From: an uncultured virus (IMG/VR IMGVR_UViG_3300032321_001739)
Lineage: Duplodnaviria > Heunggongvirae > Uroviricota > Caudoviricetes
Reading direction: 5' to 3' (one strand)
Length of the DNA: 53,890 bases
IMG/VR virus record: IMGVR_UViG_3300032321_001739
A program made the position numbers and the translations under genes. Under the pieces are notes generated by a model, which did not search any database, was not told the DNA's origin, and was given only the letters and a program-made list of their open reading frames with translations. This document shows, piece by piece, positions 1-53,890 of this stretch (positions are counted from its first letter, which is position 1; each line of letters opens with the position of its first letter).

Positions 1-378
1 TTTGATAAGATTAAATCTAATTGGGGTGGTCATTGTATTTTCTTTTACTCTGATGAAAAAGATGCTGAAGGACTTTTCTTTCTTACACGTTCTATAGATA
101 CTAGGTATTGGGAGTTTGGACATTTATGGAGAATTGAAATAACTTGTGGTGACCAAATACATCCAAATGGTGACAGACCAATTACTTATAATATTTACAG
201 ACCTTTCATTGGAGAAGAAACTGAAGAAGAAATTGATAAAGAGATAAACTTACTCATTGAAAATATGCACTATCATTTCCACCACGATAATTTTATGTCT
301 GGCTTTAATATGGATAGAACTAAGTATGACCTGAAAGAGTGGAAAAGAGAAATGAAGTTAAATGATTTAGGGTTATGA
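1..378 (+). CDS. Partial (5'-truncated) hypothetical protein with C-terminal RExKLxxLGL tag
   Basis: Frame 1 is open from base 1 to TGA 376-378 and ends ...KEWKREMKLNDLGL*. The stop overlaps the next ATG (ATGA). Not in the supplied ORF track. Confidence 0.8.
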   Translation, partial: FDKIKSNWGGHCIFFYSDEKDAEGLFFLTRSIDTRYWEFGHLWRIEITCGDQIHPNGDRPITYNIYRPFIGEETEEEIDKEINLLIENMHYHFHHDNFMSGFNMDRTKYDLKEWKREMKLNDLGL

Positions 379-707
379 AAATAATTTGTGATGATACTAC
401 CTCTAAAGAGATAGTAGATATATTCTTTCACTTTGATGAAAATAGAGAAAGGTATATCAGAATTGATTGGATTCATCTAACCAAAGGAACTTCTTCTAGA
501 AGAGAAAAACCGGGTGATCCTCTGAAGCAAGTGATTGTTGATTGTATTCAAGTAAGAGGTAAATCACATTTAGGTTATGATGGAGACTCTACAAATGGCA
601 CTCGTTATGTATATGAAGGTGATGCACTTTTCAAAGAGTTAAATAATTGGATGATTAATCATCAAACAATTAAAAGAGATATTAAGTTAAAAGAATTGGG
701 ACTATGA
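375..707 (+). CDS. Hypothetical protein, C-terminal tag (RDIKLKELGL)
   Basis: ORF track; ATGA-coupled to neighbours. Confidence 0.75.
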   Translation: MKIICDDTTSKEIVDIFFHFDENRERYIRIDWIHLTKGTSSRREKPGDPLKQVIVDCIQVRGKSHLGYDGDSTNGTRYVYEGDALFKELNNWMINHQTIKRDIKLKELGL

Positions 708-997
708 AATTGAAATATAAAAGAGGAGATTCCTGTCATATAAAAAAGGCTAGTAAGTTTGTAGAAGGTTCAATAGTCAAGTTGGATATGCCATATCATG
801 GAAGTTCATGCTATAAAGAAGGAGATATCAGATACTTTGTTACTGAAAAGAAAACTATAACAATAAGCGCAAAAGAACTCTTATTAGGTAAGTATGATAA
901 AAATGATATAACACAAACTTATTCAGAGAGCGATCTTATATCGTGGGAAAGAGAATGGAAAATAAATCAATTATATGAGAAAGATACACTTATCTAA
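704..997 (+). CDS. Hypothetical SH3/KOW-like protein, C-terminal tag (REWKINQL)
   Basis: KYKRGDSCHI start resembles small phage beta-barrel ORFs; operon-coupled. Confidence 0.65.
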   Translation: MKLKYKRGDSCHIKKASKFVEGSIVKLDMPYHGSSCYKEGDIRYFVTEKKTITISAKELLLGKYDKNDITQTYSESDLISWEREWKINQLYEKDTLI

Positions 998-1217
998 GTT
1001 TCCAGAAAGACCACATGTGCTTAAAGCCAGTTTAATGTTTGTTGAAGATAATAAGATATGTGATGGATGTGATGAAAGATCAAAATGTGCTTCTATACGA
1101 ACATTGGGTGATGGAGTTTCAATACTTTGTCAAGATTGCATTGAAGGTATTTTAGAGAGTTTAGATCCATCAGCAGTAAGAGATATTAAATTAAATAAAT
1201 TATTAAATGAATTATAA
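975..1217 (+). CDS. Small zinc-finger protein (CDGC...CQDC), C-terminal tag (RDIKLNKLL)
   Basis: Two CxxC pairs. Confidence 0.7.
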   Translation: MRKIHLSKFPERPHVLKASLMFVEDNKICDGCDERSKCASIRTLGDGVSILCQDCIEGILESLDPSAVRDIKLNKLLNEL

Positions 1218-1557
1218 AGAAATTGTTAGTAAGACAAAAGACAAATTTCAATCAATGTCTTTTATACCCGGAGATACGTTCTCTGAAATGTTATCTTTTT
1301 GGATTGTTGTTATTTCTAATCAGAATGGAATGATTAAAACACTAGAAGGAAATTCCGGTGGGCTAAAATTGGTTACTTACCAATCACCAGAAGAATTTAA
1401 ATCTAAGTGTCAATATAAACACAGTGATGGGTATTGGATTGAATTTATGTCAAACAACACACAAAAGAAATCCGACTTTATTGAATACTATTTTGAACAA
1501 GAGAAAATGAAAGTTGATGAAATTAGAGATTTTAAGTTAAATGACTTAGGAATATAA
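1207..1557 (+). CDS. Hypothetical protein, C-terminal tag (RDFKLNDLGI)
   Basis: ORF track. Confidence 0.75.
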   Translation: MNYKEIVSKTKDKFQSMSFIPGDTFSEMLSFWIVVISNQNGMIKTLEGNSGGLKLVTYQSPEEFKSKCQYKHSDGYWIEFMSNNTQKKSDFIEYYFEQEKMKVDEIRDFKLNDLGI

Positions 1558-1574
1558 TTTTAAATATATAACTT

Positions 1575-2231
1575 ATGTTAACAACTATTTTTATTATATT
1601 AAACATCGTTCTTTTAGAAATCGTTCTAAGTATCGATAACGCCGCAGTTCTATCAACAATGGTAGGACAACTTCCGAAATATGAACAGAAAAAAGCCTTA
1701 ACCTGGGGAATCCTCGGAGCTTATCTTTTTAGAGGAGTAGCTCTTCTTTTTGCTACTGTTTTAATCAAACTGATTTGGTTAAAAGTAGTAGGTGGTCTTT
1801 ACTTAGTTTATTTAGGAATAAAATCACTTAGTTATCAATCCGATACTAAAGAAAAACATCCTGTTAAATTACCTTTCTTAAATACATTTTGGTCAACCGT
1901 TGTTATGGTTGAGTTTATGGATATCATCTTTAGTATTGATAATATCTTTTCAGCAGTTGCTTTCACAAGCAACTTCTGGGTAATATGCTTTGGTGTGTTT
2001 ATTGGAATATTAGCCATTCGATTTGCTACCACTAAAATGATTGAATTGGTTAAAAAGATTCCAGTAATTGAAAAGATAGCTTTTATTGTAATTGGGGTAT
2101 TAGGAATTAAACTAGTCTTATCATCGTTTTTTCCACAACTAACTACTGAATTAGTTGATTTACTATTCTCTCTTTTAACACTTGTAGCATTTGCAGCACC
2201 GGTTGTTATATCTAAGCTTAAATCAAAATAA
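1575..2231 (+). CDS. terC: TerC/Alx family integral membrane protein
   Basis: LEIVLSIDNA and DIIFSIDNI motifs; multiple TM helices. Confidence 0.9.
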   Translation: MLTTIFIILNIVLLEIVLSIDNAAVLSTMVGQLPKYEQKKALTWGILGAYLFRGVALLFATVLIKLIWLKVVGGLYLVYLGIKSLSYQSDTKEKHPVKLPFLNTFWSTVVMVEFMDIIFSIDNIFSAVAFTSNFWVICFGVFIGILAIRFATTKMIELVKKIPVIEKIAFIVIGVLGIKLVLSSFFPQLTTELVDLLFSLLTLVAFAAPVVISKLKSK

Positions 2232-2258
2232 TATTTTCCATTTCTAATATATAGAAAT

Positions 2259-2585
2259 ATGAAACATATTAAGAAATTTAACGAAAGTTCAGAAACTAAA
2301 AAATCAGAGTTAGAAGATTTTGCTGCTATAAGGTATAAAGGAGCTGAAAAAATTTCAGATAACGCAAAAGAAAAAGGTGGTTTAGCACTTTTAACTTGGA
2401 GACACTTTAAAGTAAAACTTCCTTATTATAAAAAAGCAGCTGAAGGTAAATTAGATTTAGATGAAGCAAAAAAAGAATTTAATCAAACACTTAAATCTAT
2501 TTCTTTAGATATGTCTCAAACTGAATTTCAAACAGAAGTAGGAAGACTTGAAGTATTAGGTGAACTGTTAATTAAAAATTCTTAA
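2259..2585 (+). CDS. Hypothetical protein with N-terminal leader MKHIKKFNES
   Basis: ORF track; TAATATATA at 2245-2253. Confidence 0.75.
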   Translation: MKHIKKFNESSETKKSELEDFAAIRYKGAEKISDNAKEKGGLALLTWRHFKVKLPYYKKAAEGKLDLDEAKKEFNQTLKSISLDMSQTEFQTEVGRLEVLGELLIKNS

Positions 2586-2905
2586 ATATCTAAGTAAGAT
2601 TCTATTTGTTTTTTAAATACTTGCCAATCTGAAGGAATTGTTTTAAAACGACTCATTCTAACAAATACTAATTGATTGCCAAATTTTTCCAATGTATATC
2701 CCTCATGAGATTTAGTTATTATCTCACCATTTGGAAGTTCAGCAGTTTGATTATTAACTACACCGCCCATAGATTCAATATCACCCTTTTCCTCTTTATT
2801 AAAGTAAAGAGGATTAAATTCTTGAGATTGACCAGTGGATCTCATATAAGACTGAAGGTCATTTAAACCTTCAGTTGTAAATTCTAAATATCTTTTAATT
2901 TTCAT
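2582..2905 (-). CDS. Hypothetical protein with N-terminal leader MKIKRYLEFTTEG
   Basis: Start overlaps the stop of 2905..4404. Confidence 0.7.
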   Translation of the reverse strand: MKIKRYLEFTTEGLNDLQSYMRSTGQSQEFNPLYFNKEEKGDIESMGGVVNNQTAELPNGEIITKSHEGYTLEKFGNQLVFVRMSRFKTIPSDWQVFKKQIESYLDI

Positions 2906-4404
2906 TATCTATTTATCCTGAACTGTTGAATGTTGAAGAATCCACCCCAATCACCACCCCAACCTGATGTTCCACAATTATCTGTAGAAGAACCAGCTGG
3001 TGTTAATTGTTTGTAGTCTGATATATTATCTAATGTATAAAGAACATATTCATATCCTCCAGCATAATCAGTTTCATCACCGATAATACCAACAATCCAA
3101 GTTGAATCTGGAAGTAAATAATCACCATCTCTATAGTAAGCATATACAGTATCTGGAGCAGTAACTGATTCAGGGACTACTATTTGTGGGTTAGCGCCAG
3201 TAAACTCACTTTGAGTTATGAAAAGACCCCAACTAATTCCACCAATTCCGTAATAAAGAAATTGAGTATTGGAATGTGAAGCTCCTCCTGGCACACCGAA
3301 TGGTGCTACATATGATATAGGTAAAAGTGTTCTTTCTCCTGATCCAAAAGCTTCAAATAAGATACTTGTAATAGTAGGACAAGGTTGAGGTTCTGGAATT
3401 GTTGTGGCAAAAGCTTCCATATTAACTGACTGTTTAGATAAATTTAAAACATCTGTTATTAAAACTTTATAAGTTGTATCATGTTCTAAGGATTCGGAAA
3501 ACTCTGTCAGGTTTATAGAAAATCCTTTTTTAGTCTCGGATGAAATATTTCCTATGCGAATATATTCAGGTTCAGATGGGTTAAGAAGTGGGGATCCCAC
3601 AACAGAAGTAACAATTGCTTGAGCGCCACTTCCTCCGTTACCACCAAATAAATCAAGTCTATCACCAACTTCGTATCCACTACCACCAGCTAACGGATTT
3701 GTTATCACAGCTGTATTGGTCTCATTGACATATCCATATTGGTCTACTCCACCACTTTTAATAATACCACCCCATTCTGGAATTGTTACACTAGTAACAT
3801 GACCTTCAGGATCAGTTTCAACTTGACATATAACAGAATCATCGTTAGTTGAGACAACTTCTCCATTTGTATAATAATTACCACCTTCACCATTATACAA
3901 TTCTACGTCAAGTATGTATCCTTGAGGAAGTGCAATTATTAGAATTTCTCTAGGTTCTAAGCTATTTGTAAAAACTTCTTCAGTAAATGTTAACTTTATT
4001 TCTTCCAAGCTTATGATTTCTATAGTCATTGAATTTCCTTCAGGAAGTTCTCTTGGTTTAAATCCACCTTTTATTGAAGTTAACTGACTAGCAACAGTTG
4101 GTGCTCCATCAACAAGTGCTGGGTAAATTCTATGATTTAATGTTTCTACCTCGTTCATTAGGTCATATTTCACGCCCTCTGTAGGTCTTTTTGTAACTCT
4201 CATATACATAGCTTCATCAATTCTATCCCATACTAAATACATAAGTGTGGTATCATTTTTTGATCCAATGTATCCTTTCCAAATGATTACCGACCTATTT
4301 GCTTCATTTAAATCAAATGAATCAGTAGTTATTAAAAGGTCAAATTCACCGTCTCTTGGTGATTCCGGAAATCTAATTGATTCGTCTTTTGTGAATTGTG
4401 CCAT
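2905..4404 (-). CDS. Putative virion structural/fibre protein, paralogue of 5448..7382
   Basis: Gly-rich GGSGY-type repeats; N- and C-terminal blocks shared with 5448..7382. Confidence 0.6.
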   Translation of the reverse strand: MAQFTKDESIRFPESPRDGEFDLLITTDSFDLNEANRSVIIWKGYIGSKNDTTLMYLVWDRIDEAMYMRVTKRPTEGVKYDLMNEVETLNHRIYPALVDGAPTVASQLTSIKGGFKPRELPEGNSMTIEIISLEEIKLTFTEEVFTNSLEPREILIIALPQGYILDVELYNGEGGNYYTNGEVVSTNDDSVICQVETDPEGHVTSVTIPEWGGIIKSGGVDQYGYVNETNTAVITNPLAGGSGYEVGDRLDLFGGNGGSGAQAIVTSVVGSPLLNPSEPEYIRIGNISSETKKGFSINLTEFSESLEHDTTYKVLITDVLNLSKQSVNMEAFATTIPEPQPCPTITSILFEAFGSGERTLLPISYVAPFGVPGGASHSNTQFLYYGIGGISWGLFITQSEFTGANPQIVVPESVTAPDTVYAYYRDGDYLLPDSTWIVGIIGDETDYAGGYEYVLYTLDNISDYKQLTPAGSSTDNCGTSGWGGDWGGFFNIQQFRINR

Positions 4405-4466
4405 GTCTTGTATTTACTTTTTTTTATATATTAATTATCAAAAATCAATTAATGATAATAAAAAAA

Positions 4467-5435
4467 TTATTCTATTAATTTTAAGTAACTTTCCATAACC
4501 ACATCTTTATGAAAATCTTTAAAATCACCAACTTTATTAAATTGATATTTCTTTTCAAAAGATAATCTTAATGCCATTTTATACTCTGAATAATCAGGTT
4601 CTTCCCAAATTGAAGATGTGTCATAAATAGCCAAACTGATACCTTTGAAAATTGGTATATTACTACAACTAATCATAATAGAATTATCTTTATCTAAAAA
4701 GTCAGTATATCCACTTATCTTTGAATCTAAACATATGATATCCTTTTTTAGAACAGCAGCATTTAAAAGTGGAATACAAAAACCTTCCATATATGAAAGA
4801 CACACATAACAATCACAATTTATCATAAGTGAGTAAATATTTTCTTTTGAAATAAATTCATCAATAATAATTATCTCACATTGTATTCCATCTGGTATGA
4901 CTAAATCTTTCTTTTCTTCTAATTTAATTACTAACCTAACATCAGGATTATCTTTAAACTCTTCAACAAAATATTTTAAAATATTTTTAATATTCTTTCT
5001 ATCCCACCCAGATGACTCAGTATAATATGTCCATTTTTTTTCAACAAAATTCTGACTAAAAAATTCATTATCAATTAGTAATTCATCTTCCCAATAGTTT
5101 GGTATTACCTCAATTTTAGATGTAACACCATTATTAATCATAATGTCTTTTCCTACTTTAGATGGAGTCACAACTATATCCCATTGATTTATAATTCTAA
5201 CATTATTTGGTTTGATAACAGTTCCATCTATTGGTTGTATAAGAATGCTTTTATATAGAGGTTTTAAAATATCTCTTCTTTCCATAAAGTGTTGTATATA
5301 AACTTCATCTTTACCTACTACTGGCCAAATATTATACTCAACTATATCGTGTGAATTTTTTGAAAAAAACTCCTTTAAATCCATGTTGATTTTATTTAAA
5401 CTAGGGCAATTTCTATTTGGTATAGACACCTTCAT
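4467..5435 (-). CDS. Glycosyltransferase (GT-B, GT4-like)
   Basis: DRKNI and CDCYVCLSYMEGFCIPLLNAA (EGF-x-x-P-x-x-E/N-A motif). Confidence 0.8.
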   Translation of the reverse strand: MKVSIPNRNCPSLNKINMDLKEFFSKNSHDIVEYNIWPVVGKDEVYIQHFMERRDILKPLYKSILIQPIDGTVIKPNNVRIINQWDIVVTPSKVGKDIMINNGVTSKIEVIPNYWEDELLIDNEFFSQNFVEKKWTYYTESSGWDRKNIKNILKYFVEEFKDNPDVRLVIKLEEKKDLVIPDGIQCEIIIIDEFISKENIYSLMINCDCYVCLSYMEGFCIPLLNAAVLKKDIICLDSKISGYTDFLDKDNSIMISCSNIPIFKGISLAIYDTSSIWEEPDYSEYKMALRLSFEKKYQFNKVGDFKDFHKDVVMESYLKLIE

Positions 5436-5447
5436 AATATAATAGTT

Positions 5448-7382
5448 TTAAATTCTATCTATTCTAAATTCTAGAATATCTCCTCCCCATTCACCTCCCC
5501 AATCAGATACACCACATTTAGCAGAAGATGAACCAGCAGGAGTCAATTGAATAATGTCACCAATTTGTTCAAATGTATACAGAACATAATAGTAAGAACT
5601 ATCATAATCTAATTCTGATCCAATAATTCCAACAATCCAAGAAGTCTCATTTAAAAGATATTTTTTTCCTACTAACGGATAATAAGCATAAATTAAATCC
5701 GGTTTCTTTACACTATCAGGAATTACTATTTCTGATTTGATTATTAGTTCTGGATATTTCGATAGACCACTTTGAAAAGAATCCCAACTAATTCCTTTTT
5801 GCCAGTAAATGAAATTTAACGCATCAACTTCTTTTAAGTATGTTGATATTTCTTTTGGATAAATCTTTACAGGTCCTGACCCATAAGCATTCATATAGAT
5901 GTGTTTTATTGCACTACAAGATCTTGGTTGATTAATTGTTAAAGCCATCGAGGTAACCGTAGAAGGCTCTTTAGCTAAATTATAAACATCAGTAACAATA
6001 ATTCCATAGTATGTTGAGTAATCTACATCTTCAGATAGAATTAAATAAACTGTATCAGTTTTCTCTTCATCATATTTAACAGAATCAATTTTTATTTTAG
6101 CAGCAAGTTCACCTTCTAATTGAGTTTTTGGTTCACCCGATATAACCTGAAACTCATTAGATGTTGATATTAATTCTCTAGTGTAAGCAAATCCACCACC
6201 ATTACCACCTTTAGTCCATTTAGTAAACTGAAATTTCCAATAATACCCTGTTGAATTATCACGCATCACCAGTTCAGTATCTAAGATATTATCTCCAATA
6301 GACCCATTAAGAGCGTTATAAAAATTACTATATTTTCTTGTAGTCAGATTTGATAAATCATTATAACCAGAGAATCCATCTCTTTCATCTGAATAAATAC
6401 TATTCCATTCTGTGCTTAACGGTGATGAATACTCACTATCATTATAGTAAGTTTCTGATACTGAATTGTATAAACCACCTTGATTATTTCTTGCAAGAAC
6501 TACAGATGTTGAAACAGTATCTTGTTCTGTTCCATTATCCAATTTTTCAAATGATACTATATTAGCAGTAGTTGATACAGTTCCAACTGTAAAGGTTGCC
6601 CTTTCATCACCTCCGTCTAAAGTTAAAACATCATTAACTTGATAATTATAACCACCATCATAAATAGTTACCTCACTAATATCTCCACCAGATACATCAG
6701 TAATAACAATAGTAGCATCTCCACTTCCTCCACTAATAGTTAACTCTTCTTTAAGCACATACCCAGAACCGGGTTGTGAAATACTAACTCTTTCTATTCT
6801 ACCTTCTGAAGTAGTTATATCAACTGATAAATTAGATCCAGATCCACCAGTTACTAATACATCAGTATTATCACTATATCCTAATCCTGGATTAGATATT
6901 TCTATAGTAGTAGGAACCGTTGTTGATGCAACAACATTTGCAATTGCATCTTTACCCCTACCATTAGAAAGATTTACATTTCCAGTAGTGTATTTAGATC
7001 CACTGGTAGTTAATATACCCGAAACAATACATCCATCAGGTAAAGGATAAACCTCAGCTGTTTCAGAATTTATAGTGCTTGAGTAAACTTTATTTTTAAA
7101 CGTTAATTTAATTGTCTTAAGATCGATAAATTCAGCCACCATTGAATTACTTACAGGAATTTCAGAAACAACATAACCTTCTTTTTGTTTTTGTAACTGA
7201 GCAGCCACCGTTGGAAGACCTTCTAAGAATGAAGGATAAATTCTGTGATATTCTCCATCTTCATCAATAACAAAAAGAGCTTTATCAATTCTATCCCAAT
7301 ACATTGATATTGCTGATAGTCCACCAACTCTTGATGAAGATGCTAAAAGCACTTTTCTGTTATTTTGATTTATTTTTTCCAT
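5448..7382 (-). CDS. Putative virion structural/fibre protein with repeated I-x-x-x-G-x-G-Y modules
   Basis: ISNPGLGY, ISQPGSGY, IYDGGYNY repeats; paralogue of 2905..4404. Confidence 0.6.
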   Translation of the reverse strand: MEKINQNNRKVLLASSSRVGGLSAISMYWDRIDKALFVIDEDGEYHRIYPSFLEGLPTVAAQLQKQKEGYVVSEIPVSNSMVAEFIDLKTIKLTFKNKVYSSTINSETAEVYPLPDGCIVSGILTTSGSKYTTGNVNLSNGRGKDAIANVVASTTVPTTIEISNPGLGYSDNTDVLVTGGSGSNLSVDITTSEGRIERVSISQPGSGYVLKEELTISGGSGDATIVITDVSGGDISEVTIYDGGYNYQVNDVLTLDGGDERATFTVGTVSTTANIVSFEKLDNGTEQDTVSTSVVLARNNQGGLYNSVSETYYNDSEYSSPLSTEWNSIYSDERDGFSGYNDLSNLTTRKYSNFYNALNGSIGDNILDTELVMRDNSTGYYWKFQFTKWTKGGNGGGFAYTRELISTSNEFQVISGEPKTQLEGELAAKIKIDSVKYDEEKTDTVYLILSEDVDYSTYYGIIVTDVYNLAKEPSTVTSMALTINQPRSCSAIKHIYMNAYGSGPVKIYPKEISTYLKEVDALNFIYWQKGISWDSFQSGLSKYPELIIKSEIVIPDSVKKPDLIYAYYPLVGKKYLLNETSWIVGIIGSELDYDSSYYYVLYTFEQIGDIIQLTPAGSSSAKCGVSDWGGEWGGDILEFRIDRI

Positions 7383-7433
7383 TTGGTTATTTGAAATTTT
7401 ATTTATATATTAAATAATATAATATATATAAAA

Positions 7434-7997
7434 ATGAAAGGATTAATTGTATTAGACATAGATGAAACCTTAATATCATCTAACATAGTCAAAGAAGATG
7501 AACTACACACCATTGATCAACATCAGTTTGATTTTAATTTTAGCTTAGACGGGGTAGATACCACTTACTATGTGTTTATTAAAAAAAGACCTTTTGTAGA
7601 CCAGTTCTTAGAATACCTTATCGATAACTATAAGATTGCCGTTTTTACAGCAGCTGATAGAGAATACGCTACAAAGATTTTAGAACACTTAGGCATACTT
7701 GATAAATTAGAGTTCTTTAAAAGTAGAGAATCATTAAGCATCGGGTTTGACTGGTTTAAATTAATTGTTTACTTAAAGAAACTAAAGTCAATTCCTGATA
7801 TCGATTTAAAAAAGACTGTTATCATAGATGATACTAAAGAAGTTGCTAATCGTAATTCTAAAAACTTAATTCATGTTAATTCGTTTCAATGGGATAAAAG
7901 GGGATCTGATGGAGATGCTACTTTACTTAAAGTGATTTCTTTATTAGAGAAGATTAAAGACTTACCTGATTGGACTGCAGTAAGAAAACGTATTTAA
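7434..7997 (+). CDS. HAD-superfamily FCP1/NIF-like phosphatase
   Basis: VLDIDETL (DxDxT), KRPFVDQFL, VFTAA...YA, IIDD motifs. Confidence 0.85.
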   Translation: MKGLIVLDIDETLISSNIVKEDELHTIDQHQFDFNFSLDGVDTTYYVFIKKRPFVDQFLEYLIDNYKIAVFTAADREYATKILEHLGILDKLEFFKSRESLSIGFDWFKLIVYLKKLKSIPDIDLKKTVIIDDTKEVANRNSKNLIHVNSFQWDKRGSDGDATLLKVISLLEKIKDLPDWTAVRKRI

Positions 7998-8002
7998 ACA
8001 TC

Positions 8003-8992
8003 TTAAAACGGTTTAACAGAACTTTGTGTAACACCACCAACATTAGTTACTGTTTGAACTCCTGATGTATCTGTTGTTACTACTGCTCCTAACATTAAGT
8101 ATTTAGTATTTACTAAAGAAGATAATGCTGAAGTAGGAGTCAGTTGAGTAGTTTGAGAAGAATCATAAACTGCAGTTCCGATTGTAATTCTCATATTAGT
8201 CCAATAACCTGGCCAATAACCTGCATAGTCTCTACCGATCGTATCAGTTGCTGTATTATAATTAAGTGAGTCAGTAGATGTTGTGGTGCTTCTTACACCA
8301 TCAATATAAACTGCTGCCACTCCATTAGAATTTCGATTATAAATAAAATAATGCCAAGCATTTATTGAAATTGCAGAAGCCATTGTGAATGTGAAAGCTC
8401 CTCCACCACCATTTTTATCAGATTGTATTACCGTATTACTTGAAAAATGTAGGTTCATACAACCTGTTGGATTAGTGACCGGTGAACCCAATATTCCCTT
8501 ATTGTTGAAATTTGAATTATTATAAAACCAACCTTCAACTGTATATGCTCCTGCTCCAAAAATAATACCTGGACTTATAGTTAGATATTGAGAACTTCCA
8601 TTAAATAACAAACTACCGGCCAATGTTGGATTAGTGTAAGAAGTCCAATAACCATTAGAATTTAAATAAGTTAATGCATTAGATGCTGTTAGAAATGATT
8701 GACCAGTTAAATTTAACACAGATGATAAAAAAGTCGCATCTGAAAAAGTAGCTGTTCTTCTAAATCCAACTGATGTTCCTGATATTACCTGTGATACACT
8801 TCCCGAAGTCTTTGGACCTCCATATGGATATCCAATAGCATATCCTAAATCTTCATCTGGACCATTAAACCATTGTAAACCTCCACATCCTGCAGTCCAT
8901 CCAGTTGATTGAATGGCAAGATTTCCGAACTGAGTAGCACCAGTTGGTGCACTTAAACTAGGATTATAAGCAAAAGCTCTTGATGTTGGCAT
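8003..8992 (-). CDS. LamG/concanavalin A-like domain protein, probably virion-associated
   Basis: GSLLFNG, YTVEGWF, WHY, YIDG, MRITIGTAVY pattern. Confidence 0.8.
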   Translation of the reverse strand: MPTSRAFAYNPSLSAPTGATQFGNLAIQSTGWTAGCGGLQWFNGPDEDLGYAIGYPYGGPKTSGSVSQVISGTSVGFRRTATFSDATFLSSVLNLTGQSFLTASNALTYLNSNGYWTSYTNPTLAGSLLFNGSSQYLTISPGIIFGAGAYTVEGWFYNNSNFNNKGILGSPVTNPTGCMNLHFSSNTVIQSDKNGGGGAFTFTMASAISINAWHYFIYNRNSNGVAAVYIDGVRSTTTSTDSLNYNTATDTIGRDYAGYWPGYWTNMRITIGTAVYDSSQTTQLTPTSALSSLVNTKYLMLGAVVTTDTSGVQTVTNVGGVTQSSVKPF

Positions 8993-9002
8993 ATCTTATA
9001 TA

Positions 9003-9716
9003 TTATTTATACGATGTCGTATCTATCGTTTTTAAGATAAAATCACAAACCAATTTATGTCCTTCAGGAGTTGGGTGTATTCCATCTGATGTCTTACTCT
9101 CCAAATCATAAGGTTCAATAAATTGACATCCGGTCAAATCTTGTTTTAATCTTGATTGTAAAGTCTTTCTTTTTTCAACATAAGGAATCCAATCTGTTCT
9201 TTTGCTTAATAGATTAGCTGGTCTTCCAACTGGTAGAATATTGATATCCATAAACCTACCTTCAATCTTCCAACCTAAATTAACCCATACCTCACACCCT
9301 TTGGAATTTGAAATATCAATCATCTTTTGAAAATTACTTATAGTAGTATCTAAAGGAATAGACATATTTGAAGCATCATTTCCACCACCATAAAGGATAA
9401 CTCTATCCCAATTAGATCCAGATTGAAATCTCTTTTTTAAAGCTGATAACATCCAACTGGAGGTTTTTCCACCAATAGCTTCTACATCAATCGTAACTCC
9501 ATATGGTTTAAGCTTCTTTTGTAATAAACTTGGCCAAGTCCAAGTAATAGATTCACCTGATTTAGTTTTTATAGCACTTTGTGAATCACCTATAATTAAG
9601 ATTGTTTTTGGAGGAATTATTGTATCTTTAGTTTCTTTTATATCTAACTGAATCTTATTGACATCTCTGACGTTACTCCAGACTAATAAAGTAAATAGTA
9701 ATACAATCAACTTCAT
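9003..9716 (-). CDS. SGNH/GDSL hydrolase with signal peptide
   Basis: IGDSQS, GGND, DGIHP catalytic blocks. Confidence 0.85.
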   Translation of the reverse strand: MKLIVLLFTLLVWSNVRDVNKIQLDIKETKDTIIPPKTILIIGDSQSAIKTKSGESITWTWPSLLQKKLKPYGVTIDVEAIGGKTSSWMLSALKKRFQSGSNWDRVILYGGGNDASNMSIPLDTTISNFQKMIDISNSKGCEVWVNLGWKIEGRFMDINILPVGRPANLLSKRTDWIPYVEKRKTLQSRLKQDLTGCQFIEPYDLESKTSDGIHPTPEGHKLVCDFILKTIDTTSYK

Positions 9717-9749
9717 AACTTATATATTATTTATTTGATACAATTTACC

Positions 9750-10301
9750 TCATAGTTCATCAAAATTAGAACCTACCTCAAAGTATTTACCATCAGTTGA
9801 TCCACCGATATTATCCAGTTCTTCTCCGTTATATAAAACTTTAGATACCATATCTCCAAAGAAATACTCATTGATTCCTACTTCTGTATCAATAACAAGT
9901 TTTAACTTACTTAAGTCAAATTCATCACACTCAAAACTAGACTCAAAGAATACACCTTTTTCTCCACTAACTGATACAACCATAGGATCTTTAGAACTAA
10001 TAAATTTATCTACATACTCAAATAACTCACATTCAGTATAAAGTAATTCATCAGTGAACTCATAAACCACTTCACCCATCTCATCAGTAATACTAACATT
10101 GAATTTATCTCCAACTCCCCAGTTATGATAGATATCATCTAACTCATAAAAACCAACACCCAGTTCTTCACCTAAGATAATATCCTGTAAGGTATAATCT
10201 TCTGATATCTTTGATTTAATCATATCAACTTGTTCGTTACTTAAACTACCAATAGTAACTTCTGCTCCGTATCCCCAAATAGTAATGTTATACTTTTTCA
10301 T
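9750..10301 (-). CDS. Acidic hypothetical phage protein
   Basis: 183-aa ORF. Confidence 0.65.
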   Translation of the reverse strand: MKKYNITIWGYGAEVTIGSLSNEQVDMIKSKISEDYTLQDIILGEELGVGFYELDDIYHNWGVGDKFNVSITDEMGEVVYEFTDELLYTECELFEYVDKFISSKDPMVVSVSGEKGVFFESSFECDEFDLSKLKLVIDTEVGINEYFFGDMVSKVLYNGEELDNIGGSTDGKYFEVGSNFDEL

Positions 10302-10323
10302 ATTAAATTTTATTTATCATTTA

Positions 10324-10992
10324 TTAAAGATGGCAAAACCAAGCTTGAATATTAAACCTTCTCGCTTCCCAAGGTAAATTCTCATCTGCTTTGATTTCAC
10401 ATAAACTATGATAGATATTAGATGGAAAAATAATTAATTGATTATTCTTTGATGGAACTTCGACTATTTTACCGTCTTTCATAAATAACTGATTTCCACC
10501 ACTTAAAAGACTTTCATCTTTAATTAAAGTTAGGGCAAATGTAAAAGTCGTTTTCTTTGATACCTCATATCCAGACCAAGACATACCCTCGACTTTAGAA
10601 TCTAAATGCCAATTATAATAACCACCATTCTTATAGTTAATGATATGATAAAGAAAATTGTATTGATGTTTACCCCAACAACTTAAATCAGGATCTTTAC
10701 AATTACTAAGAAAATCTGTTAGACCTTCGTGTAAAAAGTATTTAAATATTCCAGCTAAAGGAGTTCCTATTTTAGCATTTTTTTCATCCTCTTCTTCTGA
10801 AAAAGGAAGCCACAAATCTTCACCAGTGCAATTTGGGTTTATATTTTCTTGAACACCTGATGTCCAATGTGATTTTGAAAAAAAGTCTTTTAAATCAATT
10901 ATATTTGAAAAAACTTCATTTAAATAACTTTCAGGTAAAAAATTATCAATTACTACAATTGGAATATCTTTGTTTTCAATAGGAATAAACAT
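10324..10992 (-). CDS. 2OG-Fe(II) oxygenase (prolyl-hydroxylase-like)
   Basis: YNWHLD (HxD), GG, IFPSNIYH, R-x-N motifs. Confidence 0.85.
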   Translation of the reverse strand: MFIPIENKDIPIVVIDNFLPESYLNEVFSNIIDLKDFFSKSHWTSGVQENINPNCTGEDLWLPFSEEEDEKNAKIGTPLAGIFKYFLHEGLTDFLSNCKDPDLSCWGKHQYNFLYHIINYKNGGYYNWHLDSKVEGMSWSGYEVSKKTTFTFALTLIKDESLLSGGNQLFMKDGKIVEVPSKNNQLIIFPSNIYHSLCEIKADENLPWEARRFNIQAWFCHL

Positions 10993-11048
10993 AAATATTA
11001 TATTTTATTTTATTATAATGTTTAATATGCATTTATAAGAATTATCCT

Positions 11049-11056
11049 TATATTTG
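11049..11056 (+). promoter_or_regulatory. Bacteroidota housekeeping-sigma -7 element TATATTTG
   Basis: Matches TAnnTTTG; context nearly identical to 32794-32821. Confidence 0.6.
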
Positions 11057-11075
11057 TATTATAAATCACTACACT

Positions 11076-11363
11076 ATGAACTTCGTAAAAATCAATAAAG
11101 GAAAAGTAGAACTCCGTAACTCTTGGGGAATTCTTGTTAGATATATCACTGATAAGGCTAAAAGCTGTAACATTAGTAAAGACCTTATCTTAGTTACTAA
11201 ACTAAACGGTCAAGTTGAACTTAGAAAAGATAATGGCATGTTAATCAGAACTATTGCTACTGGTGCCGAAGATGCTAAATTCCAAGGTGATAGTATCTTA
11301 GTTATCAAAGATAGAGTGTGTGAATTAAGAAATCAATGGGGTGTTTTAATTAGAAAGGTGTAA
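11076..11363 (+). CDS. Small internal-repeat protein (3x VELR..G.L.R.I)
   Basis: Three visible copies of a beta-hairpin repeat. Confidence 0.75.
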   Translation: MNFVKINKGKVELRNSWGILVRYITDKAKSCNISKDLILVTKLNGQVELRKDNGMLIRTIATGAEDAKFQGDSILVIKDRVCELRNQWGVLIRKV

Positions 11364-11443
11364 ATGCTAAATTAAAAATAGTGTATGCTCAAAAACTCCT
11401 TATTTCGTTAATAACTTTAAAGAATTTAAATTATATATAATAT

Positions 11444-11527
11444 ATGAATAAAGATGTTATTTACCCAATGTTAATCATTATTGGATGGTTTATTTTAGTA
11501 GGGGTTTTTGCTTTTTATATGGGATAA
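11444..11527 (+). CDS. Putative 27-aa single-TM micropeptide (MNKDVIYPMLIIIGWFILVGVFAFYMG)
   Basis: Translated by hand; TATATA-type motif just upstream; hydrophobic. Confidence 0.45.
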   Translation: MNKDVIYPMLIIIGWFILVGVFAFYMG

Positions 11528-11529
11528 TA

Positions 11530-12231
11530 CTATCTCAGATATTCCTGAGTAGTTACTATTCTATTTACATAAATTGTTTTACCAGTTCCTATTATAAACT
11601 CACTTAATCCAACGTGCGACTTATTTTTAGGATTCCAATCATATGTATATCCTAATTGACCCCACGGATATTGATTATATAAATCACACTGATAGTATCT
11701 TGAAATGCGATTCTCGTTTATCCAATTAATATGTTCCTGTGAAGTTCCTTCTGGAAAACATAAATCACAACTTCCATCTGTAATCTCACTATCTGGACAC
11801 GGTCTAAAAAGGTCTTGAGGTCTTACCCAAAACTCTACAAAGTAACTGTATTTAGATGTTGGTGGAAGTCCTAACAATTGTAACAATCTTAAATTAGTAT
11901 CTTTAGGTGACTCTAATTTAAATCTTTCCTTTAACTCAGGAGCTGTTGTTACCCAAAGTGGCCAGTTACCTGTATTGAATACGGTATCTTTTTGATAAAA
12001 ACTAACATTTTGTTTCCAGGTGCATACTAAGATATACTCTTCTGAATTAATAGTTTTTCTAATAAGATTTTGATTAGAGTCATTAATTTCAACTAAGTCG
12101 TAATAGATTTTAGAACTATCAGGTCTGATAGAATTAATCATAGATAGTTCATATAACCTTCTATTTGTTTGACTTGAAACTTTACAACTAATTAAAAGTA
12201 AAGTAACTAATAAGAATAAGATATTTTTCAT
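11530..12231 (-). CDS. Putative lipoprotein
   Basis: Lipobox-like LLISC; YPW..LGYTYDW...GLSEF block. Confidence 0.7.
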   Translation of the reverse strand: MKNILFLLVTLLLISCKVSSQTNRRLYELSMINSIRPDSSKIYYDLVEINDSNQNLIRKTINSEEYILVCTWKQNVSFYQKDTVFNTGNWPLWVTTAPELKERFKLESPKDTNLRLLQLLGLPPTSKYSYFVEFWVRPQDLFRPCPDSEITDGSCDLCFPEGTSQEHINWINENRISRYYQCDLYNQYPWGQLGYTYDWNPKNKSHVGLSEFIIGTGKTIYVNRIVTTQEYLR

Positions 12232-12254
12232 TTGTTATATATTATAACTAAAAA

Positions 12255-12719
12255 TTAATAATATCTAACCGCCCTTACTTTAAGAGTTCCATTTTTTGAT
12301 CTAGAACCTTCTTGTCCACTACTCACCACTCTTACATAGTTCCAGCCAGCTTCAAACTCAGTAGAACTCCAATATGTTCCAGTTAAACCTCTAGCCGAAT
12401 ATAATATCTTTAATTCTTCAATAGATGGTAGTTGCCAATCACTGTATCCATTTAAAACCAAATCTTGACAAACTTGTGCCGCATAAGATCCAGCACCTTG
12501 TGTAGTAACTATCTTTGTGGTGTTACTACTTCCTGTTCTAACTAGTTTATCGTTAGCGGATGTTTTAACTCCATATGAACCGTTATACCATTTAACGCCA
12601 CTGGAAACATCAGCAGATGAAACTATGATACCCTTTTCTGTTGAGGCACTATAATCTAAGTCACCTGGTTGTAGAATGTAAACAATTATTCCACCTTGAT
12701 ATGTATCTCCTATTGGCAT
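12255..12719 (-). CDS. DUF1566-like (Lcl C-terminal) domain protein
   Basis: GYSDWQLPSIEEL, YWSSTE, VRAVR motifs. Confidence 0.8.
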   Translation of the reverse strand: MPIGDTYQGGIIVYILQPGDLDYSASTEKGIIVSSADVSSGVKWYNGSYGVKTSANDKLVRTGSSNTTKIVTTQGAGSYAAQVCQDLVLNGYSDWQLPSIEELKILYSARGLTGTYWSSTEFEAGWNYVRVVSSGQEGSRSKNGTLKVRAVRYY

Positions 12720-12764
12720 ATATTATAATTTATTTTAATATTCTATATATTAATATATAACTAT

Positions 12765-13211
12765 ATGAAAAGGTTAACTACATACTCCAAGTTTACTAAT
12801 AGTGACAATAAACAATTATTTGAGTCCAATGATGATGTTAAAGATATTGTATCTATTGTAAAGGATATGTTATTAGAGTTAAACTTCTTGGATATTGAAA
12901 CCAGATGTGATTTGGTTCCTTATCTTAAGAACGATAGTATTGGTGAAAATCCTGAAATTATTGTTATTAATTTATCAAAAAGGGCAATTAAACTTGGTGA
13001 TGGGATTGGTGATGGTTATAAGGCTTCTTATAATTGGGATGATATTAAAGAAGTCATTGAACCTATTATAGATTTTTTAAAAAGAGAGGGTTTTTTATAT
13101 CGTAAAGACAAGGGTACTTTATCATATGAAGGGATTCCTATTATCTCTACATCTGGAAGTTCTCGATTAGATAATATTAAATCTAAAGTAGAAATGTGGT
13201 TTGTAAGATGA
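12765..13211 (+). CDS. Hypothetical protein with leader MKRLTTYSKF...LFES; first of three related genes
   Basis: TAATATATA at 12751-12759. Confidence 0.75.
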   Translation: MKRLTTYSKFTNSDNKQLFESNDDVKDIVSIVKDMLLELNFLDIETRCDLVPYLKNDSIGENPEIIVINLSKRAIKLGDGIGDGYKASYNWDDIKEVIEPIIDFLKREGFLYRKDKGTLSYEGIPIISTSGSSRLDNIKSKVEMWFVR

Positions 13212-13589
13212 AAAGGTTAAAGACATATCGTTTATTTGAGAGTGTTGATACTGATGAGTTATTATCTATTGTAAAGGATATGTTAAAAGAGTTAGACTTC
13301 AATGATTTTTCACATAATGCTGTTATTAGACGTCAGGATGGTAGGGAGTTCATAAGGGTTGCTGTTTATAAGCCAGCAATTGTAGATAGGCATACTATAG
13401 GAAATTCTTTTACATGGAGTCAAAGGTGTAATGAATCCTATTATTGATTTCTTATCTGAAGAAGGTTTTGAGTGGTTTAGGGATAAAGGAACTTCAAGTT
13501 CTCGCACTGATAATAATCCTAATGTTGTTTCTAGTGGAAGTTCTGACCGATATAATACTAGAATAGAAATGTGGTTTTTAAGGATATGA
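13208..13589 (+). pseudogene. Frameshifted paralogue of 12765..13211
   Basis: MKRLKTYRLFES...NSFTWS; homology continues in another frame from ~13419 (VKGVMNPIIDFLSEEGF...IEMWFLRI*, TGA 13587-13589). Confidence 0.75.
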
Positions 13590-14086
13590 AAAGGTCAAAG
13601 ACATATAAATTATTTGAGAGTAAGAACTATGATATTAGTATTGTAGAGAATATGTTATTTGATTACTCTGATAAAGATATTAATGTTAATACTAATGAAG
13701 GTAGTTGGGTCTTTCCCAATAGTAATGTTGGATATATTAAGATAGATATTAGAAATAATGTTAGATTTAAAATAGAAGAGTGTTTATTTGATGTGATAGA
13801 TTATTTAGAAGGATGTGGATTAATCCTAATGGATGATTCCTGGATGTGGAATGATATGTGGCAGTATTATGTAGGGTGTCCAAATTGTTTATCAGATGAT
13901 ATAGAGGATAATTATAATCTAACAATGAAGACCGTATGTCATCGTTGTGAGTATATGGGACCTGCTGATAGGTTCTTAGTTGATAGATGGCCAGTTGATA
14001 GAAAGGTTTTATTAGAGTCTATAGAAGACGGTAGATTAATAAATCAAATACAATTAACTTTTAGTGACAGAAGGAGCCTTTATTGA
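13586..14086 (+). CDS. Hypothetical protein with leader MKRSKTYKLFES and a CxxC...CxxC zinc ribbon
   Basis: ATG 13586 overlaps the upstream TGA; CPNC/CHRC. Confidence 0.7.
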   Translation: MKRSKTYKLFESKNYDISIVENMLFDYSDKDINVNTNEGSWVFPNSNVGYIKIDIRNNVRFKIEECLFDVIDYLEGCGLILMDDSWMWNDMWQYYVGCPNCLSDDIEDNYNLTMKTVCHRCEYMGPADRFLVDRWPVDRKVLLESIEDGRLINQIQLTFSDRRSLY

Positions 14087-14131
14087 AAAACTCTTTAATC
14101 TTTTTAGTTTCATTAAAATAATATATAAGAT

Positions 14132-15490
14132 ATGAAACATGTAAGAGATTACAAATCTTTTGTTAAAGATATACACAAACAAGTTCCAATTATAGAAAAA
14201 CAAATATTCTCAGATTTTTCTAATTCAATATGGGATATGAGTCTTAGGTCATCAATCTTTACAAATAGTGAAAAAGAATTCATTAAAGAAAATTTAATAA
14301 GTTATAAAATCGATTTATTAAAAGAAGAATTTGGAATTAAAGATTTCTTTCAAACGGTATATGATAATGGTAAGAAAGCTGGTGGGAAATTATTCTCTGC
14401 TATAAAAGAAAAACTTCTTAAAATAAAAGAAGGAATGAAATCTTTGATTTCCGGTGTTGTTAAATTCTTTGAGGCTATTATCAAAAACCTTTTTAATATA
14501 AGCCAAAAAAATGTTAAAAATTTAACTACTCAATTTAAATCACCAATTGATAAAAAACTAGTTGAATTAATAACTCAAAAGAAAATTGATAAAGAAGATT
14601 TGAAATCTGATTTAGGTGATGTAAAACAAACTACAGAATTCTTAAAAGGAAAATTTGTATCTTCTTTCAATAAACAGGTTGAAACAATTGATGATAAAGT
14701 TATTTCGGATGCAGAAAAAGAAGTTGCTAATATAGAAGATGAATTAAAGTTAGAATCATTTGATATACTTAAAACTTTCTATTCAGTTAATGAAGATTTT
14801 AAAGTTGGTGATATGGTTTCTTACACAAGAGATAATGGTGAGAAAGCTCAAAAAGAGATTGTTAAAATTGATGGTGAAACAATAACTTTCAAAGATAAAG
14901 AAGGTAATGAGTTTACTAAAAAATCTGATGAGGTTAAAGCTGTTAATAAAGTATCAAGTAAGATTGTAGATGCTAAAGATTGGTTTATGAAATGGTTTTT
15001 AGATATGAAACAAACTTCACCACCAGAAGAAGGTAAAACTAAATGGTGGATTAAACTAATTTTAAAAGTAATTATGTTATTAATTTCTCCTATGAAAATG
15101 TTGTTAAAAGCTACAATTAATCTTATTTCCAAAAATGCGTTAAAAGGATTATCCAACTTTGTTAAATACCTAAATGGCCCTGGGTTATTTGAGTTTACTG
15201 CTTTAGGTGCGATTTTAGTAGGAATTCCTAATTTGATATCTGCTCCTGAAAAAATTATATTTACTCAATTTGGAGCATCTCAATTAGAAGAACCTTGGGA
15301 CTTAGTATTCAAATTATTATCTGGGTTAATTTTAGGTCTATCTGGAATGGATATGGTTGTTAAAGTATTTGGTGTAATATGTTTAATACTTGCGGTAGAA
15401 GGAATTATTAGTTCTTACTTATCAAAGTCTGGTGAAAAGGTAGAAGATCCTAAACAAAATGTAGTGCAACCAAGTCCAGTTATAACTTAG
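14132..15490 (+). CDS. Hypothetical protein: leader, helical region, KOW/SH3-like insert, C-terminal TM segments
   Basis: MKHVRDYKSF; FKVGDMVSY; hydrophobic C-terminus; TAATATATA 14119-14127. Confidence 0.7.
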   Translation: MKHVRDYKSFVKDIHKQVPIIEKQIFSDFSNSIWDMSLRSSIFTNSEKEFIKENLISYKIDLLKEEFGIKDFFQTVYDNGKKAGGKLFSAIKEKLLKIKEGMKSLISGVVKFFEAIIKNLFNISQKNVKNLTTQFKSPIDKKLVELITQKKIDKEDLKSDLGDVKQTTEFLKGKFVSSFNKQVETIDDKVISDAEKEVANIEDELKLESFDILKTFYSVNEDFKVGDMVSYTRDNGEKAQKEIVKIDGETITFKDKEGNEFTKKSDEVKAVNKVSSKIVDAKDWFMKWFLDMKQTSPPEEGKTKWWIKLILKVIMLLISPMKMLLKATINLISKNALKGLSNFVKYLNGPGLFEFTALGAILVGIPNLISAPEKIIFTQFGASQLEEPWDLVFKLLSGLILGLSGMDMVVKVFGVICLILAVEGIISSYLSKSGEKVEDPKQNVVQPSPVIT

Positions 15491-15557
15491 TCTTTAGTTA
15501 AATAAAGAAAATTTATTAAAAAAATATTAATATATACATAAAGAAAATTAACATACT

Positions 15558-15815
15558 ATGAAAAACTTAAAAACATTTCAATCATTCTCAAAATTAAATG
15601 AGAATAACGGTCAGAAAACAACTGAAGAAGTTATTGCTAGATACAAACAAACACCTGCTATGTGGGATATGGCAAAAAACCAATATTACTACCTAATCAC
15701 AGGTGATGAATACACAATGGAAGAATTAAAAGAATATTATCCAAATTGGACAGTTGAAGATTTTAAAGAAGTTTATCTTGCAATGGAAGGTGAATTACCT
15801 GAAGACGCTATCTAA
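15558..15815 (+). CDS. Hypothetical protein with leader MKNLKTFQSFSKLNEN
   Basis: TAATATATA 15528-15536. Confidence 0.75.
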   Translation: MKNLKTFQSFSKLNENNGQKTTEEVIARYKQTPAMWDMAKNQYYYLITGDEYTMEELKEYYPNWTVEDFKEVYLAMEGELPEDAI

Positions 15816-15850
15816 GTCTTAGGTTAATAGTAAAAGTATTTAAGGGGGCA

Positions 15851-16960
15851 ATGAAGAATCTACCAAAGGAAGAGTTGTTAAGTAGACTTGAAGCAATTAA
15901 TAGAAGTAATGCTATTATTTATTTTGACCTTAATGGAATCATATTAGGAGTTAATGATATTTTTTTGGAAGCAATGGGTTATGGTAAAGGAAATCATGAT
16001 GATATCATTGGTAAACACCATAGCATCTTTGTATGTGAAGATTACGCAAGATCAATTGAATATGAAAAGTTTTGGGATATCCTAAGAAGTGGTAAGTATT
16101 ACACTGGAGAATTTGAAAGAAGAAAAAAAGATGGAACTCTTATTAACCTTCAAGCAACTTATAATCCTATTCTAAATGAGGATGGTAAGATTACCAAGAT
16201 AATGAAGATTGCTACTGATATTAGTTTAATTGTCAATAGCAAGAAACAAATTGAAGCAATCAATAGAAGCACAGCTCTTATTAATTTTAACATCGATGGA
16301 TTTATAACAGATGTTAATTCTATATTTTTAGAAACTATGGGTTATAAAGCTAATGAAAAGAGTAAAGTCATTGGTAAACATCATAGTGTTTTTGTTAGTT
16401 ATGAGTATTCTAAATCTGATGAGTATATTAAGTTTTGGGATAGTTTAAGAAAGGGTAAATTCTTTGATGGAATATTTGAAAGAAGACGTGTAGATGGATC
16501 TACTGTTTACTTACAAGCATCTTACAATCCTGTAATGGATAGTAAAGGAAATATCACTGACGTAGTTAAAATTGCAACTGATGTTACTGAGTCTGTAAAC
16601 AATAAGAAAAAAATAGATGACTTAACAAAGAATTTAACAATTGAATTAGAAAACTCTGAAAAACTTAAGAACTCAATAGAGATAGAAAAGAACGCAGCCT
16701 TAAATGACTTAGATATAGTGATGAAAAAAAGTCAGTCTGAGTTAATAAAAATCATTGTTAAGGTTGCCTTAGCTGTTATAGTTGGAGTTGGACTTGTAAC
16801 AACAATATTATACTGGGCTGCTATTATAACAGGACAAGACACACAAATAATCGGATCAACATGGAGTAATATGTTTAGTGTATTACTAACAAATGCTTTT
16901 TCAATAGTTGGAACTATTATGGGTATCAAATATGCTACTCAAGAAAGCGGTAAAAAATAA
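15851..16960 (+). CDS. Tandem PAS-PAC sensor with coiled coil and two C-terminal TM helices
   Basis: Two repeats AINRS.A.I.F..DG...FLE.MGY...IGKHHS.FV...FW..LR.G...G.FERR..DG....LQA.YNP...KIATD, as in BdlA/MCP-type PAS domains; no MCP or kinase domain. Confidence 0.85.
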   Translation: MKNLPKEELLSRLEAINRSNAIIYFDLNGIILGVNDIFLEAMGYGKGNHDDIIGKHHSIFVCEDYARSIEYEKFWDILRSGKYYTGEFERRKKDGTLINLQATYNPILNEDGKITKIMKIATDISLIVNSKKQIEAINRSTALINFNIDGFITDVNSIFLETMGYKANEKSKVIGKHHSVFVSYEYSKSDEYIKFWDSLRKGKFFDGIFERRRVDGSTVYLQASYNPVMDSKGNITDVVKIATDVTESVNNKKKIDDLTKNLTIELENSEKLKNSIEIEKNAALNDLDIVMKKSQSELIKIIVKVALAVIVGVGLVTTILYWAAIITGQDTQIIGSTWSNMFSVLLTNAFSIVGTIMGIKYATQESGKK

Positions 16961-16975
16961 GATTGCTTAACAATC

Positions 16976-17800
16976 TTATTTTAATTTATCAATAGCTGAC
17001 TTCTTAATCTGACGGCATCTTTCTGGACCAACTCCTAATACTTCAGATATCTCAGATATACTCATTTCAGATTTACCACCTAATCCAAATGACATTTCAA
17101 TAACCATTCGTTCTTTAGTATTTAAACGAAGTAGTAAACTCATAATCTCTGATTTTAAAGAGTCTAACTGACACACCTCATCAGTTTGTGAATCTGAACT
17201 TATTGTATCTAATATAGTTATACTCTCCTCATCAAAAGAAACCGGAGTATCTAATGACCTAACATACTGAGAAGATTGTAAACTTAACTCTACTTTATCC
17301 AAATCTAATCCTAATTCGTTTGCCAATTCTAATGAAGTAGGAACTCGATTTAATGATTGCTCTAATTTAGATTGACATTCTCTTATCTTATTTAGGGAGT
17401 TTATTTGATTAAGTGGAAGTCTTATTGTTCTTGAGTTATCTGCCAATGATTGTAGTATTGATTGACGAATCCACCATACTGCATATGAAATAAATTTAAT
17501 ACCTTTAGTTGCGTCAAACTTCTCAGCGGCTTTGATAAGTCCGATGTTTCCTTCACTAACTAAGTCAGAGATATCTAAACCTCTACCTACATACTGCTTA
17601 GCAACTGAGACAACAAATCGTAGATTAGCTTCTACTAATTCGTTTTTAGCACGGAGACTTCCGTTTTTAATCTGATTAGCCAGTTCGACTTCTCTTTCGG
17701 GAGTAATCATTGATTTAGGGTTGATGTCTTTTAGATACTTATCAAAAGACTCGGAATCACGGTTAGTGATTGATTGGGTAATTTTCGTAGTGTTTCTCAT
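16976..17800 (-). CDS. rpoD: RNA polymerase sigma-70 factor, RpoD/SigA family, Bacteroidota type (no region 1.1)
   Basis: ANLRFVVSVAKQY, DLVSEGNIGLIKAAEKFD, KFISYAVWWIRQSILQ, RTIRLPLN, region 4 HTH ERCRQI; N-terminus KITQSITNR. Confidence 0.92.
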   Translation of the reverse strand: MRNTTKITQSITNRDSESFDKYLKDINPKSMITPEREVELANQIKNGSLRAKNELVEANLRFVVSVAKQYVGRGLDISDLVSEGNIGLIKAAEKFDATKGIKFISYAVWWIRQSILQSLADNSRTIRLPLNQINSLNKIRECQSKLEQSLNRVPTSLELANELGLDLDKVELSLQSSQYVRSLDTPVSFDEESITILDTISSDSQTDEVCQLDSLKSEIMSLLLRLNTKERMVIEMSFGLGGKSEMSISEISEVLGVGPERCRQIKKSAIDKLK

Positions 17801-17820
17801 ATAATATAAATATACTATAT

Positions 17821-17846
17821 AGACGTAAAAAGTGGAGAAAAGTTAC
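17821..17846 (-). promoter_or_regulatory. ECF-sigma-type promoter GTAAC-N16-CGTCT upstream of the sigma gene
   Basis: Minus strand reads gGTAAC ttttctccacttttta CGTCTa, 20 nt upstream of the ATG. Confidence 0.5.
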
Positions 17847-17879
17847 CTAAAAAAGTTGTTTATTTTGATTTTTTATTAC

Positions 17880-17887
17880 TATATTTG
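17880..17887 (+). promoter_or_regulatory. TAnnTTTG promoter element
   Basis: TATATTTG upstream of the small ORF at 17920. Confidence 0.5.
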
Positions 17888-17919
17888 TTTATTATTAACA
17901 ATCAAAATCTAAAAAGTAT

Positions 17920-18093
17920 ATGGAAAACGAAAAAATGACACCAGAAGTTGAACAAAAAGTAAAAGATTATGTTTACGCTAAGTATAAGAACTTAGAAAAG
18001 AAAACCCTAATTGTTAAAGACAAAGGAACTCATTATCAAATCCTTTCTCATAAAGATGGTTCTCCAATGATATTGGGTAAAGATATTTTGTAA
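17920..18093 (+). CDS. 57-aa hypothetical protein
   Basis: Hand-translated MENEKMTPEVEQKVKDYV...GKDIL*; below the ORF-track cutoff. Confidence 0.6.
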   Translation: MENEKMTPEVEQKVKDYVYAKYKNLEKKTLIVKDKGTHYQILSHKDGSPMILGKDIL

Positions 18094-18233
18094 TGAGTAA
18101 AGACCAAGCAAAAGACTTGTTAATCACAATCCTTTATAGTCAAATGGTGGACCTATCAATGATGTCCAAGATTGAGTTAAGTGATGATGTGATGCAAGAG
18201 ATTAAAAGACTTAAAGCGATAATAAACAAATAA
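18093..18233 (+). CDS. 46-aa hypothetical protein
   Basis: TAATG-coupled; MSKDQAKDLLITILYSQMVDLSMMSKIELSDDVMQEIKRLKAIINK*. Confidence 0.55.
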   Translation: MSKDQAKDLLITILYSQMVDLSMMSKIELSDDVMQEIKRLKAIINK

Positions 18234-18307
18234 ATTTGGTAGATACCCCGAAATTTATATATTAAAAGCATTGGAAAAATTTAATATATAAAGAAAATTA
18301 TTAAAGT

Positions 18308-18880
18308 ATGATTATAAATCATAAACATAAATTTATTTTTATACATATTCCTAAAACCGGAGGAACATCTATAAGTAATTATTGTATAGAAAAAATTGAA
18401 GGATCATTATATAATCGTATTAATGAAGATAGTGTTGATATCAATAAACATATATATGCTAAAGAATTAATTGATATTTTTGACTACTCAAATTATAATT
18501 CATTTGCTGTTGTTAGAAACCCTTTTGAAGTTACAGTATCTCATTATTTTTTTGGCCTGCGTGTTGAAAACTTATCAATGGATGAATATTCTTTTGAAGA
18601 TTTTTTAGAATTGATGGTTAAACCAAATGCGATTAGACAACCAATGGTTGAATATATCTCCGATGGTTCTGATATCTTAATAAAGGATATTATTAGATTT
18701 GAAAATTTAGAATCTGAGTTAAAAAGTTATTTTAACAAAATATCTTTGAATTTAGATTCTCTTGGTAGACATAACATTGGAAATCATCTACATTATAGTA
18801 AGTATTATAATGAGAAAACGTATAATATAGTTAATGATTATTTTTCAGAAGATATAAAAAAATTTAATTACAAATTTTAA
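18308..18880 (+). CDS. Sulfotransferase family 2 protein
   Basis: FIHIPKTGGTSI (PAPS 5'-PSB), VRNP, IRFENL. Confidence 0.85.
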   Translation: MIINHKHKFIFIHIPKTGGTSISNYCIEKIEGSLYNRINEDSVDINKHIYAKELIDIFDYSNYNSFAVVRNPFEVTVSHYFFGLRVENLSMDEYSFEDFLELMVKPNAIRQPMVEYISDGSDILIKDIIRFENLESELKSYFNKISLNLDSLGRHNIGNHLHYSKYYNEKTYNIVNDYFSEDIKKFNYKF

Positions 18881-18920
18881 TATAAATTCTTATCTTTGTA
18901 TATAAATTCTTATCTTTGTA
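18881..18920. repeat. Perfect 20-bp tandem duplication TATAAATTCTTATCTTTGTA x2, each copy containing TATCTTTG
   Basis: Read directly. Confidence 0.9.
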
Positions 18921-18978
18921 TTGAGTTTAGAGGTATCAAGTAGACTCCAACCTGCTTTTATAAATTAATATATAATCT

Positions 18979-20208
18979 ATGATTATTAAAAAGTATGTAG
19001 ATTTTATTAATGAAAAGATGGGTGTTCCTGATAACATTATTACCTCAGCAACCAATCTATATAATTTAATTCTTTCTGACTTTGAAAAAAGAAGTGAAGA
19101 TGATACAACTATATCAGATATGATATCAAATGGTTTTGATGATGAATATCAAATTAACTTACCGATTACAATTGAAGTATCAGATTTGAAATTTAATTCA
19201 GTCGAGTTACAAGTAGGATTATTACCAGCTATATCTTTAGAAAAAGATAAAGTTGATGTCATATCTTGGGGTGTTTCAAATATGCCAGATAGACAAGAGA
19301 AATATAAACTTTATTATGATAAGACTTTAATTGATAATATCGATATGAGAGTTAATTTTGCCATATCTAATGATGCTAAGTTTAGTGATATTTGTGATTA
19401 CTTAATAAAAGATAGGTCTCATACAATTGGTGTTCTTTCACATGAGTTAAAACATGTTTATGATAAGTATATGTTTGGTAAATCATTCTTAGAAGATATA
19501 GTTGATTATCAAACTTGGTCTAATACAAGAACTGGATTTGGAGCAATCGATGAATTTATTTATTATCTATATGTGATATCAAAAACAGAAAGTTTAGTAA
19601 GACCAACTGAAATAGCTGGTGAACTGGTAACATCTGATATAACTAAATCAGATTTCAAAGAGTTCTTACAACAAAACTCTACATATAAAAATCTTATCAC
19701 TATTAAGAATTTCACTTATGATGGATTAAAGAAAGAGCTACTTAAGGACATTGAAAAGGTTAGAAATTTATTTTCTGATTTAACAGATGAAACTGATGAA
19801 GAAGTTGTCGAGTCTGCATTAGATGTAACATATAGAATGATGGTTGGTGAATCAGCTGAAAAAATGGCCGATATATTAAGATTAGGTGATCCACAGTTAC
19901 AAAAAATGAGAGATCTTGAAATGAAGATACTTGGTATGTGTAAAGACACTGAGTTCTTTAAAAAATATGTTAGTAAAAGAATTTTTAATAATACTGATGA
20001 ATTCTTTTTATATTGGGAGAAAAAGCTTAATTTTGAAGCCAATAAAGTTATAAAGAAGATAATAAAACTATACGATATGTGTAAAGACGAAGAGGTAAAT
20101 CCACTAATGGCTAAGATAAGCAATAGAGTTGATGGTCAATGTATTGTTAATCCTAAACTTTATAATGAACTTATAGTAAAGCCTAATATGAAGTATAACG
20201 CTAAGTAA
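18979..20208 (+). CDS. Putative zinc metalloprotease-like protein with leader MIIKKYVDFINEK
   Basis: SHELKH (HExxH) with downstream Glu; TAATATATA 18966-18974. Confidence 0.65.
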   Translation: MIIKKYVDFINEKMGVPDNIITSATNLYNLILSDFEKRSEDDTTISDMISNGFDDEYQINLPITIEVSDLKFNSVELQVGLLPAISLEKDKVDVISWGVSNMPDRQEKYKLYYDKTLIDNIDMRVNFAISNDAKFSDICDYLIKDRSHTIGVLSHELKHVYDKYMFGKSFLEDIVDYQTWSNTRTGFGAIDEFIYYLYVISKTESLVRPTEIAGELVTSDITKSDFKEFLQQNSTYKNLITIKNFTYDGLKKELLKDIEKVRNLFSDLTDETDEEVVESALDVTYRMMVGESAEKMADILRLGDPQLQKMRDLEMKILGMCKDTEFFKKYVSKRIFNNTDEFFLYWEKKLNFEANKVIKKIIKLYDMCKDEEVNPLMAKISNRVDGQCIVNPKLYNELIVKPNMKYNAK

Positions 20209-20221
20209 ATTTCCTAAAACT

Positions 20222-20527
20222 ATGTTTAAATTAAAAGCAAAGTTTATTGGTAAAAACTCATTAGGTTTTATCAATGGTAGAATCTATGAAATGATTTTAA
20301 TCAGTATGCCACATATTGGTAAAGGAATGATAGAGATAGCAACTGAGAATCATAAACCTAAGTTAAGATGCGAATATGGTTCTTGGGAAAAATTTATTCT
20401 TAATTGGGAAATTCTACATTATGATAATATGAATAATGTTCGCGACGCGGAAGTCCATCACACTAAAGTGAATATGGGGTTGAAAGTGGCAGTAAGAGAT
20501 AATAAAATTAATTCAATATTGAAATGA
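20222..20527 (+). CDS. Hypothetical protein, C-terminal tag (RDNKINSIL)
   Basis: ORF track. Confidence 0.7.
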   Translation: MFKLKAKFIGKNSLGFINGRIYEMILISMPHIGKGMIEIATENHKPKLRCEYGSWEKFILNWEILHYDNMNNVRDAEVHHTKVNMGLKVAVRDNKINSILK

Positions 20528-20781
20528 AGTTTAATATAGGAGACCATTTACAGGAGATTGATTCTGTAAATGGTTATGTAGTAGAATCTTTTAGGGATGA
20601 GAGTCCGTCAGCTGACGGATGTGCCGGAGCGCAGCGGAGACCTAGTACAAAAAGTAGTACGAATTGGTATCTATTAGAAAATGATGAATTAGGTTTAGTG
20701 AATCATTGGGTACCTGAGAGTAAGTTAGAACTACATAAACAACCTTTAAGAGATAAGAAACTAAATGAACTTGGAATATGA
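20524..20781 (+). CDS. Hypothetical SH3-like protein, C-terminal tag (RDKKLNELGI), with GC-rich palindromic insert
   Basis: MKFNIGD start. Confidence 0.7.
   Translation: MKFNIGDHLQEIDSVNGYVVESFRDESPSADGCAGAQRRPSTKSSTNWYLLENDELGLVNHWVPESKLELHKQPLRDKKLNELGI
20604..20642. repeat. GC-rich REP-like element with a perfect 16-bp palindrome TCCGTCAGCTGACGGA
   Basis: Palindrome at 20604-20619 followed by tgtgccggagcgcagcggagacc. Confidence 0.55.
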
Positions 20782-20847
20782 ATTGGTGTAAATTATTTGG
20801 ACACAAGTGGAATCATTATGTAAAAACAAATATAATGGCAGAAACAT

Positions 20848-21177
20848 ATGACAATTGAAGAGATTTTAATAGCTTGTCCTGGCTTAGAAAAAGTTACATT
20901 TAATCACTATAAGGATTTCTTAGGTGATGATTTTGACCCAAACAAAACTTGGATTGAAATGGGATTTGATGATTTAGATATTGTCGAACTAATAATGCAT
21001 CTTGAAAAGAAGTTAGACTTTGAGTTTCCAGATTATTTAGTAGATAAAGTATTCGGAATCGATTTAAGTAACAACAGGATTAACGGAAGTTTCAATGGTG
21101 AAACACATCATAATATGAAACCTATCAACTTTATAGAACACATAAGAGAACAGAAGTTAAATGATTTGGGTATATGA
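20848..21177 (+). CDS. Acyl-carrier-protein-like protein lacking the phosphopantetheine Ser, C-terminal tag (REQKLNDLGI)
   Basis: EMGFDDLDIVELIMHLEKKLDFEFPD versus ACP [26 protein letters not shown]. Confidence 0.75.
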   Translation: MTIEEILIACPGLEKVTFNHYKDFLGDDFDPNKTWIEMGFDDLDIVELIMHLEKKLDFEFPDYLVDKVFGIDLSNNRINGSFNGETHHNMKPINFIEHIREQKLNDLGI

Positions 21178-21214
21178 GAAATGAAATACGTTTTTTTGTA
21201 ATATATACTCTACT

Positions 21215-21382
21215 CTTACACTACCAAAAGTAGACTGTAAGGCCTTGTGTCAAGACAAGGAAATGTGTCGATTAAGACTTGACTTAACTTAATTGTTTCG
21301 CCCCAGGCACTGAGCGAACAGGGTTTAAACCCACCTCTCTGTAAAGAGCTGGTCCAGTTGTGGGTAAATCAGTGCCTTTTTT
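21215..21382 (+). ncRNA. Putative structured non-coding RNA of unknown class
   Basis: GC-enriched intergenic segment with at least five stems and two loop-mediated pairings; TAATATATA at 21199-21207; T-run at the 3' end. Confidence 0.6.
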
Positions 21383-21389
21383 AATAACT

Positions 21390-21656
21390 ATGATTATATT
21401 TAATACTATAAAGAAAGCCGAGCACTATGTCAAATTCTGTAATAAGAACTATGACTACTATCATGATGGTTATGATTGGTCTGAGCAAAAGACTTTTATA
21501 GAAGAGGATTTAGTTAAACTAAGAAGTGCAGGTGATGGATGTGGTTGTGGATGTGATAACTATTTATATAATCATACAACTATAATAGGTAGAATCAAAA
21601 AGTTTGATGCTAAGTCTATAAGAGGGCATAAGATAAATGACTTAGGTCTAAAATAA
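21390..21656 (+). CDS. Hypothetical protein (GCGCGC), C-terminal tag (RGHKINDLGL)
   Basis: ATG 21390 preferred over GTG 21360, which lies in the putative RNA. Confidence 0.7.
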   Translation: MIIFNTIKKAEHYVKFCNKNYDYYHDGYDWSEQKTFIEEDLVKLRSAGDGCGCGCDNYLYNHTTIIGRIKKFDAKSIRGHKINDLGLK

Positions 21657-21664
21657 AAAAACTT

Positions 21665-22111
21665 ATGAAGATATTTTGCTACGGGTCTAATATGAACACC
21701 GAAAGAATAACCGAAAGATGTTCTTCTTCCTGTTTTATTAGTCGTGCTAAAATAAGTGGTTATAAGTTAGTCTTTAATAAAAGAAGTAAAGATAAATCAG
21801 GGAAAGCTAATTTAGTCCATACCGGAGATAAGAGTTTAGTATGGGGTGTGATATTTGATATATCAGAAGACCAAAAACCTTTATTAGATGCAGCAGAAGG
21901 CTTAGGAAGGGGATACGATGAGTATAAATTGCAGGTTATAAATGATTTAGAACAAGAAATTGAGTGTGTTTGTTATATAGCAACAGATCCAAAATACTTA
22001 GATGATAACTTAAAGCCATATGATTGGTATGGAGACTTTTGTTTGTTAGGTGCTAAAGAACATAATTTACCCAAAGAATGGATTCTTACTTTAGAACAAC
22101 TAACTAAATAA
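21665..22111 (+). CDS. Gamma-glutamylcyclotransferase (AIG2-like) family protein
   Basis: FCYGSNM, VWGVIF, LDAAEG...Y motifs. Confidence 0.88.
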   Translation: MKIFCYGSNMNTERITERCSSSCFISRAKISGYKLVFNKRSKDKSGKANLVHTGDKSLVWGVIFDISEDQKPLLDAAEGLGRGYDEYKLQVINDLEQEIECVCYIATDPKYLDDNLKPYDWYGDFCLLGAKEHNLPKEWILTLEQLTK

Positions 22112-22114
22112 ATA

Positions 22115-22504
22115 TTATTTATTCTTTAAATTTCCCAGTTTCTTATAAAGACATACAATCTCATCAATAGTAAGGTTGTTTTTCTTTCCATTAATGTCTG
22201 TTGTGCAAGCCACAACGTTTCCTATAACATAACCCTTATCATTGTCTACTCTATCGAATGATCTAGCATTAGGACCATCCTCTGTGAATTGAACATTAGT
22301 ATAAAAACAAGTGCTGTATTCAAGTAGCTTTTTAACATATTCAAAAGTTAAGTCAAAATCTAAGTTCCTACTTTGAGCAGATGAATGTATATTAACTAAT
22401 TTTTTAGCAACTTCGATATCTGGTATTTGAGGTCTCAATTCTTTCTTAACTTCTAATACCACAACAGTATCGGTATCTTCAATCATTTCTTTCTTTTTTC
22501 TCAT
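22115..22504 (-). CDS. His-Me-finger-like protein resembling T4 Srd / HNH-like phage proteins
   Basis: AQSRNLDFDLTF...CFYT...SFDRVDNDKGYVIGNVV...N..K; TATATTTG on minus strand at 22527-22534. Confidence 0.65.
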   Translation of the reverse strand: MRKKKEMIEDTDTVVVLEVKKELRPQIPDIEVAKKLVNIHSSAQSRNLDFDLTFEYVKKLLEYSTCFYTNVQFTEDGPNARSFDRVDNDKGYVIGNVVACTTDINGKKNNLTIDEIVCLYKKLGNLKNK

Positions 22505-22594
22505 AATTATATAAAGCTTTTATAAACAAATATAGTCAAATTGTTTAATCTTTCTTAATATAATAAGAATTATTTAAATTGAATACGTTTTAAA

Positions 22595-22620
22595 TACAGA
22601 AATCTGTTCATTTTTTTGTA
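22595..22620. repeat. TACA-N18-TGTA palindromic site, outlying copy
   Basis: tacagaaatctgttcatttttttgta. Confidence 0.7.
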
Positions 22621-22623
22621 TTT

Positions 22624-24102
22624 TTATGATTTAAAGTTTAAAGGCCCTATCGAACCAGTTGCATATTGTCCAGTTGTTGTCAATACTGATATTGTTATAG
22701 TATCACTTTCAGTAAGTGTAGGTTCTGTTTTCAAAAAGTAAACACCAGCACCTGATTTATAAGGAGTTCCTGAATTATAGATAGTTATACTTGATATAGG
22801 AATATTTTCTGATGATCCATTAATAGCAGTTACTTCTGTATGGTTAATATTTGGATAAACACTTAAAGGATTAATATCCCATAATAAATCTACTATCCAT
22901 GTAAAAGCATCATTTCTAAGAGAATATGTTATATTAGTTATTACACCAGGTGTAGCCGATGTAACATCAATTGTTTTAGTTTTAGAACTCACACCAGATT
23001 CGTTTTTAACATAAAGTGTAACATCATATGAACCACCATTTATAAACGCAACTTCTAAATTAGTAGTGCCTCCATATACCGGAGGTAATGAACCAATTGA
23101 GTTACCAATAATCAAACTAGGACGTTGTGCTTCTGAAGAAACTAAAGACCAATCACCAGATTGAGAACCATCATAACTACTATTAGATTTTTCAGTTCCA
23201 CTTATAAACCAAGCAGTTGATGCTGGTTGATAACCATAACTTAGATTATCAAAGATAACAGATTGAGTTCCACCTACAGAATCTAATAGTTGAACCACTT
23301 TAAAGTCTACATCAGGAATAGGCAGAGGTATATTTAAAGTATACACCTCTGTTCCATAAGTTATAGTATAAACTCCATATGGTGAAGATGTAGCATATGT
23401 AAATGGCATTATCTTAGTTCCTAAGTTAATTGCAGGATCCCCTGGTGTTTCATCAACAGGATTGAATAAAACACTAACTGTTTTACCACTTAAGTAATCA
23501 TTTACCTCAAAAGTTCCTATTCTAACACCTTCAAAAGAAGTTTCATTTATATAATCTAATCTAGCAGGTATTATAGTTTTATTATAATTAGCTTCACCTG
23601 GATCTGATACAAAAATTGAATATGTATATCCATAATCTTCAGAGTAAAGAGAATATGTTCCTTGTAAAACGTCAGGATAACTTGGATTAAGTAAAGAAAT
23701 ATATCCATCTGTGAAAGTCATCTCACCAAGATTTTGAGGAACTCCATTAAAGTTTAGAAATGTATCATTTATTGGTATGTATGTTATATCTACTTTTTTA
23801 TTATTTAAGTTTTGACTCTCTATATGAATATGAGATGGGCTAAAAGAAAGAACTCTATACTCTAAGTCATATCCTGAAATGTAGATCCAACCTAAGTATT
23901 CTGTCAATGAACCACCACCTCCGGCAGCCGTTGTTGAATTTGATGTGTTGAGGTTTTCATACATCCTCATTCTCTTGACCCATTCTTTTCTGGTTAAATC
24001 TCTTTGATGGTTTATTTCATCTAATCTAAATTGTTCTTCATTCAATCTTTGAGACCTTTCAGATTCTATTTGTTTCAATATTTCCTCAATTGACTTACCC
24101 AT
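22624..24102 (-). CDS. Putative structural protein: N-terminal coiled coil, AAGGGG linker, beta-rich PKD/Ig-like region
   Basis: Likely start MGKSIEE at 24102; GSYDVTLYVKN..G PKD-like motif. Confidence 0.6.
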   Translation of the reverse strand: MGKSIEEILKQIESERSQRLNEEQFRLDEINHQRDLTRKEWVKRMRMYENLNTSNSTTAAGGGGSLTEYLGWIYISGYDLEYRVLSFSPSHIHIESQNLNNKKVDITYIPINDTFLNFNGVPQNLGEMTFTDGYISLLNPSYPDVLQGTYSLYSEDYGYTYSIFVSDPGEANYNKTIIPARLDYINETSFEGVRIGTFEVNDYLSGKTVSVLFNPVDETPGDPAINLGTKIMPFTYATSSPYGVYTITYGTEVYTLNIPLPIPDVDFKVVQLLDSVGGTQSVIFDNLSYGYQPASTAWFISGTEKSNSSYDGSQSGDWSLVSSEAQRPSLIIGNSIGSLPPVYGGTTNLEVAFINGGSYDVTLYVKNESGVSSKTKTIDVTSATPGVITNITYSLRNDAFTWIVDLLWDINPLSVYPNINHTEVTAINGSSENIPISSITIYNSGTPYKSGAGVYFLKTEPTLTESDTITISVLTTTGQYATGSIGPLNFKS

Positions 24103-24159
24103 AATTAAAATTAATTTATACGATATATATAAAAGATATAATATCATAGTAAGATAATT

Positions 24160-24190
24160 AAAAAAACCTCATCTGATTAGATGAGGTTTA
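24160..24190. terminator. Intrinsic terminator hairpin AAACCTCATCT-gatt-AGATGAGGTTT
   Basis: 11-bp stem; T-run on minus strand after 24208..24954. Confidence 0.8.
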
Positions 24191-24207
24191 ATTTTATATT
24201 TTGAATA

Positions 24208-24954
24208 TCACATAGTGAATTCTCTCATATCTTTATTCAAAATATTATTTTTAAATAAACTTATAAGAAAAAACTTTTCCTTTGTCATTTGGTCAGGAAA
24301 TGAATCCATTCCTAAATGACTTGGAGTCAGTTCTGCATCAAGGTCTTTAATTTCTTCAATTGGAGTTCCTTTTTCTGGACTTGATAGTATAGATTGTATA
24401 GCCATCGCTATGAAATTCTCTAAACCTGAGTTATCAGAGAATCTTGTTGCTAATCCTTTATCACGCAACAAAGGACCAAAAGGACCCAATACCACAGGAG
24501 AATTATCAACGCCACCTTCACCCATTTTTGAACCTTGTCCCCCGTTTAAGGAATCCGGAGATCGGAATAAAATAATAGGTGATTCTATAAACCCAAGTTC
24601 AATTGGAATAGCTGATAGACCCAATGGATTTGGATAACTCTTTACCTTTACAGGTATATTAAAGTATGTGCCTTTATCCCCTGAAATTAGATTAGTTAAT
24701 TTTCCAGGGTTGACTTTTGTAAACTCAGATATAGGGTTTAATAAGAAATTAACATCGTGTGTAATGATAAATTTATCACCATTTTCCGTTTCTAAAGAAA
24801 ACTCTTCTTTACTAATTTGTTTTTCTGCGTAGTCTCTTACAGCCTTTGCTGCTTTACCAAATCCTTTGTTAGTTGATGTTGCTATCGCAGAAGCACCCTG
24901 TAGTGTTTTGTGAAACTTAGGACTCCAGTCCTCAAATAGTTTAATATACTTCAT
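24208..24954 (-). CDS. Hypothetical protein with leader MKYIKLFED
   Basis: TAATATATA on minus strand at 24978-24986. Confidence 0.7.
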   Translation of the reverse strand: MKYIKLFEDWSPKFHKTLQGASAIATSTNKGFGKAAKAVRDYAEKQISKEEFSLETENGDKFIITHDVNFLLNPISEFTKVNPGKLTNLISGDKGTYFNIPVKVKSYPNPLGLSAIPIELGFIESPIILFRSPDSLNGGQGSKMGEGGVDNSPVVLGPFGPLLRDKGLATRFSDNSGLENFIAMAIQSILSSPEKGTPIEEIKDLDAELTPSHLGMDSFPDQMTKEKFFLISLFKNNILNKDMREFTM

Positions 24955-24996
24955 AATTAATCTTTCTTTTATTATAGTATATATTAACTTCTATTA

Positions 24997-25359
24997 TTAA
25001 TTTTCTGTGATAGATTGTAAATAAATAAGAGGACCAATCATACAAATACTGTCTCTGTTTACTATACAATATTTGATTTCAACAGACTTACCTTCAACTA
25101 AATAATCAGGGGGTATCTTATTGACTGGTTGATAATAAACACCTTCAATTTTTATTACCCAACCACATCCATCTAAATAAAGTTTATGTATAGTTCCCTG
25201 ACGAATTATTAAATACCGAAAAGTAGAGCTATCACCTTTGTTATCTGTTGGTAATTGAGTTCCACACTTTTGAGCGTGTGTGAGATTAATAAATAAACAA
25301 CACATTAAAAAAAGAAGTGTTTTTAAAAGTCTTTTAAATAAAGGTTTGTTTTTACTCAT
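24997..25359 (-). CDS. Exported OB-fold-like hypothetical protein
   Basis: Signal peptide; LDGCGWVI...YQPVN..P motif. Confidence 0.6.
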   Translation of the reverse strand: MSKNKPLFKRLLKTLLFLMCCLFINLTHAQKCGTQLPTDNKGDSSTFRYLIIRQGTIHKLYLDGCGWVIKIEGVYYQPVNKIPPDYLVEGKSVEIKYCIVNRDSICMIGPLIYLQSITEN

Positions 25360-25561
25360 ATACTTCGATATCTATGTTATAAGCATCCTCATAATCAAAA
25401 TCTTCATCTTCTATAATCTTATCACAGTTTTGAAAAAACTCACCACATTCGTCAAATTGTTCATCACCGTCGTTATATAGTGCTAACTCTTCTTCGTCTA
25501 AGATACATGAAAAGGTTGTGATAGTAGATTTTTTCTCACACCAGGTTATTTTTGTAGGCAT
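25352..25561 (-). CDS. Small acidic hypothetical protein
   Basis: ORF track. Confidence 0.55.
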   Translation of the reverse strand: MPTKITWCEKKSTITTFSCILDEEELALYNDGDEQFDECGEFFQNCDKIIEDEDFDYEDAYNIDIEVYE

Positions 25562-25568
25562 ATGTTTA

Positions 25569-26060
25569 TTATTTGATTTTAATATATTTTCTACCTCTGT
25601 TGATGTAGAGAGAATGCATAGGATATGTTGTTATATCTTTAATTTCTCTTCCCATTAAGTCATAGTATTTGTTATCCATTAATGTCGAACTTTGTTGTTC
25701 CTCGATTCCTACAATGCTATCACATAAAAGAATTGTGTATGATCCTTGTGTAACTGGCACTTGTGTTATACAAGCCGGTGGACAATTGCATGGTGGAGCT
25801 GACACAACACAAATTGACATATTACTTGTAGCACTGATTGATGCGGCTTGGCCATACCACATATCTTGAACGATTGAGGATGTGTCTCCAACGGTAAAAA
25901 ATAAAGGACCTTCTATTCCTATCGTATCAATCCAATATCCTGTAATTGAATAAGGACAATTGTTTGGGTTGATAATGTAAAGACCAAAGTTTGTTACGTT
26001 TTGACTAAATATCTTAGTTGTACTCAATAGTAGTAGAGCTCCTAATAGTAATTTTTTCAT
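25569..26060 (-). CDS. Secreted Cys-rich protein with T9SS type-A CTD-like tail
   Basis: Signal peptide ...IFSQ; VGIEE...YYDLMGREI...LYINRGRKYIKIK. Confidence 0.65.
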   Translation of the reverse strand: MKKLLLGALLLLSTTKIFSQNVTNFGLYIINPNNCPYSITGYWIDTIGIEGPLFFTVGDTSSIVQDMWYGQAASISATSNMSICVVSAPPCNCPPACITQVPVTQGSYTILLCDSIVGIEEQQSSTLMDNKYYDLMGREIKDITTYPMHSLYINRGRKYIKIK

Positions 26061-26103
26061 AATGTATTATACTAAATTAAATAAAATTAGTTTTAACATA
26101 AAC

Positions 26104-26134
26104 TTTGTAATATGAATCTTTATCCTTATCTTTG
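26104..26134 (+). promoter_or_regulatory. Bacteroidota promoter TTTG-N19-TATCTTTG with no ORF directly downstream
   Basis: Both -33 and -7 elements at consensus spacing. Confidence 0.6.
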
Positions 26135-26141
26135 TTATGTC

Positions 26142-26230
26142 AAAGATGAGGTAGTAGTAGCGGCAACTACAAGAATCTCACAGACGGGCGGGGGTAAGAC
26201 CACGAAGTAACTCAGAGGCAGGTCGTCTTT
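26142..26230 (+). ncRNA. Candidate small structured RNA
   Basis: GC-rich island directly after a full promoter; two hairpins plus an alternative end-to-end pairing. Confidence 0.4.
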
Positions 26231-26256
26231 ATAATAATTATAAATAACAAAAATAA

Positions 26257-26282
26257 TACAAAATTCTGCACGTTTTTCTGTA
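26257..26282. repeat. TACA-N18-TGTA palindromic site
   Basis: tacaaaattctgcacgtttttctgta. Confidence 0.8.
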
Positions 26283-26343
26283 TATTATCATTATCTTTAC
26301 TTAAAAAGATTTAATCAAGAAGTTAATTGAAATTGTAAAAAGA

Positions 26344-26375
26344 TTTGTGAGAGTCATATAAAATGACTATCTTTG
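26344..26375 (+). promoter_or_regulatory. Bacteroidota promoter TTTG-N20-TATCTTTG
   Basis: Upstream of 26403. Confidence 0.65.
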
Positions 26376-26402
26376 TAGTATAATAATCATAACCACTACA
26401 CT

Positions 26403-26855
26403 ATGTCTATCCCTTACACATCAACCTCAATCGCCATCAAAGGTTACTCCGAATCACCTCTCGCTAAATCCGAAAGAAGAGACTGCGTTGTTAGAGCCGT
26501 AGCATCAGCTTATGATATACACTACGATAAAGCCCACAAATGGGTAGCAGATAACTTTAAAAGAAAACCTAAGAAAGGAACCTACGGGTTCCCTATCGGT
26601 ATGAATAAGATGTCTGATAACAAAACTCGCTTCAACTATAAAAGAACTAAAACCATCGATCCTAAATTCCTCACCACTAATGGAGGAAAGAGTAAAATGA
26701 CTGTAGGGACCTTTGTTAAAGAATATGATAAAGGCACATACATCGTAAGAGTATCTGGTCACGCTTTTACCATTAAAGATGGTTCAGTTATTGGTAATCC
26801 AAATGACGCTGAGCAAATCAGAAAAGTGGTTAAGAATGCTTGGAAAATAGGATAA
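26403..26855 (+). CDS. Phage protein with DCVVRA...HAF motif (possible Cys-His peptidase-like fold)
   Basis: RRDCVVRAVASA; GTYIVRVSGHAFTIKDG. Confidence 0.7.
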   Translation: MSIPYTSTSIAIKGYSESPLAKSERRDCVVRAVASAYDIHYDKAHKWVADNFKRKPKKGTYGFPIGMNKMSDNKTRFNYKRTKTIDPKFLTTNGGKSKMTVGTFVKEYDKGTYIVRVSGHAFTIKDGSVIGNPNDAEQIRKVVKNAWKIG

Positions 26856-26940
26856 CTAAACACTAACCCTAATTATTTATCTTAGAGGTTCCGAGTTATG
26901 TGAAGGGTGGAGACCCTCAGAGACCTAAGAAATGATTATA

Positions 26941-26966
26941 TACAGAATTATGCACGTTTTTCTGTA
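26941..26966. repeat. TACA-N18-TGTA palindromic site (24/26 identical to 26257-26282)
   Basis: tacagaattatgcacgtttttctgta. Confidence 0.8.
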
Positions 26967-27059
26967 TCAATATTAAAAATACGCATAATCTTTAATGCTC
27001 TACGATTCCTTATGGCAATCCTCCACAAATGATACTCAACATCAAAATTTAAATTGATT

Positions 27060-27245
27060 CTACTCTTTCCCATCTTTGATATCCATAAACTTCTTTATAA
27101 TCAACTCAACCATCTTCGAACGGTCATAACCATTCGCCTCACAGTAGTCATTGAACCGTTGATAGACGCCATTGTCAATAGTTGCCATAAGGCGAAACTT
27201 TTCTACGTTGGCTTTTTTTGCTTCGTCAAATTCATCTTCTTCCAT
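27060..27245 (-). CDS. Ribbon-helix-helix (CopG/Arc-like) DNA-binding protein
   Basis: LMATIDNGVYQRFNDYCEANGYDRSKMVELIIKKFM. Confidence 0.7.
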   Translation of the reverse strand: MEEDEFDEAKKANVEKFRLMATIDNGVYQRFNDYCEANGYDRSKMVELIIKKFMDIKDGKE

Positions 27246-27375
27246 AATAATCTATATATCAAATCTGTTTTAGTTTCTTTGTTCAGTTATGACGAACAAT
27301 CGTAAGTAAATGTAATGGCTGACTCAACAGTTTTGGCACAAACTTACAAGAACGAATAGGATCAACACAAAATGA

Positions 27376-27518
27376 TACAGAAATCCGGTCTTTTTCCTGT
27401 AGCCTCTACAAAATTCTGCACAGATTCCTGTAATTCTCTCTACTCTCTATACAATAATACGTTCATTTTTTTGTATACTTTAAAACCTAAAATACAGAAA
27501 TCCGACCGGAATTCTGCC
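27376..27518. repeat. Cluster of four TACA-N18-TGTA-type sites (27376, 27407, 27450, 27493)
   Basis: Each site is 26 bp; start-to-start spacing 31/43/43 bp; the last copy ends TGCC. Confidence 0.8.
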
Positions 27519-27537
27519 CTAAAAATCAAACCTTATT

Positions 27538-27759
27538 TTAGTCCAATATAAGACTAATTTTACTATCTCTTATTAAAGACTTTATCTTATCGAAGTCGAC
27601 TTTATCGAAAGACCAGTTATTATTTACAAATACCACTTCGCCTACTATTCGATAGTTAAAATCTGGCTTTTGGAATTCGCCTAAAATCCAATCTATTGTA
27701 ACTAGCATTTCACCTGTTGGAGACATTATAACTGCTTTATCAACTTTTTTATTTATCAT
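27538..27759 (-). CDS. Hypothetical protein, C-terminal tag (RDSKISLILD)
   Basis: Likely start MINKKVD at 27759, which avoids overlap with the divergent 27774 gene. Confidence 0.6.
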   Translation of the reverse strand: MINKKVDKAVIMSPTGEMLVTIDWILGEFQKPDFNYRIVGEVVFVNNNWSFDKVDFDKIKSLIRDSKISLILD

Positions 27760-27773
27760 AGATATTATATTAT

Positions 27774-27986
27774 ATGAAATTGTTTTGTCGTTTATTTGGT
27801 CATCGTTTTTCTTATTATGTAAAGAAGCAACCACTTAGTATTGGATTCATTACAAGAGATTTTAGAAAGTGTTCGAGGTGTTTATATCATCAAAAGTTAT
27901 TAAATGATACTGGTCAGTGGATTGAGTTAAGAAAGGGTTTAGATGAGATTAGGGAAGAAAAGTTAAAGAAGTTAGGGATTCATTAA
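27774..27986 (+). CDS. DUF1660-like small Zn-binding protein, C-terminal tag (REEKLKKLGI)
   Basis: CRLFGH...CSRC. Confidence 0.7.
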   Translation: MKLFCRLFGHRFSYYVKKQPLSIGFITRDFRKCSRCLYHQKLLNDTGQWIELRKGLDEIREEKLKKLGIH

Positions 27987-28178
27987 TTGAGACCTTATTA
28001 TTTTAGAGTTATTATAAGTAACAAAGTTTATTTTATCTACTAATTGAGGTTTTCCTCCATCGTTTATAATAACCAGTTTATCATTATCAGAGAATTTGCA
28101 TAAGTATATTTTATTGAGTGAAATATTGTTAACTTTCCCTTCTATTGTGAATGTAGAGATACAGATTAGTTTTGTCAT
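27972..28178 (-). CDS. Hypothetical protein
   Basis: ORF track; in operon. Confidence 0.55.
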   Translation of the reverse strand: MTKLICISTFTIEGKVNNISLNKIYLCKFSDNDKLVIINDGGKPQLVDKINFVTYNNSKIIRSQLMNP

Positions 28179-28180
28179 AG

Positions 28181-28369
28181 TTACCAGATTTTATACCATT
28201 TCTTTTTGATTAGTTTGTTTAGTTTTTTATCTCTTAGAGCTTCTAACGAATAATATCTATTATAACAATCATTACATATTAGAATTGGTATCTCACCGTT
28301 TACTGGGTCGAATGCTTGACTTTCAATTAGTTTACCGCATTTATTACAACCGCCTGTTATACTTACCAT
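28181..28369 (-). CDS. Zn-finger microprotein, tag RDKKLNKLI plus KKKWYKIW tail
   Basis: CNKC...CNDC. Confidence 0.7.
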   Translation of the reverse strand: MVSITGGCNKCGKLIESQAFDPVNGEIPILICNDCYNRYYSLEALRDKKLNKLIKKKWYKIW

Positions 28370-28563
28370 AGTTTATACCATTTCTTTTTAATGACTTTAT
28401 CTAGAACTAAATCTCTTTTATCTGCTTTCATCTTTTCTGGAGAGTAGTTAACCCAATAACATTTCTTACATACTATATAACCTTCGGGTGTTTTATTATC
28501 TAAAGGTATGGGATTAGGTAAGATAACATCTTTATTACATAGTTTACAATAAGTCAACATCAT
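28363..28563 (-). CDS. Zn-finger microprotein, tag RDLVLDKVI plus KKKWYKLW tail
   Basis: CKLC...CKKC; paralogue of 28181..28369. Confidence 0.7.
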   Translation of the reverse strand: MMLTYCKLCNKDVILPNPIPLDNKTPEGYIVCKKCYWVNYSPEKMKADKRDLVLDKVIKKKWYKLW

Positions 28564-28981
28564 TTGAAAGTATATCGTTTATTTTATTATCTCTTAGAAA
28601 TGATTTAAAGGCTTTTTTAAAGTCTTCTTGGTTAGTTATTGTTGATAGTATCATATTTTTAACTTCTTCTTTTCCCAGTTGGTATACTAAGTCGCTATAT
28701 TGAGAGTAAAGGTTATTAATATTAATTTTGGTTTTTCCATATTCGAATACGATTGAGTCTTTGGTTTGGTGTATAGTGATATGGTTATAAAGAAATGATA
28801 GTTCTAGCATTTTATCGAGTTGTTCTTTAGTAAGTTTATCGTTCATTTTTCCACTAATAATTGATTCAATGGAATCTTTGATAAATAAGTCTGTATCGTC
28901 TAGTGTCATAATATTAGTTTTTTTGTATGAGTTGGGTGATGGTATATCTGAATAGTGGCACCAATCATCTAGGTTTTCCAT
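28544..28981 (-). CDS. Hypothetical protein, C-terminal tag (RDNKINDIL)
   Basis: ORF track. Confidence 0.65.
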   Translation of the reverse strand: MENLDDWCHYSDIPSPNSYKKTNIMTLDDTDLFIKDSIESIISGKMNDKLTKEQLDKMLELSFLYNHITIHQTKDSIVFEYGKTKININNLYSQYSDLVYQLGKEEVKNMILSTITNQEDFKKAFKSFLRDNKINDILSNDVDLL

Positions 28982-29166
28982 ATAAGGTTTATATGTTAGA
29001 TATTGTGGTGGGTTGTAAAAATTCCTGGGAAAAATTTTTTCTTTTGTTGGTCAAAAATTTTTTAAGGTAAGTATCAGATTTAGTCTAATTTATTAAATAT
29101 AGAAATAAAGAGGGCACTTATAATAAGTGAGATAAGTAATACTAATAAAGAATCTAAATCCATAAT

Positions 29167-29448
29167 TTAAAATGCTGGAACGGTGTCTTTAGTTATTTTA
29201 TCCCATTTGTGGTCGATTAAAACAAACGGAGATGGGATAATGACTTGTGACCCATCGGAGTTATAATAAGTTGCGTAGTTGTCACCTAATTCGATTGTAT
29301 CGGTATACCAGATAGCATCGTGCCATTGTCCTTTATGAAAGACTTGTCCTCTTATTTCGTATCTCCAATCTGGTTCTTTTTTAGATTGGCAATTGGTTAA
29401 GAGTAAACTTAGTAGTAGTGATAGTAGTAAGGTTAAAGTGTGTTTCAT
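29167..29448 (-). CDS. Putative lipoprotein
   Basis: Hydrophobic leader ending LLTNC. Confidence 0.65.
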   Translation of the reverse strand: MKHTLTLLLSLLLSLLLTNCQSKKEPDWRYEIRGQVFHKGQWHDAIWYTDTIELGDNYATYYNSDGSQVIIPSPFVLIDHKWDKITKDTVPAF

Positions 29449-29477
29449 ATCGATTATATTTGTTTAATGAAAAAAGT

Positions 29478-30200
29478 TTAAATAATTCTAAACCAACAGT
29501 ATTGTTTATGCCAGTTTGGAGTTTGGTTAAAAAAGTAATTTGAGTTTTGAGTATCATCAATAAGTAATAAACCTGGTTGGTCTATATTATTTGGTCTACA
29601 TATAATAACTTTATCATCATCTAATAAATCAGAATAGTAGTAGGTAAGATTTGCTAATGTATCTTCATCTTTTAGGTAAGGTAGTAGTTTTTTTCCAAAT
29701 ATTACTGATTTAGCCGGACCGATTCTTCCATCCATTGCAATTAAATTAGAACACATTAGTGTTTTTGACATTATCTTTCTATAATCTGTGTCGTAATCAC
29801 CTTGTAGTTTTATATCTAGACCCTGATTTCTAGGTTGAAGATTTTTTGGATTTTTAGTATTCTTATTTAAAAAATCAATCACTTCATTCCATAATTTTTG
29901 ATAGGTTTGAAATTTTTTAGCAGTCATATTAATTTGCATTATTTTTGGACTGATAATTCCCATTTGAGATGAATTATATTGGTTAGAAACATCAGTAACT
30001 TGATTTTCTCTAAATATGTTTAACTCTTCTACTTTATCATCTAAAATAGCATCTACTGCTAATTCACGATTTTGCGTTTTAATCATTCTTTGATACTCTT
30101 CATCTTCTGATGAAAAAATATCTACATACATTAACTGGGTTAAATTTCCGTTAATTTGTTTTTCTGAGTAGTTACAAATATTTTTAAGTTTTTCTTTCAT
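29478..30200 (-). CDS. Hypothetical protein (internal RELAVDAIL, tag-like)
   Basis: ORF track. Confidence 0.7.
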   Translation of the reverse strand: MKEKLKNICNYSEKQINGNLTQLMYVDIFSSEDEEYQRMIKTQNRELAVDAILDDKVEELNIFRENQVTDVSNQYNSSQMGIISPKIMQINMTAKKFQTYQKLWNEVIDFLNKNTKNPKNLQPRNQGLDIKLQGDYDTDYRKIMSKTLMCSNLIAMDGRIGPAKSVIFGKKLLPYLKDEDTLANLTYYYSDLLDDDKVIICRPNNIDQPGLLLIDDTQNSNYFFNQTPNWHKQYCWFRII

Positions 30201-30203
30201 AAA

Positions 30204-32654
30204 TTATCTAATTAATCTAATAGAACCATTAAGTTCTTTTCTACCATCGTTTTTAGGAAGGCCAAATTCAATAGTCCAGTTATAAAGTCCATCTGGACAG
30301 ATTTTTCCATTATAAGTTCCATCCCATTTTCCGGTTGTATCAAAAGATTCCCAGATAGTTTCTCCCCATCTATTATAGATTTTCATATGAAATTCATAGA
30401 TATCCACACCTGATGTAATGATAGGTGAAAATAATTGGTTATGTTCATCACCGTCTGGTGTAAATGAATTAGGTATATAAATTAATTCTTGTGGACAAAG
30501 TTGAATAGTTACTGTGATGTTTTGTGGGTAAGAAGAGCATCCTAATTCCCATCTAACAGCTTGAAATTGAAAGATTCCTTCTGCATCCCAAGTCAAATTG
30601 ATTTGGTCTCCAACAAGTGTATCTCCAAATGTATACCATTCTGTAAATCCTGGTTGTGAGAACAATGATTGATAAACATCAGAAATAGAATCACCTTCAC
30701 ATAGTTCGTGGTATTCAGAATTAGTAATTTGGCCATCAATTTCAATTGAGAATTGTGGTCTTGGATTTACTTGAATCTGAGAAGTTTCGGTAAATTGACA
30801 TCCAGACTGTAGGTAAGTATATGTTATAGTATTAGGACCTGCTAATTGAGTTGTTGGACAAAACTGACTATTTTGAACACCGATTCCCGAGAACTGGCCT
30901 CCTACTGGAGTGGCAGATAATTGAACACAGTTATCATAATCACAAATTGGTCCTACTTGTGCAATTTGTGGTATAATATTTAAATCAACAATAGTAAATG
31001 ATTGTGGTGGTGAAAGACAACCTAAGGCATCTTCTCCGATTACGGTAAGGGTATTTAGATAAGTTCCACCTAAAACCCCAATAACATCAAGTAAGACATT
31101 TTGAGTTCCGTTGCCGGTTAGTGTTCCAATTCCAGAAGTCCAGTTATAAGTTAAGTTATTAAATGCACTTTGAGTTGTGTAAGGATTATTATTAGAATTA
31201 AAACAAACAGTATCGCTTCCTAATATTGGATTTATTGTTATTTGTGGTGGATCAACTAACGTAACGGTTCCGGTTGCATCACATCCGTTTCCATCAGTTA
31301 CTACTACTGAGTAATTTCCTTGACAAAGACCAGTTGCTGTTCCAGTAGTTTGATTATTTGACCATAGAAAAGTCCATGGTGCAATTCCTGCTACTGGATT
31401 TACAGTAGCTTCACCATCACAATAACCAAAACAAAGTGGATTAACAAAGGTGACTGGTGGAATGGGAAGTAAAGGTGGATCGATTAAAGTTGCAGTTCCT
31501 TGATAACTACAACCAGCACCGTCTGCAAGTGTAAAGTTATAAGTTCCTGCACAAAGATTGTTTTGAGTTAATGAGTTTGATCCTAAACTTGGCCAATTGA
31601 TTATAACTGGTTGAGTTCCACCAATTGGTGTTACTACAATTGACCCATTACAATCTCCGTTACAAAGAGGGTTTGTTAATTGAACATTTGGATTTGGTAA
31701 GTTAGGAGTTGGAGTTACTAAGACAGTATCTGGTCCTAATCCACCGGCTACGTTATTACAAGTAGACCAACCTGCGTTACAGGAAGGATAAACAAATTGA
31801 CAAGTATATTGAGTAGGTCCATTTGGAGTAACTGTGATTTGAGGTCCTGTTCCAATTGGATTTGGATTTCCTACTTGAAACCAAGTAAGAGTTGGTGTTA
31901 CAACTGGACCTGATGGTGTCCATCTATGGGAGTTGTTTTGTGTAGTCCATTGAGTTGAGTTTCTACCTGGAACTGAAATACCGATAGTTCCTAATTGGTT
32001 ATGAATTCCTTGAACTGCTGTTCCAAAAGCCCATTGTGGACAGCTAGGTTTGTTTTGAATATGATTTTCGATTACATTTGTAGATTCGTAGATAACGATA
32101 TGAAATGTTCCTTGTAAGTTAGTGCAAGAATACATAGGAACACCAATCCAACTAACAGTTAGTTTTCTACAAGGAGCAACTCCCGATACTTGGTATCTAA
32201 TTTGTCCACCAATACCTGGGTGCCAGTCTTGCCAAGGGCCCATAATACAGTTTTTTGGAACATTTGCAGCCGCACTTGGAATTGGAACTGATGCAAAAGT
32301 TGCTGGTTGACCTCCTGAAAATCCAATCCATCCATTAGATCCAATGTAAAACTGAGTGTATGTGTTTCCAAAAAAACAAAAGGTAAACCCTATATTTAAT
32401 AATTGAGAAACAGCATCATCTGCTAAAAAGACTTGTGTTCCTGTGTTGGTTTGAGCAACATAAGGAATGTTAGTTACACCATAGTTAGTAGTTTGATTTG
32501 GGTTAGAACCAGGTCCGCACTGAGAAAGGTCAGCAGTTAAAGTTGTTTGAGTGACACCACAAGGTAGTGTTTGGTCTGGTCCTAAGAAAGGACAGAATTG
32601 TGATAAGACTACGTTTGAGATTATCAGGGTTAAAAAAAGTAAGATGTTCTTCAT
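30204..32654 (-). CDS. T9SS type-B substrate: SprB-like repeats plus gliding-motility-associated C-terminal domain
   Basis: Signal peptide; PLCNGDCNGSI/PLCFGYCDGEA repeats; YIPNSFTPDGDEHN...IYNRWGE...WDGTYNG...DGLY...G.I.LIR. Confidence 0.88.
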   Translation of the reverse strand: MKNILLFLTLIISNVVLSQFCPFLGPDQTLPCGVTQTTLTADLSQCGPGSNPNQTTNYGVTNIPYVAQTNTGTQVFLADDAVSQLLNIGFTFCFFGNTYTQFYIGSNGWIGFSGGQPATFASVPIPSAAANVPKNCIMGPWQDWHPGIGGQIRYQVSGVAPCRKLTVSWIGVPMYSCTNLQGTFHIVIYESTNVIENHIQNKPSCPQWAFGTAVQGIHNQLGTIGISVPGRNSTQWTTQNNSHRWTPSGPVVTPTLTWFQVGNPNPIGTGPQITVTPNGPTQYTCQFVYPSCNAGWSTCNNVAGGLGPDTVLVTPTPNLPNPNVQLTNPLCNGDCNGSIVVTPIGGTQPVIINWPSLGSNSLTQNNLCAGTYNFTLADGAGCSYQGTATLIDPPLLPIPPVTFVNPLCFGYCDGEATVNPVAGIAPWTFLWSNNQTTGTATGLCQGNYSVVVTDGNGCDATGTVTLVDPPQITINPILGSDTVCFNSNNNPYTTQSAFNNLTYNWTSGIGTLTGNGTQNVLLDVIGVLGGTYLNTLTVIGEDALGCLSPPQSFTIVDLNIIPQIAQVGPICDYDNCVQLSATPVGGQFSGIGVQNSQFCPTTQLAGPNTITYTYLQSGCQFTETSQIQVNPRPQFSIEIDGQITNSEYHELCEGDSISDVYQSLFSQPGFTEWYTFGDTLVGDQINLTWDAEGIFQFQAVRWELGCSSYPQNITVTIQLCPQELIYIPNSFTPDGDEHNQLFSPIITSGVDIYEFHMKIYNRWGETIWESFDTTGKWDGTYNGKICPDGLYNWTIEFGLPKNDGRKELNGSIRLIR

Positions 32655-32774
32655 ATATTTAATATGTTTTTTTAGTAAAAAAGTTTAGTTAGTTATATAT
32701 TGCAAAATGTAGAGTTATTTATAGATTATAGGGTTATAATTAGCAAAAACAATCTACCAATTAGCATAAAAATA

Positions 32775-32805
32775 TTTGATAGTTTAGGAAAATTCCTTAT
32801 CTTTG
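32775..32805 (+). promoter_or_regulatory. Bacteroidota promoter TTTG-N19-TATCTTTG
   Basis: Upstream of 32835. Confidence 0.65.
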
Positions 32806-32834
32806 TATTATAAATCACTACAAAAACAAATAAT

Positions 32835-33521
32835 ATGACATACGACATTAATCAACGTTTTCAATTTTTAAATCAACTAACTGGATTGGTTGTTGATGGT
32901 ATCACACCATCGCTTATAGTCACTGGTGAAGGAGGTCTTGGAAAAACCCACTCGGTGATGCAAACTCTTCGTGAAAAACAAGTTCCAGATTCTGAGTTTA
33001 TTGTTTTCAAAGGTTATTCAACTGCTCGTGGTCTTTACAATACTCTTTATGATAATAATGATAGAGTTATTATTTTTGATGATTGTGACTCTATCTTAGA
33101 GGACCGAGTAGCACTTAACATTTTAAAATCAGCACTTGACTCTTATGAGAAACGAACTATTACTTGGATGGCTCGTATGACAAGAAGTGATGAATATCCT
33201 CAACAATTTGATTTTAAAGGACAAGTTATTTTTATTTCAAATAAGAATATGGATACTATCAATGACGCGATTCTTAGTCGTTCATTAACTGTTGACCTTT
33301 CAATGACTCCGATTGAGAAGATTCAAAGAATGAGTTTTATTTTACCGAATATCTTACCAGACTATGATTTAGATATTAAACAGGAAGCTTTAGAGTTTTT
33401 GAATTCTAAGAAAGATGAAGTTAATTTAAATCTTCGTAGTTTGATTATCACTTCAAAATTGAGAGCGGCTTATCCTGATAATTGGAAAGACTTAGCTAAC
33501 TATATGATTACTACAAAGTAA
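32835..33521 (+). CDS. P-loop AAA+ ATPase (phage type)
   Basis: Walker A GEGGLGKT; Walker B IIFDDCD; FISN; SR arginine finger. Confidence 0.85.
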   Translation: MTYDINQRFQFLNQLTGLVVDGITPSLIVTGEGGLGKTHSVMQTLREKQVPDSEFIVFKGYSTARGLYNTLYDNNDRVIIFDDCDSILEDRVALNILKSALDSYEKRTITWMARMTRSDEYPQQFDFKGQVIFISNKNMDTINDAILSRSLTVDLSMTPIEKIQRMSFILPNILPDYDLDIKQEALEFLNSKKDEVNLNLRSLIITSKLRAAYPDNWKDLANYMITTK

Positions 33522-33523
33522 TT

Positions 33524-33550
33524 AAAACCCACCACTAAGGTGGGTTTTTT
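33524..33550 (+). terminator. Intrinsic terminator AAAACCCACC-acta-aGGTGGGTTTTTT
   Basis: Hairpin plus T-run after the ATPase gene. Confidence 0.85.
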
Positions 33551-33576
33551 GTTTAAGTGTTTTTAATATATACCTT

Positions 33577-34647
33577 ATGAAGCATTTGAAATATTTTGGC
33601 GAATCTCTTTTTGAATCATTATTAAATGAATCAGTTCTTTATTTTTCACCTTTACTTAGAGACAAATTTAAGTCTATGGGTTCTGATATCAGTAAAAAGT
33701 TATTAGGATTGGAAGGAACTGATGTCACTTCGGATATTACTTTTGTAGATTTAGTAGAAAGTGAAGATGATGCTTTACTTTCATTTAGACCAATGAGGCA
33801 AGCACTTTCTAAGATAAGGGTGGTTTATCCTGATGCTAATAATAGTGATTTACAAAACACACCAAATATAGAAGTCAATGATATACTTTATGTTAATGAT
33901 TTCGGACCTGGTAAAAAAACAAATGTTTATAACTCTACAGGTAGAAACACAATCAAAGTAGGAAAGTTTGTTAAGAAAGTATTAGGTGATATCAAAGATA
34001 CTGAAGTAGAAGAATTTGTAAATGATTTTAAATCATCATCTTCATTAAAAACATTAAATGTAGAATTGGTATCTGGAAAAGATATCACCTATTGGTATGA
34101 TTCTCAAAACTATGAATCAATGAAAGGTCAGTTAGGAAATTCTTGTATGGCGGGAAAACAATTTTTTCAGTTATATGAAGAGAATCCAGAAGTTTGTCAA
34201 TTAGCAATTATACAAAGAGATGGTAAGTTGATTGCAAGGGCTTTAGTTTGGAAAGTTGAAAGTGATAACAATGATATTTCTTATTTTATGGATAGACCAT
34301 ATGCAATAATGGATCATTATGTAAAGGTTTTAACTGATTGGGCTCAAAAAAGAGATATGGCTATTTGGAACAGAGGTTATGGAGAAGTTATTTTTAGAGG
34401 AAAAAGAATAGACACTTCGATGAAGGTTAAAATTAAGAAGTTAAAATATGAAGATTATCCTTACTTAGATACATTCAGAAGATATGATTATAAAAAAGGA
34501 TACTTACATAATGATCATTCAAGTAGAAAAAGAGGATATACTTTAACATCAACTGTTGGAGGTCACGGTATCAATCGTAGAAATAGATTGCAAAAAATTG
34601 GTGACTTCTTTGGTATTGGTGAAGATTTAGATCACAAATCACTATAA
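33577..34647 (+). CDS. Hypothetical protein with leader MKHLKYFGESLFESLLNES and SCM...RAL.W...MDR.Y domain
   Basis: TAATATATA 33564-33572. Confidence 0.75.
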   Translation: MKHLKYFGESLFESLLNESVLYFSPLLRDKFKSMGSDISKKLLGLEGTDVTSDITFVDLVESEDDALLSFRPMRQALSKIRVVYPDANNSDLQNTPNIEVNDILYVNDFGPGKKTNVYNSTGRNTIKVGKFVKKVLGDIKDTEVEEFVNDFKSSSSLKTLNVELVSGKDITYWYDSQNYESMKGQLGNSCMAGKQFFQLYEENPEVCQLAIIQRDGKLIARALVWKVESDNNDISYFMDRPYAIMDHYVKVLTDWAQKRDMAIWNRGYGEVIFRGKRIDTSMKVKIKKLKYEDYPYLDTFRRYDYKKGYLHNDHSSRKRGYTLTSTVGGHGINRRNRLQKIGDFFGIGEDLDHKSL

Positions 34648-34853
34648 TCATCTGGATTGATTAATTCATTTTCTTCTAAAGGATTCATTTTGATATAGAT
34701 AAAAACCTGACCGTGTTCTTTGATAAATTTTAAATCATCATAATATTTGTAGTCTTGTTCGGCTCTTTTTTTCCAATAATCATAGACTCCATCGAAATCT
34801 TTATTGAATTGAGTTGCTTTAACTTTACCTATTTTTTTAAGTCTTATTTCCAT
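34632..34853 (-). CDS. Hypothetical protein
   Basis: ORF track. Confidence 0.55.
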   Translation of the reverse strand: MEIRLKKIGKVKATQFNKDFDGVYDYWKKRAEQDYKYYDDLKFIKEHGQVFIYIKMNPLEENELINPDDYSDL

Positions 34854-35079
34854 TTATAAGAGAATTAATTTTTGTATCTCTTTTATTTATTATTTTTTCT
34901 TTTAGAACATTTTCTAAAACGATTTCAGGGTCAGCTGTAAATGGTATTTGTATTGTAAAAACTTCACCATCAGTTGTATCTTTTAGAGAATATGTTGGAA
35001 GAAATGAACTTGAGTTATAGATTGTGGGTAAATGATTTTTGAATCTACCACCAAATTTATTTAGTAATTGCTTTATCAT
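34837..35079 (-). CDS. Hypothetical protein, C-terminal tag (RDTKINSLI)
   Basis: ORF track. Confidence 0.65.
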   Translation of the reverse strand: MIKQLLNKFGGRFKNHLPTIYNSSSFLPTYSLKDTTDGEVFTIQIPFTADPEIVLENVLKEKIINKRDTKINSLINGNKT

Positions 35080-35156
35080 TTAGAATGGTTTTAAGTAACA
35101 TTTGAACAGATTCAACAATATACTTTTCGTCTTCACCATAAATCGGATTTATACTA

Positions 35157-35187
35157 CAAAGATAAGCAAATTATTTTAATTATCAAA
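35157..35187 (-). promoter_or_regulatory. Bacteroidota promoter TTTG-N19-TATCTTTG (minus strand)
   Basis: CAAAGATA 35157-35164 and CAAA 35184-35187 on the plus strand. Confidence 0.6.
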
Positions 35188-35188
35188 A

Positions 35189-37849
35189 TTAATTGATAAT
35201 AGATGTATACCATTTTCTAATTGATTCTAACTCAACACCTTTTCTTTTTGACATATCTTCTAACTGTTCTTCTGATATCTTACCTAATCCAAAGTATTTA
35301 GAATCCGGATGTGAAAAATACCAACCACTGACCGATGATTGTGGATACATTGCTAAACTTTCTGTTAGTTCTATACCAATAGAGTTCTTAACATCTAATA
35401 AATCAAATATAGTTAATTTCTCTAAGTGGTCAGGACAAGCCGGGTATCCAGGAGCTGGTCTAATACCTTTATACTTTTCAGATATCAATTCTTCATTTGT
35501 GTAGATTTCATCTTCTTCATAACCCCACCATTTACTTCTTACTTCTTTATGTAACCATTCGGCAGAGGCTTCGGCTAATCTATCAGCAAGTGCTTTTAAC
35601 ATAATAGATGAGTAATCATCAAATTCTTTTTCGAATCTTAAAAGGTGTTCTTCTATTCCAATTCCTGATGTAACGGCAAAACATCCGATATAATCTTTAA
35701 CTCCTTTAGGTGAGATAAAATCAGAAAGAGAAATGTTAGGTTGACCTTCAGTCTTTTTAGTTTGTTGTCTTAAAGTTCTTTGATAAGCTATAACTTCATT
35801 TTCATCTTTAATAGAATAAATTTCTATATCATCTCCTATAGAGTTTGCGGGAAAGATTCCAAATACACCACGTGCTTGAATCCATCTTTCTTTAATAATC
35901 TTATCTAACATAATCTGAGCATCATTGAATAAACCAGTAGCTTCAACTCCAACAACTTCATCAGTTAAGATATTTGGAAACTTACCATGTAATTCCCAAG
36001 TTCTAAAGAAAGGTGTCCAATCGATATATTGTTTTAACTCACTTAAATCAATATTATCTAATACTCTTATTCCAGTAAGATTAGGAGTAGATATTTTTTT
36101 TTGATTAAACTCTAATACAAGTTTATTTTTTCTAGCTTCTTCTAATGTAAGTAATTGTTTAGTATTTTTAGAATTAAGATAATGTTGATTGATACGAGAA
36201 TACTCTTCTTTTAAGTTAGTAATGAAATCTTTTTTCTTGTATCCAAGTAAACTTTCAGCAACTGTAACAGAACGAGAAGCATCTAAAACGTGTATAACAT
36301 TACCTGACTTGTAATAAGGTTCTATCTTAACTGCTGTATGAACTTTAGATGTAGTTGCTCCTCCTATGAGAAGTGGAATCTTAAGACCTCTTCTTTCCAT
36401 TTCTTTTGCTATGTGAACCATTTCATCAAGTGATGGGGTAATTAAACCACTAAGTCCGATGATATCACATCCTTCTGAAATTGCAGTTTCGATTATTTTT
36501 TCTGAACTAACCATAACACCTAAATCAATAATATCATAATTGTTACATCCTAATACAACACCTACAATGTTTTTTCCAATATCATGTACGTCTCCTTTAA
36601 CGGTTGCAAGAAGTATTTTACCATTTGCTTTTCTAATTGATGTTTTATCTAACTCAATAAAAGGTTGTAAGTAAGCAACTGCTTTTTTCATAACACGAGC
36701 TGACTTAACTACTTGTGGTAAAAACATTTGACCAGATCCAAATAAGTCACCTACTTTATTCATACCAACCATTAAAGGTCCTTCGATAACTTCAATTGGT
36801 TTACTAAATCTTTTTCTACATTCTTCAACGTCTTCATCGATAAAGTCAGTGATTCCTTTTACTAAAGAGTAAGATAATCTTTCTTCAACGTCTAATCGTC
36901 TCCACTCTAACTCAACTTCTCTTTTTTTAACATCACCTTTAACAGATTCACTAAACTCTAATAATCTTTCTGTAGCATCTGGTCTTCTATTAAGAATAAC
37001 ATCTTCAACTCGTTCCAATAATTCTTTATCAATATTAGAATAAACTTCAAGCATTTGTGGGTTAACTATACCCATATTCATACCATGTTTAATCGCATGG
37101 TATAAAAATGATGAGTGCATTGCTTCTCTTACTTTATTATTTCCTCTAAAAGAAAAAGAAACATTACTAACACCACCACTAACATGTGCTCCTAAAAGAT
37201 TATTAGTTATCCATTCAGTTGCCATAAAGAAGTCAATAGCGTTATTATTATGTTCTTCCATACCAGTGGCTACTGGAAAGATATTAGAATCAAAGATAAT
37301 GTCTTGTGGGTTAAAAAAAACTTTATTAACTAAGATATCATAAGAACGTTTGCAAATATCGATTCTTCTTTGGTAAGTATCTGCTTGACCTTTTTCATCA
37401 AAGGCCATCACAATGGTAGCAAATCCATATCGTTTAATCTTTTTAGCTTGTTTGATAAATACTTCTTCACCTTCTTTTAATGAAATAGAATTAACAATAC
37501 CTTTGCCCTGAACACATTTAAGTCCGGCTTCAATTATTTCCCACTTAGATGAATCAATCATAATAGGAACTTTTGAGATATCTGGCTCAGATGCAATTAA
37601 GTTTAAGAAACGAGTCATAGCTTCTACACCATCAATAAGACCTTCATCCATATTGATATCAATGATTTGAGCTCCACCTTCTACTTGGTCTTTTGCTACT
37701 TTAAGAGCAGATTCATAATCTCCTTCTTTAATAAGTTTAAGAAATTGTCGAGACCCGGTAACATTGGTTCTTTCACCAACGTTTACAAAGTTACTTAATT
37801 CTGTAATAACAAGAGGTTCTAATCCTGATAGTTTTAATACACGATTCAT
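35189..37849 (-). CDS. metH: Cobalamin-dependent methionine synthase, C-terminal part (pterin-binding, B12-binding and AdoMet activation domains)
   Basis: [38 protein letters not shown] (DxHxxG), [20 protein letters not shown]. Confidence 0.96.
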
Positions 37850-38814
37850 TTTTGATTATATTTTTCTACTAATTCTGAAATTGCTTTAATATGATTAGGT
37901 GATGTTCCACAACACCCACCTATGATATTTACCAGATTTAAATCTAAGAACTCTTTAATTTCTTCAGCCATCATTTCAGGGGATTCATCATACTGTCCGA
38001 ATTGATTTGGAAGACCAGCATTTGGATGACAACTTGTAAAGAATTCAGTTTTTTCTTTAAGTGTTTGTAAGTAAGGTCTCATTAACTTAGCTCCTAAAGC
38101 ACAGTTTAACCCTACACTTAAAAGTGGCATATGAGATACCGAAATAAGAAAAGCTTCTACTGTTTGACCTGTTAAGGTTCTTCCACTTAAATCGGTGATA
38201 GTTCCAGATACCATTATAGGAAGATTCACTTCTAACTCTTCATAAACCTCATCTATTGCATAAAGAGCTGCTTTACAGTTTAAGGTATCAAATACGGTTT
38301 CTACTAAAAGAATATCACACCCTCCTTTAATAAGTGGAATTATTTGTTCTTTATATGAAGTAACTAGTTTATCAAAAGTAATTGCTCTGAATCCTGGATC
38401 GTTAACATCTGGAGATATTGAACAAGTTCTATTAGTTGGACCAATTGATCCTGCTACCCATCTTTTTTTATCGTTGAATTCATCACAAACTTCTTTAGCT
38501 ATTTTAGCTCCAAAGTAATTGAGATTCCAAACTTGGTCTTCTAAGTCATAATCAGCTTGTGATATTGAAGTTGAAGAAAATGTATTTGTTTCAATGATAT
38601 CTGCTCCTGCTAATAAGTAATCACGATGTATTGATTTAATAACATCGGGTCTAGTTAATGTAAGTAAGTCGTTATTTCCTTTAAGACTTTTTTGATGTGA
38701 CTCAAAGTAACCTCTGCGAAAGTCTTCTTCTTCTAACTTCCATTTTTGTATTTGGGTTCCCATTGCTCCATCGAGAACCAATATTTTATTTTTAAGTTGA
38801 TTGAATAGTGTCAT
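37846..38814 (-). CDS. metH: Methionine synthase N-terminal homocysteine S-methyltransferase domain (split metH)
   Basis: [39 protein letters not shown] (Zn ligands); 4-nt overlap with the downstream part. Confidence 0.95.
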
Positions 38815-38907
38815 TATTTATTTTTGATTAAAAATGGTATTGTAAATGTTAAAAGAGTCAATAAAGAAAATTTAACTCCTTTATACCAGAGTTGGTTTTC
38901 TTTAAAT

Positions 38908-39123
38908 TCAAATTTGTTCTCTTCTATCATTTAGTAATTGTTCTAATTGTTTATCTCTTAATTGTGAAACTTCTCTTTTATAGTAGAAAAGAATTATAGA
39001 TTCTGGATGCATATCTGTTTGTAAAACATAGTCTTGTATATTTTGTCTTGTTATTTCGAGTTTGATACCATCATAGTAGATATCTTCTTGGTCATATTTA
39101 ACTAAATCTCTGTTGAATTTCAT
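38908..39123 (-). CDS. Hypothetical protein, C-terminal tag (RDKQLEQLL)
   Basis: ORF track. Confidence 0.65.
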   Translation of the reverse strand: MKFNRDLVKYDQEDIYYDGIKLEITRQNIQDYVLQTDMHPESIILFYYKREVSQLRDKQLEQLLNDRREQI

Positions 39124-39239
39124 ATAATTTATATACTTTAAAAGTAAAATGTTGGTTATTTAAATAAATAAAATCATTAAAAACCATTGATTATAAAGGC
39201 TTTTGGAAAACTTTAGTTATTTTCGATTATATATATAAA

Positions 39240-39458
39240 ATGATTAGAAGGATGACATCTTGGTGTAAAATCTGGATATTAAAAAGAGAAATTAAGTCAA
39301 TACAGACTGAAGTTGATGAGTATTATTTAACTCTTTTGTCAAGAAACGATGAGTTTCACAAAACAATAGATGTTGAAAAACACTTTCAAAGATTTGTCAA
39401 ACTAAGAAATGTTGAAAAACGTGAATTAGAAAGACAGATTAATGAATTAAGAAAGTAA
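39240..39458 (+). CDS. Small coiled-coil hypothetical protein
   Basis: TATATATA upstream. Confidence 0.55.
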   Translation: MIRRMTSWCKIWILKREIKSIQTEVDEYYLTLLSRNDEFHKTIDVEKHFQRFVKLRNVEKRELERQINELRK

Positions 39459-39521
39459 AAATACTCTTCTTTTTAATAAAGTAATCAATTTTTTTAGAAT
39501 TGTTTACCTCATCATTGTGCC

Positions 39522-41165
39522 TTAAAGTCTGTCAACTAATTTCTCAACGATTTCAATACCTCTAATGATTCTATCATAATAATCATCAACTCTCCAAGTT
39601 CCAACAAGATAAGAATAGGATCTTCTCCAGTCATCGTATGTTAAATAATCAATAAAATTAGATAAGTTATCTAAAGAGTAAACGCTATTATTGAAGAAAC
39701 TCGATAAGCTTATCATTTTTTGACGAGCTATCTCTAAGTCTTCAATTGTTTCGAATTGACCAGACATTAATTTATTGTAGAATTTAAAACTAATTCTTTC
39801 TAAACCTTCAACAATTGGTAAGTATCTATCAGATTGATCTTCTTTTACTAAATTCTTTTTAATTTCTGTTATATTTCTTGATATTTTTGTTGTCACATCA
39901 GATGATTTTGAGTAAATATTTTTAATACGCTCATTGATTGATTTGATATAGTGTTGTTTATCTTCTTCACTACTCATCATCATATTATAATATAGTTCTG
40001 AAATTGCTGAGAAATTATTTTGGTATCTTGCTTGAGATTCTAATACAAATAAAGCCCATCTACCGCCTAATCCTCTGTTAACAAGATTTTTGATATTTGA
40101 AATATCCCCAGTAATATCGGCTTTGTTTGCTATTAAAGCAATATATCTTTGAATATTTTGAGTTCTAACTTTATCATCAGTCATAACTAATTTACTTCCT
40201 GATTTTAATTCTTCTCTTTCATCTCTAATATCTGAAGCTCTTGTGTAATCACCAGATTTCAATTTAGATATATCCAATACTAAAGCAAAGTGAGCATCTT
40301 TTATCTCATTTTGGACATTACCTGATTCACTTACACTTAATCTTGAATTTAGTGATACATTCCAAGTATAAGGATCTACTGATGGTGCTTCTTCTTCTTT
40401 ATCTTCTTTTGGTTTTAATGTTTTTATAATGTGAAAATCACCACCTGATATGTTCCAAGAATATCTTCCATGTGTTCTCCAATCTCTACCACTTGGTGTT
40501 CCGCCATCATATTTGCTTTGGATAGAAAATACATCTCTACCCTCAATATATATAGTTGCTATCTCACCTGAATCTGATCTTTTTGCTTTAAAAAAAACTT
40601 TAGATAAATGTGGAATTTCTCTTAGTCTACCAACTCCACTTGAAGTTGATTCAATAGTATCTACTACATCATATTCTGAAAGTATTTTAGAGTCTATTTT
40701 ATGATATGTTTCTCTAATTTTACCATCAACTCCTGTATTAGTTACAAATTTACCATCAGAAGTAAACCAGAATTTAATTATTTTAAGTTCAGGTCTTTGA
40801 GGTTCGTTTCCTGTTCCACCACATCTACTACAATCAACAATTCTTTGTCGAGAACCCCACATTCTTTTTATTTTACCACTCTGACAAACTTCACCATCAA
40901 GCCCAGATGAACCAAATAAATTTTTTGAAGTTGCTTTACACGGTTCAGTTTTTTCTTCTAATTTAACGTTAAGTGCTTTTTTAAATGATAGGTATTGAAA
41001 CATATCATCAGAAAAGTTTGACATAGGAAAGTCATATTGTCTGGATATAGATTCTAATTTTTGAATAAAACCTCTTCTAGATTCTTGGTTAATATATCCT
41101 AATATTTTTGTTAACTTAATTGATTCAAATGCTTCAAATAGTTTTATATACTTTAACTGTCTCAT
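39522..41165 (-). CDS. Hypothetical protein with leader MRQLKYIKLFEAFES and a DnaJ-like Zn motif
   Basis: C...CQSGK...CSRCGGTG. Confidence 0.75.
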   Translation of the reverse strand: MRQLKYIKLFEAFESIKLTKILGYINQESRRGFIQKLESISRQYDFPMSNFSDDMFQYLSFKKALNVKLEEKTEPCKATSKNLFGSSGLDGEVCQSGKIKRMWGSRQRIVDCSRCGGTGNEPQRPELKIIKFWFTSDGKFVTNTGVDGKIRETYHKIDSKILSEYDVVDTIESTSSGVGRLREIPHLSKVFFKAKRSDSGEIATIYIEGRDVFSIQSKYDGGTPSGRDWRTHGRYSWNISGGDFHIIKTLKPKEDKEEEAPSVDPYTWNVSLNSRLSVSESGNVQNEIKDAHFALVLDISKLKSGDYTRASDIRDEREELKSGSKLVMTDDKVRTQNIQRYIALIANKADITGDISNIKNLVNRGLGGRWALFVLESQARYQNNFSAISELYYNMMMSSEEDKQHYIKSINERIKNIYSKSSDVTTKISRNITEIKKNLVKEDQSDRYLPIVEGLERISFKFYNKLMSGQFETIEDLEIARQKMISLSSFFNNSVYSLDNLSNFIDYLTYDDWRRSYSYLVGTWRVDDYYDRIIRGIEIVEKLVDRL

Positions 41166-42826
41166 ATTTGTGGTCCAACTATTTCAACTTTTATTCCGTT
41201 TCTTCTTAACTCGGATATATAATCCTTTGTTTGACTATCAACTATTAAATCCCCTGAGATTAATAGCTTTTTGATTTTAAGATTTGTGAAAGCATCTTTC
41301 ATATCAATTAATGAGTCTAAAGTATATAGTATCTGTAACTCTTCAAGCTCTGTGAATTTCGAAAGGTGTAAATCACCAGTCATATCACAACTCAATATTT
41401 GTAGTTTTTTAATATTTGGATTTACTGAAAGCATCTCATCAAAAATAACAGTATCAAATTTACATTTATCAAACGCAATTGAATCTGTTTTAACATTTTT
41501 AAAACCAGAAAGAGTTTTGATTTTAAGTGATTTGAATTTAACCCATTCTAATTCTAAAGGAATCTCAGTAAGGTTATTAGGAATATCTGTAGTTTCAATC
41601 ACAAGTTGTTTGATTTTAGCTTTTGGTGATATTTTTGTTTTAGACCAATCATAAACACTACTTAAGTATAAAGAAGTTGTGTTTTTACCAATAAATCTAG
41701 CCGTATCTAATCTCATTCTATCCATATATGGAGAAGATATTGAGTCATCTTGGTCAACATCTGGTGTGAATAAATATCTTGAACTAGATTCTGTTACGTT
41801 CATAACGTTTTCAGAATATTTTTCAACTAACTCATCGAAAACATCTTTCATTCTGTCTGGATAAGCTCTATCAAAGAATATTTTAGTCTGTTCAGTGTCA
41901 CTAAAAGATTCAATATTTCTAATCATCATTCTTGAAAGAGGTAATTTATCAGAAATTTTTTCATCATTCCAAGTGATTGGCGTATCAAATACAAAAAATG
42001 CTGGTATAGAGTTAGGATCGAATACGTTTCCTAAAAGTTGTGTTCTGTATCCACCAGTATAAAGATGTTGACAAGAACTAAAAAACTTAGAGATAGACAT
42101 ATTCAATATATCTTTTGGATTATGGTCAATTTGAAGATACATGTCTTTTCCAAAGATTGAGTATTCATATCCATAATCTCTATTATGGTTTTCTTTAGCT
42201 AAGTTTCTTAACTGGGAAATACTTCTTGATGAGAAAGAAGATGTTTCTACTTTTTCATCTGGATAACATCTATTATAATCATCAACGAATGTGTTAATGT
42301 TTACTAAGTTATTTGTGAAAATAGGATCACCTTCATTCTTTTTAATTCTAATCATATTACCACCTTCGTCTCTAACTGGAACTCCATTTTTATCTTTTTG
42401 GATCATTTCAGATGCTTTTGTTGGATTGATATCTAATTTTCTAAATACACTTTCAAAGATATAAACGATTTGGTCAATTGTAGGTGATTGAATATTAAAA
42501 TTATCCATTACCACTTTTGCTTCTTTACTAAGTAAATCTAAATTAATTGATTCTTGAACAATGTGATTAAACTTATCAGGTAAGCCTGCAAATGAATTCA
42601 TAATCAATCCCATATCACAATCAAAAAAAGATGAAAGAACTTTAATTTTATCTTCATCTTCTAATTTCCATCTACCCTGTTTGATTTTATCAGTTGGGTC
42701 TATTTCTTCATAATCTAAAAATTTCTCACCCCACTCGTTGGCTAATTGCTTTGCTTGACGAGGAAGGATTACGTCTCTGATTTTGGCTTCATTAAGCCAT
42801 TGATTTCTTGTTTTGATCCATTTCAT
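41162..42826 (-). CDS. Hypothetical protein with leader MKWIKTRNQWLNEA, SSCQ...R...DRAY domain and LRR-like C-terminus
   Basis: TAATATATA on minus strand at 42831-42839; LKKL.I-type repeats. Confidence 0.75.
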   Translation of the reverse strand: MKWIKTRNQWLNEAKIRDVILPRQAKQLANEWGEKFLDYEEIDPTDKIKQGRWKLEDEDKIKVLSSFFDCDMGLIMNSFAGLPDKFNHIVQESINLDLLSKEAKVVMDNFNIQSPTIDQIVYIFESVFRKLDINPTKASEMIQKDKNGVPVRDEGGNMIRIKKNEGDPIFTNNLVNINTFVDDYNRCYPDEKVETSSFSSRSISQLRNLAKENHNRDYGYEYSIFGKDMYLQIDHNPKDILNMSISKFFSSCQHLYTGGYRTQLLGNVFDPNSIPAFFVFDTPITWNDEKISDKLPLSRMMIRNIESFSDTEQTKIFFDRAYPDRMKDVFDELVEKYSENVMNVTESSSRYLFTPDVDQDDSISSPYMDRMRLDTARFIGKNTTSLYLSSVYDWSKTKISPKAKIKQLVIETTDIPNNLTEIPLELEWVKFKSLKIKTLSGFKNVKTDSIAFDKCKFDTVIFDEMLSVNPNIKKLQILSCDMTGDLHLSKFTELEELQILYTLDSLIDMKDAFTNLKIKKLLISGDLIVDSQTKDYISELRRNGIKVEIVGPQI

Positions 42827-42901
42827 AGTGTATATATTAAAAATTATTTTTTATTTTCTTTTTTCTTAAAACTTTATTATATTTGTAGTAATATCTATAA
42901 T

Positions 42902-43528
42902 ATGAAAACATCTTTTAAACTCTTTGATTTTGTCGGAGCTCCGGTTGAGCTCAGTCTTTGGTTCTTTATTCTTTTTTTGTGGATGCCTGTTAGTTTGGTG
43001 ATTGCAATTTTTGTCTCTGTTTTAATACACGAAATGGCTCACGCTTATGTTGCTGATAGAAGAGGGTGGAGAGTTTTTGGTATTAAAGTTGATTTATTTA
43101 CAGGTTCAGCCGCAGTTGATACTAATATCCCAGAGAAAGATGCTATACCAGTCGTTGCCGCTGGTCCACTTAGTAATTTACTTTTAGCAGTTCTTTGTAT
43201 ACCGTTTTATTCTTTTTTAGTAAATATAAACCCTATCATTGATGGTTTTATGAATGACTTATTTGTTATTAACATATTTATGTTTATTTTCAATATACTT
43301 CCTATTTATCCAATGGATGGTGGTAGATTACTTAAAGACTTTCTTTTTATAAAAATGAAGGGAAATCGAAGATTGGCTAAAAAAATATCAGGATATGTTT
43401 CTCTTACGTTCTCAGTTGCTTTGTTATTGTATTCTATTTCAATAATGGCTTTCTTACTGATTTTATTTTCAGCACTCTTTATCTATAATTCTTTAGTTGA
43501 GGTTGAATTGGTTAAACCGTCTAATTAA
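42902..43528 (+). CDS. Site-2 protease (peptidase M50)
   Basis: HEMAH, AGPLSN, FNILPIYPMDGG; start moved to ATG 42902, after TATATTTG at 42878-42885. Confidence 0.9.
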   Translation: MKTSFKLFDFVGAPVELSLWFFILFLWMPVSLVIAIFVSVLIHEMAHAYVADRRGWRVFGIKVDLFTGSAAVDTNIPEKDAIPVVAAGPLSNLLLAVLCIPFYSFLVNINPIIDGFMNDLFVINIFMFIFNILPIYPMDGGRLLKDFLFIKMKGNRRLAKKISGYVSLTFSVALLLYSISIMAFLLILFSALFIYNSLVEVELVKPSN

Positions 43529-43544
43529 TATTAATATATAAGTT

Positions 43545-43796
43545 ATGTTAAACAATAAATGGAAAGTCGAAGCAGAAAGTGATGAATGTGTTTTAGTCAC
43601 TATCGATGAAGATGTCTCTTTGGATGGACTAGAATTGACACTGATTAATGATGTCAGAACTCCAATTGTTAAATTAAAAGTAAATACGAGAGAGATACAC
43701 ATTTGCTCTCATACAGAGAAACCGATGTTTGCTCAACTGGGTAATTCAGTTAAGTATGTCAAAGGTTCTGGAAAATCGATGTATCAAAATGTGTGA
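43545..43796 (+). CDS. Hypothetical protein
   Basis: TAATATATA 43532-43540. Confidence 0.6.
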   Translation: MLNNKWKVEAESDECVLVTIDEDVSLDGLELTLINDVRTPIVKLKVNTREIHICSHTEKPMFAQLGNSVKYVKGSGKSMYQNV

Positions 43797-43983
43797 TTGG
43801 AAAAGACTTCGTGTTGATGAATTGATTGAAGGTGTTGATTTCTATTGGGAAGAAACCGATGGTATTAAACTTAGAGTATTTACTGAAGAGTATTTACAAA
43901 TGATTAGACCAAAGTGTTGTGAAAGTGGATGTCGTCATTGTCCGTGGGAATATAAAAAAGTAGATAATAAAAAAACCCTCTGA
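43789..43983 (+). CDS. DUF5522-like Cys-rich small protein
   Basis: VFTEEY...CCESGCRHCPW; start moved to ATG 43789. Confidence 0.75.
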   Translation: MCDWKRLRVDELIEGVDFYWEETDGIKLRVFTEEYLQMIRPKCCESGCRHCPWEYKKVDNKKTL

Positions 43984-44002
43984 AATTTCAGAGGGTTTTT
44001 TT
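43969..44002. terminator. Bidirectional terminator AAAAAAACCCTCTGAAATTTCAGAGGGTTTTTTT
   Basis: Perfect inverted repeat between convergent genes. Confidence 0.9.
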
Positions 44003-44023
44003 GTGCTAATTAATTATTAATTA

Positions 44024-44296
44024 TTAATTTACACTTTTAGTCAGCTCAGACCCTGGCTTAAATTTCGCCACTCTTTTTGCTGGAATCTCTAAAGTTTCGC
44101 CTGTTTTAGGATTTCTTCCTTTACGAGCGTCTCTTTGAGTTGTAGCAAAAGTCCCAAAACCTACAAGTGTTACTTTATCTCCACTTTTAAGTGCTTCTGT
44201 GATAGAAGATACTAATGTATCAATCACTTCATTACTCTTAGTTTTAGTAAGACCGGTTTTTTCTGCTAAAGAATTTACTAAATCTGCTTTATTCAT
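44024..44296 (-). CDS. hup: DNA-binding protein HU
   Basis: MNKADLV...VTLVGFGTF...RKGRNPKTGE...KFKPG. Confidence 0.95.
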   Translation of the reverse strand: MNKADLVNSLAEKTGLTKTKSNEVIDTLVSSITEALKSGDKVTLVGFGTFATTQRDARKGRNPKTGETLEIPAKRVAKFKPGSELTKSVN

Positions 44297-44392
44297 CCTT
44301 TTACTCTTTTTTTATTACGTTTTGACCGTATGATTCTTATAGAGTTCAGTAAATACTAAGTTTTAAAAAGTTGAGTAAAAAGTGAAAAAAAA

Positions 44393-44716
44393 TTAAATCT
44401 TTTTCTCAACATAGGTGCAAACTTCTCCTATATTAAATCCTTTTTCAAGAAGTAAAGGTAAACTATTGTCTTTACACCAAGCATAAATTGTATAACCCTT
44501 ATAGACTTCATTGACATAATCCCATCTGGTTTCCCATAGTTTTCTGTAAATACCTTTTCGTCTGAAATCCTCGTGAACCCAGGCATCTAAGAATTTGATT
44601 CGATTGTCAATTTCTATTTTCATATAGATATGACCAACAACATCATTGTCGTCGATTGCTACCCAAGTTTCGATATCTTGAGCATTTGGTTTTAAATGTA
44701 GGATCCTGTAAGACAA
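44393..44716 (-). CDS. GNAT family N-acetyltransferase
   Basis: WVHEDFRRKGIY (motif A), LEKGF; TTG start. Confidence 0.8.
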   Translation of the reverse strand: MSYRILHLKPNAQDIETWVAIDDNDVVGHIYMKIEIDNRIKFLDAWVHEDFRRKGIYRKLWETRWDYVNEVYKGYTIYAWCKDNSLPLLLEKGFNIGEVCTYVEKKI

Positions 44717-44799
44717 TTGATTTTATTATGTTTTAACTATATATTTTAATTAGATATCAAAAAGACACTTTTATTAATTTTTTTTATTATCTTTGTGTT

Positions 44800-45012
44800 A
44801 TGAACTCATGTAAAAAGCCTTGTAAAGAATGTCCCTGGACAAATGAAAATTCACATAGTCTTAAGTTTAGAACCTATGTTGATAAAATGAATAAATTAGG
44901 CAAAATTGAAAATCACAAATGCCACATGGTGTCAAATGATGTGTGGGGTTATAAATCCGAAGTAAATAGTAAAAATGTTTGCATCGGGTCAAAACAAAGA
45001 AACAAAAATTAA
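44800..45012 (+). CDS. Small Cys/His-rich protein (PCKECPW...CH...C)
   Basis: TATCTTTG 44788-44795 just upstream. Confidence 0.65.
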   Translation: MNSCKKPCKECPWTNENSHSLKFRTYVDKMNKLGKIENHKCHMVSNDVWGYKSEVNSKNVCIGSKQRNKN

Positions 45013-45022
45013 TAAATAATGT

Positions 45023-45298
45023 ATGGAAAACATTAAAGAAATCAGAACACTTCTTACTGAAGAAATGTTCACAAACGTTTGTAAGATCGGATTTGTCACT
45101 ATTCGTAGTATAGACTATGGTAAAACAGATATACACTTTTATAAAGTAGATATTCTTCAACTGGTAAAAGGCGAGATAGTAACTAAAGAAATGGGAAATG
45201 AAACTTTCAAATTTGCTCTTCAAGATCTTGGAACAGAAATGATTAGAGAAATCGTCAAAAGATCACCAATTTTTTATGAACTTTCAAATCAATTTTAA
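45023..45298 (+). CDS. Hypothetical protein
   Basis: ORF track; operon. Confidence 0.65.
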   Translation: MENIKEIRTLLTEEMFTNVCKIGFVTIRSIDYGKTDIHFYKVDILQLVKGEIVTKEMGNETFKFALQDLGTEMIREIVKRSPIFYELSNQF

Positions 45299-46231
45299 AT
45301 GAAATTTACTTACGATTTTATAAAAGAAAATCTTAAAATTTACAATCAAGCAAAAGAAATGTTACCTGTCATATCTCAATATGAACAGGGTCTTATCAGT
45401 CAAACTTCTATGAGAAGTTTGGGTTTAGAACTTTTTGTTCAATTCTATGAATTCACTAAATCTCAAAAAAATCTGGGTTTTGAACTTATTCAAGCCATTT
45501 CTTATAAAGAATTAAAAGAAGTAATTGCAAAAAATACTACAGTCGATAGATTTAAAACGTATATTACTCGAAGAACTCAACCACAATTTAAAAAATTAAT
45601 CTCTGAAGATCCTGAGACATTTGATAGACTTTTGAATGGTCGTTGGATTTCTAAACCAACTTACCGAAGAAGAGGTCGAAGATCTAATGAAGTGGTCTCT
45701 GGTCTTAAAAATTGTTTTGTTCCTCTAATTAATTGGATTATTTCCAATGATATACAAACTTCTGATTTAGAGTCTAATCACTTTCAATCTTTTAAAAATC
45801 AAACAGTTTACTACTATCAACTACGTTGGTATACAGGAATACATTTGGATGTTGAAAAGTTACCTAAAAGAGAAATTGATATTACTTTCAATCTACTTAA
45901 TTCTTTTGTAGACTTTCTTACGGAAACTCAAACTGATTTTAGAAAACTAAACTGTGATTTTATTGTTGAGAATATTTCTTCAAAATTGAGAAGTCTTATG
46001 AAAATACCTACCGGAACAACAATCAAAAGTTTAGTTGACTTAAATAATACAAGTGCTTATAGTGAATTAACAAAGGATAAAACATACACTGTTGAAGATT
46101 CAACAATAACTGGTGGGTATATTAAAGTTTGGGTTTCTAATGATAGAGGGGTTAGAACTTATTATAATTACAGTTTATTCGAAGATGTTTCTATTCATCG
46201 TGATTTACTTTTACAACAGTTAGGTATCTAA
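45299..46231 (+). CDS. Hypothetical protein with C-terminal SH3-like domain and tag (RDLLLQQLGI)
   Basis: LTKDKTYTV...V.NDRG....Y...LF. Confidence 0.7.
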   Translation: MKFTYDFIKENLKIYNQAKEMLPVISQYEQGLISQTSMRSLGLELFVQFYEFTKSQKNLGFELIQAISYKELKEVIAKNTTVDRFKTYITRRTQPQFKKLISEDPETFDRLLNGRWISKPTYRRRGRRSNEVVSGLKNCFVPLINWIISNDIQTSDLESNHFQSFKNQTVYYYQLRWYTGIHLDVEKLPKREIDITFNLLNSFVDFLTETQTDFRKLNCDFIVENISSKLRSLMKIPTGTTIKSLVDLNNTSAYSELTKDKTYTVEDSTITGGYIKVWVSNDRGVRTYYNYSLFEDVSIHRDLLLQQLGI

Positions 46232-46707
46232 GTTAATCTTAAGGTTCTAAAACAATCAGTATTATAATTAACTTCTAATTTATCAGATTGTCTAATGACT
46301 AATCTTTCTCTGCTGGCTATTAAAATAATATCATCACTGATATCATCGATAATAGGAATTACATAGATTCCTAAATGGAGTATTTTGTCAAATGTAGATT
46401 GACTCATAAATATAAATTCATCAGAATTAATGTTTTTTAATGTCTTTAGTAAGTTTTTCTTTTCATTATTGAATAATCTCTGAAATAAATTATGTGAGTA
46501 TAATCTTACGATATCAGACTCAGAGTTTTCTATAATATCTTTTAGTAAATCAGAATCTATTGTCTTCAATTCTATTGATTCTTCGTGAGTTTGAGATTGT
46601 AGTTTTCCGTTCTCTTTATATGTTGTTTGATATACTAATTGAAATGGATTTGAATTAGCCTCAATTATAGGTTCGAAATACTTTTGAAAATTATCTATAT
46701 TTATCAT
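46228..46707 (-). CDS. Hypothetical protein
   Basis: ORF track. Confidence 0.6.
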   Translation of the reverse strand: MINIDNFQKYFEPIIEANSNPFQLVYQTTYKENGKLQSQTHEESIELKTIDSDLLKDIIENSESDIVRLYSHNLFQRLFNNEKKNLLKTLKNINSDEFIFMSQSTFDKILHLGIYVIPIIDDISDDIILIASRERLVIRQSDKLEVNYNTDCFRTLRLT

Positions 46708-46723
46708 ATAGATTTTATGGTAA

Positions 46724-47269
46724 TTAATCTAATTGGTTTAATCTATCAGTATAAATTTTAACTAAATTATTCTTAATATCGTTATCAAGCTTAGACTCTT
46801 GAGTTAATTGAATGTAATCTCTAAGAGTTCTTTGTTTTGTGATTTTATTAATATCTAATTGAACTTTTTCAATCAGTGATTCGTTTGTGTAGTTTTCTAA
46901 CAACGTATTGAATCTTTTTCTACTTTTGAAAAGTGCTTTTTCTCTGTTGATAAAATCAATTTTTGAATCAATAACTTCCCAGTCACCAACTTCATTTTTT
47001 AAACTTTCTAATAGTTTAGTTTGTTCTTTAGATGATTTTTCAGTCAGTAAATCTAAAATGGCTTCTACTACTAATTCTTTACCAGATATTTTAATAAGTC
47101 CTGCTCTTTGGTGATTATCAACTGGACCATACATTCTAACCGTTAAGAATGAATCCATTAAGCTTAATAGCTTTATCTTAAACAATTCTTCTTCGTTTAA
47201 TTGTTTTACTTCTTTCTTAGGCTCTTCCGTAACTTTTTGACCAGTAATATTACTAAATTTTTTCATCAT
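46724..47269 (-). CDS. Helical hypothetical protein with LNE/LLE sites
   Basis: TAATATATA on minus strand at 47291-47299. Confidence 0.7.
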   Translation of the reverse strand: MMKKFSNITGQKVTEEPKKEVKQLNEEELFKIKLLSLMDSFLTVRMYGPVDNHQRAGLIKISGKELVVEAILDLLTEKSSKEQTKLLESLKNEVGDWEVIDSKIDFINREKALFKSRKRFNTLLENYTNESLIEKVQLDINKITKQRTLRDYIQLTQESKLDNDIKNNLVKIYTDRLNQLD

Positions 47270-47337
47270 AAGTCTTTATTTTTGATAGATTATATATTAA
47301 TTTCCAAACCTGCTTTTATATTTTACATATATAACTT

Positions 47338-47775
47338 ATGAAGAAATATTTTTTAACACTAGCAACAGTTGTATTACATAATTTTATAAATGTATCAACA
47401 TTCAATGTAAACACCACTGAAAACACACCTGTAGAGCCTGAAACTAAAGAGATTGAAACAGATCAAGATTCTCTACAATATGTAAAAAAACCAAATGTTC
47501 ATTCTGCTACTTGGTATAATATGCACGGTCATAAAACCGCATCTGGAGAAAGATTTCACAAAGATTCTTTGACAGCAGCTTATAACTATTCAAAATTAGG
47601 AACATATCTAAGAGTTACTAACACATCCACAAACTTATCAGTTATTGTTAAAGTAAATGATAGAATGGGTTACAAAGGAGGAAATCACATAGACCTAAGT
47701 AAATGTGCTTTTGATTCAATTGGAAATACAGGAAGTGGTAGAATTAAAGTTATCGTTGAAGAGATTAAGAATTAA
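47338..47775 (+). CDS. rlpA: RlpA-like double-psi beta-barrel lytic transglycosylase
   Basis: ATWY...TASGERF...LTAA...VTN...V.VNDR...IDLSK.AF. Confidence 0.85.
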   Translation: MKKYFLTLATVVLHNFINVSTFNVNTTENTPVEPETKEIETDQDSLQYVKKPNVHSATWYNMHGHKTASGERFHKDSLTAAYNYSKLGTYLRVTNTSTNLSVIVKVNDRMGYKGGNHIDLSKCAFDSIGNTGSGRIKVIVEEIKN

Positions 47776-47777
47776 AC

Positions 47778-48983
47778 TTATCTAAATAAATTAATCAATT
47801 TATTCCATATTGACTTTAGAATTGATATTAAACTAAATCGAGAATTCTTTACAACACTTTTCGGACTTCCCGGTAATCCCCATTTAGTATAAACTTCTTC
47901 TCTAGTCGCCACTGCATAATTATGTGTTTTTTGGTTATAACAATCATCTTTGAATAACCAATCAGATAATATGCCAGGAGCTTTGTTTCCTTCGTTATCA
48001 GTTAATACCATATAATGAATGTGATTTCCGATATAGTGTCTGTTACCTTCTTGTGACTCATCGAATTCTAAATATCCCCAAATAGAAGAATAATTGGTCA
48101 TATCTCTACTACCAACTTCCATTATAAATTGTAAGAATTCTTGAGATGTTTTACCATTCTCATCTGTTCCAATCATATAATATGGTGGAAAAATAGTCTC
48201 TGGTCCTCCAACAAATTTCTGACACCAGAAATCATCATCAGTGTGTGGGTTATATTGTGAATAATCAAAATCAAAATGTCTTTGTCCATCATTTCTTGTA
48301 TAGTAATCTTTACACCAATAAGACGGGTAAGTTTTAACTTGCCATTTCACTGGAAGTAACTTTGATACAATAATAGATTTACATCTTTGAGAAAGATAAA
48401 GTTGAAAGTCATCATAATCAGGATTCTCTTCATCTGGAAAGAAGTCTAAACAATCAGCCATATCAGCCATTGTGATATCTCCTTTAAGACCTAAATTAGA
48501 ATAATCTTCACAATGAAATACTTCTTGCCAATGTCCTTCAGGATCGACAACCATTTGGTCAATCTTCTTTTTAGTAGCATCAAAGATAGCTAACATACCT
48601 TCTCTAATCTCATTAGCCTTTGATTGAATTTCATCTCCTGGTTGTGATTGTTCAATTAGTTTAGTAATAACACCTGAGGCAATTTTTCCAATAATCATAG
48701 AGATATAAGCGGCTGGTGTTCCACCTGGCCAAAACGCAGAAATGCCTTCGAATATTTTTGAAGCAAACATACCTAAGATTTGAAATGTTTGGTCTTTAAC
48801 AGCATGAACTCCAACATTGTTGATAGCATCTTGAAGGTCGATTTGTGCTTGTATTCTTAAAGAAGAAATTAATTTAGAAAGTGTTCTTAAATTGATATAA
48901 GTTACTTGAACGTGTTTATCGTCATAAACTCTAACGTTCATGTCATTTACGATATAATGAAAAGATTGTGGAAAATAAGCCAT
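47778..48983 (-). CDS. Hypothetical protein with an amphipathic/hydrophobic N-terminal helical hairpin
   Basis: 401-aa ORF. Confidence 0.7.
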   Translation of the reverse strand: MAYFPQSFHYIVNDMNVRVYDDKHVQVTYINLRTLSKLISSLRIQAQIDLQDAINNVGVHAVKDQTFQILGMFASKIFEGISAFWPGGTPAAYISMIIGKIASGVITKLIEQSQPGDEIQSKANEIREGMLAIFDATKKKIDQMVVDPEGHWQEVFHCEDYSNLGLKGDITMADMADCLDFFPDEENPDYDDFQLYLSQRCKSIIVSKLLPVKWQVKTYPSYWCKDYYTRNDGQRHFDFDYSQYNPHTDDDFWCQKFVGGPETIFPPYYMIGTDENGKTSQEFLQFIMEVGSRDMTNYSSIWGYLEFDESQEGNRHYIGNHIHYMVLTDNEGNKAPGILSDWLFKDDCYNQKTHNYAVATREEVYTKWGLPGSPKSVVKNSRFSLISILKSIWNKLINLFR

Positions 48984-49072
48984 TTTTTGATTTTTCTTTT
49001 ATATATCAAAAATTAAAGTGAAAAAAATTCTGATATCAACTGACTCAAATAATTTATATGATTTCAACCACT

Positions 49073-49384
49073 TCATTCTTTATCGTCTTTTTGTGAGTTT
49101 TTAGTTCCGAAATAATAAGAGAAAATCATCAATGTTAATGTTTTAATTAAGTCAAATAGTTGACTACTAACTTCCTCTCCTAAAAGATGAATCTTAAAAG
49201 CAACTGTTTTGTCAACAATAAAAAGAGCAACTAAAGATGTGAAAATAACTAATACAAATCTAACTAGCAAATCTTTTGTATTTGATGCGAACAATTTATT
49301 CACCCAATAAACAGCACCTGCTATGAATCCTAAGCCAATAAGTATTCCAAAAATCATTATAAAATCGTTATCCGAACTGAACAT
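49073..49384 (-). CDS. Small 3-TM membrane protein, holin-like
   Basis: Three hydrophobic helices; IFSYYFG followed by a charged tail. Confidence 0.55.
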   Translation of the reverse strand: MFSSDNDFIMIFGILIGLGFIAGAVYWVNKLFASNTKDLLVRFVLVIFTSLVALFIVDKTVAFKIHLLGEEVSSQLFDLIKTLTLMIFSYYFGTKNSQKDDKE

Positions 49385-49390
49385 ATCTCA

Positions 49391-49849
49391 TTATTTTATT
49401 TTAATTGTATAATCCATAAGATCTCCTACTGGAGAGTCTCCATAAACCTCCCCATCAATTGATATATCTCGTCCTAAAGATTCTTTTGCTTCTTCGATAA
49501 AAACATCTAAATCTTCTTTGAATCTTTCTATACTATCTTGTCTGATATTCCAGATAGTTATATCTTTTACAACTTCTTTATCCAATTCTGATTGTTTTAT
49601 ATTATCGAATGTAAAATTTTGTTTTCTGAATGCCCAAAATTTATGAAGTGGGTATCCTTCGTTAAATGGAGCATCCGGATGCTCAAAACTCTCATCAGTC
49701 CATTCAACTATTCCCCACTCATCAAAAAGATCATATAGTAAATGAGACAAAGTTATATAGTCTTCATTGTCTTGAAGGTTCTCAAATATTTTATATTCTT
49801 TTAAATGTCTCTCTTCAGTAGACTCATTAAACTTTCTTAGATATTTCAC
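49391..49849 (-). CDS. Hypothetical protein with doubled leader (MKYLRKFNES...HLKEYKIFEN)
   Basis: GTG start at 49849, after TATATATA and the terminator. Confidence 0.7.
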   Translation of the reverse strand: MKYLRKFNESTEERHLKEYKIFENLQDNEDYITLSHLLYDLFDEWGIVEWTDESFEHPDAPFNEGYPLHKFWAFRKQNFTFDNIKQSELDKEVVKDITIWNIRQDSIERFKEDLDVFIEEAKESLGRDISIDGEVYGDSPVGDLMDYTIKIK

Positions 49850-49859
49850 TATGTATATA

Positions 49860-49897
49860 TAAAAAAAGCCGGATGATTTTGTCACCCGGCTTTTTTT
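49860..49897. terminator. Intrinsic terminator AAAAAAAGCCGG...CCGGCTTTTTTT
   Basis: GC stem flanked by A and T runs. Confidence 0.85.
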
Positions 49898-49914
49898 ATT
49901 ATAAGAATAATAAA

Positions 49915-50130
49915 TTAGATTTTTTCTTTATATTCTTGAACATCATTTCTGATTTCTTGTGAAAGTTTTTTAACTTCTTGCATCATTTTTCTGATACGAG
50001 TTCCTGCTGTGCGGTTTCCTTTGATAAAAAACTTCTCAAAGTCTTCTTTAAGATCGATTTTCTTACCATCAACCTCAACCTCTTCAGTTAAAAGTTTAAC
50101 TAGCTCGTCATATTTGTCTAGATAATCCAT
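49915..50130 (-). CDS. Hc1-like (histone H1-like) small protein of Bacteroidota type
   Basis: DFEKFFIKGNRTAGTRIRKMMQEVKKLSQEIR. Confidence 0.8.
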   Translation of the reverse strand: MDYLDKYDELVKLLTEEVEVDGKKIDLKEDFEKFFIKGNRTAGTRIRKMMQEVKKLSQEIRNDVQEYKEKI

Positions 50131-50195
50131 AAATTTTTAATTATTTTTCGGATATATATAAAAACTTAATAGTTCTTTATCAGAACTTCTTTCAA

Positions 50196-50672
50196 TCATT
50201 GTATCTTTTTAATCTCTTCGTATAATTTTTCTTCATCACCAGGAGCGTAGTTATTATGAGTATAAACAATATTTCCTGATTTGTCAACTAAAAATGTGTG
50301 AGGAACATTATTTACACCCATAGCTCGTTTAAAATCACCATTTGGATCTAATAAAACTAAATACTCCCAACCTTTTCCATTTACATAAACAGGAACCGAG
50401 TTTATTGTTTTTTGATCATCAATTGCAACTGCAACTAATGTAACGCCTGTTTCACTTTGCCATTCTTCATAATTTTCATAAATAGTGTTTAGTTCTCTTT
50501 TACAAGGTGCACACCAAGTCGCCCAGAAGCTAAAAACAATAGGTCCATCAAATCCTAAACTATCGGTGAAGAAATTATTTCCATTTAAGTCTTTTAATTG
50601 AACTCTTGGAACTTGATTTTGTGAAAATAGATTAAATGATATAAGACAGATGAATAGTGTAAGTAGTTTCAT
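50196..50672 (-). CDS. TlpA/ResA-like thiol-disulfide oxidoreductase, exported
   Basis: FWATWCAPCKREL; VPHTFLVDKSG. Confidence 0.9.
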   Translation of the reverse strand: MKLLTLFICLISFNLFSQNQVPRVQLKDLNGNNFFTDSLGFDGPIVFSFWATWCAPCKRELNTIYENYEEWQSETGVTLVAVAIDDQKTINSVPVYVNGKGWEYLVLLDPNGDFKRAMGVNNVPHTFLVDKSGNIVYTHNNYAPGDEEKLYEEIKKIQ

Positions 50673-50917
50673 ATTATTTTTTTAATTTTATTATCTCTAA
50701 ATTCTTCTAAAATTACGAAATATTTTTTAATATTAACTAACAAACAACCCCAATTTGTATTCTCAAAGAAAACAGCTATGTGATATCCATTGATATCAGC
50801 ATCTGGTAATTCATTGTGGAAATCTTTTATTTTATATTTATGGCCATAAGTAAAATTTTTGAAGTGGTCGTCATTTACATCTTCTCCAATAAATACTAAC
50901 ACGTCTCCAATTTCCAT
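50669..50917 (-). CDS. Hypothetical SH3-like protein, C-terminal tag (RDNKIKKII)
   Basis: MEIGD...FTYGHKYKI. Confidence 0.7.
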   Translation of the reverse strand: MEIGDVLVFIGEDVNDDHFKNFTYGHKYKIKDFHNELPDADINGYHIAVFFENTNWGCLLVNIKKYFVILEEFRDNKIKKII

Positions 50918-52041
50918 TACTCAACTCCGAAATGTTTTTGTAAAATTTCAAAAGCTAAATCTCTTTGTTTGTTTACATATTTCGCATTACCACTAACTTT
51001 AATAATTCCTAAATTAGTAATCACTTTGAAGAAATCAGTAATATCTTTGTTAAGAACAATAATATCGTTGACTTTGCACATATCAATAATTGCCTTATTT
51101 GAAGATAGTTTCTGATTCATTCTCATGTCTTCTGGATAAAGTATTTGTAATATTTGTTCATAAAGTAAGAACTTTTGATAGTTAGGATCTTTTTCTAATT
51201 TATCTCTAAACTCTCTATAACTTCTGAATTTGTAATATTCGTTGAAATAAACACCCGCTAAAATAATTAACTCGATAAGTGTAGAGACTATAACAAAAGC
51301 TATGGTATTTTTTGAATTGTCTTTTTTCTTTTCATCTGTTTTAGAACCAAGCTCAGTTTCTTTCTGCTTTATTTTCTTTTGAACATCTTCTGTTAATGAT
51401 TGTTTAGTTGTTTCAATTTTTTCAATATCACTTCTTAGTGTTTCTCTTTCTTTTTTCAAATCAGCGACTCTTTGTCTTTGTTGTCTCGAAAGTGGTTGCA
51501 TTGATTCTATCTCAGTTTGTTCTTTATCTTTGATATCCAACTTTGTTTTTAATTCTTTAGTTTCGAATTCTCTAACAACTAAAACACTATCATTGATTTT
51601 ATTTAAAGAGTCTGAGTATTGAGTTAATACCAATTCCTTATCTGATTCAATCTGTTTATCTTTTGATGCAAACTCAGCTGCTCCTGAAATAGAAGAGTAG
51701 AATGAGATACCAATTATTAAAATACTTAGTAGAAAAAGCGGAAGAACTTTTTGTATAGATTTCAGTTTTAAATACTGGATAGAAAATTTATCAAAAATAT
51801 CTCTTTTTAAAAGTTCAACTCCTGATAATATCACAATTGATGCAATAAATACAGCAACTTGATTATCTGTCATTGCCGATGATAAAATCTTAGATAACAT
51901 AAAGTATGCTAAGAATATAGAAGCAAAATGACCAAACCAAGATAATACGAGCAAAACTAAGTTGATGGTTTTGTAACCTTCATTAAAGTTTTGATTATTA
52001 ATCTTTTCTTCTAATTTTTTGTAGTCTTGAATCTTCATCAA
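50917..52041 (-). CDS. Membrane protein: 3 TM, long coiled coil, TM, C-terminal wHTH-like region
   Basis: Hydropathy and heptad pattern. Confidence 0.7.
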   Translation of the reverse strand: MMKIQDYKKLEEKINNQNFNEGYKTINLVLLVLSWFGHFASIFLAYFMLSKILSSAMTDNQVAVFIASIVILSGVELLKRDIFDKFSIQYLKLKSIQKVLPLFLLSILIIGISFYSSISGAAEFASKDKQIESDKELVLTQYSDSLNKINDSVLVVREFETKELKTKLDIKDKEQTEIESMQPLSRQQRQRVADLKKERETLRSDIEKIETTKQSLTEDVQKKIKQKETELGSKTDEKKKDNSKNTIAFVIVSTLIELIILAGVYFNEYYKFRSYREFRDKLEKDPNYQKFLLYEQILQILYPEDMRMNQKLSSNKAIIDMCKVNDIIVLNKDITDFFKVITNLGIIKVSGNAKYVNKQRDLAFEILQKHFGVE

Positions 52042-52358
52042 TCTAAATTAATTTTTCCTTTTAATCTTTCTAATAAACTAAGTTTTCTCGTTTTAATCTG
52101 ATTTATTTCATCAGATTTATTTGTTAACATAGTTTGTAAACTGGCTATCTCTTTTTCTAAAAATTTAATTTTCTCTTCGAGTTTTGATATGTCATAACTA
52201 CTATCAGTCTTTAACAAATCGTGTTTTCCATGAATAACTCGGTAGAAATATCTCCATTTAAGTAGTAGATATTTAAACTCATCCGGTTTGAATTCACTCT
52301 CAAAATCACTTGTCATCAAAAAGTCTAAAATCTCCTCTTCTGTTAATTCTGAAATCAT
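52038..52358 (-). CDS. Coiled-coil hypothetical protein
   Basis: TAATATATA just upstream on minus strand. Confidence 0.7.
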   Translation of the reverse strand: MISELTEEEILDFLMTSDFESEFKPDEFKYLLLKWRYFYRVIHGKHDLLKTDSSYDISKLEEKIKFLEKEIASLQTMLTNKSDEINQIKTRKLSLLERLKGKINLD

Positions 52359-52375
52359 TTGGTATATATTATTTT

Positions 52376-53437
52376 TTAAAACCCAAGTCTTTTTTTATTG
52401 TCGGATTTAGTATTTTTTATTAAATCTAACAATCTAATATCATTTTTGTGTTTCTGTTTATATCCCAATAATTCTGAAAGTTGATTTGCTTCGGAATTTG
52501 ATAGATCAGTAAATTCAATTATATCAATTAAGTTATTACACTCAATTAGGTTATGATCGATTTCACTTTTGTCTTCAACATTGAATATGGTTATTATACT
52601 TAGTTTATTTGAAAGTAAACCATCTACAAGTTGCATCAAATTATTAGCAATTATATTAGACTTTGTAAAAAATTCGTTGAAAATCATTTCACAATCATCT
52701 AATATTAATATTGGGTTTTCATGTTTTTTAAGGAATTTAGAAAAATCAGAACTATTTATTGTTAAATCAACTAAGTTGTTAGGAACAAATATTAGATTTC
52801 TGTCAAGTTTAGTCGCTAAATACTTTATTACTGAACTTTTACCAGTTCCTCTTTTACCATACAAAATTGATAATCCAGATTCTTGTTTCTTAGATTTTTT
52901 CAACCATTTAGACAAATCTTTGAAGGTTTGTTTTGAATAATACTCTTCAATATTATCAATATCAATATCATCATATTTTATTTCTTCTAACTCAATTGAG
53001 TTATTAGATAAACTAACCACATTTAGATTGTGTCCTTCTTCTAAGTCGTCTATAAGTTGATATTCTGAAATACTTTTAATGATTTCATTGACTTCATCAG
53101 CATCTTCTGATGAGCTATAGTAAATTGTAATATCAGATATAACCGCACTTTCTGTAAGTTTATCAACAGCGATATATGAAATATAAACACTTTCATTTGA
53201 TTTTAACAATACTTTGTCATTAATGATATCATCTGTCTCTAAACAGATAATTTCTGTGAATTTATTTACTTTTTCATATTGGTCAAAAAAGTTCTCAGTT
53301 TCTTTAAAATCAAAGCTTCCATGTATTAAAACTTTATTTGGACGGGTTTTGAATATATCCCAGAGATAAAGAAAGTCGTTTAGACCAGAGTCATCTTTGT
53401 TAATATTTATTTTTAAGTTGGTTTTTTTTGTTTGCAT
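52376..53437 (-). CDS. AAA+ ATPase
   Basis: Walker A GKRGTGKS; Walker B ILILDDCE; LMQLVDGL; C-terminal RLGF. Confidence 0.8.
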   Translation of the reverse strand: MQTKKTNLKININKDDSGLNDFLYLWDIFKTRPNKVLIHGSFDFKETENFFDQYEKVNKFTEIICLETDDIINDKVLLKSNESVYISYIAVDKLTESAVISDITIYYSSSEDADEVNEIIKSISEYQLIDDLEEGHNLNVVSLSNNSIELEEIKYDDIDIDNIEEYYSKQTFKDLSKWLKKSKKQESGLSILYGKRGTGKSSVIKYLATKLDRNLIFVPNNLVDLTINSSDFSKFLKKHENPILILDDCEMIFNEFFTKSNIIANNLMQLVDGLLSNKLSIITIFNVEDKSEIDHNLIECNNLIDIIEFTDLSNSEANQLSELLGYKQKHKNDIRLLDLIKNTKSDNKKRLGF

Positions 53438-53492
53438 TTAAAAAAATGATTTTTTTTATTTTATATATAACTCTAATAAAAAGTTTTTAAGA

Positions 53493-53699
53493 ATGTCAAA
53501 AGAACAAATTGAATCAATACTCGACGCAAACACTTATTTAATTGAGTGTAAATGTGCTAGTAAGTGTAAAAAGAAATACGAGTATGCTAGAAGATATTTA
53601 AATCTAACAGTTCATAAAGTCTTATTCAAACCTAAAAAACAAAAGCCTTCTGGTATTTTTCTATCTGTATTTTACTTCTTTATAAGTGTAATTAATTAA
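53493..53699 (+). CDS. Hypothetical protein
   Basis: ORF track; TATATATA upstream. Confidence 0.45.
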   Translation: MSKEQIESILDANTYLIECKCASKCKKKYEYARRYLNLTVHKVLFKPKKQKPSGIFLSVFYFFISVIN

Positions 53700-53890
53700 T
53701 TCTCAGATTCTTTATTCTCAGTTACAGTTTCGGTCACCTCACTTACTAAATCATTATTAATAAAATCACCGTCAATAATAGGTCCATCAATCATTGGTCC
53801 ATCAATCATTGGTCCATCAATCATTGGTCCATCAATCATTGGTCCATCAATCATTGGTCCATTAGGATTCAAACTTGGTGTATCGTTGAA
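53696..53890 (-). CDS. Partial CDS (3' end) containing (GPMID)5
   Basis: Minus frame is open from the window end: FNDTPSLNPN(GPMID)5GPIIDGDF...ENKESEN*. Confidence 0.65.
   Translation of the reverse strand, partial: FNDTPSLNPNGPMIDGPMIDGPMIDGPMIDGPMIDGPIIDGDFINNDLVSEVTETVTENKESEN
53781..53862. repeat. Perfect 15-bp tandem repeat GGTCCATCAATCATT x5 plus partial copy
   Basis: Read directly. Confidence 0.95.

What the first reader, a model, noticed from the sequence alone, without database searches (positions are those of the whole stretch)
21199..21382. Candidate novel structured ncRNA with kissing loop, pseudoknot and self-complementary 12-mer
After TAATATATA (21199-21207): hairpin 1 CTTACA-CTAC/GTAG-TGTAAG (21215-21241); hairpin 2 CCTTGT/ACAAGG with loop GTCAAG (21243-21260); hairpin 3 CGATTAAG/CTTAATTG (21269-21295), whose loop contains CTTGAC (21278-21283), the exact complement of loop 2. 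Stem TTCGC/GCGAA (21297-21318) encloses AGGCACTGA (21305-21313), which is perfectly complementary to TCAGTGCCT (21369-21377); this is a pseudoknot or an alternative fold. There is also an ACCCAC/GTGGGT stem (21329-21365) with internal hairpins, a palindrome GGGTTTAAACCC (21321-21332) that could mediate dimerisation, and a final T-run. I could not match it to tRNA, tmRNA, hammerhead, twister, pistol or common riboswitches. It sits inside the C-tagged gene run.
Basis: partly seen in the sequence, partly recalled or inferred. Interest (0 to 1): 0.8.

Follow-up and report, generated by a model that had tools for sequence, protein, structure and literature searches.

The report
New knotted phage RNA with partner
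A 170-base stretch in a giant bacterial virus encodes an intricately folded RNA that matches no catalogued family and is found beside the same small cysteine-rich protein in two unrelated virus groups, which suggests an undescribed RNA-protein pair whose job is still untested.

Summary
Real, and not in Rfam.

Homologue searches gave 37 distinct versions in megaphage-type and other contigs, plus divergent versions in 125-131 kb phages, one of which has a crAss-like layout. Four elements covary strongly: hairpins P2 and P3, the P2-P3 kissing helix and the 3' pseudoknot helix. A tree gives 70 co-changes against a null of 19 +/- 4. The palindrome and the ACCCAC/GTGGGT stem are not conserved, so dimerisation is unsupported.

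The RNA lies upstream in 64 of 65 informative loci and downstream in one, while the other neighbours change freely. It often has its own promoter-like motif and ends in a U-run.

Best reading (0.45): a promoter-RNA-(leaky stop)-gene cassette whose RNA binds its own protein, laid out like type III toxin-antitoxin or AbiF loci but a member of neither. A ligand-sensing leader is the main rival (0.25). Expression, binding and function were not tested.

The parts
21199..21207 (+). Phage promoter-like motif TAATATATA; inferred start of the RNA about 21212
   Evidence: 31 matches to T[AT]ATATATA in the window; by my count of the output 14 have an ATG 4-5 nt downstream and 12 at 17-26 nt. This copy has none within 55 nt and precedes the RNA. 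Promoter role inferred.
21214..21382 (+). Whole structured RNA (about 170 nt)
   Evidence: Model R2 hit 21213-21383, 113 bits (the window is in the training set); covariation
21215..21241 (+). P1, 5' hairpin; sequence, length and presence vary among homologues
   Evidence: (re-sequenced but still a hairpin in L199); not counted for covariation
21243..21260 (+). P2 hairpin; loop 21249-21254 is the 5' strand of the kissing helix
   Evidence: 5 of 6 pairs with two-sided changes, 88% of cells paired
21269..21295 (+). P3 hairpin; 21278-21283 in its loop is the 3' strand of the kissing helix
   Evidence: P3 3 of 5 and kissing 6 of 6 pairs with two-sided changes; at least 5 Watson-Crick pairs in 19 of 22 cognate loop combinations against 70 of 442 non-cognate
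21298..21317 (+). S1 of the pseudoknot, TCGC (21298-21301) with GCGA (21314-21317), preceded by conserved TGTT
   Evidence: 100% paired, one compensatory change (L250). Distant members have TCAC/GTGA, GCGC/GCGC or TTCC/GGAA (the last read by eye)
21305..21377 (+). S2 of the pseudoknot, 21305-21313 with 21369-21377, preceded by an RAA linker at 21366-21368
   Evidence: 6-9 uninterrupted pairs in 50 of 50 loci; 6 of 8 pairs with two-sided changes, 98.7% paired
21318..21365 (+). Variable insert (18-68 nt in the family) closed by a 2-bp stem P6; contains the non-conserved palindrome 21321-21332
   Evidence: P6 pairs in 56 of 62 cells; the inner structure is not resolved by column counts
21377..21382 (+). 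U-run directly after S2; candidate 3' end or leaky terminator
   Evidence: TTTTT right after S2 in 35 of 37 versions, against 15 of 65 window ORFs with TTTTT anywhere in the 34 nt before their start. Not called by the terminator scan; weak or absent in several distant members
21390..21656 (+). Partner gene, 88 aa: beta-alpha-beta-sheet core with FNT..KAEH, CGCGC (residues 51-55) and GRIK, plus the megaphage C-terminal helical tail
   Evidence: 215 homologues; invariant residues; AlphaFold2 pLDDT 84; only a sub-threshold DUF7574 match

Best explanation
A two-part phage cassette: promoter, a compact RNA of about 130-190 nt, a U-rich leaky stop, and the gene for a small Cys-rich protein. SHOWN by comparison: the RNA folds into hairpins P2 and P3 locked by a 5-7 bp loop-loop helix, followed directly by an H-type pseudoknot (S1 4 bp, S2 5-9 bp, an AA linker, a tolerant insert), and it moves between genomic sites and phage lineages together with this one gene. 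INFERRED: most transcripts end at the U-run, so free RNA outnumbers read-through mRNA. The protein recognises the folded RNA by shape and by the few conserved bases (UGUU, the S1/S2 junction, AA), forming a small RNA-protein particle and probably damping its own synthesis. The CGCGC loop probably binds a metal. What the particle or the freed protein does to the host is unknown; an antitoxin-like or counter-defence role is my leading guess.
For: Gene-first searches. The RNA is upstream in 11 of 11 viral loci (one of them helped build the model). It is upstream in 38 of 42 metagenome loci; the other four are three contigs cut at the gene start and one weak spurious match. It is upstream in 15 of 16 loci of a distant protein subfamily and downstream in the sixteenth (five further short matches set aside). 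RNA-first search: 6 of 6 hits carry the gene. Whole-record searches give one strong copy each in G001, G002, W01, G004 and G005, and neither RNA nor gene in W02 and W03. Neighbours on both sides vary; in L246 and L253 the upstream gene is divergent and the downstream gene convergent, so the unit stands alone. A TAnnTTTG motif (recalled as the Bacteroidota housekeeping -7 element) lies 82-90 nt before the core in 8 of 35 versions, some closely related, against 100 of 1042 background 115-nt windows. In L292 the RNA lies 3' of the gene, which a pure leader would not do. The layout matches RCd22-abiF, where the RNA binds its protein and acts in cis and in trans (PMC12373285, abstract and section 7).
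Against: No binding, expression or phenotype data. The protein core is about neutral in the megaphage group (mean net charge +0.4) and basic only in the distant set (+4.6), and it has no match to an RNA-binding fold (best Z 5.0). The window is a recombinant: protein 93% but RNA 49% identical to L231, RNA 73% but protein 61% identical to L214, so strict cognate specificity is unlikely. L292 is a single case, and a 15-codon ORF resembling the family's N-terminus starts about 20 nt after that RNA, so it may be a decayed duplicate. The U-run is weak or absent in L285, L286 and L280. All upstream positions fit a cis-leader equally well.
Confidence: 0.45

Rival explanations
1. Cis-acting ligand sensor (riboswitch-like leader). 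A metal ion or metabolite stabilises the kissing and pseudoknot fold and sets read-through at the U-run or access to the start codon of the Cys-rich gene; the protein does not bind the RNA.
For: 5' position in 64 of 65 informative loci, 9-34 nt from the ATG in the 50 loci parsed; a loop-loop plus pseudoknot architecture is typical of aptamers (established knowledge); a U-run abuts S2; the partner has a putative metal-binding CGCGC.
Against: Few bases stay invariant across both clades; S1 itself changes to TCAC, GCGC or TTCC. I saw no conserved competing helix, though I did not search for one systematically. A downstream copy exists in L292. The gene was not found in 185,579 cellular genomes, whereas riboswitch classes are mostly cellular (established knowledge).
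Confidence: 0.25
2. Constitutive structural leader: a nuclease-resistant or ribosome-recruiting fold that protects or boosts the mRNA of this gene, working like viral exonuclease-resistant RNAs or intergenic IRES elements.
For: Structure is conserved far more than sequence; the long-range contact to the P3 loop is kept even where P2 is lost (L219 type, read by eye); the distance to the start codon is short and bounded.
Against: Such an element should be reusable before other genes, yet it occurs once per genome and only with this gene.
Confidence: 0.12
3. Self-cleaving or processing ribozyme of an undescribed class that defines the 5' end of the mRNA or releases the RNA.
For: Compact double-knotted fold; the linker before S2 often reads CGAAU, like J4/2 of HDV ribozymes (recalled); in L278, L279, L281 and L293 the RNA begins right after a tRNA-like 3' end.
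Against: The base at that position varies (C, U, G or A). The HDV P3/L3/P1.1 core is missing, since only 4 nt lie between the S2 5' strand and P6. There is no ribozyme hit in Rfam. tRNA adjacency is confined to one subgroup.
Confidence: 0.08
4. Multimerising virion or packaging RNA (pRNA-like), as hinted by the first reader.
For: The complementary loops could pair between molecules instead of within one; covariation cannot tell these apart.
Against: The palindrome is exact in only 2 of 37 versions; neighbours vary and I saw no packaging gene among them (not annotated systematically); there is no Rfam match.
Confidence: 0.04

Closest known systems
Type III toxin-antitoxin loci (toxIN, cptIN, tenpIN)
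   Same: Promoter, pseudoknot RNA, U-rich stop, then one protein gene; adenines placed to contact stem 1 (PMC12283969, passages).
   Different: One copy and no tandem repeats; no separate terminator hairpin; an extra kissing domain; a 72-88 aa protein against a core of about 150 residues, with no ToxN-like match.
RCd22-AbiF of a C. difficile prophage (abiF motif, Rfam RF03085)
   Same: Phage-borne ncRNA upstream of a single gene, short RNA in excess with read-through, RNA binds its protein (PMC12373285, abstract and section 7). This is the layout I infer here.
   Different: No RF03085 hit; no Abi_2 or HEPN-type domain; different fold.
Autoregulatory phage leaders (T4 gene 32 pseudoknot; Aca-bound 5' UTR motifs)
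   Same: Structured 5' RNA linked to the gene of the protein that may bind it (PMC10690425 passage on gp32; PMC13551039 abstract).
   Different: Larger RNA with two tertiary contacts and a variable insert; the protein is not an SSB, HTH or RHH by any search here; one downstream copy.
HDV-like (including theta) ribozymes
   Same: Pseudoknot closed by a 3' strand after a short RAA linker and a variable P4-like insert (recalled).
   Different: No P3/L3/P1.1; the would-be catalytic C is not conserved; an extra 5' kissing domain.
DUF7574 (PF24459)
   Same: Weak match over residues 19-65; 44 of 99 family members match at E <= 0.1.
   Different: The window protein scores 18.8 bits against a cut-off of 27; no paper in the library names it.

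Membership tests
Any Rfam 15 family | Score at or above the family's gathering threshold | tested here: not met
   0 hits in the window; only sub-threshold noise at E <= 10; none on the RNA in 10 homologue loci or in L231 and L281
Type III toxin-antitoxin | Tandem repeats of the antitoxin RNA | tested here: not met
   No repeat in the RNA; one model hit per genome. PMC12283969 notes that repeats are often hard to detect in viral tenpIN loci
Type III toxin-antitoxin | H-type pseudoknot with adenines facing stem 1 | tested here: met
   S1/S2 covariation and the conserved AA linker; A-minor contact inferred
Type III toxin-antitoxin | Rho-independent terminator between RNA and gene | tested here: inconclusive
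   U-run in 35 of 37 versions, but its stem is the pseudoknot helix and the scan did not call it
Type III toxin-antitoxin | ToxN/CptN/TenpN-like endoribonuclease | tested here: inconclusive
   No Pfam or PADLOC match; not listed in fold searches; the protein is about half the length
Type III toxin-antitoxin | Protein toxic, neutralised by direct RNA binding | not testable with these tools
   Needs expression and binding assays
RCd22-AbiF | abiF motif RF03085 and an Abi_2 protein | tested here: not met
HDV-like ribozyme | Nested P3/L3/P1.1 and an invariant catalytic C | tested here: not met
   The parse of 50 loci shows 4 nt between the S2 5' strand and the insert, and C, U, G or A before the RAA linker; HDV features recalled
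Riboswitch (any class) | Ligand-dependent structural change controlling the downstream gene | not testable with these tools
   The position fits; there are no ligand data
tRNA / tmRNA | Cloverleaf or tRNA-like domain | tested here: not met
   ARAGORN finds none in the window
DUF7574 | Score at or above 27 bits | tested here: not met
   18.8 bits for the window protein; best member E 1.7e-4

The most novel reading that the evidence does not exclude
A new class of phage ribonucleoprotein: a doubly knotted RNA of about 150 nt and a small metal-binding protein of a fold with no solved relative act together, as an RNA-gated toxin or counter-defence effector or as a protein-assisted RNA catalyst, and have been passed between megaphages and crAss-like phages as one unit.
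Probability: 0.35. Interest if true: 0.88.

Novelty: categorically new. Interest (0 to 1): 0.72.

Why it matters
Structured RNAs with two covarying long-range contacts are the usual source of new riboswitches, ribozymes and RNA-protein machines, and few are known from megaphages or crAss-like phages. This one comes with a ready-made test partner, a small protein with no known family, and with dozens of natural compensatory variants. Binding, ligand response, cleavage and toxicity can each be tested with one short RNA and one short protein. A protein-binding result would add a new RNA-protein module to phage biology. A ligand response would give a riboswitch class apparently confined to phages. 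'Categorically new' refers to both parts matching no family in the libraries searched; the mechanism may yet prove to be of a known kind.

Tried and rejected
One search gave 12 loci, of which 1 was real. blastn of the RNA against 50,697 phage records gave nothing real, and DNA search of W01-W03 missed the W01 copy that the covariance model found. The upstream ACP-like gene found no relatives and is not linked to the RNA.

Protein searches were blank or uninformative: PHROGs, PADLOC, PDB sequences, ESM Atlas twice (52, 117), Foldseek PDB and VIA-align, best Z 5.0 (65). The weak rows for leviviral coat and Pur-alpha repeats (Z 3.4-3.8) are at noise level and were not used. The only viral-fold hit is an unnamed 69-aa protein, A0A516LFW1 (E 1.4e-4). 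The cellular-genome scan gave 6 short matches; I opened one (L272, an antisense frame) and did not open the other five, which span 12-14 residues. tmRNA hits in G001 are below the cut-off. The weak R2 hits in G002 and G003 (E 0.24-0.38) lie antisense to a coding gene and were rejected. My four-way-junction reading of the insert was not confirmed by column counts (44%, 26% and 75% paired). R2 misses L280, L285, L286 and L289; L285, L286, L289 and L290 rest on a descriptor built from the family and L280 on inspection. No expression data and no complex prediction were available for this window.

Full report
Setting. The window is 30% G+C and densely coding, with a sigma-70 factor, an Srd-like protein and an ACP-like protein. 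A marker gene at 41162-42826 has its only relatives in records of 634-642 kb and IMG/VR contigs of 313-483 kb, so the window is a fragment of a megaphage. PMC7162821 (passages) predicts Bacteroidetes hosts for genomes of this size class. I use that only as a size comparison and did not place these records on a tree. No whole genome is held for the window.

Observation. All 18 listed motifs are exact. The core is the second-highest G+C peak of its length and folds with z = -2.76 on the + strand. Rfam, tRNA and tmRNA scans are blank.

Finding homologues. DNA search of three related records gave one homologue, in G001, at 83% identity. It has three compensatory changes in P2 and one in the pseudoknot helix, the same downstream gene and a different upstream gene. 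Searching with that gene gave 11 viral loci, and a two-sequence covariance model found the RNA just upstream in 11 of 11 and in W01. The core is upstream in 38; three contigs are cut at the gene start and one match is spurious. A profile search found a distant subfamily of the protein. Of 21 loci fetched with it, five are short weak matches and were set aside; of the other 16, 15 have the RNA upstream and one, L292, downstream. Several loci are repeats of the same phage, so these counts are not independent; the first 50 reduce to 37 distinct RNAs. One distant carrier, G004 (130 kb), has a large terminase, portal and capsid gene followed by 1.3-2.0 kaa virion proteins, which I read as a crAss-like layout, unrelated to the megaphages. 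An RNA-first pattern gave 6 hits, all carrying the gene. No cultured phage among 50,697 records has the gene, and no convincing copy appeared among 185,579 species genomes.

Structure. The family fold is an optional P1, then P2 and P3 joined loop to loop, then UGUU, then an H-type pseudoknot with a variable insert in its long loop and an AA linker before the last strand. On 31 of the 37 distinct versions (the six left out have a rearranged or cut 5' domain), 91.9% of cells pair and 165 cells show two-sided changes against 49.7 shuffled. On a tree of the partner proteins there are 70 two-sided changes against a null of 19.4 +/- 3.8: 27 in S2, 12 in the kissing helix, 12 in P3, 10 in P6, 8 in P2 and 1 in S1. 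Cognate loops pair over at least 5 Watson-Crick positions in 19 of 22 combinations, non-cognate in 70 of 442; L217 and L253 have imperfect kisses. Distant members change S1 on both sides and keep a kiss of new sequence. In the L219 type P2 is lost, but an upstream strand still pairs with the P3 loop (by eye). A descriptor of the core, built from the family, hits 79 of 83 family loci and one other place in 1.19 Mb. Covariation cannot show that S1 and S2 form at the same time; loop lengths of 1-5 nt permit it. The palindrome and the ACCCAC/GTGGGT stem are not family features.

Transcription signals. The motif at 21199 belongs to a class that usually sits 4-5 or 17-26 nt before start codons in this window, so it probably starts the RNA near 21212 (inferred). 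A TAnnTTTG motif sits 82-90 nt before the core in 8 of 35 versions. Seven versions have a divergent upstream gene within about 310 nt and so need their own promoter. A U-run follows S2 in 35 of 37 versions but is weak in the distant group.

The protein. It has 215 close homologues, none named beyond 'hypothetical'. F4, N5, T6, H12, D49, C51, G52, C53, G54, C55 and G67 are invariant in 99 sequences. The model is confident (pLDDT 84) but has no solved relative. The C-terminal helical tail occurs only in megaphage members and on 10 of 98 window ORFs by a loose pattern; earlier notes of this scan describe that tail as a separate feature.

Mechanism. The fold and the linkage are shown. Own promoter, leaky stop, RNA excess, protein binding and metal binding are inferred. 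I put 0.45 on an RNA-protein pair, 0.25 on a ligand-sensing leader, 0.12 on a constitutive structural leader, 0.08 on a ribozyme and 0.04 on a multimerising virion RNA. The downstream copy in L292 favours partnership, but it may be left over from a duplication. The window itself joins an L214-type RNA to an L231-type gene, with the DNA match to L231 starting near 21367. RNA and protein alleles are therefore exchangeable within the group, which argues against strict cognate pairing. Over all pairs, RNA and protein identity correlate at 0.55.

Known systems and literature. It is laid out like type III toxin-antitoxin and RCd22-AbiF loci but fails or cannot meet their defining features (membership table). 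Seven library searches listed no paper that, by title and abstract start, describes it. Read in part: PMC7162821 (passages), PMC12283969 (passages), PMC12373285 (abstract, section 7), PMC13551039 and PMC10853763 (abstracts), PMC10690425 (passages; three supplementary files searched with six terms and no hit, two archives unreadable, one table not searched, three files too large). That last study predicted 10,006 unnamed viral candidates, most from IMG/VR intergenic regions, and may contain this RNA; I guess one chance in four. Subscription papers are not searched.

Verdict. A real, strongly covarying RNA class absent from Rfam, bound by linkage to an uncharacterised small protein across two phage lineages. 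Interest 0.72.

Noticed in passing
window 20848-21177 (+): Acyl-carrier-protein-like gene (PF00550, E 8e-6; PHROG ACP). The position where the phosphopantetheine serine is expected (motif recalled) reads Asp, so it may be an unmodifiable ACP mimic.
   Followed up: no
window, 31 sites: T[AT]ATATATA motif with a start codon 4-5 nt downstream at 14 sites, which suggests leaderless transcripts, and 17-26 nt downstream at 12. Several precede genes that begin MK(H/Y)(I/L)K.
   Followed up: partly
window 704-1557, 20222-21656, 27774-28981, 38908-39123: Shared C-terminal helical tail (R-x-x-K-[IL]-x-x-L) on 10 of 98 ORFs by a loose pattern; already noted elsewhere in this scan.
   Followed up: partly
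L278, L279, L281, L293, about 2720-2860 (L279 about 1-140): A tRNA-like element with an intact acceptor stem and T-arm but a long insertion, not called by ARAGORN in the two of these loci scanned, L278 and L281, ends immediately 5' of the RNA.
   Followed up: no
L292 about 3325-3405: A long hairpin with a U-tail right after the downstream RNA copy, containing a 15-codon ORF that resembles the family's N-terminus.
   Followed up: partly
L219 2845-2917, L220 2844-2916: A tRNA with an odd anticodon loop about 110 nt after the partner gene.
   Followed up: no
window 22115-22504 (-), 16976-17800 (-): An Srd-like sigma decoy or HNH-type protein and a sigma-70 factor; not linked to the RNA in homologues.
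   Followed up: no
window 35189-38814 (-): Two adjacent ORFs that read like the two halves of cobalamin-dependent methionine synthase (recognised by eye, not searched).
   Followed up: no
window about 21367: Recombination join between an L214-type RNA and an L231-type gene.
   Followed up: yes
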